Under the pieces are notes generated by a model. The model worked only from the letters and a program-made list of their open reading frames with translations. It was not told where the DNA came from and made no database searches. From Candidatus Bathyarchaeia archaeon (lineage in GTDB: Archaea > Thermoproteota > Bathyarchaeia > Bathyarchaeales > Bathycorpusculaceae), in NCBI GenBank assembly GCA_038871175.1, contig JAVZIQ010000003.1:1-64000 (forward strand): a DNA stretch of 64,000 bases, given 5' to 3'. Position numbers and translations under genes: made by a program. This document shows, piece by piece, positions 1 through 64,000 of the stretch (position 1 is the stretch's first letter; every line of letters starts with the position of its first letter).

Positions 1-1000
1 GAACAGCTGGGATAACCGTTAACAAAGCTGTCATGTTTAGGCTTCCGCCTGTTAATAGCGGTTTGAAGATTTCTGATATTCCAGCCTCTCCCATGACGTT
101 TCTAAGGAGGAAAGCTCCATAGGCTGCTGCTGTAATTCCATAAAATCCCAGGCTTTTCAAAGGTCTGGCGAAAACTTTAACTCTTATTTTGAAAAGTATG
201 GTTAAAACTGTTAATCCGGCAAATGTGGCAATTAAAACGTCGAAACCCTGTTTTGACAAATTATAGCTTAAACAGTCTATAAAAACTGTGACAATTAGGG
301 TTGTGATTATTGGTAGGGAAGCCTTCAGAAAATTTTTAATGTATGAACCTGTTTCAGCTTTGCATTTCTCTCCCTCCATTTTCTCCTGTTTTGGAATTCT
401 CCATAATCCTATGATGTAGCCTGCAACCAACATTACAGTTACCATGGGAATTTGCCGTAGAATTATGCCTGTTAAAGTTGCACCTGTAAGGGCTGCTGTT
501 GTTATAAGCGAGGGACTTGTCGGGTAAACTGGGTAAACCGTATGTCTAAACCATATGTTTATGTAGGCCTTCATTTCAGGCTTCATTTTAAGTTTATCCG
601 CTTCAGAATCCACTATGGGCGCAGACATTAATGCCCCTCCAGCCACTGGGAGAAGGCCTATTACAGCTGGAAGCGCCCCTAAAACAATTTTGGAGTTTTT
701 AAATATTCTTTCAAGGCTTCGGCTTAAATCCTCAAGGGCTCCGGTTTCTTTGTAAAGTTGGCTTAACCACATTATCCCAAAAGTTGCAAATACAACGGCT
801 ATTGTAAGCTGTCCCTCAAGGGTTGAAGGATCTGTGGCTGACCATATTACCCGTGGAATTTCAGCCCAGTCAAGGGTTAAAAAGGCGAGGATAAGGGCTG
901 TGGCGTTCAAGGTTATTCCCAAGTTTACATGTTTGTAAAGCATAAGCCCAAGGCAGATGAAGGAGACGACGATGCCTGTTAATGGTTCAACAAATCCCAA
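1..1000 (-). CDS. Polytopic membrane protein, 3' end outside the window (permease-like, possibly DUF401 family)
   Basis: Hand translation of the minus strand gives one open hydrophobic frame from a TTG at 1000-998 (in-frame TAA just upstream) to the window edge: LGFVEPLTGIVVSFICLGLMLYK...GALPAVIGLLPVAGGALMSAPIV... It is absent from the ORF track only because it is truncated. Confidence 0.55.
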   Translation of the reverse strand, partial: MGFVEPLTGIVVSFICLGLMLYKHVNLGITLNATALILAFLTLDWAEIPRVIWSATDPSTLEGQLTIAVVFATFGIMWLSQLYKETGALEDLSRSLERIFKNSKIVLGALPAVIGLLPVAGGALMSAPIVDSEADKLKMKPEMKAYINIWFRHTVYPVYPTSPSLITTAALTGATLTGIILRQIPMVTVMLVAGYIIGLWRIPKQEKMEGEKCKAETGSYIKNFLKASLPIITTLIVTVFIDCLSYNLSKQGFDVLIATFAGLTVLTILFKIRVKVFARPLKSLGFYGITAAAYGAFLLRNVMGEAGISEIFKPLLTGGSLNMTALLTVIPAV

Positions 1001-1123
1001 GCTTTAGGCCTATCCCACATTTATAGAAAACCAGAAATTGCAGCCGAACTTTTAAACCCTTTCCCAGAACCCTTCACCCACCAACAATCCATGTGGCATT
1101 AGCCAGTGAAACAGCCCTTTGCC

Positions 1124-1735
1124 TTAGCTGGCTAGGGTAGCTATAATTGTTATTGTTAAAGGCGCAGTTATTGTTAAGATGAAGCCGCTTGTGAAAGCGG
1201 GTATTAGGGTTTCCCTGCCGCAGTAGTGGACAATTATTGGAAGGGTGGTGTCCATTGTTGTTGCACCTCCCATTGCTATTGGGACATTCCTGCCAATTTT
1301 CCTTGCAAATGGCGTGGTGACCACCGTTATAAGCTCCCTTAAAAGGTTAACCATAAAGCCTAATGCTCCCCATTCCATGCCGAAAAGCTGTCCAGCTAAT
1401 GGACCGGCTAAAGTGTACCAGCCGAAGCCAGCACACGCCCCCATAGAAGCATAAACGTTAACATTTAGAATTATTCCTCCCAAAAATCCTCCTGTAAGGG
1501 TGCCTAAAGCCGCTGATAATGGAAGTATTAGAACTCTAGCTCCAATTTTCTTCATTTTGGCTGTTGCCTCCTCATCCCCTCCGAAGGCTAAACCCATAAG
1601 GAAGAGGAGAAATACGAGGGAAAAGTTGAAAACATAATCTGAAACAAAAATTTTAAATGGCGAAAGTCCCGAAAAGCCGCTTAAATATCCAGCGAACCCG
1701 CCAATTACAAGCACAGCTAAAATATACTTCATCAT
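1124..1735 (-). CDS. Membrane protein, LysO/YbjE (DUF340)-like C-terminal module
   Basis: 203-aa all-hydrophobic ORF with a 4-nt overlap to the upstream 98-aa membrane ORF. The two together match the length of single-chain YbjE-type exporters (from memory). The family call is tentative. Confidence 0.45.
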   Translation of the reverse strand: MMKYILAVLVIGGFAGYLSGFSGLSPFKIFVSDYVFNFSLVFLLFLMGLAFGGDEEATAKMKKIGARVLILPLSAALGTLTGGFLGGIILNVNVYASMGACAGFGWYTLAGPLAGQLFGMEWGALGFMVNLLRELITVVTTPFARKIGRNVPIAMGGATTMDTTLPIIVHYCGRETLIPAFTSGFILTITAPLTITIIATLAS

Positions 1736-2028
1736 ACTCTCACCATTTTGCCCAATGCCTTAATGAATAATATGGTAAAAATAAGCGTCATAGCCGAAAG
1801 CACAACTGCCTTAAACCCTGCATCTGGCATAACAGCTAAAAGCTCATTATTAGAACCAACAGTAAAGCCAAGGGAGAAAACGAGGAATAGAATAACCCAG
1901 AAGATTAGCCTGTCAAGGTTTAAGCGTTTCTTCCCCCTCCTTAAAATGTAGCCTAAAACCAAGCCGAGAAAAAGGGGGATGAAAACCCTTAAAACATCCA
2001 ATGGGTTAACCACACAACCACCGCCCAC
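1732..2028 (-). CDS. Small membrane protein, LysO/YbjE-like N-terminal module
   Basis: 98-aa ORF with about 3 TM segments, translationally coupled (overlap at 1732-1735) to ORF 1124-1735. Confidence 0.4.
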   Translation of the reverse strand: MGGGCVVNPLDVLRVFIPLFLGLVLGYILRRGKKRLNLDRLIFWVILFLVFSLGFTVGSNNELLAVMPDAGFKAVVLSAMTLIFTILFIKALGKMVRV

Positions 2029-2206
2029 ACCATGACCCTGAAAATATAAACAGTCAACATTTAACCTTATCTAAAAGACAAGTTTCGCTCCATAATTTGC
2101 CGCTGTAGCTTTTCATGGCTAAACGTTCAAATATGCCAATAAAATGGAACACGTTTCTTAACAATTTGAGGCTTATCCATTGTTTGGAAGCTAACAAGGA
2201 GGACTT

Positions 2207-2743
2207 CTATGTTTTACTTAGGTGTTGGCAGGTTAGGAGTAAGGCTATTAACGTTTTGGAATCCGCTATCCTCTCGCTTAAAATTGTTTTTAAAGCTTCA
2301 TTGGGCTTTATCTCTTCAACTTCAATGAGTTCTCCTGGTTCCGGTTTTCTTCCAACATGTTTTAGGCCTTCAGCTAGGTATATGTGGAGGACTTCGTCGC
2401 TGTATCCTGGGCTCATGCATATGGAAGCCAGCTTGGTTAGCTTTTCTGCTTTGTAGCCTATTTCTTCAGCAAGTTCTCTATGGGCAGTTTCTTCTGGATT
2501 TTCATGAGGCTCAATTCTTCCAGCTGGAACTTCTAGTATCCAGCTGTTTATTGGAGCCCTAAACTGTTTAACGAGAACAATTGATCCATTTTCTTTTAAA
2601 GGTGTGATGGCCACAGACTGTCCAAATTTCACTATGTCTCTCTTGAAAGTTGAGCCTTTGTGCTTGTAAGTTCTCTCTGCCAAGACCACTCTTTTACCTT
2701 TGCATAAAACCTTCTCTTCAATTAGCTCTACTTTGCTGTCCAA
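2207..2743 (-). CDS. NUDIX hydrolase (ADP-ribose pyrophosphatase-like)
   Basis: Nudix box GRIEPHENPEETAHRELAEEIGY (GX5EX7REUXEEXGU) in a 178-aa ORF. Confidence 0.9.
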   Translation of the reverse strand: MDSKVELIEEKVLCKGKRVVLAERTYKHKGSTFKRDIVKFGQSVAITPLKENGSIVLVKQFRAPINSWILEVPAGRIEPHENPEETAHRELAEEIGYKAEKLTKLASICMSPGYSDEVLHIYLAEGLKHVGRKPEPGELIEVEEIKPNEALKTILSERIADSKTLIALLLTCQHLSKT

Positions 2744-2779
2744 TTTTAAACCTTGCCCTTTTAATTTGCCTAATTGAGT

Positions 2780-3661
2780 TTAAATTTGCTGGGATGGTTT
2801 TTTATGGAACCCTAACTCTTCACAGATTATTTCCTTCACTATGGCGTTTGTAAGTAGATCTATGTTTTTAAATGTGTCTTCTGTGAATGTGGGGAAAACT
2901 TCGCCTATAACTTTCTTAATCTTCAATTTGTAGTTTAGGGGAAGATGTTCCATTTTTCTCTCTATGAAGGCTTTTATTTCACCGCCAAACTTTGAGTCTT
3001 CGGTTAGGGGTATGGCGCAGCTTATGTCACGTACGGTCATGGTGAGGTAGGTTATTCGTTCCATGGGTTTTTCTTTAACAGCCTCCCATGATAGAATTTC
3101 CTCAGGGATTGGCTCAAGGATGTATTTTGCGTAGGCTATTTGATCCTCGATAAATCCGCTTTCAACAAGGTACTTTGTAACCATATACTCCTTCACAGCC
3201 ATTGAAGTTCCGTAAATAATTTTAACTGCGGATTCTTGGGGAAAGCTATGTTCAGCCATAATCCTCCTTAACTCGAATGGAAATTTAATTCTGTAGAATT
3301 CTGGGGTTCCATGAATTATGGAGTGGGCAACCTGACGTCTAACCCCTCCTAAAGCCACGTTTAAAGGAAGGGTTGAAATCTTATCCATGTAAATGCTTAT
3401 TGTAGGCGTTCCTCTGGAGGCGTCATGGCATGCGAAAAATCCTCCCTCCTCAGAGCTTTCAAAAACTCTTAGGTTTACAGAGTATGTGATGGGAGGGCCT
3501 AAACGTTCATAACTTTCAATCATAACACTTAAAATCTTCTCTAATAAGGCTTCGTTAAACTCGCCGAACCTCTCAATTTTTATAATTCTCTTAAACAATT
3601 CACCCACCGGTTTCCCTCCATATAATATTTCTAAGTTTAAACCAAAAACTTTTTGAACCAT
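2780..3661 (-). CDS. Hypothetical protein (293 aa)
   Basis: Long ORF that overlaps the upstream hydrolase gene by 25 nt, so it is probably operonic. I recognise no motif except a possible HxxxH (VAHSIIHG). Confidence 0.5.
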   Translation of the reverse strand: MVQKVFGLNLEILYGGKPVGELFKRIIKIERFGEFNEALLEKILSVMIESYERLGPPITYSVNLRVFESSEEGGFFACHDASRGTPTISIYMDKISTLPLNVALGGVRRQVAHSIIHGTPEFYRIKFPFELRRIMAEHSFPQESAVKIIYGTSMAVKEYMVTKYLVESGFIEDQIAYAKYILEPIPEEILSWEAVKEKPMERITYLTMTVRDISCAIPLTEDSKFGGEIKAFIERKMEHLPLNYKLKIKKVIGEVFPTFTEDTFKNIDLLTNAIVKEIICEELGFHKKPSQQI

Positions 3662-4371
3662 TCCAAGATTAAAGCCAAAGCCTTATCTAAACCCCTTGAA
3701 AAAACATGGTCAGCATTCTCCACTATTTCAATTCTTTTGGGAGTGGAAGCCGCTTCATAAAGCCTATAGGCATGTTCAACTGGGACAAGCTCATCTGACC
3801 CTCCGTGGATAACTAGAATAGGAGGAACATTCCTAACAAGGCTTAAAAGATCATAGCCTTTCAAATCTTCAAGGAAGCTTTTCTTAAGCCTCCTTCCCGA
3901 TGGAAGCCTAATGTATCCATCTTCTTCTCTGAGGATTTCTGAATCTTCAGACCATGGTATCTTGTAAGGGGATGCCAAAGTAACCATGGCCCTAATCCTT
4001 TTCTCCCCAGCTGCTATTGCAACCATGCCTCCGAAGCTTGAACCTATAACGCCTAACTTTTCTAAATCAACCCTGCCTGTGCTTTCAAGAAATCTTAAAG
4101 CAGCCCTGTAATCTTCAATTCGGCCTGTTAAACATGTATCCTCAAAATCACCCTCACTTTTTTCCAGGCCCTCCCCACAACCTCGAAAGTTGAATCTTAA
4201 ACATGCATAACCCTCCATGTAAAGCCTTGAAGCAATAGCCAGCCACTTATCGCTGCCTTTTTCGCCCTCGAGGCCATGCAAAGTTATAATGCAGGGTGCA
4301 CCTTCAAATGGAAGGTGAAGGTTCCCAGAAATCTTTCGTCCGCCAGAGTAAAACCTCACAGGCTCAATCAT
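3637..4371 (-). CDS. Alpha/beta-fold hydrolase
   Basis: Nucleophile elbow GSSFGG, a C-terminal HGGSDELVP...ADH arrangement typical of dienelactone-hydrolase or peptidase S9-like folds, 244 aa. Confidence 0.85.
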   Translation of the reverse strand: MIEPVRFYSGGRKISGNLHLPFEGAPCIITLHGLEGEKGSDKWLAIASRLYMEGYACLRFNFRGCGEGLEKSEGDFEDTCLTGRIEDYRAALRFLESTGRVDLEKLGVIGSSFGGMVAIAAGEKRIRAMVTLASPYKIPWSEDSEILREEDGYIRLPSGRRLKKSFLEDLKGYDLLSLVRNVPPILVIHGGSDELVPVEHAYRLYEAASTPKRIEIVENADHVFSRGLDKALALILEWFKKFLV

Positions 4372-4599
4372 CCCTTATTAAACACCCCAATAAAACTTGT
4401 TACAAGGCTATTTATTTTAACTTAACTTTAAAGGTTATTATAACCTTAACTGTTAGGAGAACCATTAAAATAAACCCCTTTTTCAAAGGTATCCCTTTTA
4501 TTTTTTCTCATGTTTTTGTGAATAAAATTTAAAATCATGCTCATTTTTCGTTGCTTAAGTTAGCTAATCCTTTCAGCATTTGGATGGGAGGTTTGCCAA

Positions 4600-5223
4600 G
4601 TGGCTCAGCCTTCAGAAAACGTTGAAAAGAATTTGAGTTTGCTTCGGGTTTCCTGGATTAAGTCCTCTATAGTTTTAGGAGTAGTCTTTGTAATTTTTGG
4701 GTTAACAGCGATTTTAATCATTAAATTTTTAGATTTGGAAGGCTTACATCTTTTCTATGATGCGAAGGCTTTCGTTAATGATTATGGCTTGATAGGAATT
4801 TTCTTGGCAACAATTTTAGCGGGCACTGTGGTTCCCCTTGGAAGTCCAGCCATAGTTGTGGCGGCGGCCTCCTTAGGGGTTAATCCAAGCCATCTGATTT
4901 GCGTATCTACAGCTGGTTTCACAATTGGCATGGCTGTTAATTATGGCTTAGCTTATGGTCTTGGAAGGCCTTATGTCATGAAGAAGGTTGGCGAGTGGAG
5001 GCTTAAGGAGATTTCAGCCCTGTGGAGTAGGTGGGGATGGATTATTTATGCCTTTTTTGGACTAGTACCCTTTCTACCTGTGGAGTTCTTATCTCTGTTT
5101 TGTGGTTTGATAAAAGCTCGGTTCATCCATTTTTTAGCCTTGACATTTATACCGAGATTCTTTGTTTTCGCATTTCTAGTATATTTTGGAGCCATGCTTA
5201 GCGGTTGGCTTGGAATATCCTAA
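4600..5223 (+). CDS. Membrane protein, DedA/YqaA (VTT domain)-like
   Basis: 207-aa ORF with a GTG start. Multi-TM, with a GTVVPLGSPAIVVAAA segment reminiscent of YqaA/DedA proteins. Confidence 0.5.
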   Translation: MAQPSENVEKNLSLLRVSWIKSSIVLGVVFVIFGLTAILIIKFLDLEGLHLFYDAKAFVNDYGLIGIFLATILAGTVVPLGSPAIVVAAASLGVNPSHLICVSTAGFTIGMAVNYGLAYGLGRPYVMKKVGEWRLKEISALWSRWGWIIYAFFGLVPFLPVEFLSLFCGLIKARFIHFLALTFIPRFFVFAFLVYFGAMLSGWLGIS

Positions 5224-5324
5224 ATCGATTTAAATTCAAATTTTCCTGATGGCTTATTTGGCTTGGAGCATATTTTAGCATGAATTGATAAAAGCAATCA
5301 TGTGGATAAATGGTTTTGGTTTTG

Positions 5325-6167
5325 TTAAGTAAATCCTCCTAGAAGGAGGGATGCTAGGGTTGCGATTACAACTATGACTAGGGTTTCAAGGAGGGTTATT
5401 TTCCAGTTCACCCTTGTCTTTCTGGAGCGGTATTGTACGAGGAACACGCCTACAGCCACTCCTACAAATCCAAGGGCTGTTAGGATGTTAACTGGGTTTG
5501 GCAGGGCTAGATAGGCTGTTATTGGGATGATTCCAGCAAAGAAGGTTGTTGCGCTGCATATCATGGCAGCGTATAGGTTTGCCCGATTCACCTCTCTCCT
5601 TAAAATTGTAAACAAATTTTTAAGCAGAATTATGGATTTGTCCCTTTCCTTTTTGTCAGGAATATCACTGAGGCTGAAGTTCATTAAGGTTTGAAGAGTT
5701 GTAATGTCAGCTAAATCTTCAGTTATTCCGCCTAAAAGGAAGCTTGAAAAGTTTGTTATGGCAACAGCAGTCAAAGTTAGAAGGGCAGCGAAAGCAACCG
5801 CCTTAAATGATAAACCTGACATAAAAGAGGATAAAACCACAACAAGGCCTGTTATGGAACCGTCAACAATGCCTGCAACAACCTCCATTATAGGATCCTT
5901 CTTCAAAAGAAGGCTTTCCCACTCTCTGCTTAACCTTAAACCTCGAGGGGTTAAACAAACCCATCCACCCTCTTCACAGATTAATCCTTCAGAAGCCATT
6001 TCCTTTAACGCCCTCTCCAAATCGCCCATCTCAACACATACACGTCCAGCACAGACCCTGTCAATACGCCTTTTAAGAGAAACCTTCCCCAACTTTGACT
6101 TTTTCCTCAAACTCAACAAAACAACAACTTTAATAACGTCGGGCAACTCTTGAATCTCAAAGGACAC
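5325..6167 (-). CDS. Membrane protein with N-terminal winged-helix-like region and VIT1/CCC1-like C-terminal domain
   Basis: AGIVDGSITGLVVVLS, AITNFSSFLLGGITEDLAD and the C-terminal TM helices resemble the VIT1 family layout. The N-terminal 90 aa is soluble and basic. Confidence 0.4.
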   Translation of the reverse strand: MSFEIQELPDVIKVVVLLSLRKKSKLGKVSLKRRIDRVCAGRVCVEMGDLERALKEMASEGLICEEGGWVCLTPRGLRLSREWESLLLKKDPIMEVVAGIVDGSITGLVVVLSSFMSGLSFKAVAFAALLTLTAVAITNFSSFLLGGITEDLADITTLQTLMNFSLSDIPDKKERDKSIILLKNLFTILRREVNRANLYAAMICSATTFFAGIIPITAYLALPNPVNILTALGFVGVAVGVFLVQYRSRKTRVNWKITLLETLVIVVIATLASLLLGGFT

Positions 6168-6594
6168 TCAGCAGATCACCGTTAAACATACACAGCAAAC
6201 ACTCATAACAATCTAATAACTGATAGTTAAATGTTTTCGAAAAGGCTAAAAACTTTCATAAACCCTAAAAATTGCATACCAATCTTTAAACCAAAATTTT
6301 TCATTGGGGGTCTCTTCGCTTAATGAAAGCATTTCACTTACAGCCAAATAATACGGCTGTTCTAGGTATAAGTGAAACTGAAATAATGACCAGTTTGGAA
6401 AAGTGAATCTTAAACGGTATCAGGAGACGAGAATTGGACAAAAAAGGAATACACTACACTATTGCCATTTCCACGACAAATTCGAAAACGCCTTTAATTA
6501 CAAATACTTAATCAAATTTAACTATGAAAGCAATAAAATCTCCAGGAAAGAAAATAAATAAGCCTTCGCATAAAATGTCGTAGTCCATCCTAAA

Positions 6595-6672
6595 GCGGCC
6601 GTAGTCTAGCCTGGGCTAGGACATCAGCCTGCCACGCTGACGACCCGGGTTCAAATCCCGGCGGCCGCACCA
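6595..6672 (+). tRNA. tRNA-Gly (GCC), CCA encoded
   Basis: Cloverleaf folded by hand: acceptor GCGGCCG/CGGCCGC, anticodon stem TCAGC/GCTGA with loop CTGCCAC, T arm CCGGG-TTCAAAT-CCCGG, discriminator A plus CCA. Confidence 0.9.
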
Positions 6673-6698
6673 TCGTTTGGACAAAACATCAGCACTTT

Positions 6699-7927
6699 TC
6701 ACTTACGCTTCCTAAACAGTTTTACGCCTTCAACTTCGCATACGTATTCAAACCCGGCTTCAATCAGCTCAGCAGCCTGCTCAACGGTTTTGGCAGCTTT
6801 GCAGACATAAGCGTCTTCAGCGTCGCCGTTTATCAACTGAGTGTAAACAAACGTGTTCTTAATGTTTCTATGGCCCAGCACCTGCATTACATGGAGTATG
6901 TCCTTGGTTTTATGATATTCCATTGTAGCCTTCCAGTGGCGCAAAGTGCGAAACGATATTTTCAGAAGCCTTGAGTTTCCAAGCTTATGGGCAATTCTTT
7001 TACGGTTTCTTTCAAAGGTGCAGCTTAGGCTTCTTAGGCTTCCATAATTGCTGAATATGTTTTCGCCCTTTTTTGGAAGGCTGTTAAGCATGCTGACGAG
7101 TTTGTTTGAGATTTTGAGGATTCTCGGGTTGCTTCCCTTTTCAGGGGTTATTCTCACGGTTTTTGCTTTTGTGTCGATGTCGATCCATTTCAAGTTGAAG
7201 ATTTCGCCCGCTCTGGCGCCGGTTTCCTTTGTAATTTGAAGGAATGTGCAATTTGTTTGTTGCATCCTGCGATGAGGTCGTCGATTTCTCTTTCAAGGGG
7301 AATGAACGGAAGTTTTCTTATGGCCTTGTATCTTGGTTTTTCCCATTTTAAGCCGGCCCATTTTGCAAAGAGGTCGTAGGCGTAAGCTGTTGTTTCTTTG
7401 CCTGAGTCACTCCATTTCTGTGCAGCTATGGCTTCCTTAACGCTTTCTGGGTCTAGCAGGTTTGCTCCAAGCTTTACAAGCCTTCTAAGCCTTGAACCTT
7501 TACCGCGTATTGTTGTGTCTTTGTATCCTTGCTTTTTCATCCACCAGAGGAATTCAAGGAGTTTTCCCTGAAGCTCAGTTTGGCCAGGCTTCACTGTTGC
7601 CCCCGCAGCCCGCTGTTCAGCGTGGGTTTTAACTTCGGTCAAGGCTTGCACCGCCCTCTGGGCGGAGGACGCTGCGCATGATGCCTCATAGCTTCCTTGA
7701 CAATTAGAAGTTAAGCCATCAGCGCAATTTAAAATCTGCCTATCAACTTTTGAGGCATGTTGAAACTTTTCTGAACAGTTGAGATTTTTCTCGGTGAAGC
7801 GGTAACCGCACGTTCTACATAACCAACGTTGAAGGCTTGAGCCGTCTGCCAAATAGCGTAAACCGTCTCTGTAAAGCGTTGTGCCTCCGCATATTGGACA
7901 GGCAAGTGTTTCGGGCTTGGATGCCAC
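6699..7927 (-). pseudogene. Tyrosine recombinase/integrase split by a single-base frameshift near 7246-7248
   Basis: ORF 7190-7927 has an N-terminal Zn ribbon (CPICG...CRTCG) and a core-binding region. ORF 6699-7265 has the catalytic domain (ETGARAGE, LRHWKAT, LGHRNIKNTFVYTQL). The frames switch inside ...LIAGCNKQIA|TFLQITKETG..., consistent with one missing A. Confidence 0.8.
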
Positions 7928-7931
7928 TTGT

Positions 7932-9725
7932 TTAGGCGTCTCCTGTCTGCTGTTTTTCCCATATTTCTTTACAGTCTTCGCATAGCCACAAGCTTTCGCC
8001 TTTGAATGGTTCAGCCTTCCAGCTTGTCAGCTTAGTGTAGCCGCAGACCTCGCATTTGTGCCAGCCGTAAAAGCCGTCGCTCCAGTGGACAGCCTTAAAA
8101 TTCCGCAATTTGTTGATTTTTTCGTTTTCAACTAATTTTGAAGCACTTTCTGTCAAAGAGGCTTTGTTTGTGGTTAAAGAAATATTTGCACACATGCCTG
8201 TTTCGCTCTGGAAGTGTTTAGCGTATAGATCCTCAACGGTGATTTCGCGTTCGCTGATAATGTTTTCTTTAAGCGAGAGGGTGTTGTGTGCAAATATTTT
8301 TTCAGCGCCTTTCAGCCACTCTTTTAGCGTTTCAATGGTGAAAATAGACGAAAACTGCGAATTCAACAAATTGCGGGATTTTTCACCATTATGAATCGCC
8401 TCGTAAAGTTGACGTCTTTTGTCTGCTGGGTCGGGCTTGCTTGTTAAATAGCCTATGCTGCAGAGAAAAGCGGCCCATCTTCTTACGGCGTCGCTTGACT
8501 TCTTTTCCTCTGCTCGACCTTTCCATTTCTCCGTCAACTCTTCAAGGGTGAACTCTTCTTTTTCTTTGGCCAGCGGCTCAACAGCCTCGTGGTAGAATCT
8601 GATTATGTGTCCTGGCGCAGAGGTTTCCGTTGTTTCCCGGATGTTTTGCCACAGCGCCATTACAAAGTCGTAGTCGCGCCGTGTCACCATTATGTAGCGT
8701 TCTTCAATTTCCTTGCATTGACTGGTTGAGGAGTCTTCCGCTGCCTTTTCTGGTTTGATTTTTCTTATTACCAGCGGTCTTTGGGCGAAGTGGAAAAGCG
8801 CGGAGACTTTGACGAGGTTTGTTAGGTGCTTGAAGTCGCGCATTGAGCGTGGCGAGCGGCTTGGGAAAGCCTCGGCGAATTTCATTGCGTATGGGTCCAC
8901 GGCTTTTATTTCGCTTAGGTGGTTTTTTAGAAAGCGTATGTAGCCTTCTAGGAGCATGTAGTCAAAGTCGTTTTGGAAAATCCATGGGTAAGCTGCCTTC
9001 TTGCCTGTTAGGATGTTTGCTGCCTGATACTTTTTCTGGGTCATTTCAGGGGTTATGGTGAAGCCTCTTGTGGCGAGGTCCTGCACGTATTTTTCCTGAG
9101 TGCTGCAGAATATCGTGGCAGGCCAGCCTTGGATTATGACATGTTGCGTTTGCAACTGATCTTTGCCCGACTTGTCCGTAAAGCGATAACTAATTTGGTA
9201 GGCGTCGTGGCTTAGGATTGACCTTAACATGTTGAAGGTTTCAAAGTGCGGCGCTTCTAAGAATACAAGTATTTTGCCGCTTAACTCGACTAGGTAACGA
9301 GTGTCTTTCAGCTTTTGAATCCAAGCTTCTTTCTCTTCTGGCGATGCGTCTTTGTCTGGCTTGTGGGATGGCAGTATTAGGTCTCCATTTTCGTCGATGA
9401 GAATGCCATGTTGATGGATTAACGCGGTTGGGCTTAGTCCACCGAGAAGCCAAACATCGTCTTTTGGAAAATATTTTAGGGCTTGCACTACATTGTAGCT
9501 TTTTCCTATGCTGCTTTCTCCCCGCAAAAACAGGTTTATGGGTTCAGGCGTGTAGGCGCTTAGGGCTGTTAGGAAAACCATGTTTTTTGTTATGATGTCC
9601 CTGCGCACGGTTCGGCTTAAATGCCTAAGGAATTTGCTGTAAAGCCTTGGATCTACGGCGAGCAGGTCTCCAGCCTTGAAGCCTCCGAGCGTTTTGAGTT
9701 CTGCAAGGTTGAAGAGGCTGCTCAT
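7932..9725 (-). CDS. P-loop NTPase with C-terminal zinc ribbon (putative replication/helicase-type protein of the integrated element)
   Basis: Walker A LRGESSIGKS, a hydrophobic strand plus acidic residue ILVFLEAP (Walker B-like), and C-terminal CEVCG...CEDC. The gene ends 5 nt before the integrase start. Confidence 0.55.
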   Translation of the reverse strand: MSSLFNLAELKTLGGFKAGDLLAVDPRLYSKFLRHLSRTVRRDIITKNMVFLTALSAYTPEPINLFLRGESSIGKSYNVVQALKYFPKDDVWLLGGLSPTALIHQHGILIDENGDLILPSHKPDKDASPEEKEAWIQKLKDTRYLVELSGKILVFLEAPHFETFNMLRSILSHDAYQISYRFTDKSGKDQLQTQHVIIQGWPATIFCSTQEKYVQDLATRGFTITPEMTQKKYQAANILTGKKAAYPWIFQNDFDYMLLEGYIRFLKNHLSEIKAVDPYAMKFAEAFPSRSPRSMRDFKHLTNLVKVSALFHFAQRPLVIRKIKPEKAAEDSSTSQCKEIEERYIMVTRRDYDFVMALWQNIRETTETSAPGHIIRFYHEAVEPLAKEKEEFTLEELTEKWKGRAEEKKSSDAVRRWAAFLCSIGYLTSKPDPADKRRQLYEAIHNGEKSRNLLNSQFSSIFTIETLKEWLKGAEKIFAHNTLSLKENIISEREITVEDLYAKHFQSETGMCANISLTTNKASLTESASKLVENEKINKLRNFKAVHWSDGFYGWHKCEVCGYTKLTSWKAEPFKGESLWLCEDCKEIWEKQQTGDA

Positions 9726-9755
9726 CGCTGCACGCTCGCCAGAAAAGCTTATGCT

Positions 9756-10082
9756 TTATTGGGTTTTGGCGGTTGTTTGGTTTCGTTTTTTGCGTCCGAC
9801 TGTGGCGCCGTTCTGGAAAACCCAGTAAAACCATCCTTCGCGAGTTAGGCGTCCTCCATGAGCCTGCAAATCCTTAAGCATGGCCTTAAAATCCGAATTG
9901 TCCAAGTCTTCGCTTCTTTGATAAGGTCCTGCTGAGCCTTCTGCCCGCTCCCATTTTATGGCTTCTGGGTCCCAGCCGATTTTGGTTTGTTTAATGAGTT
10001 GTCGTGCGCTTGCTATTCCGGCTTCAACAGCGTTCAAGAATTCTAAAAGCGCTATTGTGGCTGTGTCTTCTTTTTCTGTCAT
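9756..10082 (-). CDS. Hypothetical protein of the integrated element (108 aa)
   Basis: Its ATG overlaps (ATGA) the stop of the restored RHH gene upstream. No motif recognised. Confidence 0.5.
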   Translation of the reverse strand: MTEKEDTATIALLEFLNAVEAGIASARQLIKQTKIGWDPEAIKWERAEGSAGPYQRSEDLDNSDFKAMLKDLQAHGGRLTREGWFYWVFQNGATVGRKKRNQTTAKTQ

Positions 10083-10259
10083 GGCAGGTACGCCTCTTCC
10101 GTGGCGGGTTTTTCCTTGTGTTCGTAGTCTTCTAGGTGTTGGTCTAGGGCTTCGGCTATTTTGCGGTCTATAAGCTCTTTTATGGCTGTTTCTGATGATT
10201 TGTTTAGGTCTTTTAGGAGTTTAATTATTTTTTGGAGTTCTTCAGCGGACAGTATGCGC
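10079..10259 (-). pseudogene. C-terminal part of the IS-interrupted RHH-domain gene
   Basis: Minus-strand frame RILSAEELQKIIKLLKDLNKSSETAIKELIDRKIAEALDQHLEDYEHKEKPATEEAYLP*. It is in frame with ORF 12508-12738 once 10260-12514 is removed. Confidence 0.7.
10253..10259. repeat. Left copy of the 7-bp direct repeat TATGCGC (target-site duplication)
   Basis: Identical heptamer at 12508-12514. The two copies bracket the 2248-bp IS chimera. Confidence 0.65.
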
Positions 10260-10277
10260 GGGGCGATTAAATAATTG
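10260..10277. repeat. IS-B left terminal inverted repeat
   Basis: Exact reverse complement of 11506-11523. Confidence 0.9.
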
Positions 10278-10317
10278 TTTAATGCTTATTTGGGAGGGTC
10301 AGCCTTCCTCGTTTTGA

Positions 10318-11304
10318 TTGTTGATGGAGGCTGGCTCTCCTAAGCTGTTGTTCGATTTGGTGGATTTTAAGCCTATCCGTCATATCTTGTGGGTTGGCCT
10401 TCACGTGGATGGTGCTGGCAGGCCTGTGGTTTATGATCCTGAGTGGGATTTGAGGGCTTTGATGCTAAGGTTGCTTTTGCAGCTTAGATACGTTAAGGAT
10501 TTGGTTAGGCTTTTAAGGCGAAGCGCATATTTTAGAGAAGCCTGCGGCTATAGGGGTAGGGTGTCCAGTGAGGCTCATTTCAGCCAGATGAAGAAGCGCA
10601 TTGGCATGGATGGTTTTAAGGCTGTTGAGGGCTATCTTCGTGGAGAAGCTAATAGACTTAGGGCTAAATATCCTCTTTTGGCTTTAGGCTTGGTTCAGGC
10701 AGCATGCTTTGATGGTACAGACCTTAAAGCTTGGAGCAGCCGAAACCCGAAGGATAATACGCGGGGACTTGGAGATCCAGGGGCTAGGGTTGGAAGGGGC
10801 CCTGAAGGCTTCTATCTGGGCTATAGAAGCCTACCGTTGGGGCATGTTGAGGATTCGGCAAACGTCAACGAGAAAGATCTCGTAGAAAAGGTTTTAGAGG
10901 ATGCTTTAGGCGGCGACTTTGAGGTTGAGTTGGTTGTTGGAGACAGCCAACTAGAGTCTAAAAAGGTATTCCGAAAAGTGGAAAACAGGAAAATAGCCCA
11001 TGTAATTCCATGGAGAAAGCTGAAAGGAAGAACTAACCCTCCAGACGTGCTCACAGTTAAGGATAAAATAAGCGTTGAGGGACCTGAACACTTAAAGGTT
11101 ATATACGGCCGCTTGAGGGCTACTGCTGAAGGCTTTGTTTCCACGCTTAAAACCCAGATTGGCTACGACAACTATACATGGAAAGGCTTAGACAACGCTA
11201 CAATCCACACATGCCTAGCCTTCAGCCTAATCTACGCCGTGACAATAGCAGCAATAAAAATGGGAAAACCGGAAAAAGCAAGAAGCATAACATACTTCAA
11301 ATAG
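10318..11304 (+). CDS. DDE transposase of IS-B
   Basis: Motifs DGTDL, GARVGRG, ANVNEKD, VGDSQ and RATAEGFVSTLK (Y/R..E..K-type region of IS4/IS5 transposases). 328 aa. Confidence 0.8.
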   Translation: MLMEAGSPKLLFDLVDFKPIRHILWVGLHVDGAGRPVVYDPEWDLRALMLRLLLQLRYVKDLVRLLRRSAYFREACGYRGRVSSEAHFSQMKKRIGMDGFKAVEGYLRGEANRLRAKYPLLALGLVQAACFDGTDLKAWSSRNPKDNTRGLGDPGARVGRGPEGFYLGYRSLPLGHVEDSANVNEKDLVEKVLEDALGGDFEVELVVGDSQLESKKVFRKVENRKIAHVIPWRKLKGRTNPPDVLTVKDKISVEGPEHLKVIYGRLRATAEGFVSTLKTQIGYDNYTWKGLDNATIHTCLAFSLIYAVTIAAIKMGKPEKARSITYFK

Positions 11305-11505
11305 CAATAAACCAGGAAAAGGATAAGGCTTAAGCTGAAAATGCTAGCCTAAACCATAAAAGCCAACAGCATTCCAAGGCAAAATTCACACAAACCAGCC
11401 CTAAAAGCCCAATTCTAAACCACAAAACCTGCAGAAACCCACCCTTAAACACCCAATAAACCACTCAAAAACCAAAAATCGAAAACAATCAAACAACCCC
11501 AAAAG

Positions 11506-11523
11506 CAATTATTTAATCGCCCC
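11506..11523. repeat. IS-B right terminal inverted repeat
   Basis: Exact reverse complement of 10260-10277. It supplies the stop codon of the truncated IS-A transposase ORF. Confidence 0.9.
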
Positions 11524-12382
11524 GCTCTAGCTTTGAGGCTTTGAATGCCCTTTCAACAGGCATCCTACGCTTATAAAGCTCAACAAGCCTTTTTTCGCCC
11601 TTAACCCTGAAACGCTTAGTCACGTATAAGCGTATTAATGGCTCCTTAACCTTCGAAGAGTGGGGTATTACTGGTTCAGCTCCATAACTACTTATCGTCT
11701 TGAAGACTTCTTCTGAATAGTATTGGCTGTCTGCTATGAAGTGGCTAATGCCCTTTCCATAACGCTTCAGAAGCTTCGAAGCCCTATCCATTAATGGCCT
11801 AACCGCTACTTTGTCATTTACGTTAGCCGCTCGTACGATGTAGGTTATGGGCAAAGTCTTCATACATACAAGCGTGTGGCTTCTCCATCCAAGCTTGTAA
11901 CTTCGCCTATCAGCCCTGCCAACCCTAGCGCCCCTATCGCTTATTCCGCCCTTCCTACCACGCCTAGAATAAGTCTTCATAAAAGTGCTGTCAGTACTAA
12001 CCATAATTAAATCTGAAGCGTCTATTATGGCCATGTTGAAAGCTTGATTTAGAAAATCGTTGAAGAGCTTCTCAATGTTTTCAGGCCTAGCACGAGTAAT
12101 AAACTTGCTGAAAGTTGAATGGTCTGGAGTTCTATCACCAAACTCGCATATTTCACGGGCATACTGACGCCTCTCAAGCCTCCTGCAAAGCTTCCTAACC
12201 GAAGGAATGGCCTCAAAACGCATAAACATCAAAGCCAACAACATGGAACGCACACTAAAGCGAGGCCTACCACGACCGCTATCAGCGTACTCAGCCTCAA
12301 TAAGGCTTACAGTTACGCTTATATCGATATTGGAGAACAATAACTTGAGGGTGTCAAGGGGTAACCCGAGAAATCGGTTCAA
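11524..12382 (-). pseudogene. IS-A DDE transposase, C-terminally truncated by IS-B
   Basis: TTG start with SD GGAGGTGA. Motifs DSTF, GARVGRAD, ANVNDK, ADSQYY, RMPVERAFKASK. The native sequence stops at ...KASKLE, and the last codons plus stop (RGD*) come from the IS-B repeat. About 50 C-terminal residues are missing relative to IS-B. Confidence 0.8.
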
Positions 12383-12434
12383 ACCAGGTTATCACCTCCA
12401 TTTGGACTTGATTTAATTACCCCTTGACACCCTC
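12347..12434 (-). promoter_or_regulatory. Perfect 15-bp inverted repeat bracketing the SD and TTG start of the IS-A transposase
   Basis: GAGGGTGTCAAGGGG (12347-12361) and CCCCTTGACACCCTC (12420-12434), 58 nt apart. The SD (12392-12399) and the start codon (12380-12382) lie between the arms. Confidence 0.6.
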
Positions 12435-12507
12435 ACCCTATAAACCTTAACTAAACCAAAAACAAACTCTTTTAAAGAAAAAATCTGAAAAAAGATTTTT
12501 CAACACT

Positions 12508-12514
12508 TATGCGC
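12508..12514. repeat. Right copy of the 7-bp direct repeat TATGCGC
   Basis: Identical to 10253-10259. Confidence 0.65.
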
Positions 12515-12738
12515 ATGGTTAAACGGATATGTTCACGCTTCAAACCTTCATATTCGATATTAGAGGTGGGCTGAGGTTGTCCTTTAAGCTTTGCAAGCTC
12601 AGCTTTTAACAGCTCGTTAACAACTTCATTAAGGGTTTTGTTTTGCATTACCACGATAGGTTTAAGCTCGTCAATTATGTCGGCTTCCACCGCGAAGCTT
12701 CGAATGCGTAAAGGGTTATCATACTTACGTGAAGGCAT
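12508..12738 (-). pseudogene. N-terminal part (77 codons) of the IS-interrupted ribbon-helix-helix gene
   Basis: MPSRKYDNPLRIRSFAVEADIIDELKPIVVMQNKTLNEVVNELLKAELAKL has an RHH/CopG-like pattern (beta strand, then two helices). ORF 12472-12738 in the track continues into IS-A sequence after ...LTMRI. Confidence 0.7.
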
Positions 12739-12775
12739 GTTTTACTCTTCAATAGAAAAATATGTTGTTAGTTTG

Positions 12776-12832
12776 CCAACTGAATATGTATGTGAAATTG
12801 AAGGTGCCAAGCTTTTCCGCAAACGTAAATAA
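12776..12832 (+). pseudogene. Relic of a second integrase gene (last 18 codons only)
   Basis: PTEYVCEIEGAKLFRKRK* matches the C-terminus GFEYVCEVEGVKLFRKRK* of integrase 6699-7265, at roughly three-quarters nucleotide identity by eye. It lies convergent to tRNA-Ser, just as the full integrase lies relative to tRNA-Gly. Confidence 0.65.
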
Positions 12833-12870
12833 AATACACAGCGGGGGTTCATTAAAAACAATGTTGAAAG

Positions 12871-12969
12871 CGCCGGGGGTGGGATTTGAACCCACGCGGC
12901 CCAAAGGGCCACAGGCTTCCAAGCATATAGTCTCCAGGCCTGCTCCCTACCTGACTAGGAGACCCCGGC
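12871..12969 (-). tRNA. tRNA-Ser (GGA) with a 14-nt intron at or near position 37/38
   Basis: Acceptor GCCGGGG/CCCCGGC, long variable arm TGGCCCTTTGGGCCGC, T arm GTGGG-TTCAAAT-CCCAC. The anticodon stem CAGGC/GCCTG encloses 21 nt, which is a 7-nt loop CTGGAGA plus 14 extra nt. Confidence 0.8.
12918..12931 (-). other. tRNA-Ser(GGA) intron (ACTATATGCTTGGA in RNA sense)
   Basis: Inferred from the excess length between the two anticodon-stem halves. The exact boundaries are ambiguous by 1 nt, and I could fold only a relaxed BHB. Confidence 0.55.
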
Positions 12970-13101
12970 TTAAACTTTTACTCTTCTTATCAAATATTTG
13001 TCTGCTCTAAATTTTCTCTTCTGAGAATTTATTTATTCTGTTAGAAGCGTTTGAATTTTTCATTATTTAATGTGCTTTGTTAAAACCTATTCTAGGCGTT
13101 T

Positions 13102-13716
13102 TTAGCTATTTTGTTTTTCTGACAATAGAACGCGGTAGCCGCTTTCTCTAGCTATTATTTCTAAGTTTCCGAAGGTTTCTCTGAATGTTTGCATGAGTCT
13201 TTCGCCGACAACTTTTGATTTTAAGACTATTTGGAGTGTGGCTTTTTCCGCCATGTGCTCTGGAGCTTGAAATATTATTTTTTTAATAGTGGTCAGTCCG
13301 GCGCTTACTGGGGGGTTTGAAAGTATGCAGTTGAAAACCATGTCTTTTACGGGTTCGTAGAGGTTGCCTCTTCTAACCTCAACGTTGGCCGCTTTGTTCA
13401 GGGCTATGTTTCTTTTTGCAAGCATGACGGCACGTTGGTTTAGGTCTATCATGACCACTTGGAGGTTTGGGTTGAAGGTTGCAGCTGCTATTCCAACAGC
13501 TCCGTAGCCGCATCCTATGTCTAGAACGTAGCCCTTTTCAGGAAGCCTCATTGCCTCTATAAGAAGCTTTGTCCCTGGGTCTAAACGTTTTTTGGAGAAC
13601 ACTCCTGAAGCTGTTAGGAATTTGTAGGGTTTCCCCCTTAGGTAAGTGTGGATAACTCCGAATTTCAGCTTGGATTTTGGATGGGATGTGAAGTAGTGGT
13701 TAGCCTTTTCAGGCAT
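13102..13716 (-). CDS. Class I SAM-dependent methyltransferase (RsmC/MTS small-domain type)
   Basis: VLDIGCGYGAVGI (motif I) and ILSNPPV (NPPY-like motif IV). The stop abuts the cbf5 stop region. Confidence 0.8.
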   Translation of the reverse strand: MPEKANHYFTSHPKSKLKFGVIHTYLRGKPYKFLTASGVFSKKRLDPGTKLLIEAMRLPEKGYVLDIGCGYGAVGIAAATFNPNLQVVMIDLNQRAVMLAKRNIALNKAANVEVRRGNLYEPVKDMVFNCILSNPPVSAGLTTIKKIIFQAPEHMAEKATLQIVLKSKVVGERLMQTFRETFGNLEIIARESGYRVLLSEKQNS

Positions 13717-14791
13717 TTAGATCTCGCCGCTTCTCCAGCATTTGGGGTATGTGCCCCGAGGCATTAAAACCCTTCTCGTTTTAGCAACAACTCCATGTTC
13801 CATTTTTAGGATATCCTCTGTTGAGGATTGAGCTGTTGCCAGGGCTACAGCTTCCCCTTTAAGGGTGAAAAGGGCAACAGCTGAACCGGTTTTTATTCCA
13901 GTTTCAATTGATAAAACTCCTGGAGCGGTTAGGTTTGCCCCATGGCATATGGCGTCCACAGCTGAGTCTCTTATGTAAATTTTCGGTACTAGGGCTAAGG
14001 CCTTCTCCATTGGCTTGATGAAACTTTTAAGCTTCACGTCTTCTTTCTTCTCTTGCCATTCCATAAACATGTAAGCCACGTCATGGAGGGTTACAATGTT
14101 TTCATCTTCCACGAAGGGACCAGCTCTTGTTCTTCGAAGCTCCTGCATGTGAGCCCCGCATCCTAGAACTTCGCCTATGTGGTGGCAGAGCATGCGTATG
14201 TATGTTCCCCCTTCACATCCAACCCTGAAAAGCACACTTCGCCTTTCCATCTCTAAGAAATCCAAATAGTATATTTTCCTCGTCCTAAGATGACGTTTAA
14301 CAGAAGCCCTGAGGGGAGGCCTCTGATAAATAGTGTCCTCAAAAATTTTTAAGACTTCCCTAACTCTCTCTTCTTGGATGTCGCCGTGAAGCTTCATTAG
14401 GCAAACGTATTCTTTTCCGCTTAACAGCAGTGCCTGAACAATTTTTCTAGACTCTTCAAGAGTTATAGGCAGAACACCGGTCACGTTGGGATTTCTCCGG
14501 CGTTAAAGCCTCAAGAGTCCCTCCGTGACCTATGCTCTTAAGGTTTAATATGCGTTTAACCCATGCAGCCACTTCGTGGCTTGTTGGGCCTGCAGGCTTG
14601 TCAAGGTTTATGACGCCGTATTTGATGTGTTCAACTGCAGGCCGCTGTTCAGGGGGACACCCATATTTCGGGTCTGTTTCTCCTTCAGCCTTCACAATTA
14701 GCTTACGTTCAATTTCCCATGGAGCAGCACTTCTAGGCAAATATGTGGACACCTCTATGCAAAGGATAAAATGGCTTAAACCTAAAAACAT
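13717..14791 (-). CDS. cbf5: Cbf5 (H/ACA RNP pseudouridine synthase, TruB family), interrupted by a 19-nt BHB intron at 14493-14511
   Basis: Exon 1 ends ...GVINLDKPAGPTSHEVAAWVKRILNLKSIGHGGTL. Exon 2 reads DPNVTGVLPITLEESRKIV...PUA domain. Exon lengths are 280 + 776 nt = 352 codons after removing the 19 nt. The N-terminal start is uncertain (ATG 14791 or an internal GTG). Confidence 0.9.
14493..14511 (-). other. Bulge-helix-bulge intron in the cbf5 pre-mRNA
   Basis: RNA sense: GGGA-CUCU-[UGA]-GGC-UUUAAC-GCC-GGAG-[AAA]-UCCC, extended by an outer helix GGUCACG/CGUGACC. There are two 3-nt bulges on opposite strands, 4 bp apart. Cutting after the second nt of each bulge gives CUUG|AUCCC = L-D-P. 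Confidence 0.85.
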
Positions 14792-14793
14792 GT

Positions 14794-15126
14794 CTATTTA
14801 ATCTTGGCCTCAGCTAAGGCAGGTTTAACCGGCTGAGCCATTTCCTCAAGCAGGCCTGCCTCCTTTAAAGCCTTTTCCACATCCTCGTCGGATGCACCTC
14901 TCCTAACATCCACTTTAGCTGGAAGAGGCTCCAAATGGCTTGTGTTAGCCCTTCTCCGCCTAACCCCTGTCACTTTTTTAGGGCCGGTTACAAGTACGAA
15001 GTTCTTATCCATCACATCAACTATTACGCATTTCCTTCCAGCCTCTCTTCCTGAAATTTTCACGCAGATTCTACCTATCTCTATTGCCGGCATGGCTGTG
15101 CCACCTCTCTTTAGGAAACACAACAT
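14794..15126 (-). CDS. rpl14e: Ribosomal protein L14e
   Basis: [27 protein letters not shown]...[13 protein letters not shown] (KOW-like L14e signature). The likely true start is the internal ATG at 15093. Confidence 0.9.
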
Positions 15127-15183
15127 TCACACATATATTTTTAACTTTGCCTTCAGAAAAGTTTGCGTATTAGGTTTCTAGGC

Positions 15184-16542
15184 TTACGCCATGAAGCGTT
15201 CCACCACATTGTATAGGACACTTGTGCCGAAAACAAGGTTTTTAATCGATATACGCTCGTCCAAGCCGTGGACCATTTTCAAGATTTCCCCGTATGGAAG
15301 GTCTGAAAGGACTGGCTGGAAGCCATAGCACACGGCGCCCATAGACCTGAAGAATCGGGAGTCTGTTCCTCCTGTCAGCATAAATGGGGCCACTGCACAT
15401 TCAGGCTCAAATTCTTTCAGAACCTCCACTATACTCCTGTACAGGGGCGTGTCTGTTGGAGATTCAGAGGGCTCGTTAGCCTGCACTTTTTCAAACTCTA
15501 TTTTTTCATGGTCTAAATCCTTTAAGAGCCCTTTAATCTCGTTTAGGGCTTGTGTGGTGCTTTGTCCTGGAAGTATTCTGCAGTCGAAAACTGCCTCGCA
15601 TATTGATGGAATTATGTTTTCCTTCACCCCTCCATGTATCATTGTAGGTGCAATGGTCATTCTGAGCATTGCTCGAAGCTCTTCAGCCATGGCTTCGTCC
15701 TTTTCTGCAAAAGCGTCTAAAACCTCATCGCCTAAAGCTGGATTTTGAAGAAGCGTTTTTATGGCTTGTCCTGCATGCTTGTTTTCTTCAGCCATTACTT
15801 TTAAAAACTGTTCGACAGTGGGCACAAGCATAATTTTGGCACGGTGCTTTCCCAGCTTCTCAACAATTCTATTCATTCTTAGGATGGCGTTGTCAGCTGC
15901 CCCTGGAATAGACCCATGTCCAGGCCTTCCCTTAGCCTTAACCTTAAACCATAAAATTCCCTTCTCTGCTGTTTGAATTGTGAAAACATTTTTTCCATTT
16001 AAGGGAATAGCCTGTCCTCCTCCCTCATTTATAACATATTCCGCTTCCACCTTCTCCCTTTGGCTTCTCACAAGCCATCCTGCTCCAGCCTCTCCGCCCC
16101 TTTCCTCGTCAGCTGTGGCTGCAAGTATTATGTCTCCCTTTGGCTTCACATTGTTCCGCTTCAGAAGCTTCATAACCATTACTTCCATGGCTGTCATGGA
16201 CTTCATGTCCATGGCTCCCCTACCCCAAACAAAGCCGTCCTTAACAACTCCTGAAAAGGGATCAACTCTCCACTCTGCAGAATTTGCAGCTACAACGTCT
16301 AAGTGGGAAAGCAGAAGAAGCCTTGGCTTTTCACTCTTCCCCTTTAAGCGTGTAATAACGTTTCCCCTTCCAGGAGCAGACTCTAAAACCTCACATTCAT
16401 AACCATCCTTCTCCAAAATTTCAGCCAAGTACTTGGCGGCTGCAGTTTCATTTCCAGGAGGGTTTGTGGTGTTTATCCTTATTAAATCACTCAATAACCT
16501 TGTAACTTCCTCTTCCACATCCAAAATTAACTGAGCCTTCAT
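15184..16542 (-). CDS. M20-family metallopeptidase (ArgE/DapE/CPG2-like)
   Basis: LLLLSHLDVV, GRGAMDMKS and ADEERGG metal-ligand motifs. 452 aa. Confidence 0.85.
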   Translation of the reverse strand: MKAQLILDVEEEVTRLLSDLIRINTTNPPGNETAAAKYLAEILEKDGYECEVLESAPGRGNVITRLKGKSEKPRLLLLSHLDVVAANSAEWRVDPFSGVVKDGFVWGRGAMDMKSMTAMEVMVMKLLKRNNVKPKGDIILAATADEERGGEAGAGWLVRSQREKVEAEYVINEGGGQAIPLNGKNVFTIQTAEKGILWFKVKAKGRPGHGSIPGAADNAILRMNRIVEKLGKHRAKIMLVPTVEQFLKVMAEENKHAGQAIKTLLQNPALGDEVLDAFAEKDEAMAEELRAMLRMTIAPTMIHGGVKENIIPSICEAVFDCRILPGQSTTQALNEIKGLLKDLDHEKIEFEKVQANEPSESPTDTPLYRSIVEVLKEFEPECAVAPFMLTGGTDSRFFRSMGAVCYGFQPVLSDLPYGEILKMVHGLDERISIKNLVFGTSVLYNVVERFMA

Positions 16543-16606
16543 AAAACCGCCTTCTAAGATGGATATTTAGGGTTACCCACTTAAAATTTTGTTTGCTTTA
16601 AACCAT

Positions 16607-17011
16607 TTAACATGTTATGTGGAATGCCCCTGCAACACGCCTGCCTGCCTTTAAAAGTTCATTAAAGGTTTTGCAAGCCTCCTTTGTGGGTTGTTTTAAC
16701 AGTTTAATGCCCATACTCTTAAGGGCGCTTTCAACTTCTGGGTTAACCCTTACAAGTCCAGAGTAGCCTGTTCCGATGACTAAAACTTCAGGGATGGGTT
16801 TACAGTTGAGAACTTCCCTTAAATCTTCAAGGTGAATCCTATGGCCCTCTTTCCTCCACCAGCCTTCAATAACCCTTTCAGGGAAAACTATCACGTCGCT
16901 TCTGTATTGTTTTCCATTTATAACAATTAATCCGAAATCATATGATTCAATCAACTTCGCCACCAAAATTGATTTTACATCTTCAACAATAATAACATTT
17001 AGGGTTGACAA
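16607..17011 (-). CDS. MTH938-domain (DUF498) protein
   Basis: IESYDFGLIVINGKQYRSDVIVFPERV...PEVLVIGTGYSG. The probable true start is the TTG at 16954 (M-IESYDFG), which leaves a 61-bp divergent intergenic region. Confidence 0.6.
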   Translation of the reverse strand: MSTLNVIIVEDVKSILVAKLIESYDFGLIVINGKQYRSDVIVFPERVIEGWWRKEGHRIHLEDLREVLNCKPIPEVLVIGTGYSGLVRVNPEVESALKSMGIKLLKQPTKEACKTFNELLKAGRRVAGAFHITC

Positions 17012-17015
17012 AGCC

Positions 17016-17594
17016 TTGAAGTTGCTTCCTAAAGAGTTCTATGAGAGGGATCCCGCTGTTGTAGCCTGTGAGCTTCTAGGAAAGGTTCTGGTAAGAAAGC
17101 TTGAAGGCGAAATTCTAAGCGGAAAAGTTGTTGAGACAGAAGCCTACTATGGAGAAGAGGATCCTGCATCTAAAGCCTATAAGGGGGAAAAGAGGTTTAA
17201 CCAGTTAATGTTTTGCCCTGCTGGAAAACTCTTCATTTACATGGTTCATGGAAACTGGCTTCTCAACATAGTTTCCCACCCAGAAGGAGGGGTTGGCGCA
17301 GTTTTAATAAGGGCTTTAGAGCCCATTTCAGGAGTGGAAACTATGATTAAAAATAGGGGTGTAAAAAAGTTAGAGTGTTTAACCAGCGGCCCTGGAAGGC
17401 TTACAAAGGCGCTGGCGGTAACAAATGAGCTGAACGGTGAAGACGTAACCTCGGAAAACAGCAGGTTGACCGTGGCTGAGGGCATGCCTGAAAGCTTCCA
17501 AATTGCCTCAACCCATAGGATAGGTGTAAAATTCGACCTTCCCCAACCACTCCGTTTTTACATAAAAGGAAACAGGCACGTTTCCAAAGGTTGA
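17016..17594 (+). CDS. mpg: DNA-3-methyladenine glycosylase (AAG/Mpg family)
   Basis: FYERDPAVVACELLGKVLV, VETEAYYGEEDPASKAY, GKLFIYMVHGNWLLNIV, AVLIRALEP. Confidence 0.85.
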   Translation: MKLLPKEFYERDPAVVACELLGKVLVRKLEGEILSGKVVETEAYYGEEDPASKAYKGEKRFNQLMFCPAGKLFIYMVHGNWLLNIVSHPEGGVGAVLIRALEPISGVETMIKNRGVKKLECLTSGPGRLTKALAVTNELNGEDVTSENSRLTVAEGMPESFQIASTHRIGVKFDLPQPLRFYIKGNRHVSKG

Positions 17595-17730
17595 AATTTA
17601 GAAACCCTTGAAAACCCTGAAAATTGAGCTGAGCTTCGAAAGTATTAGACTAAACCTTATTATGGCTGTATTCCTTTAGGTTTCTTTAACACTTATTTAT
17701 AAAGGCATGTAACTATATATAGGGGTTTTA

Positions 17731-18270
17731 ATGTTAACTCAGGAAGCCCTGCGTCAAGCTTACGAGCCTGGTTTATATAAGAAAATCGGGGTGATTTCAG
17801 ATACACATGTGCCCACGAGGGCTAGGGAAATTCCTAAAAAGGTTTTTGAAATTTTTGAAAACGTTGACTTCATAGTACATGCAGGCGATTTGGTGGAGTT
17901 ATCCGTTATCGACAAGCTTGAGCAGCTTGCACCTGTGCTTGCTGTTTACGGAAACATGGATGGCCCTGACATCCGTGGAAAACTTCCAAAAATGAACTCT
18001 TTTAATATTTTCGAATGGAAAATTGGAGTTATGCATAATCCTGGAGCACTTTCCGGAATTAATAAAATGCGGGAAATAGCCCATAAAAACGGTTTCAAAG
18101 TGCTCGTTTACGGGCATACCCATCATTCAAACATAAAATGGGATGGAGAAATCCTATTTATAAATCCTGGAAGCCCCACAAACCCAATTCCACCCTTCAT
18201 AGCCAAGCCTTCAGTTGCCCTTCTTAAAGTAACAAAGGAGAAAATATTCCCAGAAATATTTCAAATATGA
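17731..18270 (+). CDS. Metallophosphoesterase, YfcE/MJ0936 family
   Basis: ISDTHVP, HAGD, GNMD, GHTHH motifs in order. 179 aa. Confidence 0.85.
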   Translation: MLTQEALRQAYEPGLYKKIGVISDTHVPTRAREIPKKVFEIFENVDFIVHAGDLVELSVIDKLEQLAPVLAVYGNMDGPDIRGKLPKMNSFNIFEWKIGVMHNPGALSGINKMREIAHKNGFKVLVYGHTHHSNIKWDGEILFINPGSPTNPIPPFIAKPSVALLKVTKEKIFPEIFQI

Positions 18271-18534
18271 ACGGATTTGGGTTTAATGCTAAAGCCCATT
18301 CCAGCCAAAAATATATTTGCGTAAATAGCCTTTTCAGTCCGCCGAAAAGTTGAAGATTGAGGGCTAAGCCGCAGAATATATAGTAAAATTTAAAGATTTT
18401 TAAAATAATCTGCGCTAAAGTCTTTTCATCCGTACTGGAAGAAGTGGCGAATTTATCTCTGACAAGAAGCCTTTTACATAAAAGTATCAGACAATCTTAA
18501 ATAGGTATTAGCGAATTTTCAAGGCGGCGATGGC

Positions 18535-19533
18535 ATGCCTTGCACTGTTGTGGTTGGAGCCTTCTGGGGAGATGAGGGTAAGGGTAAAATTATATCGTAT
18601 TTGGCCTTAAAGGACAAGGTTGATGTAACTGTTAGAACAGGTTCGGTTAATGCAGCCCATACTGTTTGGATTGAAGGTAAACGTTACGCTTTACACATGG
18701 TTCCATCAACCTTTGTTTATGAAAAATGCCGACTGTTAATAGGTGCAGGGGCAAATGTTTATGTAGCTAAATTCCTCGAAGAGGTTGAACTGACCAATGT
18801 GAAAAGCCGCATAGGAGTGGATTACCAAGCGTCCATAATTGAAGAGAAACATCGAGATTGTGAAAAATCCAGTGAGCATTTAAAGGGCATCGGCACGACA
18901 GGTTGGGGTGTTGGACCAGCCATTGAAGAACGAGTCCGTAGGACAGCGAAACTTGCAAGGGACATACCGGAGCTTAAGCCATACTTAACAGACGCTGCTG
19001 AGGAAGCAAACAGGGCTATAGCAGAGGGGAAAAAAGTTCTGCTGGAAGGAACTCAGGGGTCGATGCTTTCACTTTTCCACGGAACATACCCCTACGTGAC
19101 TGGAAGGGATACGTGTGCTTCTGCCATATGTTCAGAGGCAGGTGTAGGCCCAACTAAAGTGGACAACGTACTCTTAGTTTTTAAAGCTTACATGACCAGA
19201 GTTGGAGCTGGACCACTTCCAGGAGAGCTTCCAAAAGAGGAGTCTGTTAAAAGGGGATGGTTTGAAGTTGCCGCCGGAACAGGCAGGGATAGACGTTCAG
19301 CCCCATTCAACTTTGAAGTTGCTGAAAAGGCTGTTATGTTAAATGGGGCAACTCAGGCTGCCATAACCAAGCTTGACGTTCTGTACCCCTCTTGCAGGGG
19401 TAAAAAATCCTTCGAAGAGATTCCAAATGAGGCAAGAGAGTTTCTAAGGGAGTTTGAAAGGCGATTAGGAATACCCGTTGTGCTTATTGGCACAGGGCCA
19501 GAGGCCTTAGACATAATTGACAGAAGAACATAG
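18535..19533 (+). CDS. purA: Adenylosuccinate synthetase (short archaeal type)
   Basis: VVVGAFWGDEGKGKII P-loop and GIGTTGWGVGP motif. 332 aa. Confidence 0.9.
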   Translation: MPCTVVVGAFWGDEGKGKIISYLALKDKVDVTVRTGSVNAAHTVWIEGKRYALHMVPSTFVYEKCRLLIGAGANVYVAKFLEEVELTNVKSRIGVDYQASIIEEKHRDCEKSSEHLKGIGTTGWGVGPAIEERVRRTAKLARDIPELKPYLTDAAEEANRAIAEGKKVLLEGTQGSMLSLFHGTYPYVTGRDTCASAICSEAGVGPTKVDNVLLVFKAYMTRVGAGPLPGELPKEESVKRGWFEVAAGTGRDRRSAPFNFEVAEKAVMLNGATQAAITKLDVLYPSCRGKKSFEEIPNEAREFLREFERRLGIPVVLIGTGPEALDIIDRRT

Positions 19534-19625
19534 AAGAGGCTTTATTGAGCTGGCAGAATAAAATGAAGGCTTTTCGAATTAGTTAGAAGTTTTCGAGGAT
19601 TAGTTGTTATCTGTGAGGAGCCTAC

Positions 19626-20822
19626 GTGTTAAGGGAGGTGTTAAAGAGAATTTTTTCTTTCAGCATTTTCAGAGAGGTTTTGAATAGAGATTTAAGGCTG
19701 ATTTTCACCTCAAACCTTTTAGGCGCCTTCGGAGACGGCCTTTACGCTTATCTTTTACCCTACTACATGAAGGAGGTTTTATACGCCACGCCTGTTGAGG
19801 TTGGAGTGCTTTACGCTTTGTCAAGCCTAACGGCAGCAGTCACCCTTTTCACAGCTGGAATGTTTGCAGATAGATATGATAGGAAGAAGATTATGATTGC
19901 AGGTTGGGCTGCATGGATTCCTGCGCCTTTAATATTTTCCTATGCTACAAGTTGGGTTCAAATGGTGCCAGGCATGATTTTATATGGCTTCTGGCTTGGA
20001 GGCCCCACAACAACAGCTTACATAGTTACATCAGCTGGTAAGAATAGGCTCACTTTAACTTTTACATCTATTTCTGCATCATGGTCTCTAGGCTACATTT
20101 TTTCCCCGGCTTTAGGAGGGCTTATGGCTGAAAAACTTGGAATGCAAACAGTCTTCTACACGGCTTTCATTTTATATTTCCTAGCAGCCCTCACCCTAAT
20201 ATTCATAAAGAGTCAGCATGGACCCGTTAACAAAAAGCAAATGGAAATCGGCTCGCTTCTTAAGTTTCTGAAAACAGCCCACCTCATGGTTCTTTCAGTT
20301 TTCTTTGCTTTAACAATGTTCTCTTTAATGATGTTCCGTCCCTTCATACCTCAATTTTTATCTGACGTCTACCATTATGGGGATTTCCAAATAGGCGTTC
20401 TAGGCTCTTTCTCCTTTCTAGGCTCAGCGGTTTTAGGCATACTCCTCGGCAGGTTAGGAGACAAAATTGGGAAAAAATATGCACTTTCAATAGCCCTTTT
20501 CCTATGCAGCCTTTCCCTAGCCCTTATTATAGGCTCAGGGAACTTCATCATCCTAACAACGGCCTCCTTCATCGCAGGGGCCTCTTACAGCGTATGGTCT
20601 TTGATGAACGCCATTTTAGGGCCAATAGCCCCTGAAAACATGAGGGCGAAATGGATATCTATCCCACAGACCATTAGCATGCTAGCCTCCTTTTTAGCTC
20701 CCTACATCGGAGGGATAATATATGACTTATCGCCACACTACACTTTTATAATAGCAATAATTGCAACTTCCTCCATAGCCGTATCGGCGGTAACCAAAAT
20801 ATTAAACGACCAGCCTATCTGA
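19626..20822 (+). CDS. MFS transporter
   Basis: About 12 TM segments and the loop motif GMFADRYDRKKIM between TM2 and TM3. Confidence 0.8.
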   Translation: MLREVLKRIFSFSIFREVLNRDLRLIFTSNLLGAFGDGLYAYLLPYYMKEVLYATPVEVGVLYALSSLTAAVTLFTAGMFADRYDRKKIMIAGWAAWIPAPLIFSYATSWVQMVPGMILYGFWLGGPTTTAYIVTSAGKNRLTLTFTSISASWSLGYIFSPALGGLMAEKLGMQTVFYTAFILYFLAALTLIFIKSQHGPVNKKQMEIGSLLKFLKTAHLMVLSVFFALTMFSLMMFRPFIPQFLSDVYHYGDFQIGVLGSFSFLGSAVLGILLGRLGDKIGKKYALSIALFLCSLSLALIIGSGNFIILTTASFIAGASYSVWSLMNAILGPIAPENMRAKWISIPQTISMLASFLAPYIGGIIYDLSPHYTFIIAIIATSSIAVSAVTKILNDQPI

Positions 20823-20880
20823 TTCTAATCCCAAACTAATACAACTAATCGCCATCACCAGACATAAGAATTTATGGCAA

Positions 20881-21311
20881 ATGTTAAATTTGCTATTTAA
20901 TAAGAATAGTCTGGGTGAGAGTGTGCCTAAAGAGGCTTTGTCTAAAGATGAGGAGACATTGCAGGTTTTGAAGGAGATCAAGGCTTTGCTGGAGCCTAAG
21001 CCAGCTCCACCAGCTCCGCCGCCTCCTAAGGGCCTTTTGAATGAGTTCTTAGACTTTTTATCCAAGTACAAGGTTATGGGCATGGCTGTAGCCTTCATCT
21101 TAGGCTTTACCTTGGCGCTTTAGTTCAGGCCTTAGTAGAGGACTTAATCATGCCGATAATAACGCTTGTTTTGCCAGGCGTTCAGTGGGAAGCTCTTGCC
21201 GTGGGGCCCTTCCGCATAGGCCATTTCATAGGTGCATTAATAACATTCATTATTGTGGCTTTCGTCATCTTCCTAATCGTGAAGATAACTAGAAAATGGG
21301 GAATTGAGTAA
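20881..21311 (+). pseudogene. mscL: MscL-like large-conductance mechanosensitive channel, frame broken at a T-run (21106-21108)
   Basis: Frame 1 ends ...GLLNEFLDFLSKYKVMGMAVAFILG. A second frame continues YLGALVQALVEDLIMPIITLVLPG...FIIVAFVIFLIVKITRKWGIE* (MscL TM1, loop, TM2). One extra T would fuse the two frames. Confidence 0.7.
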
Positions 21312-21461
21312 ACGCTTCACTTCTCCCCCATTTTTATGTATACGTCAACGACAAGACTAGAAAAGGCATAAAATGGCTTGGTTCTTTTCCAACGTTTTCC
21401 TTTCCCTATTGAACAGTAAATTTTAAATTTTAATTAAAACATACTTTGCATGGCGTTTTAA

Positions 21462-21866
21462 ATGCCAAAAATCGAAGAGATAGAGGGAATAGGTCCGGCT
21501 TACGCTAAGAAGCTTGCTGAAGCAGGAATTAAAACCACCGACGATTTGCTTGCTGCCGGTGCAACGCCTAAGGGAAGAGAGGAGCTTGCAGCTAAAACTG
21601 GAATATCAAGCAAACTCATTCTTGAATGGGTTAACCTAGCCGACCTCTTCAGAATTAAAGGTATAGGGGAGGAGTATTCAGACCTCCTTGAAGAGGCAGG
21701 AGTTGACACTGTAGTTGAACTTGCAAAGAGAGATCCTGAAAACCTCCACGCCAAAATCCTTGAAGTTAACGAGAAAAAGAAGCTTGTAAGAAGGCCGCCT
21801 ACATTAAAACAGGTTAAAGACTGGGTTGAACAGGCAAAGAAGCTTCCTAGAAAAGTTGAATATTAA
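21462..21866 (+). CDS. Helix-hairpin-helix repeat protein (DUF4332-like)
   Basis: Two HhH-like units: IEGIGPAYAKKLAEAGIKTTDDL and IKGIGEEYSDLLEEAGVDTVVEL. Confidence 0.6.
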   Translation: MPKIEEIEGIGPAYAKKLAEAGIKTTDDLLAAGATPKGREELAAKTGISSKLILEWVNLADLFRIKGIGEEYSDLLEEAGVDTVVELAKRDPENLHAKILEVNEKKKLVRRPPTLKQVKDWVEQAKKLPRKVEY

Positions 21867-21974
21867 CAAATTCCACCACCTCTTTTTCTTTTCAATAAAG
21901 ACGGCTAACCGCATAATAGAACGTCGATTCAAAGTTTTTAAGCAATTGTAAACAATTCTAATGGGACGATAAAT

Positions 21975-22424
21975 ATGAAGCTTCCTGAATATGTAACCGT
22001 AGAAGAAGTAAAAAGAGTTTGCAGAACTCTAGGCATAAGAGATTGGACCATGTTAAAAAAGCCTGAAGTAACCCTTGAAGAAGCCAAAGTAATTTTGGCA
22101 GAGCTGGAAACTGGAGGAATGAATATTTCCCTTGAGAATTTCCGCCGAGGACTAGAAGTAGAGTTGGAACATGGAATTCGCTTTCCAGAGGCAAACGTCA
22201 CCAACAACCACCCAATTTTAACTGGTAAAATTGTACTAGCCCACTTCAAAGAATCCTTGGATTATTACCAACGATTAGAAGTAGCTGAAATCGAAGGAGA
22301 CCTTTTGAAAGCAGCAGCAGCCAAGGACTCCTCAAAACTTCTAGTTCTATATAGAAAACTCATAAAAGCAAAATTAGAGCTAAGCCAAGCAGAAGCCCAA
22401 ACACTTCAAGCCTACACCGCCTGA
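21975..22424 (+). CDS. Hypothetical protein (149 aa)
   Basis: Clean ORF with a GLEVELEHG...ILTGKIVLAHFKESLDYYQRLE motif of uncertain family. The antisense ORFs in the track are shadows. Confidence 0.5.
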   Translation: MKLPEYVTVEEVKRVCRTLGIRDWTMLKKPEVTLEEAKVILAELETGGMNISLENFRRGLEVELEHGIRFPEANVTNNHPILTGKIVLAHFKESLDYYQRLEVAEIEGDLLKAAAAKDSSKLLVLYRKLIKAKLELSQAEAQTLQAYTA

Positions 22425-22495
22425 ACAGCCATTATTAGCTCCTTAAGCACATTACTGTATTAACCGAGTAGGCTTCTCTATTGAAAACGCACGGT

Positions 22496-22872
22496 TTATA
22501 GGTTAACCTTAAGCCTAAAGGGTTCACTTTGGGCTTTAAATACTTTTACAACTCCATTATCAGCGTTAACCCCCCACAGGTCTCCTGTTTCTATGAGCCA
22601 AAAGGGTTTTCTCAAATTTATGAACCATGAACGCGTTTGCTATTACACCGCTGAAAGCTATTACGGTTTCATCTTCAAAATTGATTATGGTTTCAGGGAC
22701 GTTCCCACCCTTAAAAACTATTTGGAAATGCCATTGTCCAGTGGTCAAACCCCTTATCTTATGGGAAGACTAATATCTTCTCCACAATTATTCCCGTGTA
22801 TGGGTTAATCCCCTGCAGTTATTGATATTAGCATCTGGTCACGAGGCTTCCTTTTGCCTTACCTTTGCTCAT
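22496..22872 (-). pseudogene. Decayed AcnX small subunit (DUF126 swivel domain)
   Basis: Hand translation gives MSKGKAKGSLVTRC*YQ*LQGINPYTGIIVEKILVFP*DKG, then a frameshift to TTGQWHFQIVFKGGNVPETIINFEDETVIAFSGVIANAFMVHKFEKT, then a frameshift to LIETGDLWGVNADNGVVKV. This is collinear with the intact paralog 51865-52299. Confidence 0.8.
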
Positions 22873-24116
22873 GTTTGCCACCTGCCCTTGACTGCTGCAT
22901 TAATGCAATTTTCTGTTGAGGCGAGTATGGATCCCATGTTGAAGAGGCCGTGGGAATAGTAAACTTGCTTTACAGAGTTTGTAACCACCACGTGAGCTCC
23001 CTGCTCTTTAAGGTAGGTGTACATCCCTCCTGAAGGACATGTGTCGGCTAAAACTAGCCCTCCAGCCTTTCCTATCATATGGGAGTATCCCATGCGGTCT
23101 GCATAGGATTTTGTGGCCTTTGATGTAAAAACCCAAAGCTTAACTTTAGGGTGAACCTTTTTCCCCTCAAGCAGAATTGCAATTTCCTCTATTTCCTGCA
23201 ATGTGCAGTGGGGACATCCGAAAATTACATAGTCAACCTTTTCCTCGTCCGTCATCCTTAGTTCTTCATAAACATTTTCCACTTCTGAGGGGGTGATTGT
23301 TATCTTTTCATCAGGTTTATCTCCTCCGAAAGCCTCCTTAAGCGTCTGAGCTTCAGGCGTTATGCCCACAGCGTGAAACATGGGAACAGCGCCGGAAACT
23401 GGAAGTGCATAGGCTATGGAGAGGAGGTTTTGAAGAGATATGCTTTTAGGTAAGTTGGCGAAAACAGGAATTTCATCTCCGACAACCCTGCCAGTATGGT
23501 AGGCCATAGCCGCATAGTCTGTCGAAGTGTAATTTTCCAGTTTAAGCTGACTAACGTCGACGAGCACATTTCCAACCCTGTTTTCAGGCAAATGCATTCC
23601 ATACTCTGGAGTTTTTCCAACAACGGCTGCAGCAATGGCTGAGTGGTCACCCTCCCTATTCGTCATGGCGCCAAAAACCGAGTTGGCAAAAACTTCGCTA
23701 ACCGATTCAGCCCAAGCTAAATGCTCACCCTTCCTCGCTAGATTTCCGACAAGAAAGTGTTGACAAGTGTAAAAAAGCTTAAACCCAAGCTTCCTCAAAG
23801 CTTCATCAATTCTAAGCTGCATCTTCCTAAAAATTTCAGGAACAACCATCTCACGCCAAAACTCAAAGTCAAAACACTGAGGATTCACAGTGGCAAAAAC
23901 TTTAGCTTTAACTCCTGATTCAGCAAACTCCTCCAACCACTCAACCCCCTCCACCCCCAAAACCCCAAAATTTCCAGCCATATGAGCACTGCTTACAGGT
24001 ATCAACCTCTCAGCATCATAAAGATCTCCCAAAGCAACCAAAATTTCCATAGCCTTCTCCACACCAGAACCAAATTCCCCCTCAAGCATTCTCTCCTCTT
24101 CCCCAGTCAAATACAT
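22869..24116 (-). CDS. Aconitase X large (catalytic, DUF521) subunit, copy 1
   Basis: 415 aa. Roughly 70 percent identical by eye to ORF 50618-51877. Conserved blocks include IPVSSAHMAGN, GAMTNREGDHSA, GKTPEYGMHLPENR, FGCPHCTLQEIEEIA. Confidence 0.85.
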   Translation of the reverse strand: MYLTGEEERMLEGEFGSGVEKAMEILVALGDLYDAERLIPVSSAHMAGNFGVLGVEGVEWLEEFAESGVKAKVFATVNPQCFDFEFWREMVVPEIFRKMQLRIDEALRKLGFKLFYTCQHFLVGNLARKGEHLAWAESVSEVFANSVFGAMTNREGDHSAIAAAVVGKTPEYGMHLPENRVGNVLVDVSQLKLENYTSTDYAAMAYHTGRVVGDEIPVFANLPKSISLQNLLSIAYALPVSGAVPMFHAVGITPEAQTLKEAFGGDKPDEKITITPSEVENVYEELRMTDEEKVDYVIFGCPHCTLQEIEEIAILLEGKKVHPKVKLWVFTSKATKSYADRMGYSHMIGKAGGLVLADTCPSGGMYTYLKEQGAHVVVTNSVKQVYYSHGLFNMGSILASTENCINAAVKGRWQT

Positions 24117-24646
24117 GCCATACCCCCATACCCCATCATCTTCAACCCAGTTATATATTATTCAAATTTGAAGAAATCAAAACAGATCCAGAAGAAAACA
24201 CTAATCCAAAAGCTTCAAGGCCAAGTACAAAAAAGTGTTAAGGAAGCAAAAATAAGGCAAATTCCGAAAATAACACACAAATCCATTAGTAAGCCTTTCA
24301 AAGCTTACTTTTGAAGCGCAAAAAATCCATAGGCTCAAATCAGAGAGACTGAATTTTAGGCTTAGAAAATGATTGCCTCATATCTTGATGCTTTGAAAAA
24401 ATCTGCGACTTAAAAAAGAACTTCACAAAACACACCTAAAGCTTTTTTGCATACATGAAACCAGGATGGTTTGGAAGTTTGTTTGAAAAGCTTAAGAACC
24501 TTTTAGAGTTAAAGGATATATTTATCAGTAGCAGCAGCGAAGAAACCGCATTTAAATAGCTAAAAGCTTAGTTTCTTGATGGCTTTATTATCAAATTTCT
24601 ATCGGATGTAGACATTTCCAAAATTTTGTCTGAACCAAAAAGTAGG

Positions 24647-24732
24647 CGCGGGGTGCGGGATTTGAACCCGCGCGGCCATTGCTGACCACAGGCTTAGCAG
24701 GCCTGCCCCCTACCAGGCTAGGGCAACCCCGC
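24647..24732 (-). tRNA. tRNA-Ser (GCU)
   Basis: Acceptor GCGGGGT/ACCCCGC, anticodon stem CAGGC/GCCTG with loop CTGCTAA, long variable arm TGGTCAGCAATGGCCGC, T arm GCGGG-TTCAAAT-CCCGC. Confidence 0.88.
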
Positions 24733-24892
24733 CATAATTTTTACCGGTCCCGCATATTTTTAACGTTTCTCTTTCATTGCCTTTCGAGAAGAATAGAAGT
24801 GCAACTTTTATACCTGCTGTTCGAGCAAGTTATGCCGGTAAAATTTAGCCCAATTTTATCTAAAGTCATTTGCAAAAATACTAAGAATTTTA

Positions 24893-25786
24893 ATGTTTCT
24901 TCGGCAAATCTACGATTGTGGAATAATGGAATATCAAAGGTTTCTAACTCAAGGTTTCAAGCCCTTTAATCCTTTGGAATTAGTTAAGGAAACTGAAAAG
25001 ATTGTCACCAGGCATGGAAGTGAAGGTTTAGAAAGGAAGTATACTGATTTTTATTCTGTTCCTGTTTATAGAGGTATAGCTACTGGCTATGCTGCTGGAT
25101 GCTGTTTAAGATGCGTATATTGCTGGAGTAATTGGTCAAGGGATTTTCCTGAGAAGTTTGGTAATTTTTATTCTCCTAGGCAAGTTGCTCAGAATCTGTT
25201 TGAGGCTGCTGAAGAAGGAATAGTTTATTCTGATTATTGGAGAAAGCTTATTCCGAAAGTTAATAAGCTTCGCTTGTCTGGATGCGAGCCGACCATAGGA
25301 AAGGAGCATTTGTTGGCTGTTCTTAGCTTTGTTAAAGAATCAAAATATCCTCTTTTTATCTTAGAAACAAACGGAATAGTTCTGGGAAGTGATAAGGATT
25401 ATGTTAAAAGGCTTGGTGAGTTTAAGGATAAGCTTTATGTTAGGGTTTCTTTCAAGGCTGCCACTTCAGAAGGTTTTACTCAAAGAACGGGAGCAATAGG
25501 AGGATTCTATGAGCTTCCGTTTAAGGCTTTAAAGTATTTGCTTGATGAAGGAATTTACGCAAGGGCAGCAGCTATGACGGATAGCAGGATAATGTCCAAA
25601 AAAGAAAGAGAAATTCTGATTCATAGGCTGGATGAAATCGACCCGAAAGCAAATTATGCAAAAACTTTGGAGGAAGAGGTTATTGATGCATATGATACGA
25701 CGGTAAAGAGGTTAAAGGCTTTTAGGGATAAAGATTATGCGAAAAGGCTTATGAGAGAATTCTTAGAGAGTAGTTTTAAAGTGTAA
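24893..25786 (+). CDS. Radical SAM protein
   Basis: CxxxCxxC cluster in GCCLRCVYCW and the glycine-rich LSGCEPT motif. The likely start is the internal ATG (MEYQRF...). Confidence 0.7.
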   Translation: MFLRQIYDCGIMEYQRFLTQGFKPFNPLELVKETEKIVTRHGSEGLERKYTDFYSVPVYRGIATGYAAGCCLRCVYCWSNWSRDFPEKFGNFYSPRQVAQNLFEAAEEGIVYSDYWRKLIPKVNKLRLSGCEPTIGKEHLLAVLSFVKESKYPLFILETNGIVLGSDKDYVKRLGEFKDKLYVRVSFKAATSEGFTQRTGAIGGFYELPFKALKYLLDEGIYARAAAMTDSRIMSKKEREILIHRLDEIDPKANYAKTLEEEVIDAYDTTVKRLKAFRDKDYAKRLMREFLESSFKV

Positions 25787-25904
25787 GGACTTTTGCCCGC
25801 AGGGAACGCCCAGGTCTTGGGTGAGAGATATTCTGACTTCTTAATTAGAGATTAAGTAATACTTTTAAGTTATAGGATGGTTTAAATTCAATTTCCTTGA
25901 GAGT

Positions 25905-26768
25905 GTGTTGTTGAAGAAGCGTAGCTGGATACTGTTCACTGTGGTTGTCTTAATTTGGAGTTCAAATTGGACGTTTATGAAAGTTGGATTAAAATTTGTT
26001 AATCCCCTAAATCTCGTCACCCAGAGGATAATTTTAGCCTCAATCTTCATATTGCCCGCCCTACTGTGGAGAAGGAGTCTTCTTCCAAAAAGTGGCGAGG
26101 TGTGGTTTAAGGCAATTTTCCTCAGTTTAATAAATGCCGTGGGCATGACCTTTTCCAACGTTGGTTTAATGTTTGAGACAACTGGGCTTAGCTCAATATT
26201 GACTTACACTCAACCAATATTTGTTTTCTGTTTGGCTGTTCCTCTCTTAGGCGAGAAAGCAAGTTTAGCTAAGGTTTTAGGGGTTATACTCAGCTTTCTA
26301 GGCATAGCTACACTTTATGCGGATAAACTCTATTCTCCATCAAGCTCTCCTGAAGCATTATTATTCCTGATTTCAGGGGCATTTCTATGGGCTGTTACAA
26401 TAGTTTATTATAAAAAATTTTTAGGCAGTTTAGACCCATTTATCGTTAACGCAATCCAGTTTATCTTCGGCTCAGTTTTCCTTCTAGCAATCGCCCTAAT
26501 GCTTGGAGGAGTTAACTTCAGTTCAGCTCCAATTTACATTTTCTCTCTACTTTACATGTCAATACTTGGAAGTGTAATAGCTATGACAATTTATCTGCTC
26601 CTTGTAAAAGAGGAGGAAACCGTAATAGTCTCCACTTCAAGCCTCATGGTTCCAGCTTTAGCCCTTATTTTCGGATGGTTTTTCCTGAAAGAAACTATGG
26701 AGTTCTACTCCATTCTAGGCTTTCTACTAATACTATTCGGAGTTTACATTGTGAACAAATATCATTGA
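25905..26768 (+). CDS. EamA/DMT-family transporter
   Basis: 10 predicted TM helices in two repeated halves. 287 aa. Confidence 0.8.
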   Translation: MLLKKRSWILFTVVVLIWSSNWTFMKVGLKFVNPLNLVTQRIILASIFILPALLWRRSLLPKSGEVWFKAIFLSLINAVGMTFSNVGLMFETTGLSSILTYTQPIFVFCLAVPLLGEKASLAKVLGVILSFLGIATLYADKLYSPSSSPEALLFLISGAFLWAVTIVYYKKFLGSLDPFIVNAIQFIFGSVFLLAIALMLGGVNFSSAPIYIFSLLYMSILGSVIAMTIYLLLVKEEETVIVSTSSLMVPALALIFGWFFLKETMEFYSILGFLLILFGVYIVNKYH

Positions 26769-26959
26769 AAGAGCCCTTTAAACCGCATTGTGAAAACATA
26801 AGCATGTTGAGATCTACAACTTTAAGGGCGCCTAGGATAAGGGCGTATAAAAGCTTTAAGAGATTCACATGATATTCGCTCATTTTAAAAGGGTTTTAGG
26901 CTTTTCTTCAGAAAACGTAAATAGGGCTTCAGCGAACATTAGAAAAAGTATGTGAAACA

Positions 26960-28201
26960 GTGAAGAACATGAAGATAGCAGTTTTTGTCGAGTACCTTCC
27001 CCCGAAAATGGGAAGTGACAGGAGAATCTTTGAACTTATGAAGAGGTTGTCGAAGCTTTATGAAATACATTTCATAGTGCTTCCTCCGATTCGGTTTTTG
27101 ATGGGGGCTGTGAAAGATTACGTGAGAAGGCCGCATAGGCATGGAGAGAACCCCAAGGTTTATGAGGGGATAGCTGGACATTACACTTTAATCCCGTCTT
27201 TTTTGGCCAATTTGTGGCAATCGTCAATTTTGCTGGCTTACTTTTTAACAGTGCCCTTGCTTCTTTTAAAAGCAATAAAGATTTTAGCAGGGTTAAAGCC
27301 TGAAGTTATAGTGGTTAACTATCCAAGCCCTTATACTGGACTTGTTGGATTTACAGCTGCAAAGCTTTTTAGAAAGCCTGTGATGGTGGATTTCAGCGAT
27401 CTTATAGCTCAGTACACTGCAAATATACTTAACTTAAAAAGGGGCTGTTTTAAAGCTAGAATGCTTATCCACATGCAAAGTCAAATTGTAAAAAATTCTG
27501 AATTTATAGTTGCACCTACAAACTTCATTAAAAATTATGCTTTGGCCCAAGGCGTTTCAGATAAAAAGGTTCGGCTTATTCCAAACGGGGTAGACGCTGA
27601 ACTCTTCAATTCTGAAAAGTATGATGGTGAAAGTGAGAAAAAAAAGTTGGGACTTTGCAGAGAAAGAACTTGCCTTTACTTTGGAAGGTTAGATGCATGG
27701 GCAGGCGTAAACATGATATCAAAACTTTGCAGGGCAGCCTCAGAGAGGAAAATGGATTTGAAATTCGTTTTAGTGGGAAGCGGAGAGCAACAAAAAATAA
27801 TTTGGAAAGGCAACGTTATCCATTTAGGAGAACATCCCTACGAAAAAATGCCTGAAATAATAGCCGCAGCCGACTGCATTCTCGTTCCATTCCCTCAAAA
27901 CGAAGTTTCCCATGGAGCAAGCCCCCTAAAGCTCTTTGAAGGAATGGCTATGGAAAAGCCGGTAATTGCAAGCAGGGTAAGCGGAATTGAAGAGGTTATC
28001 TCAGACGGAGAAAACGGTTATCTGGCAGATCCCCAAAACGTAGAGGACTGGATTTTAAAAATTGAAAAAGTATTTAAATCCAGGAATAAAGCCATAGATG
28101 TGGGAAAGAAAGCGAGGAAAACTGTGGAAAAAAATTTTAACTGGAGCTTCCTTGCAAAACAATTTGAAGAAGCCTTAACTAAACTAGTTTTAAAGAATTA
28201 A
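26960..28201 (+). CDS. Glycosyltransferase, GT4-like (GT-B fold)
   Basis: C-terminal nucleotide-sugar-binding pattern SPLKLFEGMAMEKPVIASRVSGIEEVISDGENGYL. Confidence 0.85.
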   Translation: MKNMKIAVFVEYLPPKMGSDRRIFELMKRLSKLYEIHFIVLPPIRFLMGAVKDYVRRPHRHGENPKVYEGIAGHYTLIPSFLANLWQSSILLAYFLTVPLLLLKAIKILAGLKPEVIVVNYPSPYTGLVGFTAAKLFRKPVMVDFSDLIAQYTANILNLKRGCFKARMLIHMQSQIVKNSEFIVAPTNFIKNYALAQGVSDKKVRLIPNGVDAELFNSEKYDGESEKKKLGLCRERTCLYFGRLDAWAGVNMISKLCRAASERKMDLKFVLVGSGEQQKIIWKGNVIHLGEHPYEKMPEIIAAADCILVPFPQNEVSHGASPLKLFEGMAMEKPVIASRVSGIEEVISDGENGYLADPQNVEDWILKIEKVFKSRNKAIDVGKKARKTVEKNFNWSFLAKQFEEALTKLVLKN

Positions 28202-28214
28202 TATATACGCTTAT

Positions 28215-29405
28215 GTGGTGAACATGCATATAACACAAGTGGCTCCACGTTTTCCTCCAGCCATAGGAGGGGTGGAAGAACATGTTTACAGGATATCCCT
28301 TGAACTCGCAAAAAGGGGACATAAAATTACAGTTATCACCTCAAATGAATTTGACAGTGAAAAACTCTTAGGGGATGAAGGGGAAGCAAATGGAATAAGA
28401 GTTCAAAGGTTTCCACTGTTTTTTCCAAAATTTTTCAGGGAATGCTGGCTTTCTCCCACCATGCTTAAAAGTTATAAAAATTTTAAAACAGACGTTGTCC
28501 ACGTCCATGGATACAGGTGTTTAAACTCATTCATTGCTTTATTGATGGCGCGTTTTAAAGGAACACCAAAAGTTTTCACGCCTCACGGAATCTACCCACC
28601 CCGATCCAGGGCGGACGCCTTATTTAAAAAAACTTTTGACATTTTTTTAGGCCGCCTAATGTTAAAAATTTCTGATAGAATAATAGCCCTAACAGAACAC
28701 AATAAAAGGCTGCTCTTACAAATGGGAGCCCATGAAGAAAAAATAAGCATATTGCCAAACGGTATAAGCCTTGAAGAATTTAAAGCCATCAGAAGGAAAA
28801 ACTATAAGACATTAAAGGATAAGTATGGCAGTCCACTCCTCCTATATGTAGGAAGAATCGACTGGAATAAACGATTAGAGAAAATAGTTGAGGCTATGCC
28901 TCTTATTCTAAAAAATTTTCCATCAGCAAAGTTAATGATAGTGGGGCCTGACTATGCAAACCATGCGGATCAACTAAAAAGGCTTGGAAGAAAGCTTGGA
29001 GTAGATCCGGCCCTAATCATAACAGGAGCTGTTCCTAGAGAAAAACTGCTATCCTTTTATTCAATAGCTGACGTATTCATTTTACCATCATTATACGAGG
29101 GGTTTGGAATAAGCTTGCTAGAGGCGATGATGAGCCAGGTGCCTGTTGTGGCATCACCTTTCGGAGGTCCAGGCGACATCCTAACCCACAGGGTCAATGC
29201 CTGGTTGTTAAATGGAGAGGATGAAACAGAAATATTTGAAGCTGTCAACTCAATCCTCTCAGACGGGAATTTAAGAGAAACAATAGTTCAAAACGCTCTT
29301 AAACTTGTTAAAAGCAGATATACATGGGAAAAAATAGTTGACGAACTAGAATTAATATATATACAAGTAGTTAGAAAGAAATCTAAAGGGAAGGCTTCCT
29401 TTTAA
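28215..29405 (+). CDS. Glycosyltransferase, GT4-like (GT-B fold)
   Basis: N-terminal GGVEEHV and C-terminal LPSLYEGFGISLLEAMMSQVPVVAS motif. Confidence 0.9.
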   Translation: MVNMHITQVAPRFPPAIGGVEEHVYRISLELAKRGHKITVITSNEFDSEKLLGDEGEANGIRVQRFPLFFPKFFRECWLSPTMLKSYKNFKTDVVHVHGYRCLNSFIALLMARFKGTPKVFTPHGIYPPRSRADALFKKTFDIFLGRLMLKISDRIIALTEHNKRLLLQMGAHEEKISILPNGISLEEFKAIRRKNYKTLKDKYGSPLLLYVGRIDWNKRLEKIVEAMPLILKNFPSAKLMIVGPDYANHADQLKRLGRKLGVDPALIITGAVPREKLLSFYSIADVFILPSLYEGFGISLLEAMMSQVPVVASPFGGPGDILTHRVNAWLLNGEDETEIFEAVNSILSDGNLRETIVQNALKLVKSRYTWEKIVDELELIYIQVVRKKSKGKASF

Positions 29406-29489
29406 AAGATAAAAGCCCCTTAACCTTATTCAAGGTATCTGAGGTATACCTTAACCGTGTTGTTGGTTAAGCTTGAATCCCCCTCTTTT

Positions 29490-30521
29490 TTAGCCTGTTT
29501 TTTGTTTTTGCTTGTAATAGTTTATTGGGTGTGATATTCTCCTGCAGAGCTGGTCTGGATCTACGCAGACTCCATGGGTTTTAAGGGTTTCACACCTTGG
29601 CGAAGTGTAACGAGTTCTGGATCCTCTCTCCCCTGCTATGTGCTCAACTTGGTAGCGTGTCAACCGCTCGTTGAAGTCTGAAGAGGTTTTAAAGAGGTCT
29701 ATTACGTTTTCCGTTGGCATTCCTATGTTTATTAGGAAGGCTGTTAATGTGAACCTTCCTATGTGGGATATGTGGCGTCCTGAGGCTGCTGCCTTGTAAA
29801 GGGCGTTTATGCATGGTGGGAAAGCCTCCCTAATCACGGTTTTTGGCATGCCTTCCATTTCTGTTTCGCTGATCTTTCCCACGGTTAGCCTTCTAAGTTT
29901 TTCAGCTGTTTCCAGCATTTTCTGGGGTAGTTGTAAGCCTTTCACTTCTAACCTTTTTTCTATATGTCTTCGAACTTCTTCGCTTAGAAGCCTGGCTGTT
30001 TCATTTTTTGTGAGGTAGACTTTTCCGTTTTTTAGGGTGCGGTTAACAAGCTTCCAGTTTTTATCTCTGAGGTTTGCTGTGTTTTTGAGGTAGTATGGGA
30101 AGTGGAGTTTAAAATCGTATGGCTTCTCCTCAGCTTCTACTGTTTCAATTTTCCATTGAAAGTTTTTTGCCAATGCTAGAATTTTCTCTTTAGCCTCAAA
30201 TCTCATTTCGTTGTAGGCTTGTTTTGCCTCTGCTAGTGCGTATCTTCTCTTTATAAAGGGGTTTTCTGTGGCTGCTGCTAGGATTATGGCTGTTGGAAAG
30301 GATAGGATTTCTATTTCTTCATTTTGAGTTTTTCTGGTTACTATGGCGTAGAGGATTGCCTCCTCCACCCTTTCATTTGCCCGTTCTAGAATTTTCGAGT
30401 ATTCAGGGTTTACGAGGTCTTCAATTTTTAAGTCTAGCATTTTCACATGTTCTGCTGCTTCTTTTAGGAATGGGTACTTTGCCAAGTCGTTTTTGGTGAA
30501 CTTCACCGTTAAAGTTTGCAT
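29490..30521 (-). CDS. priL: DNA primase large subunit PriL
   Basis: FPPCINALYKAAASGRHISHIGRFTLTAFLINIG... with Fe-S cysteines (PPC..., SPRCETLKTHGVCVDPDQLC). Confidence 0.9.
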   Translation of the reverse strand: MQTLTVKFTKNDLAKYPFLKEAAEHVKMLDLKIEDLVNPEYSKILERANERVEEAILYAIVTRKTQNEEIEILSFPTAIILAAATENPFIKRRYALAEAKQAYNEMRFEAKEKILALAKNFQWKIETVEAEEKPYDFKLHFPYYLKNTANLRDKNWKLVNRTLKNGKVYLTKNETARLLSEEVRRHIEKRLEVKGLQLPQKMLETAEKLRRLTVGKISETEMEGMPKTVIREAFPPCINALYKAAASGRHISHIGRFTLTAFLINIGMPTENVIDLFKTSSDFNERLTRYQVEHIAGERGSRTRYTSPRCETLKTHGVCVDPDQLCRRISHPINYYKQKQKTG

Positions 30522-30529
30522 TTTTCCAC

Positions 30530-31291
30530 TTATGCTGTTTCAATTCTTGGGGCTAGGTAGAAGACAAGCTTTCCTCCCTTTGCCTGCTGGAAATCCAGCT
30601 TTATAGGCATGTCTGTGGAGAACTCTAATGTTGCAATGTCTGATGTTGCAGATGAAGCCTTAACAATTTGTGAAAGGTAGCTTAGGCTGAAAGTAGCTTT
30701 TGAGGGTTCTCTAGCCTCCAGCTCCAGTAGGGCGTCGCTTCCCCTTTTAATCTCTATTGTTGCTCCCATAAGGTCGCCTGCAGCCTGAAAAACGAGTTTC
30801 TCTGCATCTGCCTCTAATCGAACATGATCGCTTACAAGTTCAGCGTCTTCTATGGCTTGGCGCAGCCCATCTGTTGTTGCCTTAACCGTAACGTTGAAAG
30901 TTATTTTCGGCGTGGGAACCTCCTCCTCAGACGCCTCAAGGGTTGGCATTGTAAAGTTACGCGTATACTTTCCAGTTATCTTAACCTGTAAACGTCCTGT
31001 TTTCTCGTCTAGGGCAAGCTCAACAACCTCGTCCTTTCCAGCCCTCTTCAAAAGCTTCAGAAGTTCACCTATGTTAATGCAGATTTTGGTAGGTTCAGAA
31101 CAGAAGTATTCGTCGAAAACATTTTTCGGCCATTCAAAGTCCACCATGGCTACACGTGACGGATCCATAGCCCTAAGCTTTAAGCTTTCAGGCGTTACCT
31201 GAAATGTAGCCTCATCAACGAGTATTGATATGGCTGTAGCCATATCCCTTAAAAGCCTAGCGTCTGAAACTTTAAGCTTAAACACTTTCAT
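30530..31291 (-). CDS. pcn: DNA polymerase sliding clamp (PCNA)
   Basis: 253 aa. Has the typical archaeal PCNA N-terminus (F.......A..L......I..LVDEA.F.V.PE.L.LRAMDPSRVAMVDF) and a two-domain length. Confidence 0.9.
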   Translation of the reverse strand: MKVFKLKVSDARLLRDMATAISILVDEATFQVTPESLKLRAMDPSRVAMVDFEWPKNVFDEYFCSEPTKICINIGELLKLLKRAGKDEVVELALDEKTGRLQVKITGKYTRNFTMPTLEASEEEVPTPKITFNVTVKATTDGLRQAIEDAELVSDHVRLEADAEKLVFQAAGDLMGATIEIKRGSDALLELEAREPSKATFSLSYLSQIVKASSATSDIATLEFSTDMPIKLDFQQAKGGKLVFYLAPRIETA

Positions 31292-31366
31292 CCCCTTTTA
31301 TTGGGTTATGCTTTAACGTTATAAAACTTTACATACTTAAGGGTGACGCATTAGGCCATAGAATGT

Positions 31367-31717
31367 TTAAGAATATTCTCTGAAGGTGTATGCACACTTT
31401 GTGCAGCGTAAGAACTGGGTTGACGACTCGTCTGCCCCCCTGGTTTGAACCTGCCAAACATATGCCAAATTGTTTCCGCATTTTGGACATTCAACGCGTA
31501 CTGTTGGAAGCGTCCTAAGCTTTTGTTCCTCCTTGCCAATCACCGCTACCAGACGTTGAGGGTTAGGTTGGATGACCCTTGCAACTTTCGGAGCAGCCTC
31601 TTCGCTTACCATTTCCTTTTTGTACCCGCACTTGGGACATGTAAGGGTCAATGTTTCCTTCTTTGTCTTCCCCTTTTTAGGCACGAGGCGTGTTCCACAC
31701 TTTGGACAAAATTCCAT
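31367..31717 (-). CDS. tfs: Transcription factor S / RNA polymerase subunit M
   Basis: N-terminal Zn ribbon CPKCG...CPKCG. C-terminal TFIIS-type ribbon CPKCGNNLAYVWQVQTRGADESSTQFLRCTKC with the acidic DE hairpin. Confidence 0.88.
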   Translation of the reverse strand: MEFCPKCGTRLVPKKGKTKKETLTLTCPKCGYKKEMVSEEAAPKVARVIQPNPQRLVAVIGKEEQKLRTLPTVRVECPKCGNNLAYVWQVQTRGADESSTQFLRCTKCAYTFREYS

Positions 31718-31785
31718 TATGATTAACTCCGGCTTCCGTTTGTTTTCCCATGTATTGGTGTCTTTTAAACTTTTCTTGCTGCAAA

Positions 31786-32385
31786 TTAAGATTTACTGTT
31801 AACAGCGCTAAGGCCTGAAGCAACTATGTGAGCCACGCGTAGGGCTTCAGGCAAATTGCTTCTAGTTGATGTTAAATTAAGAATTTTCCGCGCATCATCC
31901 TCTGAAATTCCAGCTATCTGCATAAAAACCCTCTCCTCTTTTCCTTTAACAGGCACTTCATATATTTCTCCAGCGTTTAGAACAGCCTCCCATCTTTTAT
32001 GGCTTCTTGGAAGCCTTCCTATAGCTTCTCGGATCTCATCAAGGTTTGGCTTTTCCCGAGTTACAGCTATTACAGGAAGCCCTGTTTTAGAGTTAAGCCT
32101 TTTTATATCCACCACATTGAAGCCTGCAAATGTTATTCCATTAAGCATTATAACCCTTAACTGCTTATAATGGGGAGAACCTACAATCATAGAGGAAATT
32201 TTCTCTGTGGCTTCAAAGCCGTCAACCCTTATTTTCGTATGCATAACCCCGTCAAGCCAGTATCCCCCGCGGAAAACAACTCCTACAACAGGAACCAACC
32301 TCCGCGTATGAGGCTTAAAAACTCCGTCGTCAACCCCTAAAACCCGAATTTCAGGTTTAATCACACGAAACTTCATGGAAACCAA
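31786..32385 (-). CDS. DUF99 (UPF0215, endonuclease V-like fold) protein
   Basis: IRVLGVDDGVF...VVGVVFRGGYWLDGV...RVIMLNGITFAGFNVVDI...TGLPVIAVTR. Confidence 0.7.
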   Translation of the reverse strand: MVSMKFRVIKPEIRVLGVDDGVFKPHTRRLVPVVGVVFRGGYWLDGVMHTKIRVDGFEATEKISSMIVGSPHYKQLRVIMLNGITFAGFNVVDIKRLNSKTGLPVIAVTREKPNLDEIREAIGRLPRSHKRWEAVLNAGEIYEVPVKGKEERVFMQIAGISEDDARKILNLTSTRSNLPEALRVAHIVASGLSAVNSKS

Positions 32386-32569
32386 AATTAACCCTCAACA
32401 TTACTGAAACATAAAGCCCTATTATAATTTACCGAAAAGCTTGAAGCCTAAATAAAATTTCAAGGCATATTTTTAACAGGCAGAAATGACAATTTTATAG
32501 CCACAGACTTAAAGCGGAAGGCGGTGATGGAAAACGAACCTACTCATCCACAACGGCACCATAATTACC

Positions 32570-33889
32570 ATGAGGGAAGGCGAAGTCATAAGAGAAGGGG
32601 CTGTAGTCGTTGAAAACGGGGTTATAGTAGACGTTGGGAAAAACAGCATACTGCTAGGAAAGTATTCAGAAGGCTACGAAAGGATAGATGTTAAAGGAAA
32701 AGTTGTAATTCCAGGGCTTGTCAACACCCATCAACATGCAGCCATGAGCCTTTTAAGAGGCTACGCTGATGATTTACCCCTACAAGAATGGCTTGAAAAA
32801 TGGATATGGCCAATTGAGAGGCTTATGACAGCCCATGATGTTTATGTGGGAGCGCTCCTAACAGCAGTTGAATCAATACTGGGGGGCACAACAACTGTTA
32901 ACACCATGTACCATTACATGCCTGAATATAACGAGGCTAAAGCCTTGGCTGAAGCTGGGCTTAGAGGCGTTGTTGGACACGTTTGTTTTTCATGGAGAAA
33001 AGAAGAGGATAGAAAAGCCTTAGAGGATTTAGCTAAAAACTGGCATAACAGGGCAGGCGGCTTAATCCGCGTAAGCGTGGATCCCCATTCGCCTTACACC
33101 GTTGACCCTGAATACATGAAGGAATTGAAAGCCTTACGCATGGAGCTTAATGAAAAGTATGGTGGCAAAAAGGCTCCAGTTACATGGCATATACACGCTG
33201 CCGAAACAAGCGATGAGCCTGAAAAAATTCGGAAAGCCTTCGGAATTAAATTAGAGGGAGGTATAATGGAGTATCTGGATTCTTTAGGCGTCCTAGACAA
33301 GCATGTGGTAGCCGCCCACTGTGTAGACTTAACGGAAAGGGATATAGCCGTCATAAGGGATAGGGAGGTTAAGGTCTCCCATAACCCTGTTTCAAATCTT
33401 AAGCTTGCCTCAGGAATAAGCCCTGTTCCGAAAATGGTTAAGCATGGAGTAGCGGTTTCCCTTGGCACAGACAGCCCATGCTCCAACAACTCCGCTGACA
33501 TGTTTGAAGTTATGAAGTTCGCGGCTTTGCTGCATAAAGGGGTGAACAGGGATCCAACATCCATGTCTGCTGAGAAGATTTTAGAGATGGCAACCTTGGA
33601 CGGGGCTAAGGCTCTTTCCTGGGATAGTGAAATAGGCTCAATAACTGTTGGGAAGAGGGCTGACTTGGCCATAGTTGACTTTGCAAAGCCTCATCTGCGG
33701 CCAATACATAATGAAGTGAGCCACATGGTTTACGCAGCCAGATCCTCAGACGTTAATACAGTTATTGTTGATGGGGAAATAATTATGGAGGATGGGAGGC
33801 TTACAAATTTAAAGGTTGAGAAAGTTATGGAAATGGCTGAAAAGGCTAAAAACCGCCTTTTAGAGAGGATTAGACGTAATGTTAAATAG
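32570..33889 (+). CDS. mtaD: Amidohydrolase, 5'-methylthioadenosine/S-adenosylhomocysteine deaminase-like
   Basis: VNTHQHAAMSLLRG (HxH), HAAET, AAHCV, LGTDSP motifs. The expected N-terminal strand NLLIHNGTIIT is encoded in frame upstream, but there is no start codon there. An ATG at 32527 lies in another frame (see finding). Confidence 0.85.
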   Translation: MREGEVIREGAVVVENGVIVDVGKNSILLGKYSEGYERIDVKGKVVIPGLVNTHQHAAMSLLRGYADDLPLQEWLEKWIWPIERLMTAHDVYVGALLTAVESILGGTTTVNTMYHYMPEYNEAKALAEAGLRGVVGHVCFSWRKEEDRKALEDLAKNWHNRAGGLIRVSVDPHSPYTVDPEYMKELKALRMELNEKYGGKKAPVTWHIHAAETSDEPEKIRKAFGIKLEGGIMEYLDSLGVLDKHVVAAHCVDLTERDIAVIRDREVKVSHNPVSNLKLASGISPVPKMVKHGVAVSLGTDSPCSNNSADMFEVMKFAALLHKGVNRDPTSMSAEKILEMATLDGAKALSWDSEIGSITVGKRADLAIVDFAKPHLRPIHNEVSHMVYAARSSDVNTVIVDGEIIMEDGRLTNLKVEKVMEMAEKAKNRLLERIRRNVK

Positions 33890-33924
33890 TTAAAAGCGTG
33901 ACGGCATATTTGAGGTGAACGCTA

Positions 33925-35181
33925 TTGGAGAAATTCAGGGTTAAGGACGAAAGTTTAGCTTCAATGGGAAATCTTCAGTTTGAATGGGCTTCTAAACACA
34001 TGCCTGTTCTAAGACAGATAAAGAATAGGTTTGGAGAGGAGAAGCCTTTAAAAGGCGTGATGGTTGGAGCCTGCTTACACGTGACTAAGGAAACAGCTGT
34101 ACTTGTAGACGTTTTCCTAGCTGGAGGGGCTGAGGTTGCTTTATGCGGTTCAAACCCCCTATCCACCCAGGATGATGTGGCTGCGGCTTTGGCTGAGAGG
34201 GGGGTTCATGTTTATGCTTGGAGGGGACAGACAAAAGAGGAATATTACTGGTGTATTGAAAGGGTTTTAGACTATAAACCTCAAATAACACTTGACGATG
34301 GAGCAGACTTGGTCAGCACAATTCACAGTCAAAGAAGAGAGGTTTTGCCAAATGTTAAGGGAGGAACAGAGGAAACAACAACGGGTGTTTTGAGAATTAA
34401 AACCATGGAAAGGGCTGGCATGCTTAAATACCCCATTATAGCTGTTAATGATGCAACCACGAAATACCTTTTTGATAACCGTTATGGAACAGGGCAAAGC
34501 ACAATTGACGGAATTCTTAGAGCTGCAAACATACTGCTGGCTGGGAAAAACTTTGTTGTTTGCGGTTACGGATGGTGTGGAAGAGGCGTAGCCATGAGGG
34601 CCAGGGGGATGGGGGCAAACGTCATAATCACCGAGGTAAACCCCTTAAGGGCGCTTGAGGCTTCTATGGAAGGATTTCAAGTGATGCCCATGGAAGAAGC
34701 AGCCTGTATAGGCGACATTTTCCTCACCGCAACAGGAGACATAAATGTGATAAGGGGGGAGCACATGCAGAAAATGAAGGATGGAGCTATATTGGCGAAC
34801 AGCGGCCACTTCAACGTTGAAATATGCCTAAAAGACCTTGAAAGGCTTGCAGCCTCCAAAAGAATGGTTAGGTTAAACCTTGAAGAGTTCACGTTAAAAG
34901 ATGGTAGAAGATTGTATCTTCTTGCTGAGGGAAGGCTTGTAAACCTTGCAGCTGCAGAGGGCCATCCCCCTGAGGTTATGGACATGTCATTTTCAAACCA
35001 GGCCTTAAGCGTGGAACATCTCGTTAAAAGGGAAAAATTGCCTGCGAAAGTCTACCCTGTGCCAAAGGAGATAGATGAAAAAGTGGCGGAAATGAAGCTT
35101 AAAGCCATGGGAATAAAAATAGACACTTTAACAGAGGAGCAGAAAAAATACTTGGCCACATGGGAGATGGGGACAACATAG
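33925..35181 (+). CDS. ahcY: Adenosylhomocysteinase
   Basis: [42 protein letters not shown] (NAD site). 418 aa. Confidence 0.95.
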
Positions 35182-35267
35182 GTTCAACACGGCATTAAGC
35201 CCTAACCCATGATAAACTTTAAAAGCTTGTAGAGGATATAACATTGGCTTTGTATGGTGATTGGTGA

Positions 35268-35567
35268 ATGGTTAGTAAGGATCAGGCAATTGGAGGGCTA
35301 ATATTCATAATATGCGTGGTTGTGGGAATACTCTACACGGTTGGGCTTTTCCTCTTCGGAGGCCCCTCAGGCTGGGGTGTTGCCTTCTGGCTTGTAGCGG
35401 TTCCAGTGTTCCTAGCCTTCATAGCAGTGATGGTTATAGGTGCATGGATAGGCTGGACTATGGCTACAACTCCACCTCCAAAGCCCATAGAAGAAATAAC
35501 AAGCGAAATAGAAGAAGAGAAGAAGGAAGAAACCTCCAAAGAAACGGCTGAGGAGAAAAAGGAATAA
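35268..35567 (+). CDS. Small membrane protein with acidic/lysine-rich tail
   Basis: Three hydrophobic helices followed by EEITSEIEEEKKEETSKETAEEKKE. No family recognised. Confidence 0.5.
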   Translation: MVSKDQAIGGLIFIICVVVGILYTVGLFLFGGPSGWGVAFWLVAVPVFLAFIAVMVIGAWIGWTMATTPPPKPIEEITSEIEEEKKEETSKETAEEKKE

Positions 35568-35674
35568 GCAGGGAAGGTTTAAAAGGATCCTCCGCTTAAT
35601 CCTCTTAGGATTTAGGATAGGCTGATGCCGAGAAAGTAGTTCTAGCTGTAATTCTAAAATGTTTAAGGCATGGT

Positions 35675-36256
35675 TTAGGGAGATGCTAGTTTTTTAAGGT
35701 CTTCCTCACCTTCCGAGTAGCCTGAGGCTATTAAAATGTCTCCCACCCGTATTTTTGTTTCAGGCTTAGGTCTGATGCAAACGTCTCCCCTTTTAATTGC
35801 TAGAATCCACATGCCTGTTTCCTCTGGCACGCGTGCATCACGCAGAGTCTTGTTTACAAGTGGGGATTTCTCAGTTACAGGGGTGTACGTGATTGTTTCT
35901 TCTGCCTCTTTTATGGCGAGCTTTAAAACCTGATGAGGCTCTATTCCTCTAAGGACGACTTCTGCTATTTCAGCTGCAGCGTCAGCTATTTTCTCAGTTA
36001 CAACTCCAAGCCTTATAAGTCCAAGGAATCCCTTAGCCTCTTCCTTTTTAAATCCGCTTGAAAGAACAAGGAGTTCAAACTCTGTGTGGAGTTTATCAAC
36101 ATGTTCTTCAAGTCTCTGAACCTCTTCAGCCAGATCCCTGTTGTTTATAAGAAGCGATGAATAGGCTAAGTCCATCATAAGCTCACATGTATCTTTAAGC
36201 TCCACAAACTTTTCAACTATATCCTCAAACTTGCGCATACCCTTCTTAGGGGACAT
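35675..36256 (-). CDS. PhoU-like plus TrkA-C (RCK C-terminal) domain protein
   Basis: Helical PhoU-like N-terminal half (LMMDLAYSSLLINNRDLAEEVQRLEEHVDKLH) and a TrkA-C-like C-terminal half (LRDARVPEETGMWILAIKRGD...GDILIASG). I prefer the start at ATG 36256, 1 nt after the upstream stop. Confidence 0.65.
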   Translation of the reverse strand: MSPKKGMRKFEDIVEKFVELKDTCELMMDLAYSSLLINNRDLAEEVQRLEEHVDKLHTEFELLVLSSGFKKEEAKGFLGLIRLGVVTEKIADAAAEIAEVVLRGIEPHQVLKLAIKEAEETITYTPVTEKSPLVNKTLRDARVPEETGMWILAIKRGDVCIRPKPETKIRVGDILIASGYSEGEEDLKKLASP

Positions 36257-36257
36257 T

Positions 36258-36866
36258 TTAATCCTCCAGTTTAGCCCTCCTTCCCTCGCTGAGCTCCCTA
36301 AGCTCATTCAAGCCTTTAGAAGGGCCTCGGGCAATTAAAACATCTCCAGCTCTAATCTGCTCATTTTCCTTTGGGTTAATCAGCCATTCTCCATTTCGAA
36401 GTATGGCGATTATGTCAACCCCTATTCTTGGAGCCAATTTAAGCTCTCCAATGTTTTTCCCCACGAGAAAAGAGTTTTCCCCAACCTTAGCCTTGGTTAA
36501 GCGTTCTTCTACCCTCTCGAAAATTTCACCCACTATGGGATGTACTCCAATATTCTGTGTAACTATTGCAGCAATATCCGCAGCAGCATCTGAAATTTTA
36601 TCCGCCGCGGAAGCCACTGCAGAAACACCTACCAGAGCCTCAGCGTCTTCAGCGTCCCGCGCCGCCACCATGACGGTCATGTCAAGGAGATAAGCAAGCA
36701 TGTCAACACGCTTTTCAAGTTCCAGAACATCTTCAGCTAACTCTTTATCATTGAACAAAGCAGCTGAATAAGCCAAGTCAATCATAAGCTCTGAAAGGTT
36801 TTTCATTTCCAGCAGGAGCTCCCTCACAGATACAGGCTTATACTCAACCTTCTCAAACAGAGGCAT
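36258..36866 (-). CDS. PhoU-like plus TrkA-C domain protein (tandem paralog)
   Basis: Same architecture as 35675-36256: LMIDLAYSAALFNDKELAEDVLELEKRVDML ... GELKLAPRIGVDIIAILRNGEW...GDVLIARG. Confidence 0.65.
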   Translation of the reverse strand: MPLFEKVEYKPVSVRELLLEMKNLSELMIDLAYSAALFNDKELAEDVLELEKRVDMLAYLLDMTVMVAARDAEDAEALVGVSAVASAADKISDAAADIAAIVTQNIGVHPIVGEIFERVEERLTKAKVGENSFLVGKNIGELKLAPRIGVDIIAILRNGEWLINPKENEQIRAGDVLIARGPSKGLNELRELSEGRRAKLED

Positions 36867-37228
36867 AGTAGTACTGGCGCTCCAACAAAATATTAAACAA
36901 CAAATATTTTAACCCTATCTCCAAAAATCCCACAACACCTTCAAACAACGTCGCCTGATTGAAGCGGCTCGTATCCTAAAGGAAAATAGACTTAAACGAG
37001 CTTATGACTAAAGGGCCAAGAGTATCAGTGAGGGCTTAACTAAAGTAGACAAGGGAGAAGCCAGCCACTTTTAGTCAAAATTATGCAAGCAAGAAGCTTG
37101 GCCCTAAGAAGAAACCCGCACACCTATTGCCTAAGCGAAAACCTCAATTTAAATTATGGAACCATAAAAACACCCGAAAAAGAAAACGGTCTAAAATAGG
37201 TGCGCAACATTCAAACCCAAAACATAGG

Positions 37229-37313
37229 CGCCGGGAGTGGGATTTGAACCCACGCGGCCCAAACGGGCCACAGGCTCTCAAGGCCTGCGCATTATCCACT
37301 CTGCCATCCCGGC
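37229..37313 (-). tRNA. tRNA-Ser (UGA)
   Basis: Acceptor GCCGGGA/TCCCGGC, anticodon stem CAGGC/GCCTG with loop CTTGAGA, long variable arm TGGCCCGTTTGGGCCGC, T arm GTGGG-TTCAAAT-CCCAC. Confidence 0.88.
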
Positions 37314-37436
37314 TTAACGCTATTTTAAACTTTCTAACTTAAATCTTTAGTCTTGAAAAATTGGAAGATGGAAATTGTATAAAGGTTTTCGTGTTAAAGG
37401 CCTTGAATATTCTGCTAATTCATTTGCTGTTTTAGC

Positions 37437-37901
37437 TTAAGCTTTGAAGCTTTTTGCTATTTTTACCGCCCATTCTTTTGCTTTCCCTATGTCGGTTTTA
37501 TCTATTGTTTTTCCTAAAAATCTTATTCTTCCCCCGAAAACCTCGATATCTACTGGTTTAAGTTTCGGGTTCTTTCGCAGGATTGGATCTATGTATTTTC
37601 TTATGGCCTCGTCTTTAGGTTCAAGGGATGAAAGGAATACCGCCACTTTCCTCTCTCCAAATTCCCTCTCCAGAAACTTGCGACCATCACCATGCATTCT
37701 CTGCATTCTCACCCCGCTGCCTACGATTAAGCTTTGGTATTGTGTAAGGTCCGGATTACTATTCCTTTTAAGGTCAACGACATCCACCTGCAAATTGTTG
37801 TCTCTCAAAACAGAAGCAATTGCCTTCGCATACTCTTCAGTTGTGCCTCCCTTTGTGGAATAGGCAACTAAAACTTTACCCCTTGCCATATCATACGCCA
37901 A
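37437..37901 (-). CDS. Flavodoxin-fold protein
   Basis: KVLVAYSTKGGTTEEYAKAIA (FMN phosphate-binding loop pattern). 154 aa. Confidence 0.7.
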   Translation of the reverse strand: MAYDMARGKVLVAYSTKGGTTEEYAKAIASVLRDNNLQVDVVDLKRNSNPDLTQYQSLIVGSGVRMQRMHGDGRKFLEREFGERKVAVFLSSLEPKDEAIRKYIDPILRKNPKLKPVDIEVFGGRIRFLGKTIDKTDIGKAKEWAVKIAKSFKA

Positions 37902-38232
37902 AACAGATTAACTTTTAGTCTCTTTATTTTTATTACGCACAGAGTTTTATAAGCCTTTCAGAAAGCGTTTTCTAAAGGAGATTTTGCACCTGAAAGCACA
38001 AGTTTTTCTAAATTCTGTCAATCCCTAAGGATTTACTTTGTGAACTAAATGAAAGGATAAACCTTGCCGAAAAGCTTGAAAATCTCCTCTGTGCCTAAAG
38101 CTTATGGCGTGCTGTTTAGTCTCAACTTTGCCCCGCGTGATAGTTGAGACTATTCTCAACCCTTAAGTAAGGCAAATTTTAGTTACATTTATTACGTTTG
38201 CAGAGATTAATTCAGAGACGTTATAGAAAACA

Positions 38233-39456
38233 TTGAGCTGGAGGCATTTGATGAGTATAATAGCTATTACGAACATAGGTAAAATTGTTTCTGGAGATTT
38301 AGATGAAGGAGTTTTGGAGGGAAAAAATACCATAATTATTCATGATGGGAAAATAGCTGAAATTAAACGAACAAACATTGTGGATATTAGCCACGTAGAT
38401 GTTGTGGTGGATGCTAATGGAATGACGGTTATGCCGGGTTTAATAGACACTCACATACATCCAGCCATTGGAGACTGGGCGCCGACGTTTAACGCAGTGG
38501 GATACTGTGGAAGTATGCTTCGGAGCGGGACAACCACGGCTATTTCACAAGGAGAGTACGGCGTTCAAGGACGCCCACAAGATCCAACAGGAATTAAAGC
38601 TCTAGCTTTGCTTGCAAAAAAGACTTTTGACAACTTTAAGCCTGGAGGTGTTAGAGTTTATGGGGGCGCCCTCATACTTCATCCAGCCTTTTTGGAGAAA
38701 GATTTCAGAGAATTGAAAAATGAGGGTATATGGCTAACAGCAGAGATTGGGGCTACACATAGGGAAATCAGAAGTTTGATGCCTGTTATAGAATTAGCTA
38801 AAAAGTACGAGATGAAGGTTATGATGCATATGGGAGGAAGATCCATACCGGATTCTATGACGGTTACAGCTCAAGACGTTATGCAAGTGGAACCTGACGT
38901 TGTTTCTCATATTAATGGAGGGCCAACTTCACCTTCTCTGAAGGACATAAAAACCCTACTTACAGAAACCGAGCTAACCCTTGAAGTTGCTTATAATGGC
39001 AATCCGAAAACGCTTATAGAAACGGTGAAGTTGGCAAAGGGTGAAGGCGCACTCAACAGAATAATTACTGGAAGTGACTCGCCCACAGAGACTGCAAGTT
39101 TGGGCACCAGCGCAATGATGAGAACGGTGATTTTCATTTCCTCAGTAGCGGAAATCCCAGGGGAACAAGCTGTAGCCATGGCGACAGGTAATGCAGCTCA
39201 AGCTTTAGAATTGAAGGAAGGGAAGATAAAAGAAGGATGGACTGCGAATTTATTAGTAGTGGATGCTCCGGAGGGTTCTGTCGGAGGAGACGCCCTCAAA
39301 GCTATTGAGTCAGGAGATTTACCAGGAATAGCATTCATAATAGCTGAAGGAAAAATCATAACACCACCTCCCATGGTAGTTCCATCACCACGTAGAGGCG
39401 TACGCATTTATACACAACAAAACCCATACAAACTAAATTCTTTTTCAAATGTTTGA
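38233..39456 (+). CDS. Metal-dependent amidohydrolase-superfamily protein
   Basis: MPGLIDTHIHP (HxH) near the N-terminus and GSDSP near the C-terminus. The likely start is ATG 38251, behind a GGAGG. Confidence 0.65.
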   Translation: MSWRHLMSIIAITNIGKIVSGDLDEGVLEGKNTIIIHDGKIAEIKRTNIVDISHVDVVVDANGMTVMPGLIDTHIHPAIGDWAPTFNAVGYCGSMLRSGTTTAISQGEYGVQGRPQDPTGIKALALLAKKTFDNFKPGGVRVYGGALILHPAFLEKDFRELKNEGIWLTAEIGATHREIRSLMPVIELAKKYEMKVMMHMGGRSIPDSMTVTAQDVMQVEPDVVSHINGGPTSPSLKDIKTLLTETELTLEVAYNGNPKTLIETVKLAKGEGALNRIITGSDSPTETASLGTSAMMRTVIFISSVAEIPGEQAVAMATGNAAQALELKEGKIKEGWTANLLVVDAPEGSVGGDALKAIESGDLPGIAFIIAEGKIITPPPMVVPSPRRGVRIYTQQNPYKLNSFSNV

Positions 39457-39940
39457 GGGAGAAGCATAGGATCTACTTCCCACAGAGAAAGGAGAAAGGA
39501 GGTGAAAAATTTTCAGCTCCCCTACGCTTCTCTTTCCCCTCTCACATTTTATAAGTATCACAATCTAAATAAACTATTCTATTAAAATAGATAGAGATTT
39601 TAGCTTAACATGGAGGCTTGACTTATTTAGTGATCTTTCTACACAAATGAGATTTCCGGGATTTTCAGTCAGAAAATTTAAGGTTTCAATCTATCAAACA
39701 CTTGGCTGAAGAAGGAACAGCTATCTCGTTGAGAAAGTGATGTCATATCTGGGCTGTCAAATGATGGTCGAGGCGTCTTTTTCAGTTTTCGAAATTTTGG
39801 TTTTTTAAAGAATCTTGATGGTAGTCTTAGAATTTTAGGGATAAACTTTGCGTTTTGCATACGTATTATCGTGGCTTTGGGGAAAGTGTAAGAGTAAAAC
39901 TGTATATAATCATGTTATGCGAGGTTATTGTGTGAGAGTG

Positions 39941-40536
39941 ATGTCGACAGGCTTTGAGAAGATCGGGAGGGATTTGCAACTTCAAGATCATTGGATTAGA
40001 AGATTTGTAGCCTTTATAATCGATGAAATAATTATAAGCCTTTGCATTTTAATCTTGGTTGGAATTATTGCAACGCCCTTAACCATATTTGGGTTTTTGG
40101 ATGGTTTTCCTTGGTATTTATTTGATTTTTTCCCTTTCTCATTGTTTTTAGGCGTTTTAAGCCTCTTTTACTTCGCTTTTTTGAAACTTTTTATGAAGCT
40201 ACATTTGGCAAGAGGATAATGAACTTGAAAGCTGCAAGGCTTAATGGAGAAAGAATCCCTTTAAATTTGGCTTTCATCAGAAACCTAAGTAAGGTTCAAT
40301 GGTTTCTTGCGCTCATAGACACGGCTATTGGCTTAGCAACTCCAGGCGACCCCCATCAAAAGGTTTCTGACCGCTACGCAGGAACAACAGTTATTTCAAC
40401 AGGATTTTCTCCCTTCGCAAGCCTAGCTTCAAAGAAATCAACTTTAAAATTCTGCTCTAACTGCAGAAGAAAACTGCCTGAAAAAGCATTCTACTGCCCC
40501 TATTGTGGAAAACCCTTAATTGAAAACGTGGGCTGA
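39941..40536 (+). pseudogene. RDD-family membrane protein with C-terminal zinc ribbon, frame broken in a T6 run (40177-40182)
   Basis: ORF 39848-40219 ends ...LSLFYFAF|LKLFMKLHLARG*. The other frame reads FFETFYEATFGKRIMNLKAARLNGERIPLNLAFIRNLSKV... (typical RDD core) and ends with CSNC...CPYCG. A seventh T would fuse the two frames. Confidence 0.7.
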
Positions 40537-40652
40537 AATGATTCGCGCGTGAAGGCTTCAACGCTAGCTTTAGCTTATCAACTAACCTTTTAAATTGAGA
40601 AGGGTTTAAGTCTGCTTATGGCTTTTCTGCTGTAGCAAATCTTTCCCTTTTG

Positions 40653-41147
40653 TTATTTTATCTTTATTGTTGCTAGGATGGTGGCTCTTAGGATCAGGGT
40701 GAAACCTATAAGCATTAAAATTGCAGACCAAAAGACAAACCATTCGGTTATTTTCGCCGTTTCATTAAGGAAAACGCCTATAATAAAGCTTGCTCCAAGC
40801 CAGAAAACAACGTTTGATGCAGTTTCAGCTTTTTTGCTTAAAGGCGAGTGGACAAAAAATCTTAGAATTAAAATGGCAATTTCAAATATGCCCCAAACTA
40901 AGCTGAATTGTACTGCAGCGGTGTATAGTGTTAAATGTTTCCATGGATTTGCCGGTGCAGGCATAAAAATGTTTGTGTTAGGCACATTTACCATTTTAAA
41001 GTCTTTAAAAAAGGCTATAATTTTTTCAAAAAGGTCAGGTGTAGCCATAAAAATAATTCCAACCAGGATGAAGAAGAAACCTGCCGAAACAGCGTTTATA
41101 AGGCCTTCTCGATATTTGGGTTTAGGGGTTTCATTGGCTTCACTCAA
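40653..41147 (-). CDS. Hypothetical membrane protein (164 aa)
   Basis: Four or five hydrophobic helices. No motif recognised. The + strand ORFs here are shadows. Confidence 0.5.
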   Translation of the reverse strand: MSEANETPKPKYREGLINAVSAGFFFILVGIIFMATPDLFEKIIAFFKDFKMVNVPNTNIFMPAPANPWKHLTLYTAAVQFSLVWGIFEIAILILRFFVHSPLSKKAETASNVVFWLGASFIIGVFLNETAKITEWFVFWSAILMLIGFTLILRATILATIKIK

Positions 41148-41262
41148 ATTTATATTCCTCCACAGCTCTATTCTGCGCTTATGTCATATAACATTTCTTT
41201 ATCGAAGACTTTTGTACATGCTTTAAATACTTGATATCACAATAATGGGTTAAGGGATCCAT

Positions 41263-41634
41263 ATGCCTTATTGTTTTAAGTGTGGAGCTGAAGTGGAGGA
41301 GGACATGGCCTTCTGTCCAAAATGTGGGGCTTCCTTGAAAGTTGGGCAGCCTCCAGCTGAAGCTAAGCCTAAAGTAACGCCAAAAGATGAGAAGGCTGAG
41401 AAACATGAGAAGGAGGAGAAAGGGGAGAAAACTGAAAAACGTGAAAAGCGGGAGATTTCATTCCTAGGGCCTTTAATAGGCGGCTTAATACTTATATTTT
41501 TAGGGTTAATGTCTTACCTTCAAGTAGTTGGATTCGTTGACAGAAGACTTGTGGGAGCTTTGTTCCTCGTTTTGATAGGAGTGATAATTATAGTTTTGGC
41601 GTTTGCAGCTTGGAGGAGACATCCTAAAACCTAG
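41263..41634 (+). CDS. Zinc-ribbon membrane protein with K/E-rich linker
   Basis: MPYCFKCGAEV...FCPKCGASL, then a KDEKAEKHEKEEKGEKTEKREKRE linker, then two TM helices. Confidence 0.6.
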   Translation: MPYCFKCGAEVEEDMAFCPKCGASLKVGQPPAEAKPKVTPKDEKAEKHEKEEKGEKTEKREKREISFLGPLIGGLILIFLGLMSYLQVVGFVDRRLVGALFLVLIGVIIIVLAFAAWRRHPKT

Positions 41635-42770
41635 AGGAACCATCCGAAGAAAAGCCTATAAAGCCTATGCTCTAAAAGCGTTAAAGTGTTGCATCTTCCG
41701 ATAACGCGGAAGTAGTTTTTACCAGCTGCTTCAATTAGGTCTCCGATGTCATATCTTGGAAATAGACATGAGGAGATTACTAGTCTACCCCACTCTCCTC
41801 TTTTAAGCTCGCATAACATCTTCGTTTCACCGCCCAATACAACTTCGAAGAAGTACTTGTCATAGTTCGGCGTCACATATGGCAATTCGTCAAGTTGCTG
41901 AGCGAAAACCCCTTCTGTTGCGCTGTAAATCTCAACCACCGAAACATTCCCAAAGTATTTCCTGAGAATAGGCGCATATTTAAAATGGATTTTCCGAACG
42001 CTTGTGCAGAACAACGCGTGAAATTTCCAAATCTCTTTAGGCTTCTTTCCATGTTTTTTCTTGATGTATCTTGCAAAGGCCAATATGACGGGCGTGACAC
42101 CCATGGCGGCGGTCACATTCTCTTCTAAAGCTCTCTGATAAACCAGTTCAAATCTTCTCTCCCAATCAGCCCTTGCAATTCCTGAGCCTAAAGCGTCTAT
42201 TTCCTCTTGCGGAGGCCAAAGCCCACCTTTTTCAAGCGTTGGGTTAATCTTAGCATAGGTTCCGGAACTATATCCGTAGGTTATCTTTTTGTCTCCAACA
42301 ATCATTGTGTGAACTTGGGATGGAAAATTAAGGTTAAGAATTTTCCCCATGAGAATTTCATAGTCCTTTTTTCTAAAGGCATAATTCACCAAAGCCCTTG
42401 CCCCACAAGTCAAAATCTGATTTAAATGTGTTCTCGTTGCGGGAATAACCTTTGCAGGGCCAGTTGACCCCCTAGTCATAACCCAGCAGAAAAGCGGTTC
42501 AGGGAGAATAGCGCTGAAATCACCCTTCTGAACCTCAATCAAATAAGGATTAAGTTCTCTATAACCTATTATGAGAAATCTGGCTCTAAAATCCTCAACC
42601 CCTTCAACCTCTGAAGCGCGGCAGCTTTTTCCATAACGAGTTTTACAGTATCCCTTGACAAGTTCTAAGAGAACCCGCCTCTGAAACTCCAAAGGATTCC
42701 TTAAAGATTCATACCAAGAACCTATTATAGGCTGAAATACGCCTACATCAGGCTTATCAGATAACATCAA
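41631..42770 (-). CDS. GH3-like adenylate-forming enzyme (short form)
   Basis: The N-terminal region resembles the GH3 family (F....P...Y.EL.PYI..V..G......P...W..T.GSTG.AK.IP.T). It is only 379 aa, so the usual C-terminal domain seems absent. Confidence 0.45.
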   Translation of the reverse strand: MMLSDKPDVGVFQPIIGSWYESLRNPLEFQRRVLLELVKGYCKTRYGKSCRASEVEGVEDFRARFLIIGYRELNPYLIEVQKGDFSAILPEPLFCWVMTRGSTGPAKVIPATRTHLNQILTCGARALVNYAFRKKDYEILMGKILNLNFPSQVHTMIVGDKKITYGYSSGTYAKINPTLEKGGLWPPQEEIDALGSGIARADWERRFELVYQRALEENVTAAMGVTPVILAFARYIKKKHGKKPKEIWKFHALFCTSVRKIHFKYAPILRKYFGNVSVVEIYSATEGVFAQQLDELPYVTPNYDKYFFEVVLGGETKMLCELKRGEWGRLVISSCLFPRYDIGDLIEAAGKNYFRVIGRCNTLTLLEHRLYRLFFGWFL

Positions 42771-43116
42771 TGCCCCACAATGATCTACACAACTTCACTT
42801 ATATCCTTCACCTTCCAAAAAGACTTTTAAAAACCATCACATATCCAAGTCAGCATGCAAAGCCATAAAAATTAATTTGGAAAAGCCAAACACAGGGCAG
42901 AAATTAACCTATAACTTATCCTTCCCTGATGAAAGCTTAACCAGCTAATTTCAGCCTTTAAAAATCCAACCTTATTGCATACATAAGAAAAATTCATAGC
43001 TTGTAATTTATAGGCTTCAAGTCGCCTCTAAAATTTAAATTATGTTCTGCCATCTGTTAGGACAGTGTTAAAAGGGTAGGTTGTTAAAGGCTTTACGTCG
43101 ATTTGGGTTTATACTT

Positions 43117-43374
43117 TTAAATTTTAGCATGGTTTCCACGTTTGGATATTTTTGTAAGAATTATCACAGCTGTTGCATGAGAACATCTGCCTTTCCTTGC
43201 AAATCCAGGACAGCTACAGGTTACTCTGCCTTCGTGGGTTTGAACAACAGTGTACGTTCCATGATCCCCTACGACGTTAAACCGCTCATGGTTAAGGCGT
43301 TCTACTCTTCCACTTTCAACAAGTTTACGTGCCTTATCGATCATCCTATCAATAGGCAATACGCAAACCCTCAA
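43117..43374 (-). CDS. SWIM zinc-finger protein (85 aa)
   Basis: CxCx(n)CxH motif: VTCSCPGFARKGRCSHATAV. Confidence 0.6.
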   Translation of the reverse strand: MRVCVLPIDRMIDKARKLVESGRVERLNHERFNVVGDHGTYTVVQTHEGRVTCSCPGFARKGRCSHATAVIILTKISKRGNHAKI

Positions 43375-43832
43375 CTAACTAAAAATAACCAATTTATAAA
43401 ACAATTTAACTATAACTATGGATTCATCAACGATTTAAAGTTTAAGTTTTAAACTTACATGGGCTTTTCTGTAGATGTTTTCTTTTTCTTCTATTAGCAT
43501 AGAGGCTTTGAGGTTTTCTATTATGCGATAGATTATTGCATTGTTCACTGAAGATGCTTTTGCTATTTCTACAGTCCCCTTTTATCTCCATATGGTTGAT
43601 GTGGCCTTTGCTTTAAAGGCTGCTAGGTAGGCTTGTTTGTAGAAGGAAGTAAAGACAGAGTTATTGGATGCATGCAGAATTAAGCGTTTATCGATGCCTT
43701 CGCAACCTTATACTCCAACAGAAAGAGTGTTTGTCTGAAAATATCGGAGTGGAAAGCTTCGAGAAGCAAGGCATCGTTAAATTTAATGAAAGGAAAGTAG
43801 TTTGTAGAGACAAGTTGCAATGAAAGATAAAT

Positions 43833-44342
43833 TCATTCCTTAGAACTTAAGGCTTTTGCTATTCTTTCTGGAAGCTTATCTAGTTTTTCGTCCATTGACT
43901 TTGCATACTGGGCGAATAAGCCAAATCTTTCTACGACTTTATCAAACTTTTCATCTAAGCTTGATAATGATGAAGAAATTGGTTTAAGTGCTCTTTCAAC
44001 AGCTGTTGGCAGCTTTATGACCTCTTCCTTTCCTCTACTTAGTTGTTCTAGCGTCAAAAAGTGGAAGTATCTGTCGATGCTAGGTATTGGAATTTTCCCC
44101 TCATACGGCTCTTCTTTTATGCTTTCAACTTTTGCCTCTTTTGGAGTTTCTGAGCTAATTTTTTGGTAGAAAGACTTAACTTTATTTTCTTCGTCGCTAA
44201 CAAGCAATTCAACTTTATTTTTGTCTATGTTTCTAGCATAATTTTTCTCAACTCCACTTTCTATTGCTTTTTCCAATAAAAATAGCCTGTAACCAACACC
44301 CTGAACCTTTATTCCTTCGATTAAAACCCTTACTGAAACCAC
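43833..44342 (-). CDS. Acylphosphatase-like domain protein with helical C-terminal extension
   Basis: VRVLIEGIKVQGVGYRLFL (acylphosphatase V.G.VQGVGFR signature) followed by about 90 aa of coiled-coil-like sequence. Confidence 0.5.
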   Translation of the reverse strand: MVSVRVLIEGIKVQGVGYRLFLLEKAIESGVEKNYARNIDKNKVELLVSDEENKVKSFYQKISSETPKEAKVESIKEEPYEGKIPIPSIDRYFHFLTLEQLSRGKEEVIKLPTAVERALKPISSSLSSLDEKFDKVVERFGLFAQYAKSMDEKLDKLPERIAKALSSKE

Positions 44343-44517
44343 TTCTTAACCCTCATCTCTATTTAGTAATGATATCGGGATTATTTTCTTCCTCGATTAA
44401 TGTTTTATCTTATTTGACAATAATATTTAAAACTTGTTTCACGGACTTCGTGTACTGATTAAGGAACTGAAAGGATTATCCAAAAATAGAATGGGGAAAA
44501 GAAACGTAAGGAAAAAT

Positions 44518-44826
44518 TTAATTAACTGATTCTGCTGGTTTCACCATCAGCTTTAGCTTTTCTAGAATTTCTTTACCTTCCTCTGTTAGCTTGTACTTGG
44601 TCAGCTTTCTGCTTCTTTTCTGGTATTCCATTTCAACTAAGCCTACATGCTTCAAAACGCCTAGATGGTAGGCTAGAAGTGCTTTTTCAATTCCCGTTTT
44701 TCTTGCAATGTCGTTAAAGGATAGGTCTGGCTCTTCGGCTACAGTAAATAGTATGTTGAGTCTATAGTCGTTGTCAAGGATGCTGTAGGTAGTGAGCATT
44801 TTGCGCAGTTCTTCCATTTTGATCAA
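44518..44826 (-). CDS. ArsR-type winged-helix transcription regulator
   Basis: RLNILFTVAEEPDLSFNDIARKTGIEKALLAYHLGVLKHVGLVE. Confidence 0.7.
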   Translation of the reverse strand: MIKMEELRKMLTTYSILDNDYRLNILFTVAEEPDLSFNDIARKTGIEKALLAYHLGVLKHVGLVEMEYQKRSRKLTKYKLTEEGKEILEKLKLMVKPAESVN

Positions 44827-45008
44827 ATAAAAATAGTTTTGACAGGTAAATAAACCTTTACCTATGCCTTGCCCAAAGCTTTAAGGAGCCTGTAACGAAG
44901 CGATAGAATCAGGATTACTGCCTCTGAATTTGGAAAGCTGCTTTTTTGCTCGTCGTCGTATGCATAGACGTGTCTGGGACCATTGCAGTAGAAGCACACA
45001 ATAGTTGT

Positions 45009-45506
45009 ATGACACACGAAAGTAGTAGCGGTAGTAGAAATTATGGAAATAAAACAACAACGATAACCATAAGGATACCAGTCTGGCTTTATGAAAGGCT
45101 TAAGAAGAAAGGAATCTTAAACATCAGCAATTTTGTTCGGAAACTTCTCGTAATGGAAATTGAAGGCGAACAAAGTAGAGAGGAGGAACTCGAATCCCAA
45201 CTTGAAAACCTTAAGATAGAAATGGAAAAATTACAAAACTATCATTCAACTTTACTAAAACATGGAAGCTACGCAAAGGAATATCTTGAAAAACTTAAAG
45301 ATGGAACCATGATAACACACAAACCATTCAGCTATTCAAAGCCTGGACAATTGGCTTTAAGCAAAGAGGAACAAGAACTTGTAGATGAGACAGTAAAAAT
45401 TCGTGAAGAACTAGCAAAGCAATATGGTAAGAAATTAAAAGAACTGTTAACATTGAAAAGGAGCCGTTTAGAAAACGACTTGCCAAAGCGAAACCAGTCA
45501 AAATGA
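45009..45506 (+). CDS. Ribbon-helix-helix plus coiled-coil protein
   Basis: TTITIRIPVWLYERLKKKGILNISNFVRKLLVMEI (RHH pattern), then a heptad-rich tail. I prefer the ATG at 45009 to the TTG at 44946 in the ORF track. Confidence 0.45.
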   Translation: MTHESSSGSRNYGNKTTTITIRIPVWLYERLKKKGILNISNFVRKLLVMEIEGEQSREEELESQLENLKIEMEKLQNYHSTLLKHGSYAKEYLEKLKDGTMITHKPFSYSKPGQLALSKEEQELVDETVKIREELAKQYGKKLKELLTLKRSRLENDLPKRNQSK

Positions 45507-46156
45507 AGTTTCTTCTGGTGTATTGGACTATTTTTAGGCTTCTTTTTGTTTTTATGGACTAAGTGTTTACGATAACGGTTACAATCGCACAACATGTACT
45601 TTTGTTTGTCCCTCCATTCTTATTCTCTCCATTCACGAGTTTTATTCGTTTAAAACTTGTTACCCGGTAAACTTTTATCTCTGGAGTTAAATGCAGATTG
45701 CAAGGGCTATTCTGTAACATTTGGGCTATTTCTTTGGTTTATAATGCATATGGAAGTAGTTTCTAAATGGGTATTTTACACAAATAACAAACATTTCAAA
45801 AATTACCATTAAAGACCATTCTTCAATGGCCTTTATAAGCTACAATATCGTTTCTGGTCGACCATAAACAATTGCTACGGAGGTGAAAACGGAAATGGGA
45901 AAAACCAAATGTGTTAAGGATTTTAAATGTGAAATATGTGAGATGCCAGGAATGTTACAAATCTTATTAGAAACATACGTAAGGGTTAGACATTATAGAG
46001 GCCTTAAAGATGGAAAACCAATATTTGAGTATCACAGAAACCCTATGGAATATGTTAATAAAACCCTTAATGAACAAACAAAGAATTCTGACCTAAGTGG
46101 TCAAAGTAACATAGACCTAAAACTCTTAAATAATGGCTCCTTTAATGAAAATAGAG

Positions 46157-46231
46157 GGGCCGGTAGTCTAGCTCGGTTAGGACATCCGCTTGACGTGCGG
46201 AAGGTCACCGGTTCAAATCCGGTCCGGCCCA
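46157..46231 (+). tRNA. tRNA-Val (GAC)
   Basis: Acceptor GGGCCGG/CCGGCCC, anticodon stem TCCGC/GCGGA with loop TTGACGT, T arm ACCGG-TTCAAAT-CCGGT, discriminator A. Confidence 0.9.
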
Positions 46232-46467
46232 CTTTAAAATCAGAACTTAGGCTTCGAAACCTTCCCTTTTCAGCGAAACCAAATTTTTGGTCTATGTTTT
46301 TGACTTAAAGCAAATACTCTGTTAAAACGATCCGTGTACACATAAAATTTTAGAGCATTCCCGGGTGGTTAAAGTTGTGAAAAACATATGAGGCTGATGT
46401 GGAATAGATAATAAAGTCTTGACGGCGGTGTTGGCTAAGACTTGAATCAAACCATGGGGGATGAAGC

Positions 46468-47499
46468 TTGCGGATAATTCTTGTTGGGTATGGTGTTGTA
46501 GGTCAATGTCTTACAAGGATCTTCATAAATCGGAGTTTAGAGCTATCTAGCCTTTACGGTTTTCGACCTAAGGTTGTGGCTGTTGTGGATAGGGGTGGGG
46601 CTGCGGTAAATCCTAGGGGTTTGGAGCTTGAGAGGGTTTTGCTGGTTAAGAGGGAAAGGGGCACTGTGGCGGCTGAAAGCAGTTTTGGAAAGCCGGAAAT
46701 GTCCGCCTTCGATGTTATTGATTCTGTTGAGGCTGAAGCCTTTGTGGAGGTTTCTCCAACCAATGTTAGGGATGGGGAGCCAGGCCTGTCCCATATTAAA
46801 AGTGCGTTTAAATATGGATTGCATGTTGTAACGTCGAATAAGGGTCCTTTGGCTTTGGCTTTGCCTGTTTTAACGGAGCTGGCTGAGCATAATAATGTTT
46901 ATTTCAGGTTTAGCGGTTCTGTTGGCGCTGGCACTCCAGTTTTGGAGTTTGCAAAAAGATGCCTATTCGGCGATAGGATTCTGTCTGTAAGGGGTGTGTT
47001 GAATGGAACTACAAATTTTATACTTACAGAGATGGCTGAGAGGCATTCCACTTTTGAACAGGCTCTTGAAAGGGCTAAAATGCTTGGATACGCAGAAGCT
47101 GACCCTTCAATGGACATAGATGGAGTTGACACAGCCTGCAAGCTTGTTATAATTGCAAACTGGGTTATGGGTAGAAAAGTCACTTTGAAAGATGTCAAAA
47201 TCAAGGGTATAAGGGATGTAACCGTAAAAAACATAGAAGAAGCCTTCAAAGAAGAATCCACAATTAAGCTTTTAGGAACAATAGGCGAAGGATTAGAGGT
47301 AAAACCCACATGGGTTTCTAGAAAAGATCCCTTATGCGTAAGTGGAACCCTTAACGCTGTAACCTTCTTTTCAGAATTTGCAGGAGAGCAAACAATAATT
47401 GGGCGTGGTGCAGGAGGAGTTGAAACCGCCAGTGCTATATTAAGGGATTTGCTAGAAATAAAAGAGAGGTTGGCGGCTAAAGCCTGGCTTGAAGTTTAA
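46468..47499 (+). CDS. hom: Homoserine dehydrogenase
   Basis: ILVGYGVVG (NAD site), NGTTNFIL, GYAEADPSMDIDGVDTACKL motifs. Overlaps the aspartate kinase gene by 11 nt. Confidence 0.9.
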   Translation: MRIILVGYGVVGQCLTRIFINRSLELSSLYGFRPKVVAVVDRGGAAVNPRGLELERVLLVKRERGTVAAESSFGKPEMSAFDVIDSVEAEAFVEVSPTNVRDGEPGLSHIKSAFKYGLHVVTSNKGPLALALPVLTELAEHNNVYFRFSGSVGAGTPVLEFAKRCLFGDRILSVRGVLNGTTNFILTEMAERHSTFEQALERAKMLGYAEADPSMDIDGVDTACKLVIIANWVMGRKVTLKDVKIKGIRDVTVKNIEEAFKEESTIKLLGTIGEGLEVKPTWVSRKDPLCVSGTLNAVTFFSEFAGEQTIIGRGAGGVETASAILRDLLEIKERLAAKAWLEV

Positions 47500-48916
47500 G
47501 GGTGGAAAAATGAAAATAGTGATGAAGTTTGGAGGAACATCTATAACTGGGGGGAAAAATGCAAAAAAAGCAGCGGAGCTTATAGCATCCCATGTTCGTA
47601 AAGGCCATAGGATTGTGGCCGTTGTTTCAGCCTTAGACGGAGTGACAGAAAAACTAATAGAGGCTGCAGACAAGGCTGAGAGGAGGGATAAAAATTTTGT
47701 TAAGCCTTTCCTCGACGAACTGGTTGAGAAACACCTTAAACTCGCCGACCAAGCCGTTGAAAATTCAGCCGTGAAAGAGGAAGTTAAAAAGATAATTTTG
47801 TCAGCGGTTGATGAGCTTGAAAAGGTTTTAACAGGAATAATATATGTGGGGGAGCTTACGCCCAGATCAAGAGACTACATTTTATCCTTCGGTGAAAGAC
47901 TTTCCACACCCATAATATATGGGGCTGTTAAAAGCTTAGGGGTTGAAGCCTGCTATCTGACTGGGGCTGAGGCTGGGATAATAACAGACTCAAACTTTGG
48001 AGAGGCAGCCCCCCTTATGAATGCTTCGAAACACCAAGTTAAGGAACGCCTAGAGCCGCTAATTGAAAGGGGAATAGTTCCAGTGGTTACGGGCTTTATA
48101 GCTGCAACCCAGGAGGGGATAATCACAACCCTTGGGAGGGGAGGTTCAGACTACACAGCCACAATAATAGGGGCTGCACTATCAGCAGATGAGGTTTGGA
48201 TATGGACAGACGTTGACGGCCTAATGACTACAGATCCGAAAATAGTTCCATCAGCAAAAACTCTGCCTGAAATCTCCTTTGAAGAAGCCTTAGAAATGGC
48301 TGTCTACGGAGCTAAAGCAATGCATCCAAGAGCCCTAGAACCCCTAATAGGTGAGAAAACCATTGTTAGAATAAAAAACATTTTCCACCCAGAAGGCCCT
48401 GGAACAGCAATAACAGGGGAAAGGAAAATCAAACATGGAGTCACCGTTAAAGCCTTAACCCTCCTAAGAAACGTGGCATTAATAAACCTGACAGGAGCAG
48501 GAATGATAGGCACTCCAGGAACAGCTGCAAAAGTATTCGAAGTCCTTGGAAAAAACGGAATAAACATATTAATGATTTCCCAAGGAGCCTCAGAGGCCAA
48601 CATCTCAATAGCCATAAGAAGAAACCTCCTGGAAAAAGCAGTAAACGCCCTAGAAGTAGCCCTTCTCGGAAGAGGACTCATAAGGGAAATAACCTACGAA
48701 GACGACGTCTGCATAATCTCAGCTGTAGGGGCAGGCATGAAAAACACCCCCGGAATAGCCTCAAAACTTTTCACCGCTGTTGCACGCAAAGGAATAAACG
48801 TCCGAATGATTGCACAAGGCTCCTCAGAACTCAACATATCATTCGTTGTAAAAGAGGCTGACGGAAAAGCCGCCATCCAAGCAATCCACGAAGAATTCAA
48901 ACTAAACGAAGATTGA
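47489..48916 (+). CDS. lysC: Aspartate kinase
   Basis: VMKFGGTSI, GRGGSDYTA, TDVDGLMTTDP and two C-terminal ACT repeats. The start may be ATG 47510. Confidence 0.9.
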   Translation: MKFKGGKMKIVMKFGGTSITGGKNAKKAAELIASHVRKGHRIVAVVSALDGVTEKLIEAADKAERRDKNFVKPFLDELVEKHLKLADQAVENSAVKEEVKKIILSAVDELEKVLTGIIYVGELTPRSRDYILSFGERLSTPIIYGAVKSLGVEACYLTGAEAGIITDSNFGEAAPLMNASKHQVKERLEPLIERGIVPVVTGFIAATQEGIITTLGRGGSDYTATIIGAALSADEVWIWTDVDGLMTTDPKIVPSAKTLPEISFEEALEMAVYGAKAMHPRALEPLIGEKTIVRIKNIFHPEGPGTAITGERKIKHGVTVKALTLLRNVALINLTGAGMIGTPGTAAKVFEVLGKNGINILMISQGASEANISIAIRRNLLEKAVNALEVALLGRGLIREITYEDDVCIISAVGAGMKNTPGIASKLFTAVARKGINVRMIAQGSSELNISFVVKEADGKAAIQAIHEEFKLNED

Positions 48917-48955
48917 AGCAAAACGCTAATATTAGCTATTTACCGTCTTACTCTT

Positions 48956-49030
48956 GGGCCGGTAGATCAGCCTGGAATGATCGCAGCGTTGGCATCGCTG
49001 AGGTCGCGGGTTCAAATCCCGCCCGGTCCA
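48956..49030 (+). tRNA. tRNA-Ala (GGC)
   Basis: Acceptor GGGCCGG/CCGGTCC with the G3:U70 identity pair, anticodon stem CAGCG/CGCTG with loop TTGGCAT, T arm GCGGG-TTCAAAT-CCCGC. Confidence 0.9.
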
Positions 49031-50139
49031 CTTAAATCAGAACCCATGTTCCTATACTTCCTTTTGTGAAAGCATTTCTTCATGCTTAAACATTGTAGAG
49101 TAATGTGCGCAATGATGACGAATACTTATGGAAAGCTCAAAAACCTTGAATAGACCTCTGAAGTTATAGAGGCTGAATTTGAATGCTTGTGGGATATTTT
49201 GGGCTTCACCTTTTCATTAAGAAGAATGGTTGCTCACGGTTTATCCAAACTATGGGGCTCAAGCCCTATCTTAAATTGGAGAGACGCTTTTCTCGAAGGG
49301 AAAACAGACACTAGGCAAGCTGAAAGGAAATCTGAAAGTAAATTAATAAACTGAAAGCTCGCAATAAGGAGTAACCTAAGCTGAAGGAATGAGCCAGAAT
49401 GCCCATTGTTATAGTTAGGATTCCTAAGAAAATGACCAAAAAGTGGGTGCTGAGACATAAGAAGGATGGAATTGACTAATATAATATTTCCATATTTTTG
49501 AAATTTCAGTATCAGTTGCGGAATTTTGAATTGACGCCTGAAAACCTTCTTTTATTCACTATGCGTTTTCAGAAGCATGAAGGACAGCCTATGAAGGCGA
49601 GTTTGTGGGTGAGGGAAAGAAAAATTAATGATTTAGTGTAACTAATACTAATAAGGGCGCATGCAGAATCATTATAAAGGAAAAGGCCATGCAGAATCTA
49701 GTTGAAGCAAGGATAGATGTGAATCAGAAAATTACTAAAGGTGAAAAACTACCTGAGGAGATGATCCTCTACGCGGTGGACTCGGAACATTTTGTGATAG
49801 CAGCTAGACCCCTAAATAACTTGGAGGAGAAAGCCCTTTTAAAAATGAACGTTAAAGTGGTTAGTGAAAAAAGCACGTCATCATAATCCCACAAAAAATA
49901 TACAATTTCTATCAACTTGACGAAAACGACTATACTATTATGACCTCAGAGAAAGACCCAACAACAATCATAATAGCAATCTAACAGTAAAGGATGACGA
50001 CACTAAGAGTGATAAAATGTCTTCTTGCACCCCTAGGTAAGAATTTCTTTATGTCAATTTTCTCCAGCTAAATATACCCTTGCCCCAACCGTTAAACGCA
50101 TAAACATCAAAGCAGTCATTGGCGCTTCGCTTCTTAGAT

Positions 50140-50459
50140 GAAGATACTAAAATTCTCAGTCGCGAAAAATTTTGTGATGCAAGCCAAAAGCATTGAAAAA
50201 ACAGGATAGCGCGGTTCCCTTATCACTATTAGCCTACTCGGCCTGATAGGGCTCACACCCAAATCTATTTCAATATTGAGAGAACAATAACTTGAAGGTG
50301 CCGAGCGATAGTCGCATAAATTTGTCTGAAAGGTTTATCACCTTCGTTCGGGCTTGATTCAACTATCCCTTGACACCCTCACCCTATAAACATAACAAGC
50401 AAAAATCTTTATTTCAAAGAAGAAGCCTAAAAAGAATTATTCCACATTTATGCGCCTAT
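50140..50459 (-). mobile_element. Degenerate relic of an IS-A-type element (outer end plus the first ~60 transposase codons)
   Basis: Collinear with 12200-12514, including CCCTTGACACCCTCACCCTATAAAC (identical 25-mer) and the terminal ...CA(C/T)TTATGCGC. The reading frame MRLSLGTFKLLFSQY*...RYPVFSMLLAC is broken. The inner boundary is approximate. Confidence 0.65.
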
Positions 50460-50617
50460 TAGAAGGGTTGTTTGAATTAGTGCAAAGGGTAAGTATCATT
50501 GCCAGCACGATAATTGAGACGATGCCGTTAAGAAGATAATCTTCCAAGCTCTCTAGTTTTGAAAAGTTTATAGTTTATTTAAGCAATTTTTAAAAACTGC
50601 CACTGGTTAAATTTCAG

Positions 50618-51877
50618 TTGAGAATAAACATGTATTTGACTAATGAAGAGGAAAGGATGCTTAAGGGAGACTTTGGCCGAGGAATACAAAAGGCCATGGA
50701 AATTTTAGTGGCTGTTGGTGATATTAACGAGGCTGAGAGGATGATACCAGTTAGCAGTGCGCATATGGCCGGGAACTACGGACCGTTAAGGGATGAAGGA
50801 GTGGAATGGTTGGAAGAATTTGCTGAATCCGGTGTCAGTGCCAAGGTTTTTACAACGGTGAACCCGCAAGGTTTCGATTTTGATATTCCTAGGGAAATGC
50901 AGGTTCCGGAGAAATTTAGAAAAATTCAGTTAAGAATTGATGGAGCCTTGAGAAAAATTGGGGTTAAGCTTTTTTACACTTGCCAACAGTTTCTAGTTGG
51001 CAACCTGCCTAGGAAGGGTGAGCATTTGGCTTGGGCTGCATCGGAGAGCGAAATCTTCGCCAACTCTGTTCTTGGAGCCATGACGAACAGGGAAGGCGAC
51101 CACTCTGCCCTGGCAGCGGCAGTTACAGGTAAAACCCCGGAGTACGGTATGCATTTGCCTGAAAATAGGATCGCTAAGGTGCTTGTCGATGTATCTGGGC
51201 TTGATTTTGGAAGCTTAACTCAGACGGACTATGCGGCTATAGGGTACCATGTGGGTAAGATTGTTGGCGAAGATATTCCAGTGTTTGTCGGCTTGCCTAA
51301 AGATATTTCCCTTCAAAACCTTCAAGCTTTAGCCTATCCTCTTCCAGTTTCCGGCGCTGTGCCAATGTTCCATCTGGTGGGAATAACGCCGGAGGCTCCA
51401 ACACTCGAGGTAGCTTTTGGAGGGGATAAACCTGAAGATAAAATATCAGTTGCAGCCTTTGATATAAGGAATGTTTATGAGGAGTGCCGCAGGACAGAGG
51501 AGGAGAAAGTTGATCTGGTAATTTTTGGCTGTCCCCACTGCACCTTGCAGGAAATAGAGGAAATCGCATTAATGCTGGAGGGAAGAAAAGTTCGTAATGG
51601 AACAAAGTTTTGGGTGTGCACCTCTAAGGCTACTAAGGCGTTTGCTGAACGTATGGGCTATGGAGATTTAATAAGAAGAGCTGGAGGTTTACTTGTGGCT
51701 GACACATGCCCTTCCGGAGGGCCATATGCCTATCTGAAGGAACAGGGAACCAACGTTGTTGTCACTAATTCCTTGAAGGCAGCTTACTATGCCTATGGCC
51801 TTTTTGGAATGGGTACTGTATTCGCCTCCACCAAAGATTGTGTGGAGGCTGCTGTTAAAGGGAGATGGGAAAAATGA
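50618..51877 (+). CDS. Aconitase X large (catalytic, DUF521) subunit, copy 2
   Basis: Paralog of 22869-24116. The probable start is ATG 50630 (MYLTNEEERML). Confidence 0.88.
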   Translation: MRINMYLTNEEERMLKGDFGRGIQKAMEILVAVGDINEAERMIPVSSAHMAGNYGPLRDEGVEWLEEFAESGVSAKVFTTVNPQGFDFDIPREMQVPEKFRKIQLRIDGALRKIGVKLFYTCQQFLVGNLPRKGEHLAWAASESEIFANSVLGAMTNREGDHSALAAAVTGKTPEYGMHLPENRIAKVLVDVSGLDFGSLTQTDYAAIGYHVGKIVGEDIPVFVGLPKDISLQNLQALAYPLPVSGAVPMFHLVGITPEAPTLEVAFGGDKPEDKISVAAFDIRNVYEECRRTEEEKVDLVIFGCPHCTLQEIEEIALMLEGRKVRNGTKFWVCTSKATKAFAERMGYGDLIRRAGGLLVADTCPSGGPYAYLKEQGTNVVVTNSLKAAYYAYGLFGMGTVFASTKDCVEAAVKGRWEK

Positions 51878-52299
51878 CTCAGAAAATAGTGTTAAAAGCC
51901 AAACCGGTATGTAAGGGTAAAGCTGAAGGGGAAGCAATGGTTACCAAAACGCCGATATCCATCACAGGAGGTCTAAACCCCTATGATGGTAAAATTGTGG
52001 AAAGGGGACACCCACTTGAAGGGAAAAGTGTTGCTGGAAAAATATTGGTTTTCCCTCACGGTAAAGGCTCAACTACCGGACCATGGCAGTTTTATGTTGC
52101 CTATAAACGTGGGAACGCTCCTAAAGCCATAATCAACGTTAAAGCAGAGGCAGTGGTTGCTGTCAGCGCCCTAATTACAAACACTCCCATGGTACATATG
52201 CTAGAGAAAAACCCCTTAGAGGTTATAGAAACAGGAGACTACGTTGTCGTCGACGCCGATAACGGAATTGTAGAAATAACCAAGCAAAACAAACATTAG
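51865..52299 (+). CDS. Aconitase X small (swivel, DUF126) subunit, intact
   Basis: GKAEGEAMVTKTPISITGGLNPYDGKIVE...GKILVFPHGKGSTTGPWQF. The start may be ATG 51874, overlapping the large-subunit stop (ATGA). Confidence 0.85.
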   Translation: MGKMTQKIVLKAKPVCKGKAEGEAMVTKTPISITGGLNPYDGKIVERGHPLEGKSVAGKILVFPHGKGSTTGPWQFYVAYKRGNAPKAIINVKAEAVVAVSALITNTPMVHMLEKNPLEVIETGDYVVVDADNGIVEITKQNKH

Positions 52300-52311
52300 A
52301 TTATACACTCC

Positions 52312-52740
52312 TTGTTTCTGTTAGTTTTAAATAAGAAGCCATTCCAAGAATCAAGTAGCCATCATCGCAATTATCGTTACAATCGCCAGAATTGCAGTTG
52401 TTACTTGCTATCACCAACACTCCCGTTGCCAAGCCCTACTCCTGCTAATCCTACTCCGGGTCCGCCAATTAGGAAATTTTGGATGGGGTGAAGAGGTAAA
52501 CAACATGGGTGTGTGCTTGGAAGGAAATTGCAGCTTGTTATTGAAGGAACTAATCGAATCAGGTAAAGTTACTCATTACTTGGGTTCTCCATTAGTAGAA
52601 TTATCCATGCCATACTCAGCCATAACGTCTTCGCTTTTAATGTGGAAACACCTGAGCTGCTGGATCAGCTTTAGACTATTTATGTTTCGGCACACATGGA
52701 GCTATAATGTATCTTTAACTGAAAAACTGTGGCTTCCTTA
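52312..52740 (+). pseudogene. Internally deleted relic of a LIV-type solute-binding-protein gene (paralog of 56913-58301)
   Basis: Nucleotide collinearity with the intact gene at its signal-anchor/TP-linker region (GTTTTAAATAAGAA...CCTACTCCGGGTCCGCCAAT), at a KKLVELDKVD-like block and at GGCACA(CA)TGGAGCT..AA.GTATCTTTAACTGAAAAA. About 1.4 kb has been reduced to about 0.43 kb, with frame breaks. Confidence 0.7.
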
Positions 52741-53583
52741 TCTTTTTCCCTCTTTTAGTAGGGGTATTTCGCCTAGGTTGAGGTCTTTATCTATTTTTAT
52801 TTCTTCCAGTATCCAGGGTTTGTAGCCTTCCTTTTCTATTTTAACAGTGTATGTTTGGTCTTTTTCCAAGTTTTCTATCCAGAAATCTCCGAAAATGTCT
52901 GTTTGAGCAGTGTATTCCCTTCCAGTTTTCAGGTTTATGACTGTTACATCTGCTCCTTCTATGCATTCGTCTATTTCTGGGCTGTAAACCTCCCCTGCTA
53001 AAAATGGCTTCGGCAGGTTTAAATAGTACACTCTAGGCTTGGTTTTCGATTCAGGCTTTAAAACCTCAGCCTTCCCAATTAAATCCTTCAGCTCTTCCTC
53101 TTCCGCGAATTGTATGGCGTTGTGGGGGCAAACCTCAACGCATCTGGGAACCCTTAACTCATAAAGCTGGTCTATCCCGTCTAGAAGGTGGGCGCATCCG
53201 GTGCATTTCTGAGCAACATTCAAATCTTCATTAAAGTATATGGCGTTATAGGGGCAAGCCGTTAGGCATTCCCTGCAACCATTACATTTTTCAGGATTTA
53301 TCAATACTAGGCCGTCAACCCTCTTTGTTATGGCTTCAGCCTTGCAGACTCCCATACATGGAGCATCATCACAATGCATACACAAAACTGGAATGTAGGT
53401 TACCCTAACCTTAGGAATAGTTCCCCTCTCAAACTCCTCCATTTTAAGCCAGAAATGCCCAGTATCAGGCTGAGGCTTAGCATAAGGAGTCCAGTCGTTG
53501 CCTACATGCTCATCCTTACACGCTATTTGGCAACAATAGCACCCATTACATTTGGCAACGTCTATAACGAAGGCTTTTCCCAT
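52738..53583 (-). CDS. 4Fe-4S subunit of a molybdoenzyme, BthL (pyrogallol transhydroxylase beta)-like, with C-terminal beta-sandwich domain
   Basis: Ferredoxin-type Cys clusters (CNGCYCCQIAC, CMHCDDAPC, CNGCRECLTACP, CTGCAHLL, CVEVCP). The blocks NVAQKCTGCAHLLDG and KPRVYYLNL match my memory of Pelobacter BthL. The C-terminal ~80 aa looks like a carboxypeptidase-regulatory/transthyretin-like fold. Confidence 0.8.
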   Translation of the reverse strand: MGKAFVIDVAKCNGCYCCQIACKDEHVGNDWTPYAKPQPDTGHFWLKMEEFERGTIPKVRVTYIPVLCMHCDDAPCMGVCKAEAITKRVDGLVLINPEKCNGCRECLTACPYNAIYFNEDLNVAQKCTGCAHLLDGIDQLYELRVPRCVEVCPHNAIQFAEEEELKDLIGKAEVLKPESKTKPRVYYLNLPKPFLAGEVYSPEIDECIEGADVTVINLKTGREYTAQTDIFGDFWIENLEKDQTYTVKIEKEGYKPWILEEIKIDKDLNLGEIPLLKEGKR

Positions 53584-53589
53584 TCTTTT

Positions 53590-56181
53590 TCACCCCACTA
53601 CCCATGTTTCATAACATAGATTCACGTCGGGATGTAGTTTACGTTTGAATGCTTCTGGATAGGTTTTCATAAGTTCAGTGATGTCTGTTTTTTCAATTTC
53701 TACGAGGATGCCGCTGCAAACTTGGCCCACATTGTTTTTGGACATGGGTTTGTCTGGAACTATTAGGTCGATGGCTCCGCCTCTGTCTATTAGGGGGTTT
53801 ATTGATATTAGGTCGGCTCTTGCTCCGTGGTGTACTTGCACGGTTCCAGCCATTATTCTCTCGGTTATGTATGCTGCGCAGAGTACTGTTCCGCGTTCGT
53901 TGTAGACTTTAACTATGTCTCCATTTTTTATTCCTCTTTTAACGGCGTCTTTTGGGTGGATCCATACTGGTTCGTACATGTAGCCGTCTGGCCCTTTTAT
54001 TTTGCAGGTGGGTATTTCCCTTAGCCATGTTATGTCGTCTCCTTGTGCGTGGTGCCGCCATTTCGGATGGTTTGACTCTAGGAGCAGCGGGTATTTTTTG
54101 GCTCTTGGGTGGAGTAGGCTTTCTTGATGGGTTTCACCGTAGGGTATGTAGCGTGGAATGGGCGGCCTTTCCTCATCGTCTGGAAAGTGTTCAGCCAAGC
54201 CTGTGGATACTATTTCAAGTTTGCCTGTTGGGGTTTCAAGGCCTCTGCCTTCTGGCAGTTCGTAATACCATGTTAAGCCCGGTTTTGAGCCCCATGTTTT
54301 GCCGTGGGTTATGGCTACTTTGTTTTGAATTTGCTTCCACTCTTCCCATGTTGGATGGTCTGGGATGAATATTTTCCTTTTCTTAAATTCCTCCCAGCTT
54401 ATTCCATATTTTGTGGCAGCGTAACTGGCTTCATAGAATTTTTTCATAAACTCTTCGGGTGGTGGGAAGGCTTTTTCAACGCCCATTCTCTGGGCTATTA
54501 AGCGGCATATTTCATAATCGCTTTTTGATTCTCCTATTGGCTCAATGCATTTTTCTTGGTATGCAATGGCGTTTACTGCTGTTCTGCTGGTTATTATTAA
54601 GTCTTCATGTTCGAAGATTGTCTGTGCGGGAAGTATTATGTCAGCGAATGTTGCTTCGTTTTCAAGCCAAGGTGTAACTGCGACGATGAACTCTATTTTT
54701 GGGCTTCTAAATGCTTCGAGTATTCTGCTGTTCCAGCAGGTGATGTAACAGCCGTTTGCATTCCATACCATATGTATTCCCGGATGCCCTTCCGGTGGAA
54801 AAGTGTACTTCTTAAACTGGTCCTCTCTAGGCGCGCTAATAGCCCCTGTGCCATACCAGGTTATGGGAGGGTTCAAAATGGCGTCGGCTACGAGCACTTT
54901 TGGCACAATCATGGGAGAAACCACTTCAAATGTGGATCGGGCCATGGGGTTAGTCATGTAACCTGTTGTGGTTTCTGGATATTGAGGAACTGACGCAACA
55001 TTTTTTCCTATACCGCCTACTCGCATTCGTATAAATTGTCGTCCTGGTTTTCCAAGTCCCTGCATTGCTAGGCATATAACCTCCAGCCTTGCTGTTTCGT
55101 GGGAGTAGGGCCCCCTAATTTTTGGCCCGCCGAAATGCACCGCTATGGATGTTCTCTTTTTGGCCCATGTTCTAGCTAAAGCCTTTATGGTTCTGGCAGG
55201 TATCCCTGTGATTTTTTCAGCCCACTCAGGGGTTTTCGGTATTCCATCTTCTTCTCCCAACACGTATTTTCGGAATTCTTCAAAGCCTATACAATGGGTT
55301 TTAACATAATCCTTCTCGTAGGTTCCATCCTTTAACCATATATATGCAATTGCTAGGTATAATGCTCCGTCGGTGTTGGGTTTTATGGGAATCCACTTGT
55401 CTGCATGTATTGCGGCTGCAAAGTTGCAGTCGGGAGCTATGGCTATCAATTTTATACCGGCTTCCCTAAACCAGCGGCATACAACGCTGCCTATCTGTCC
55501 GGAAAATCCTGGAACGGTTGCTTCAGGATCGCAGCCTGTAAGTATAAGCACTTCCGTGTTTTCCAATACATCGTCGAAGATGGCGTCCTGATAGGCCTCT
55601 CCTGCATGGACGCCTCCTCCCATCCCCCATACATGCATGGCGCCCCAGTAATAGCCTTCCCAGCTGTCGGGATTTCTAACCTGCTGGGTGAATCCTCCAA
55701 GCTGGCGGAAAAGTTCGTGGTGAATGCCATGAGTTGTCTGGACGGATCCTCCCTGGCCGTGGCCGTCATCCTGTACAAGCACCGACCATAATCCATATTT
55801 TTCTTTTATGCGTTTTAACTCCCCTTCAATTATGTTTAGGGCTTCCTCCCACGTAATTCTAACGAATCCGCTTTTACCTCTGTTCTGGGGATTCCTATCC
55901 TCAGGGCTCCAATCCACCCTCTTCAACGGGTACTTAACCCTGTTAGGCGAATACACACGCTTTTTATAGGCTAGGCTAACCCAGTAGGGCAGAGTTTTAG
56001 CAGGCTGACTGAAAGACTTTCCGCGAGCCCTAATCTCATATAGCCTTATGCCATCGAAATGGAGAGGCTTAACCCTCAATATTTTGCCATTCTTAACATG
56101 AACCTCCAAAGGCAAAGCTGAAACTGAAATCCCGCCCAAACCATGACTCACATAACATAATTTGACTTCTTCTTCCATCAT
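53590..56181 (-). CDS. Molybdopterin oxidoreductase catalytic subunit (DMSO reductase superfamily), transhydroxylase (AthL)-like
   Basis: 863 aa. It has no N-terminal Cys-x2-Cys-x3-Cys Fe-S motif (a single Cys in the first 100 aa) and no twin-arginine signal. The start V.VKNGKILRVKPL...ARGKSF is like the Fe-S-less members. All + strand ORFs in this interval are shadows. Confidence 0.8.
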   Translation of the reverse strand: MMEEEVKLCYVSHGLGGISVSALPLEVHVKNGKILRVKPLHFDGIRLYEIRARGKSFSQPAKTLPYWVSLAYKKRVYSPNRVKYPLKRVDWSPEDRNPQNRGKSGFVRITWEEALNIIEGELKRIKEKYGLWSVLVQDDGHGQGGSVQTTHGIHHELFRQLGGFTQQVRNPDSWEGYYWGAMHVWGMGGGVHAGEAYQDAIFDDVLENTEVLILTGCDPEATVPGFSGQIGSVVCRWFREAGIKLIAIAPDCNFAAAIHADKWIPIKPNTDGALYLAIAYIWLKDGTYEKDYVKTHCIGFEEFRKYVLGEEDGIPKTPEWAEKITGIPARTIKALARTWAKKRTSIAVHFGGPKIRGPYSHETARLEVICLAMQGLGKPGRQFIRMRVGGIGKNVASVPQYPETTTGYMTNPMARSTFEVVSPMIVPKVLVADAILNPPITWYGTGAISAPREDQFKKYTFPPEGHPGIHMVWNANGCYITCWNSRILEAFRSPKIEFIVAVTPWLENEATFADIILPAQTIFEHEDLIITSRTAVNAIAYQEKCIEPIGESKSDYEICRLIAQRMGVEKAFPPPEEFMKKFYEASYAATKYGISWEEFKKRKIFIPDHPTWEEWKQIQNKVAITHGKTWGSKPGLTWYYELPEGRGLETPTGKLEIVSTGLAEHFPDDEERPPIPRYIPYGETHQESLLHPRAKKYPLLLESNHPKWRHHAQGDDITWLREIPTCKIKGPDGYMYEPVWIHPKDAVKRGIKNGDIVKVYNERGTVLCAAYITERIMAGTVQVHHGARADLISINPLIDRGGAIDLIVPDKPMSKNNVGQVCSGILVEIEKTDITELMKTYPEAFKRKLHPDVNLCYETWVVG

Positions 56182-56197
56182 TCATCCCACAGGATCG

Positions 56198-56211
56198 GAA
56201 ATACGTATTTC
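56198..56211. promoter_or_regulatory. Perfect 14-bp palindrome GAAATACGTATTTC upstream of the molybdoenzyme operon
   Basis: Lies 17-30 nt upstream of the ATG at 56181 (minus strand). An A/T-rich TATA-like stretch lies further upstream. Confidence 0.4.
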
Positions 56212-56876
56212 GATACTATTTTTGCTTGCTTTAAACTTAAATTTTTCCACTCTCAGAATTTTCTTGATAGACCCTTCAAATATTATCTTTCCTTTTCCAC
56301 AACATGCAATAATTAGCAAGTTTAATCGCTAGACGGGTGGAATGTAGATAAAAAGACATACTCAACGCTTCAGACATCTAAAAAGCATCTATTGCTTGCT
56401 TGAATATACCTATTTTCTTTTCACAATCCCGAACGTAAAAGTAGCTTGAAAAATAGGTAAAGGTATTTATCAATTCATCTCCGCAGCCTAAGGTTAATCC
56501 TGAAAGATCCGCCCCTAACGCTTTGGTCGCAAGAGCAGCTTTTGCTTAACTCCTATGTCAGTCATTAACACCTAACAGCCATGATGGTTTCACTACTTAA
56601 ATGCCATTCACTTTGTTTATCGAAACCGCAAAGGAAAGCCTAATGTTGAATATTGCAGCGTCATTTTCAAATTTTTAACATTGAAGAGAAAGCACAAATT
56701 CTTCAGGTACCGTTTTGAAAGAGCGTTTAATGCTGAAGTTTTCACAGCTGAACCGAAAAATCTTTAGTTGATCCCTTCTGACGACTCACATCACGCTGGC
56801 GGCATAGAGCAGTTTGCAACAAGTAACTAAGCAAAGAAGCGTTACATTACTTTCATCATTTATATTAGCCCGCAAA

Positions 56877-56890
56877 TTTTATATTTATAA
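56877..56890 (+). promoter_or_regulatory. TATA-box-like element for the SBP gene
   Basis: TTTTATATTTATAA sits about 25-30 nt upstream of the in-frame GTG at 56913, which would give a leaderless or near-leaderless mRNA. Confidence 0.4.
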
Positions 56891-56912
56891 GGGTACGATA
56901 GACATTAATCAG

Positions 56913-58301
56913 GTGATACTGTTGTTAGTTTTAAATAAGAAAGCCATTACAAGAATTCAAGCAGCTGTCATCGCTGTTATTGTTATAATTGCCATAATTG
57001 CAGGTGTTGCTTACTATTTCGCAACTCTCCCGTCGCCAAGCCCTACTCCTGCTACTCCTACTCCTGCCACTCCTACTCCTGCCACTCCCACTCCTGCCAC
57101 TCCCACTCCTGCCACTCCCACTCCTGCCACTCCCACTCCTGCTACTCCCACTCCTGCTACTCCTACTCCGGGTCCGCCAATCAGAATAGGCTTAATACTT
57201 CCTTTGACAGGGGCATCTGCTAGGTTAGGGAAAGAGGTTCATGATGGAGCGATGTTAGCGCTTGAGGAGATAAATGAGAAGGGCGGTATGCTCAGGAGAA
57301 CAGTGGAGGTAGTAATCGAAGATGACGAGGGAAACCCTGACAAGTGCTTAAGCGCGGCTAAGAAGTTAGTTGAATTAGATAAAGTTGACTTGCTGACGGG
57401 TGTACTCCATTCGGGCAATGTTGTTGCAATAAGTGAGTATGTATCAAGTGTTGGGATACCCTACATTTCTCCCATTTCATCCGGTCCTGTGTTGGTTTAT
57501 ACGCAAAATCCTCAGAAATTCAGAAATTTCTTCACGATACATCCCTATTATGACGACGTTGCAAAATTGGGATTAAAGTTTCTGACAGATGTCGTAAATG
57601 CTAAGACCTATATGTATATAGGGGAGACCTTAACATTTTCTGTGAGAAGTGGCGAATTCTTAAGGGTTTTTGCTGCCGACAGAAAAATAAACTGTTTAGG
57701 CGAGATAATTATGCCTGCGGGAAGTAAGGACTTTAGTGAAGCCATAATAAAGGTAAGGGAAGCTAAACCTGACGCGGTTATTATTAATATCTTTAGCGGG
57801 GCAGAAGTAACCCTTGCGAGACAGATTTATGAAAATAGGCTGCCTGTACCATACTTTGCCATTATGGCTTCACTTTCAATGTGGGAGACAGCTGAGCTTC
57901 TAGGAGACGCCTCAGATTATTTGGCCTTCGGCACATGGAGCTGGAACGTATCTTTAACTGAAAAAACTGTGCCATTCTTTAACAAGTTTTATAAGAAGTA
58001 CGGCTATCGAGCTTGCGGGCTAGAGGGGCCAGCTGGATATGACCTTATGTATTTTGTAGCAGCTGCGGTTGAGAAGGCAGGCACATTGGAGTGGAACGCC
58101 GTTATTAAAGCCTACGAAACAGTGGAAATAGTTGGGGTAAGAGGAATTACTAAAATAGACCCCTCAGACCATGGAGCCATTTACTGGGCTCCAGGGTATA
58201 TAAATGGCGTATTGGCACAGTGGATGAGTCGAAAGCCTTACGTGATCTGGCCGCCTGAGATGGCTGAGAAGAGCTATCAGAAAGCGCCTTGGATGGAGTA
58301 A
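56913..58301 (+). CDS. ABC transporter substrate-binding protein, branched-chain amino acid (LIV, Peripla_BP_6) type, membrane-anchored with a (TPATP)n linker
   Basis: N-terminal TM anchor AAVIAVIVIIAIIAGVAYYF, a Thr/Pro repeat, then IRIGLILPLTGASARLGKEVHDGAMLALEEINEKGG. The ORF track starts at 56814, but I prefer GTG 56913. Confidence 0.85.
   Translation: MILLLVLNKKAITRIQAAVIAVIVIIAIIAGVAYYFATLPSPSPTPATPTPATPTPATPTPATPTPATPTPATPTPATPTPATPTPGPPIRIGLILPLTGASARLGKEVHDGAMLALEEINEKGGMLRRTVEVVIEDDEGNPDKCLSAAKKLVELDKVDLLTGVLHSGNVVAISEYVSSVGIPYISPISSGPVLVYTQNPQKFRNFFTIHPYYDDVAKLGLKFLTDVVNAKTYMYIGETLTFSVRSGEFLRVFAADRKINCLGEIIMPAGSKDFSEAIIKVREAKPDAVIINIFSGAEVTLARQIYENRLPVPYFAIMASLSMWETAELLGDASDYLAFGTWSWNVSLTEKTVPFFNKFYKKYGYRACGLEGPAGYDLMYFVAAAVEKAGTLEWNAVIKAYETVEIVGVRGITKIDPSDHGAIYWAPGYINGVLAQWMSRKPYVIWPPEMAEKSYQKAPWME
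57045..57170 (+). repeat. Tandem 15-bp repeat ACTCCTGC(C/T)ACTCC(C/T), 8 units plus a partial unit, in frame (TPATP)n
   Basis: Read directly from the sequence. Units differ only at two synonymous positions. The relic paralog at 52.4 kb has a single unit. Confidence 0.9.
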
Positions 58302-58364
58302 AATAATTCAAACTCTAAACCACCTTTTTTATCTCTCAAATTTGGCCAGTTGTTAGTTTAAGTG

Positions 58365-59078
58365 TCAAATGCCTAAATATGCCCTTTTCACCTGCTGATT
58401 TGCTAGTAGTTCTCTACAGCTTCCCTCTAAAACCACATTTCCAGTTTCAAGGATATACGCTCTGTCAGCTATTCTTAGAGCTGAATATGCATCTTGTTCA
58501 ACAAGCAGAATTGTGGTGCCTTCTTTTCTGATTTCTTGGACACTTTTGAAAATTTTGCTTTTAACTATTGGCGACAAACCAAGGGAGGGTTCATCCAACA
58601 TTAAAAGTTTAGGTTTAGCCATTAAAGCCCTTCCAATAGCCAGCATTTGTTGTTCTCCTCCGCTTAGGGTTCCAGCTCTTTGGTTTCGCCTTTCTCTTAA
58701 AACTGGAAAGAGGTCATAAACCCTATTCAAATCCTTCCTTACTTCATCTTTATCTTTGCGGAGATAGGCGCCCATTTCAAGGTTCTCTAACACTGTCATA
58801 TCTGGGAAAAGCCTCCTCCTCTCTGGGCATAGGGAAATCCCGCTTTTAGTTATATTGTATGGTGAAAGTTTATGAATTTCTTTCCCCATGAAATTAATTG
58901 AGCCTTTACTAATTCTCTTCAGTCCGAAAATTGACCTTAGGAGGGTTGTTTTTCCAGCTCCATTAGGTCCCAAAACCGCTACAAGTTCTCCTTCTTTCAT
59001 GCTTAAACTGACATTGTTTAAAGCTAAAGCTGCCCTGTAATGAACCGTAATGTTATCGACGCTAAGCAGAAACTTCAC
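58365..59078 (-). CDS. livF: LIV-type ABC transporter ATP-binding protein (LivF-like)
   Basis: Walker A GPNGAGKTT, signature LSGGEQQ, Walker B LLMLDEPS. Overlaps livG by 17 nt. Confidence 0.88.
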   Translation of the reverse strand: MKFLLSVDNITVHYRAALALNNVSLSMKEGELVAVLGPNGAGKTTLLRSIFGLKRISKGSINFMGKEIHKLSPYNITKSGISLCPERRRLFPDMTVLENLEMGAYLRKDKDEVRKDLNRVYDLFPVLRERRNQRAGTLSGGEQQMLAIGRALMAKPKLLMLDEPSLGLSPIVKSKIFKSVQEIRKEGTTILLVEQDAYSALRIADRAYILETGNVVLEGSCRELLANQQVKRAYLGI

Positions 59079-59778
59079 CTCCCAAGTAAGCTTCTATAAC
59101 TCTTCTATCTTCAGTTATTTCTAATGGTTTCCCTTCAGCTATTTTTTCGCCGTCGCAAATAACAACTACCCGATGTGAAAGTTTCATTATTACCCTCATC
59201 ACATGCTCAACAATCACTATTGTTAGACCCTCATCATTCAATTTCTTCACAAGCTCCATCAATTCGGAAACCTCTTCGAAGCTTAGCCCGGCGAAGGGCT
59301 CATCTAGCAAAAGCAGGCTAGGCTCAGTTGCCAAGGCCCTAGCTATTTCAAGCTTTTTTAATTCGCCATGGGGCAAATTTTTGGCCAACTCATTTTTCCT
59401 ATGGTCCAATTTCATAAGCGCAATAATTTCCGCAGCCTTATCAGTTGATCTAATGCCTCTTTTCCCATACAAAGGTATAGAAACGTTGTCTATGACGCTT
59501 AGGTTGCCGAATGGATTAACAAGTTGGAATGTTCTGGCTATTCCCTGTCTAACAACTAGGTGTGGTGGAGCTCTGGTTATATCTTTTCCTTTAAAAACTA
59601 TGGATCCAGCGTCAGGCTTAATAAACCCTGTTATCAAATTGAATAGTGTAGTTTTACCCGCCCCATTTGGCCCTATTAAACCTAAGATTTCGCCTTCTCC
59701 CACACTTAAATCTACATTTTTGACGGCAACAAGACCTCCGAAAGACTTTGTTAAACCCTTAACTGTTAAAACATCCAA
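59062..59778 (-). CDS. livG: LIV-type ABC transporter ATP-binding protein (LivG-like)
   Basis: Walker A GPNGAGKTT, Walker B LLLLDEPFAGL, IVEHVM H-loop region. Confidence 0.88.
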   Translation of the reverse strand: MDVLTVKGLTKSFGGLVAVKNVDLSVGEGEILGLIGPNGAGKTTLFNLITGFIKPDAGSIVFKGKDITRAPPHLVVRQGIARTFQLVNPFGNLSVIDNVSIPLYGKRGIRSTDKAAEIIALMKLDHRKNELAKNLPHGELKKLEIARALATEPSLLLLDEPFAGLSFEEVSELMELVKKLNDEGLTIVIVEHVMRVIMKLSHRVVVICDGEKIAEGKPLEITEDRRVIEAYLGGEVSA

Positions 59779-59844
59779 TCAATTGCCCTCTGCTACTTTG
59801 TTAAACATGTTTACGGGTAAAGTTTTTATATTTTGCGTCAAGAC

Positions 59845-59863
59845 AATATTAACCGTTAATATT
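59845..59863. promoter_or_regulatory. 19-bp palindrome AATATTAAC-C-GTTAATATT in the livG/livH divergent intergenic region
   Basis: Perfect 9-bp arms. Lies between a TATA-like TTTTTATATTTT (59824-59835) and the livH SD/TTG start (59880). Confidence 0.45.
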
Positions 59864-59879
59864 ATAGCGAGGTTATAGA

Positions 59880-60749
59880 TTGATCGCAGTAATTGTACAA
59901 TTAATCATTAATGGTTTAATGTTAGGCGCCTTATATGCGCTCGCGGCGGTTGGGCTTTCATTAATTTTTGGCATAATGGATGTGGTAAATCTTGCCCATG
60001 GCTCTCTGCTTGCCATGGCTGCTTTTGTAACATACACATTGTCGAGTTGGTTTTTCAGTAACATTTTTGCAGCGGCAGCCTCTGCAATTTTCCTCGTTTT
60101 TCTAGTTGGAATGGTTATTGAAAGGGCAGGAGTTTATCCTTTTAGGGGTTCTGCCGTTCGATTGGTGGTAATTACCATTAGCGTGGGCAAAATCCTTGAA
60201 CAGATTATTTACATAGTGTGGGGTCCAACTTACATAACAAGCCCAATTTATGTTTCAGGATCCTTAAACTTTCTCGGCATAACAATTAGCATCTACCGGA
60301 TGATGCTCCTTGTATTAAGCGTTGTCCTAATAATGGCTTTGTGGTTTTTCATTCAGAAGTCTAAGTGGGGGAGGGCAATACGTGCTGTTGCTCAAGACGA
60401 GGAGGCTGCTTCAATTTTCGGTGTTAATATTAAACGAGTACGTACACTTACCTTCGCCCTTGCCAGTGCCTTAGCTGCAGTTGCAGGCATATTTCTAAGT
60501 TCAATCTACATGTTTCATTCAGCAAGTGGATGGGAATATCTTTCAATAGCCCTGTCCATCACAATTGTGGGAGGTTTGGGCGATGTTAGAGGAGCTATAC
60601 TCGCTAGCTTCATATTGGGAATAGTGGAGTCTTACATTGGGTATTATATTTCTCCACTTTGGCGTACAACGGTTTACTTTATTTTAATAATAATCATATT
60701 GACAATTAAGCCTTCAGGGCTTTCTGGACTATGGAGGGGCAGAACCTAA
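59880..60749 (+). CDS. livH: LIV-type ABC transporter permease (LivH-like)
   Basis: 289-aa polytopic protein. INGLMLGALYALAAVGLSLIFG N-terminus is typical of LivH. Confidence 0.85.
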   Translation: MIAVIVQLIINGLMLGALYALAAVGLSLIFGIMDVVNLAHGSLLAMAAFVTYTLSSWFFSNIFAAAASAIFLVFLVGMVIERAGVYPFRGSAVRLVVITISVGKILEQIIYIVWGPTYITSPIYVSGSLNFLGITISIYRMMLLVLSVVLIMALWFFIQKSKWGRAIRAVAQDEEAASIFGVNIKRVRTLTFALASALAAVAGIFLSSIYMFHSASGWEYLSIALSITIVGGLGDVRGAILASFILGIVESYIGYYISPLWRTTVYFILIIIILTIKPSGLSGLWRGRT

Positions 60750-61729
60750 TGTTTAAGGCAAGGTTAAAATTGAGAAGCACCGCTTTTAAACTGCTTATTC
60801 GCCTTATTCCATTAGTTATTCTTGCATTAATCCCTGCTTTTATCGAAAATGTATATTTTATTCACATCTTAATATTGTCGAATATATATGCTGTTTTGGC
60901 TTCAAGCTGGGATCTGATTTCCGGCTATACTGGTCAAGTAAGTTTAGGCCATGCCCTCTTTTTCGGAGGAGGAGCGTATATTTCAGCTTTTCTTACAATG
61001 TGGTATAATGTTCCACAACTCTTATGCCCCTTAATTGCAGGAGTTTGTATGGCTGCCTTCAGCTTGATTGTGGGAATACCCTGCTTAAGGCTTTCAGGGC
61101 CTTATCTCGCAATAACAACTTTAGCCTTCTCCCAAGCAGTAAGGTCCATAGTAATTGCCTTTCCAGATGTGACGCGGGGAGATGAAGGTATGCCTATTGC
61201 AGCTTTGGTGCTGGGGACAATCCCTAACTATTATGTTGCACTTATTCTGATGTTCGTCTTCGTAAACATAATACACTTAATTGCAAATTATTTTTATAGA
61301 ATACCCTTCATTGCAATCAGGGAAAATGAAACAGCTGCAAGGGCTTCAGGAATAAACGTCACCAAATACAGGCTTCTGTCCTTTACATTAAGTGCCTTCT
61401 TCTCCGGTATCGCCGGAAGCTTTTACGCCTACTACATGATGGCGATAACTCCAGAAGGATTATCCATAGACACATCTTTTATGCCGCTTACAATGACCAT
61501 AGTTGGCGGAATGGGAACGATAGTAGGCCCAGTAATTGGAGCTTACATCCTTGTTTTCTTAACTGAGATGCTCCGCGTTTTCATCTATAGAATACGCATC
61601 CTCATATACGCCTCATTAACCGTCATATTCATAATGCTATTGCCTGGCGGAATCCTTAAAGCCTTAAGGAGTATAGCCAAAATTCGAAAATCCCACGTTA
61701 GTAAAATTGATGTTTCTCCGACAAAATAG
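60731..61729 (+). CDS. livM: LIV-type ABC transporter permease (LivM-like)
   Basis: 332-aa polytopic protein. SWDLISGYTGQVSLGHALFFGGGAY is typical of LivM. Overlaps livH by 19 nt. Confidence 0.85.
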   Translation: MEGQNLMFKARLKLRSTAFKLLIRLIPLVILALIPAFIENVYFIHILILSNIYAVLASSWDLISGYTGQVSLGHALFFGGGAYISAFLTMWYNVPQLLCPLIAGVCMAAFSLIVGIPCLRLSGPYLAITTLAFSQAVRSIVIAFPDVTRGDEGMPIAALVLGTIPNYYVALILMFVFVNIIHLIANYFYRIPFIAIRENETAARASGINVTKYRLLSFTLSAFFSGIAGSFYAYYMMAITPEGLSIDTSFMPLTMTIVGGMGTIVGPVIGAYILVFLTEMLRVFIYRIRILIYASLTVIFIMLLPGGILKALRSIAKIRKSHVSKIDVSPTK

Positions 61730-61914
61730 TGCTTGTCGCCAAAATGTTTGTCTAAAACTTCAAATGTAGAAAGAGGCTTAAAGCTTAAAATCCTAAACCT
61801 GAAAAGTTGAAATTTAGACATTTAAAAGTTGAAATAGATACTGGTAGACTATGAGATAGGCTTGCATGGAATTCTAAAGGCTTTAGACGTAACTGTCGAT
61901 GTTTTGTTTTGACT

Positions 61915-62976
61915 TTAAAAGTGTGCTTTTGAGCCCCTTTTTAGAAATAGTTTGGCGCTTCGCCATCTGTCTTTGGCTATTTGGATGTTTCCATATACGC
62001 TTCCGTGAAGTGAATAGAAAATGTAGCATAAGTATGTGCATTTTTTGCATTGGCTGTAGGTTTTTCTTAAGGCGTTGAGTTTGGGGGTTTTCCAAATTTT
62101 GGGAAGTTCAAATATTGAGGCTACTGGTTGGTGGAGGTGGCATCCTGAAACTTCTCCTTTGTGGTTTATTATGAAGAAGTTCTTCATGGCTCGGCATTTC
62201 CATGTTCTTTTGTTTTTTAGGTATAGGTTTTTAACAGCCTCTAAAACCTTGGTTGTTATTAGAATGTTGCTGTTTTTTCTTTTCATTTCCATTATGGATT
62301 CGCAGAGCTTAACCATGGCATCATTATCTCTTATTATGAAGGCGTCATCTATTTTTCCAATTTCGAAGAGGGGGTTATGAGCTGAGTTTGGTATGTCGTA
62401 AGAGTATAGGCTGTACCATATTGGTATGTCCTTTTCCAGGAAATATTTTGTAAGGTCGACAATTTCGTTGAGGTTTATTTGTGAAATTGTTGGTGTTACT
62501 GCCACGTTAACTCCTTCTTTTTGGAGTTTTTCAACGGATTCAAGGGCTTTTTTCAATGAGCCTCTTACACCTTTTATATAATCGTTTTTTTCAGGTTTCA
62601 GGCTGTCAATGGATATTGCAACGAAGTCTGCTTTTCTTAAGGCTTCAACCTTTGAGCCGGCTATGCTGCCATTGTCATAAACTGTTGTTATGAAGAAGCG
62701 GGAAGCATACCCTATTATTTCTTCTATGTCCGGCCTTAAGAGGGGGTTTCCTCCTGAAAGGACAATTTCTAAAACTCCAATTTTTCTAAGAGCATCCAAT
62801 CCCTGCTTTATCTCACATGTTGAAAGCTCCTCTTCATCCTGCATGCGCCAAACATTGCATCCTAAACAACGGTAGTTGCACCTTCTGGTTATCATCCATT
62901 GGACATGGTAAGGCCTGTTTGGAGTTAAAGCTCTAAAGGCAATGCTTAAAGCTTTTTTAGGGGGCAGAGATGCCAA
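61915..62976 (-). CDS. Radical SAM protein with Cys-rich (SPASM-like) C-terminal region
   Basis: CNYRCLGC (CxxxCxxC), SGGNPLL, and C-terminal cysteines CRAM...GCHLH...CKKCTYLC. Confidence 0.75.
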   Translation of the reverse strand: MASLPPKKALSIAFRALTPNRPYHVQWMITRRCNYRCLGCNVWRMQDEEELSTCEIKQGLDALRKIGVLEIVLSGGNPLLRPDIEEIIGYASRFFITTVYDNGSIAGSKVEALRKADFVAISIDSLKPEKNDYIKGVRGSLKKALESVEKLQKEGVNVAVTPTISQINLNEIVDLTKYFLEKDIPIWYSLYSYDIPNSAHNPLFEIGKIDDAFIIRDNDAMVKLCESIMEMKRKNSNILITTKVLEAVKNLYLKNKRTWKCRAMKNFFIINHKGEVSGCHLHQPVASIFELPKIWKTPKLNALRKTYSQCKKCTYLCYIFYSLHGSVYGNIQIAKDRWRSAKLFLKRGSKAHF

Positions 62977-63155
62977 ATGTCCACCTGCTTTAACTTTTCT
63001 GTTTTAAATATGCTGCTGAAGGCTGATATAGGCTTTATAGGCTTATACTGGCTGGATAAATTTTAAAGGCATTAGAGTAATAACTGAATCCTGGGAAAGC
63101 CTTAATTCCATTTTGAAATGGATTCTTAACTCTGGCATGTAAGGCGGCACCTGAA

Positions 63156-63887
63156 ATGTGTGGTGAAAAGGTAGACGTCGTCGTTCTCACGAAAAACAGC
63201 GAAAGGCTTCTGGAGAGATGTTTAAACTCGGTTTATGAAAATGTCCCAGTTAACCGCCTAATAATTGTAGACGGATACTCCACTGATTCAACCCTGCAAA
63301 TCGTTGAAGAGCTCCGTAAAAAACATGGAAACGTCTTTTTGATAATGGATAGAGGAACCCGAGGAAGTGCAAGGATGAAAGGGATGGGAAAGGTTGAAAC
63401 TGAATGGTTTGCCTTCGTGGACAGCGACGTAGTTCTATGTGATGAATGGTATGAAAAGGCAATAAAACATGTGAAGCCCGACACAGGAGCAGTTTGGGGC
63501 ATAGAAATATGGGAGGGAATTTCGAATAAGGCCGTTTTAAAGCTTTTTTTGAAAGTTACGAGAAAAATTTTCGAGTTGAGGGGTGGAACCCACGATTTGC
63601 TTGTAAGATATGAGGCTGTTAAAGGCATAAGGATTCCTGAAAACCTGCATGTCTTTGAAGACTCCTATATTAAAGAGTGGATTGAGAAAAGGGGTTATAG
63701 GGTTATAGCCGCCTACGATCCGTACTGCATACATTATAGGCCTAAGGAAGCCTGGACAATAAAAGGAAGTATAAAAATACTTGTTGAAAACCTCCGTTTT
63801 TGCAGTTTCTGGAAGCTTCCAAAATTCCTCGTCGCCTACGCCTTTTATACAGCATATGTAATTTACAGAAGTCTATCTGTAAAATAG
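63156..63887 (+). CDS. Glycosyltransferase family 2 (GT-A fold)
   Basis: VDVVVLTKNSERLLERCLNSV...IIVDGYSTDST...FVDSDVVL (DxD). Confidence 0.8.
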   Translation: MCGEKVDVVVLTKNSERLLERCLNSVYENVPVNRLIIVDGYSTDSTLQIVEELRKKHGNVFLIMDRGTRGSARMKGMGKVETEWFAFVDSDVVLCDEWYEKAIKHVKPDTGAVWGIEIWEGISNKAVLKLFLKVTRKIFELRGGTHDLLVRYEAVKGIRIPENLHVFEDSYIKEWIEKRGYRVIAAYDPYCIHYRPKEAWTIKGSIKILVENLRFCSFWKLPKFLVAYAFYTAYVIYRSLSVK

Positions 63888-64000
63888 CTGAATGATAAAA
63901 TGTTATGTAGATTTTGAATGCATTTCAAAGAGAAACCGTAAATTTTACATGATAAGCAAATTGTTGAAAATAGTGATGGGAATAGGGCCTTTTATTTACG

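Follow-up and report, generated by a model that had tools for sequence, protein, structure and literature searches.

A molybdopterin enzyme pair with a four-cluster electron-transfer subunit in a sister clade of pyrogallol transhydroxylase, encoded by a Bathyarchaeia archaeon

A catalytic and an electron-transfer subunit encoded in tandem

The window analyzed here, a stretch of 64,000 nucleotides from a contig of a Candidatus Bathyarchaeia archaeon (JAVZIQ010000003.1), contains a pair of genes on the reverse strand. The first encodes an alpha (catalytic) subunit of 863 aa (53590..56181), and is directly followed downstream, after 6 nt, by a gene for a beta (electron-transfer) subunit of 281 aa (52738..53583). 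A first-pass annotation, made from the sequence alone, had proposed these same two open reading frames as a pyrogallol-transhydroxylase-like pair in an archaeon, and the closest homologs of the pair were indeed found in Bathyarchaeia metagenome-assembled genomes. The dN/dS values of both genes relative to their orthologs were 0.05-0.09, which indicates that they are under strong purifying selection.

The alpha subunit contained the Pfam domains Molybdopterin (E 1e-30) and Molydop_binding (E 1e-17), as well as the family-specific domain AhtL-like_1st (PF21423; 34.2 bits, with a cut-off of 27). The latter, found at residues 24-63 (55993..56112, reverse strand), is the N-terminal domain typical of AthL, the large subunit of pyrogallol hydroxytransferase, and occupies the position where DmsA/NarG-type enzymes have their FS0 [4Fe-4S] domain. 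The first 80 residues contained one cysteine and no pair of consecutive arginines, leaving neither an FS0 Fe-S motif nor a Tat signal, as the first-pass annotation had described. Nor does a misplaced start codon hide a motif or signal peptide: an in-frame TGA immediately precedes the ATG, which makes a longer N-terminus containing either of these impossible.

Among proteins of known structure, the large subunit of pyrogallol hydroxytransferase (4v4c_A) was the best sequence match of alpha (E 2e-139, 469 bits), followed by TorA- and DorA-type reductases at approximately 248 bits. The same protein was the best fold match (E 6e-75, TM 0.85) of a high-confidence AF2 model of alpha (pLDDT 94.3), while the second-best structural matches, of the DorA/TorA/BisC/MtsZ type, had TM values of 0.76-0.79. 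The beta subunit likewise matched the small subunit BthL best (4v4c_B, E 4e-56, residues 5-273), with PsrB as the next match (3e-30). Its predicted domains, Fer4_11 (E 1e-22) and a C-terminal, CarboxypepD_reg-like beta-sandwich (PF13620, E 3e-12; residues 196-266; 52786..52998, reverse strand) that aligns with the C-terminal domain of BthL, bear out the earlier description of a partner with ferredoxin-type cysteine clusters and a beta-sandwich. The two sequence blocks that the first-pass annotation had named as common to beta and BthL are real: NVAQKCTGCAHLLDG matches NVAQKCTMCAHLLD of BthL, and KPRVYYLNL matches KPRVYYKNL.

Most of the beta gene lies within a near-identical repeat (52734..53520), of which the second beta copy is split between the ends of two other contigs of the genome, C76 and C43. 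The DNA identity was 97.7% over 434 nt to the end of C43, and positions 53428-53517 were 100% identical to the start of C76. The alpha genes adjoining these near-identical beta copies were only about 72-77% identical, and the repeat is probably a recent gene-conversion tract.

Placement in an uncharacterized sister clade

In a phylogeny inferred with IQ-TREE, the node uniting the AthL and resorcinol hydroxylase (RhL) family was monophyletic with respect to the outgroups TorA, BisC, and DmsA (SH-aLRT 99). Within it, 2 clades were resolved, each with an SH-aLRT of 100. Both characterized enzymes, AthL and RhL, were found in clade A, while the alpha subunit from the window belonged to clade B, the sister of the clade of AthL and RhL. 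A FastTree phylogeny of 104 rows agreed with this placement, and in neither tree did alpha fall within a respiratory reductase clade, an outcome that the first-pass annotation had named as evidence against its reading. Judged by these sequence comparisons, the pair is a member of the pyrogallol transhydroxylase/resorcinol hydroxylase family, in its uncharacterized sister clade B.

The likeness to transhydroxylase thus stands as family membership, as the PDB matches, PF21423, the fold, and both trees all point to AthL/BthL, but it does not extend to orthology. A strict AthL ortholog was rejected, since alpha lies in the sister clade, its beta subunit has ligand cysteines for 4 clusters, the substrate and cosubstrate pocket of AthL is not conserved, and alpha is only 37% identical to AthL, while 3 other copies in the genome (clade A paralogs on contigs C55, C31, and C10) are 56-59% identical to it. 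The archaeal members of the family are uncharacterized, as had been stated. The branch is not small, however, as relatives were present in at least 597 species-representative genomes. Metagenomic work on Chloroflexi and SAR116 already routinely labels genes of this kind pyrogallol hydroxytransferases (PMC3971608, PMC4959651, bioRxiv 10.64898/2026.07.17.739263).

A conserved catalytic core with an altered pocket

Alignment to 4v4c_A located the motif NPDSWEG at residues 170-176 of alpha (55654..55674, reverse strand), with Ser173 aligned to AthL Ser175 and Asp172 to AthL Asp174. Ser173 is therefore the predicted Mo/W ligand. The Asp, Ser, Trp, and Glu of this motif were invariant in all 99 of the clade A and clade B sequences. 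More widely, H144, D174, S175, W176, E177, and R359 (AthL numbering) were invariant in both clades, and Y404 was kept in the subclade of the window alpha, whose Asp172, His141, Tyr401, and Arg356 match conserved active-site positions of AthL.

A second group of residues was restricted to clade A: H145, W147, Y152, R/K153, C358, F468, and the Y560 loop (AthL numbering). All of these were replaced or deleted in the window alpha and across clade B. With the exception of Cys358, we take them to form the pocket for substrate and cosubstrate in AthL.

A predicted four-cluster electron wire

The ferredoxin module of beta (residues 4-167; 53083..53574, reverse strand) contains 16 ligand cysteines in 4 motifs, all of which align with the 16 cysteines of PsrB (2vpw_B). 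While 31 of 42 clade B beta subunits, like the one from the window, kept all 16 of these columns, BthL and each of the 7 clade A beta subunits kept 12. Beta is therefore predicted to hold the ligands for 4 [4Fe-4S] clusters, and BthL-type subunits those for 3. The 4 ligands of the cluster absent from BthL are Cys80 and C100-x2-C103-x2-C106 (53266..53346, reverse strand). By homology to FS4 of NarH and to PsrB (NarH/FdnH/PsrB structures), this is presumably the distal cluster of the wire, and a complete FS1-FS4 electron wire is predicted for beta. The 4 clusters may, however, be a mere ancestral state without function. Nor does cluster number map cleanly onto reaction type, since clade A includes RhL, an enzyme that catalyzes a net oxidation.

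Genomic context

The genome contained at least 8 alpha paralogs, 3 of them in clade A, and the genes for molybdenum cofactor and bis-MGD biosynthesis for which a check had been suggested were present (MoaA, MoaC, MoaE, MoeA, MobA-like, and MobB). Searches for a gallate decarboxylase candidate, ModA, and the WtpA transporter returned nothing in this genome. No gene for a membrane anchor (DmsC/NrfD) was found in the window, nor beside clade B genes in 79 related loci.

Transhydroxylase-like genes were detected in 4 of 41 related genomes, 3 of which carried 7-9 copies. DAPG hydrolases and long cyclases were confined to the genomes rich in these genes. Three genes of the DAPG/phloretin hydrolase family were found in the genome studied here, 2 of which adjoin transhydroxylase-like genes, along with a cluster of genes encoding 3HCDH, BKACE, a cupin, an SDR, and an acetoacetyl-CoA-synthetase-like protein.

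The pair in the window has no catabolic neighbors there, and is flanked by AcnX and a Liv-type ABC system. The link of this transporter family to transhydroxylase-like genes is weak, with 4 of approximately 16 binding-protein genes lying within 10 kb of a transhydroxylase-like alpha gene. No chaperone gene or remnant of one was found next to the window copy, while the C76/C43 copy retains a gene for a TorD-like chaperone. Orthologs of the pair (81-84%) at 3 other loci (L001-L003), in contrast, lie in operon-like clusters encoding a TorD-like protein, alpha, beta, in some cases a cupin, a Cyclase (PF04199), and an SDR, and continuing with a thiolase-like protein with DUF35, an enoyl-CoA hydratase, a CoA-transferase III, and an MFS transporter. 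Dihydrophloroglucinol cyclohydrolase belongs to the Cyclase family, and phloroglucinol reductase to the SDR family (PMC10470551), so that the makeup of these clusters resembles a phloroglucinol pathway at the level of protein families. The SDRs and the cyclase were not specifically close to solved phloroglucinol enzymes, their best PDB matches being gluconate 5-dehydrogenase and generic cyclase-family hydrolases. In the window genome, an ortholog of the L001-type SDR (75%) adjoins a clade A pair. Taken as a whole, the genome looks equipped for the anaerobic breakdown of plant polyphenols.

Proposed function and alternative explanations

The explanation we favor, with moderate confidence, is that the host, a Bathyarchaeia archaeon of the hot-spring type, has in this pair a soluble and cytoplasmic alpha-beta enzyme with Mo- or W-bis-MGD, and that this clade B member of the family acts on the ring hydroxyls of phenolics, probably in a net two-electron reaction, as part of polyphenol catabolism. 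Modification of ring hydroxyls is the most likely activity. The enzyme would add, remove, or shift a hydroxyl on a phenolic ring to yield a phloroglucinol-type (meta-hydroxylated) product. An SDR would then dearomatize this product, and a hydrolase of the cyclase family would open its ring. A net two-electron reaction appears more likely than the redox-neutral, cosubstrate-dependent reaction of AthL, because in clade B the distal cluster persists and the pocket residues and loop found only in clade A are missing. Such a reaction could be a hydroxylation with water or, more probably in a fermentative archaeon, a reductive dehydroxylation; electrons would pass from the molybdenum center, by way of the pterin and then FS1-FS4, to a soluble partner such as ferredoxin. 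Together, the paralogs probably enable the organism to degrade polyphenols with varied regiospecificity.

Alternatively, the pair could be a true pyrogallol-phloroglucinol or polyhydroxybenzene transhydroxylase isoenzyme, which would act in a redox-neutral manner, take the hydroxyl from a tetrahydroxybenzene cosubstrate, and hold its Fe-S clusters in a non-catalytic role. The family and fold common with AthL, the conserved Ser, Asp, His, and Tyr positions, and the SDR and cyclase genes adjoining the orthologs would all agree with this, as would the many paralogs: Pelobacter massiliensis requires several successive transhydroxylations. Nevertheless, we consider it improbable, as the pair lies outside the AthL clade, the 3 copies closer to AthL can already fill this role, the clade A-specific pocket residues and Tyr560 loop are missing, and the distal cluster, lost in AthL-type beta subunits, is strictly retained in most of clade B. 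Slightly less probable still is a reductase of S-oxides or N-oxides, or another oxidoreductase of non-aromatic substrates, fed with electrons by the four-cluster beta subunit. A reductase would be well served by a complete electron wire, TorA, DorA, and BisC are the next-closest characterized enzymes and likewise Ser-ligated, and aromatic-pathway neighbors are absent from the window. Several homologs were also named trimethylamine-N-oxide reductase by JGI, but these labels are automatic, and alpha missed every NCBIfam cut-off for S/N-oxide reductases by far (bisC_fam, 352 bits against 1017; torA, 272 against 1465). In addition, alpha and the TorA and BisC enzymes are separated in the tree at support values of 99-100, TorA, DorA, and BisC have neither a BthL-type beta subunit nor the AthL-type N-terminal domain, and the operons of the orthologs contain ring-cleavage and beta-oxidation-type genes.

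The missing chaperone gene and the near identity of the 2 beta genes might also suggest that the window copy is a redundant or decaying duplicate without an independent function, and that the C76/C43 operon with its TorD-like chaperone supplies the active enzyme. This is very unlikely given that both reading frames are intact and show the low dN/dS values reported above, and that another genome of the genus has retained both a window-type copy (91%) and a C76-type copy (76%). Moreover, the 2 alpha subunits are only 77% identical, indicating that they diverged under selection rather than decayed.

Comparison with known systems

The closest characterized system is AthL/BthL (PgtL) of Pelobacter acidigallici (EC 1.97.1.2; PDB 4V4C/D/E), which like the pair proposed here is a cytoplasmic alpha-beta enzyme. 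AthL has a bis-MGD cofactor, the same type of N-terminal domain instead of FS0, no Tat signal, and a Ser ligand in NPDSWEG, and its Asp174, His144, Tyr404, and Arg359 have equivalents in alpha, while BthL has the same combination of a ferredoxin module and a C-terminal beta-sandwich. The systems differ in that the identity is only 37% for alpha and 41% for beta, that BthL has 12 ligand cysteines (3 clusters) and the window beta 16 (4 clusters), and that alpha lacks the AthL residues His145, Trp147, Tyr152, Arg153, Cys358, and Phe468 and the Tyr560 loop. Resorcinol hydroxylase RhL/RhS of Azoarcus (Aromatoleum) anaerobius (UniProt A0N0U2) belongs to the same family, and illustrates that it also carries out net oxidative hydroxylation with water, the redox type proposed for the pair. 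The RhL sequence used here, its first 399 aa taken from the supplement of PMC7327174, was sister to AthL in clade A; it is 59% identical to AthL, and its identity to alpha from the window is 40%. RhL has been reported from a nitrate reducer, whereas the host of the pair is a fermentative archaeon.

Enzymes of type III of the DMSO reductase family (DorA, TorA, BisC, and MtsZ) share with alpha a Ser-ligated bis-MGD and the lack of FS0, but consist of one subunit, have no beta of the BthL type, and make up a clade of their own; TorA and DorA, unlike alpha, are exported by the Tat pathway. Conversely, PsrB, DmsB, and NarH resemble the window beta in their 4 CxxCxxCxxxC-type motifs, with all 16 cysteines aligned, but attach to membrane anchors (PsrC, DmsC, or NarI), and their partner alpha subunits contain FS0 and are mostly exported by Tat. 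The window pair lacks both an anchor gene and FS0, and its beta ends in an additional beta-sandwich domain. A membrane-bound respiratory reductase of the DmsABC/PsrABC type was rejected on the absence of FS0, Tat signal, and anchor gene alike. Finally, the catechol dehydroxylases Dadh, Hcdh, and Cldh of the gut bacteria Eggerthella and Gordonibacter are bis-MGD enzymes that remove ring hydroxyls reductively. Within the superfamily they lie on another branch, close to acetylene hydratase and apart from transhydroxylase (PMC7028382). With their large paralog families per genome, they offer a functional analogy for reading the window pair as a reductive dehydroxylase.

Assignment to the transhydroxylase family

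The two genes lie on the minus strand of the window, the alpha gene at 53590-56181 (863 aa) and the beta gene at 52738-53583 (281 aa), with 6 nt between them; the open frames are exactly those delimited in the first-pass annotation. The alpha subunit contains Molybdopterin and Molydop_binding domains along with AhtL-like_1st (PF21423), a domain specific to the family, which scores 34 bits where the cut-off is 27. In the beta subunit, a Fer4_11 poly-ferredoxin module is accompanied by a beta-sandwich of the CarboxypepD_reg type (residues 196-266). When both were compared with all PDB sequences, alpha matched best to the large subunit of pyrogallol hydroxytransferase (4v4c_A; E 2e-139, 469 bits), ahead of TorA- and DorA-type enzymes (~248 bits), and beta to the small subunit over its full length (4v4c_B; E 4e-56), ahead of PsrB (E 3e-30). 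These PDB chains are AthL and BthL of the Pelobacter acidigallici pyrogallol-phloroglucinol transhydroxylase, and two motif blocks ascribed to BthL in the first-pass annotation were indeed found in it and in the window beta alike. An AlphaFold2 model of alpha built from 113 homologues (pLDDT 94.3), which superseded an unusable one from a 12-sequence alignment (pLDDT 60), had 4v4c_A as its top fold match (E 6e-75, TM 0.85), followed by MtsZ, TorA, and DorA (TM 0.76-0.79). Membership in the broad transhydroxylase/resorcinol hydroxylase family (TH-like enzymes) is about as certain as sequence analysis can make it.

No twin arginine occurs in residues 1-80 of alpha, which hold a single cysteine. 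As the codon immediately 5′ of the ATG is an in-frame TGA, revision of the start codon cannot uncover a hidden Fe-S motif or Tat signal, and the earlier statement that alpha lacks both stands. A respiratory DmsABC/Psr-type enzyme was rejected, since FS0 (the N-terminal [4Fe-4S] cluster of DmsA/NarG-type alphas), a Tat signal, and an anchor gene are all missing.

The family splits into two sister clades

Among the paralogues in the window genome, those on contigs C55, C31 (1047-3641), and C10 are 56-59% identical to AthL, while the window copy and those on C76, C31 (8111-10840 and 11096-13771), and C61 are 34-37% identical to it. The corresponding groups, clades A and B, were sisters both in a FastTree tree of 104 proteins and in an IQ-TREE tree of 62 proteins, rooted on Escherichia coli DmsA and including TorA and BisC, in which SH-aLRT was 99 for the family node and 100 for each clade. 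AthL falls in clade A. The large subunit of Azoarcus anaerobius resorcinol hydroxylase (RhL), represented only by the first 399 residues given in the supplement of PMC7327174, groups with AthL and is over this stretch 59% identical to it and 40% identical to the window alpha. The transhydroxylase and the resorcinol hydroxylase, both placed in clade A, were the only two family members in the literature searched, in which no characterized member of clade B was found. A third family member is the 3,5-dihydroxybenzoate hydroxylase DbhLS of Thauera aromatica AR-1.

Clade B, which contains the window enzyme, is far larger than clade A. A pattern scan in which each GTDB species was represented by a single genome yielded at least 597 confirmed relatives in archaea and bacteria, which contradicts the earlier description of the family as a small branch. 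The relatives listed include Nitrososphaeria and Methanomethylicota among the archaea, and Dehalococcoidia, Alphaproteobacteria, Myxococcota, Thermodesulfobacteriota, and Actinomycetota among the bacteria; cultured carriers are Neomoorella stamsii DSM 26217 (from the pattern scan) and Conexivisphaera calida (from a protein search). Proteins of this type with about 50% identity are distributed very widely, and the closest homologues (76-84%) belong to Bathyarchaeia and Nezhaarchaeota MAGs with isolate names that resemble hot-spring sample codes.

Clade B also includes long alphas of 1100-1190 aa. The homologous proteins P0032, P0036, P0062, P0066, P0078, P0082, and P0086 carry a TorD/NarJ-type chaperone domain (PF02613) as a fusion, and long alphas were noted by length at the loci L017, L020, L036, L068, and L079. 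If the domain is indeed fused, such enzymes would bring their own maturation chaperone.

Clade B differs in its clusters and its pocket

In an alignment of 49 betas, each paired with its alpha, none of the 16 cysteines in the four cluster motifs is missing from the window beta, and every one of them aligns with a cysteine of the four-cluster protein PsrB. The full set is present in 31 of the 42 clade B betas, and another 8 lack the second cysteine of motif III and nothing else. The same loss in motif III of NarH gives a 3Fe-4S cluster. BthL and all 7 clade A betas lack four of the 16, the fourth cysteine in motif II and cysteines 1-3 in motif III, which we take to be the ligands of the distal cluster, the port to the next redox partner in the NarH, FdnH, and PsrB structures. 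Betas with 12 cysteines like those of clade A were also observed beside clade B alphas at three loci (L028, L035, and L071), either because the distal cluster was lost independently or because the beta gene was exchanged. One of these (L035) is that of N. stamsii, which, being cultured, could offer an experimentally usable clade B host.

In the alphas, His144, Asp174, Ser175, Trp176, Glu177, and Arg359 (AthL numbering) are invariant across both clades, and Tyr404 is retained in the subclade of the window enzyme. Confined to clade A are His145, Trp147, Tyr152, Arg/Lys153, Cys358, Phe468, and the loop with Tyr560, several of which are presumably the substrate or cosubstrate contacts of the 2004 structure paper.

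Paralogues in the host genome

The window is a whole contig (C3) of a 1.72-Mb assembly with 91.6% completeness and 1.7% contamination. TH-like alphas are encoded on C3, C76, C31 (three), C61, C55, C10, and C35 (a fragment). The family is patchy and expanded, being present in 4 of 41 related genomes, with 8 copies in the window genome, 9 in a sister species, 7 in another genus, and 1 in one more genus. Contamination was rejected as the origin of the many paralogues, given its low estimate and the 9 copies in the sister genome of the same genus, which include a window-type and a C76-type copy.

An island on C31 (195-17058) holds three TH-like alphas (one of clade A and two of clade B) and two betas, together with genes for an SDR, a B12-binding radical SAM protein, a TorD-like chaperone, a TPP enzyme, TatA, and TatC. 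No twin-arginine signal occurs in any of the TH-like alphas.

The stretch 52734-53520, within the beta region, is repeated almost identically (97.7-100% at the DNA level) on C76 (1-170) and C43 (15036-15469), both of which end inside this second beta copy: the end of C43 matches the last 434 nt of the beta gene at 97.7% identity, and a 90-nt stretch near the beginning of the gene recurs with 100% identity where C76 starts. The alpha genes beside the two betas are only about 72-77% identical, with the switch at the alpha/beta junction. Between orthologues it is beta that diverges faster (72% identity to L001, against 84% for alpha), so that recent gene conversion between the two paralogous operons is the likely cause, and assembly cross-talk a less likely one. 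Whichever applies, two distinct alphas appear to share one beta type.

Genomic context of the pair and its orthologues

In the window the pair is solitary, with genes for an AcnX-type dehydratase on one side and a Liv-type ABC transporter on the other. The genome has about 16 genes for Liv-type binding proteins, and 4 of them have a TH-like alpha less than 10 kb away. The adjacency therefore means little, and a specific tie between transporter and pair was dropped as evidence in view of the weak enrichment. The Liv-type substrate-binding protein at 56814-58301 has a long (PTPAT)n linker behind its N-terminal membrane segment, and similar proline/threonine-rich linkers recur in several of the other binding proteins. 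On the far side, a tRNA-Ala (GGC) and some 1.6 kb without any ORF longer than 75 aa (48956-50617) precede the AcnX/molybdoenzyme/Liv block. Upstream of the window alpha, no remnant of a TorD-like chaperone gene was detected.

The nearest orthologous loci, L001, L002, and L003 (81-84% identity), are richer. Their order starts with a TorD/NarJ-like chaperone (L001 and L002; in L003 another alpha-beta pair sits before alpha), alpha, beta, a cupin (L001 only), a Cyclase-family protein (PF04199), and an SDR. These are followed by a thiolase-like protein with its DUF35 partner on the opposite strand, an enoyl-CoA hydratase, a family III CoA-transferase (L001 and L002), and an MFS transporter (L001).

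Judging by N-terminal sequence, aldehyde:ferredoxin-oxidoreductase-like proteins are encoded on both sides of the clade A pair of C55 (1-1368 and 5759-7618), and a homologue lies immediately 5′ of the clade B pair in the related locus L004 (~2800-4700).

A dispersed set of phloroglucinol-pathway-like genes

[quoted passage not shown] The gene set of the orthologous operons is dispersed in the window genome: the SDR orthologue (75%) has a clade A pair as its neighbour on C31, the cyclase orthologue (83%) is on C2 with a second cyclase on C10, thiolase, DUF35, and hydratase genes are on C21, and on C46 a CoA-transferase adjoins an orphan four-cluster beta. The long cyclase type is restricted to this genome and a second TH-rich one, in which it neighbours the orthologue of the window pair. 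On C13 (13930-24116), genes for 3HCDH, BKACE, a cupin, an SDR, and an acetoacetyl-CoA-synthetase-like protein stand side by side, with an MFS transporter nearby; except for the cyclase, this group matches the Clostridium scatologenes phloroglucinol gene cluster in its enzyme families. BKACE also occurs in 2 relatives without TH-like genes. Against the PDB, the SDRs and the cyclase showed no specific closeness to solved phloroglucinol enzymes, their top matches being gluconate 5-dehydrogenase and generic cyclase-family hydrolases, and the link may be read as a family-level analogy only.

Three genes of the DAPG/phloretin-hydrolase family (PF18089), which among the 41 relatives is confined to this genus, are on contigs that also carry TH-like genes (C55:1406-2029, C46:3601-4146, and C46:4272-4910). 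Two of the three lie beside TH-like genes, and the C55 copy directly abuts the clade A pair. Bacterial phloretin hydrolase frees phloroglucinol from flavonoid breakdown products. The genome's only UbiD-family gene was rejected as a gallate decarboxylase, since it is located elsewhere and is probably part of the archaeal mevalonate pathway.

Moco biosynthesis, which the first-pass annotation had marked for checking, is covered by the required bis-MGD genes (MoaA, MoaC, MoaE, MoeA, a MobA-like gene, and two copies of MobB), and a ModE-like domain protein is also encoded. No match to the molybdate/tungstate-binding proteins ModA or WtpA was found in this 92%-complete genome, even though it encodes many Mo/W enzymes and a complete Moco pathway. 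The ABC system that the Moco cluster on C43 includes belongs to the siderophore/B12 type.

Predicted function

Clade B relatives are usually labelled as 'pyrogallol hydroxytransferase' or 'TMAO reductase'; the literature searched contained no assay in support of either label. One rival reading of the window pair is a true transhydroxylase isoenzyme, but strict identity with pyrogallol transhydroxylase fails on clade, cluster number, and pocket. An S/N-oxide reductase would be in keeping with the second-ranked structural matches, but family scores, tree, beta subunit, and orthologous operons all speak against it. The pair could also be a redundant duplicate, as the shared beta sequence might suggest; this is countered by strong purifying selection on both genes (dN/dS 0.05-0.09 against orthologues) and by the fact that the sister species, too, retains both copies.

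Most likely, the window enzyme modifies a ring hydroxyl of a phenolic compound and would thereby feed a phloroglucinol-type ring cleavage. Given that the Fe-S wire is complete and that the pocket elements of clade A are absent, a net two-electron reaction seems more likely than a transhydroxylation that depends on a cosubstrate. Its direction may be that of reductive dehydroxylation, which for a fermentative archaeon would be energetically more plausible than oxidation. As a counterpoint to the link between clusters and reaction, RhL catalyzes a net oxidation and yet belongs to clade A, and the fourth cluster could be an ancestral trait that has no use.

In metagenomes of Chloroflexi and SAR116, the annotation of TH-like genes is already routine (PMC3971608, PMC4959651, bioRxiv 10.64898/2026.07.17.739263). 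Phloroglucinol gene clusters have been noted in Archaeoglobus (PMC10470551), and beyond these the literature searched contained no archaeal report of anaerobic polyphenol degradation, nor any link of Bathyarchaeia to a TH enzyme or to phloroglucinol metabolism. Relative to that literature, the division of the family into clades A and B, the beta with four clusters, and the archaeal paralogue expansion with its phloroglucinol-pathway-like gene set go beyond published descriptions.

Should clade B enzymes catalyze a net redox reaction at phenolic hydroxyls, many of the inferences of 'pyrogallol fermentation' drawn from metagenomes would have to be revised. A new oxygen-independent route of polyphenol turnover, with relevance to how carbon is preserved in anoxic soils, sediments, and peat, would also become testable. 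A single 1.7-Mb Bathyarchaeia genome unites a large paralogue family, phloretin-hydrolase-family genes, and a phloroglucinol-pathway-like set, and this co-occurrence yields a concrete and testable hypothesis of plant-aromatic use by these uncultured but abundant archaea. In its widest form, which we put forward tentatively and consider rather unlikely as a whole, clade B would be a functionally distinct and widespread group of soluble four-cluster Mo/W phenol oxidoreductases rather than transhydroxylases. Its members in fermentative archaea like the present one would be reductive dehydroxylases, for which the ring hydroxyls of tannin- and flavonoid-derived polyhydroxybenzenes would serve as electron sinks while the rings are channelled towards cleavage of the phloroglucinol type. 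On this reading, hot-spring Bathyarchaeia would degrade polyphenols anaerobically, and the 8-9 paralogues per genome would form a battery covering a range of substrates, much like the catechol dehydroxylases of gut Eggerthella.
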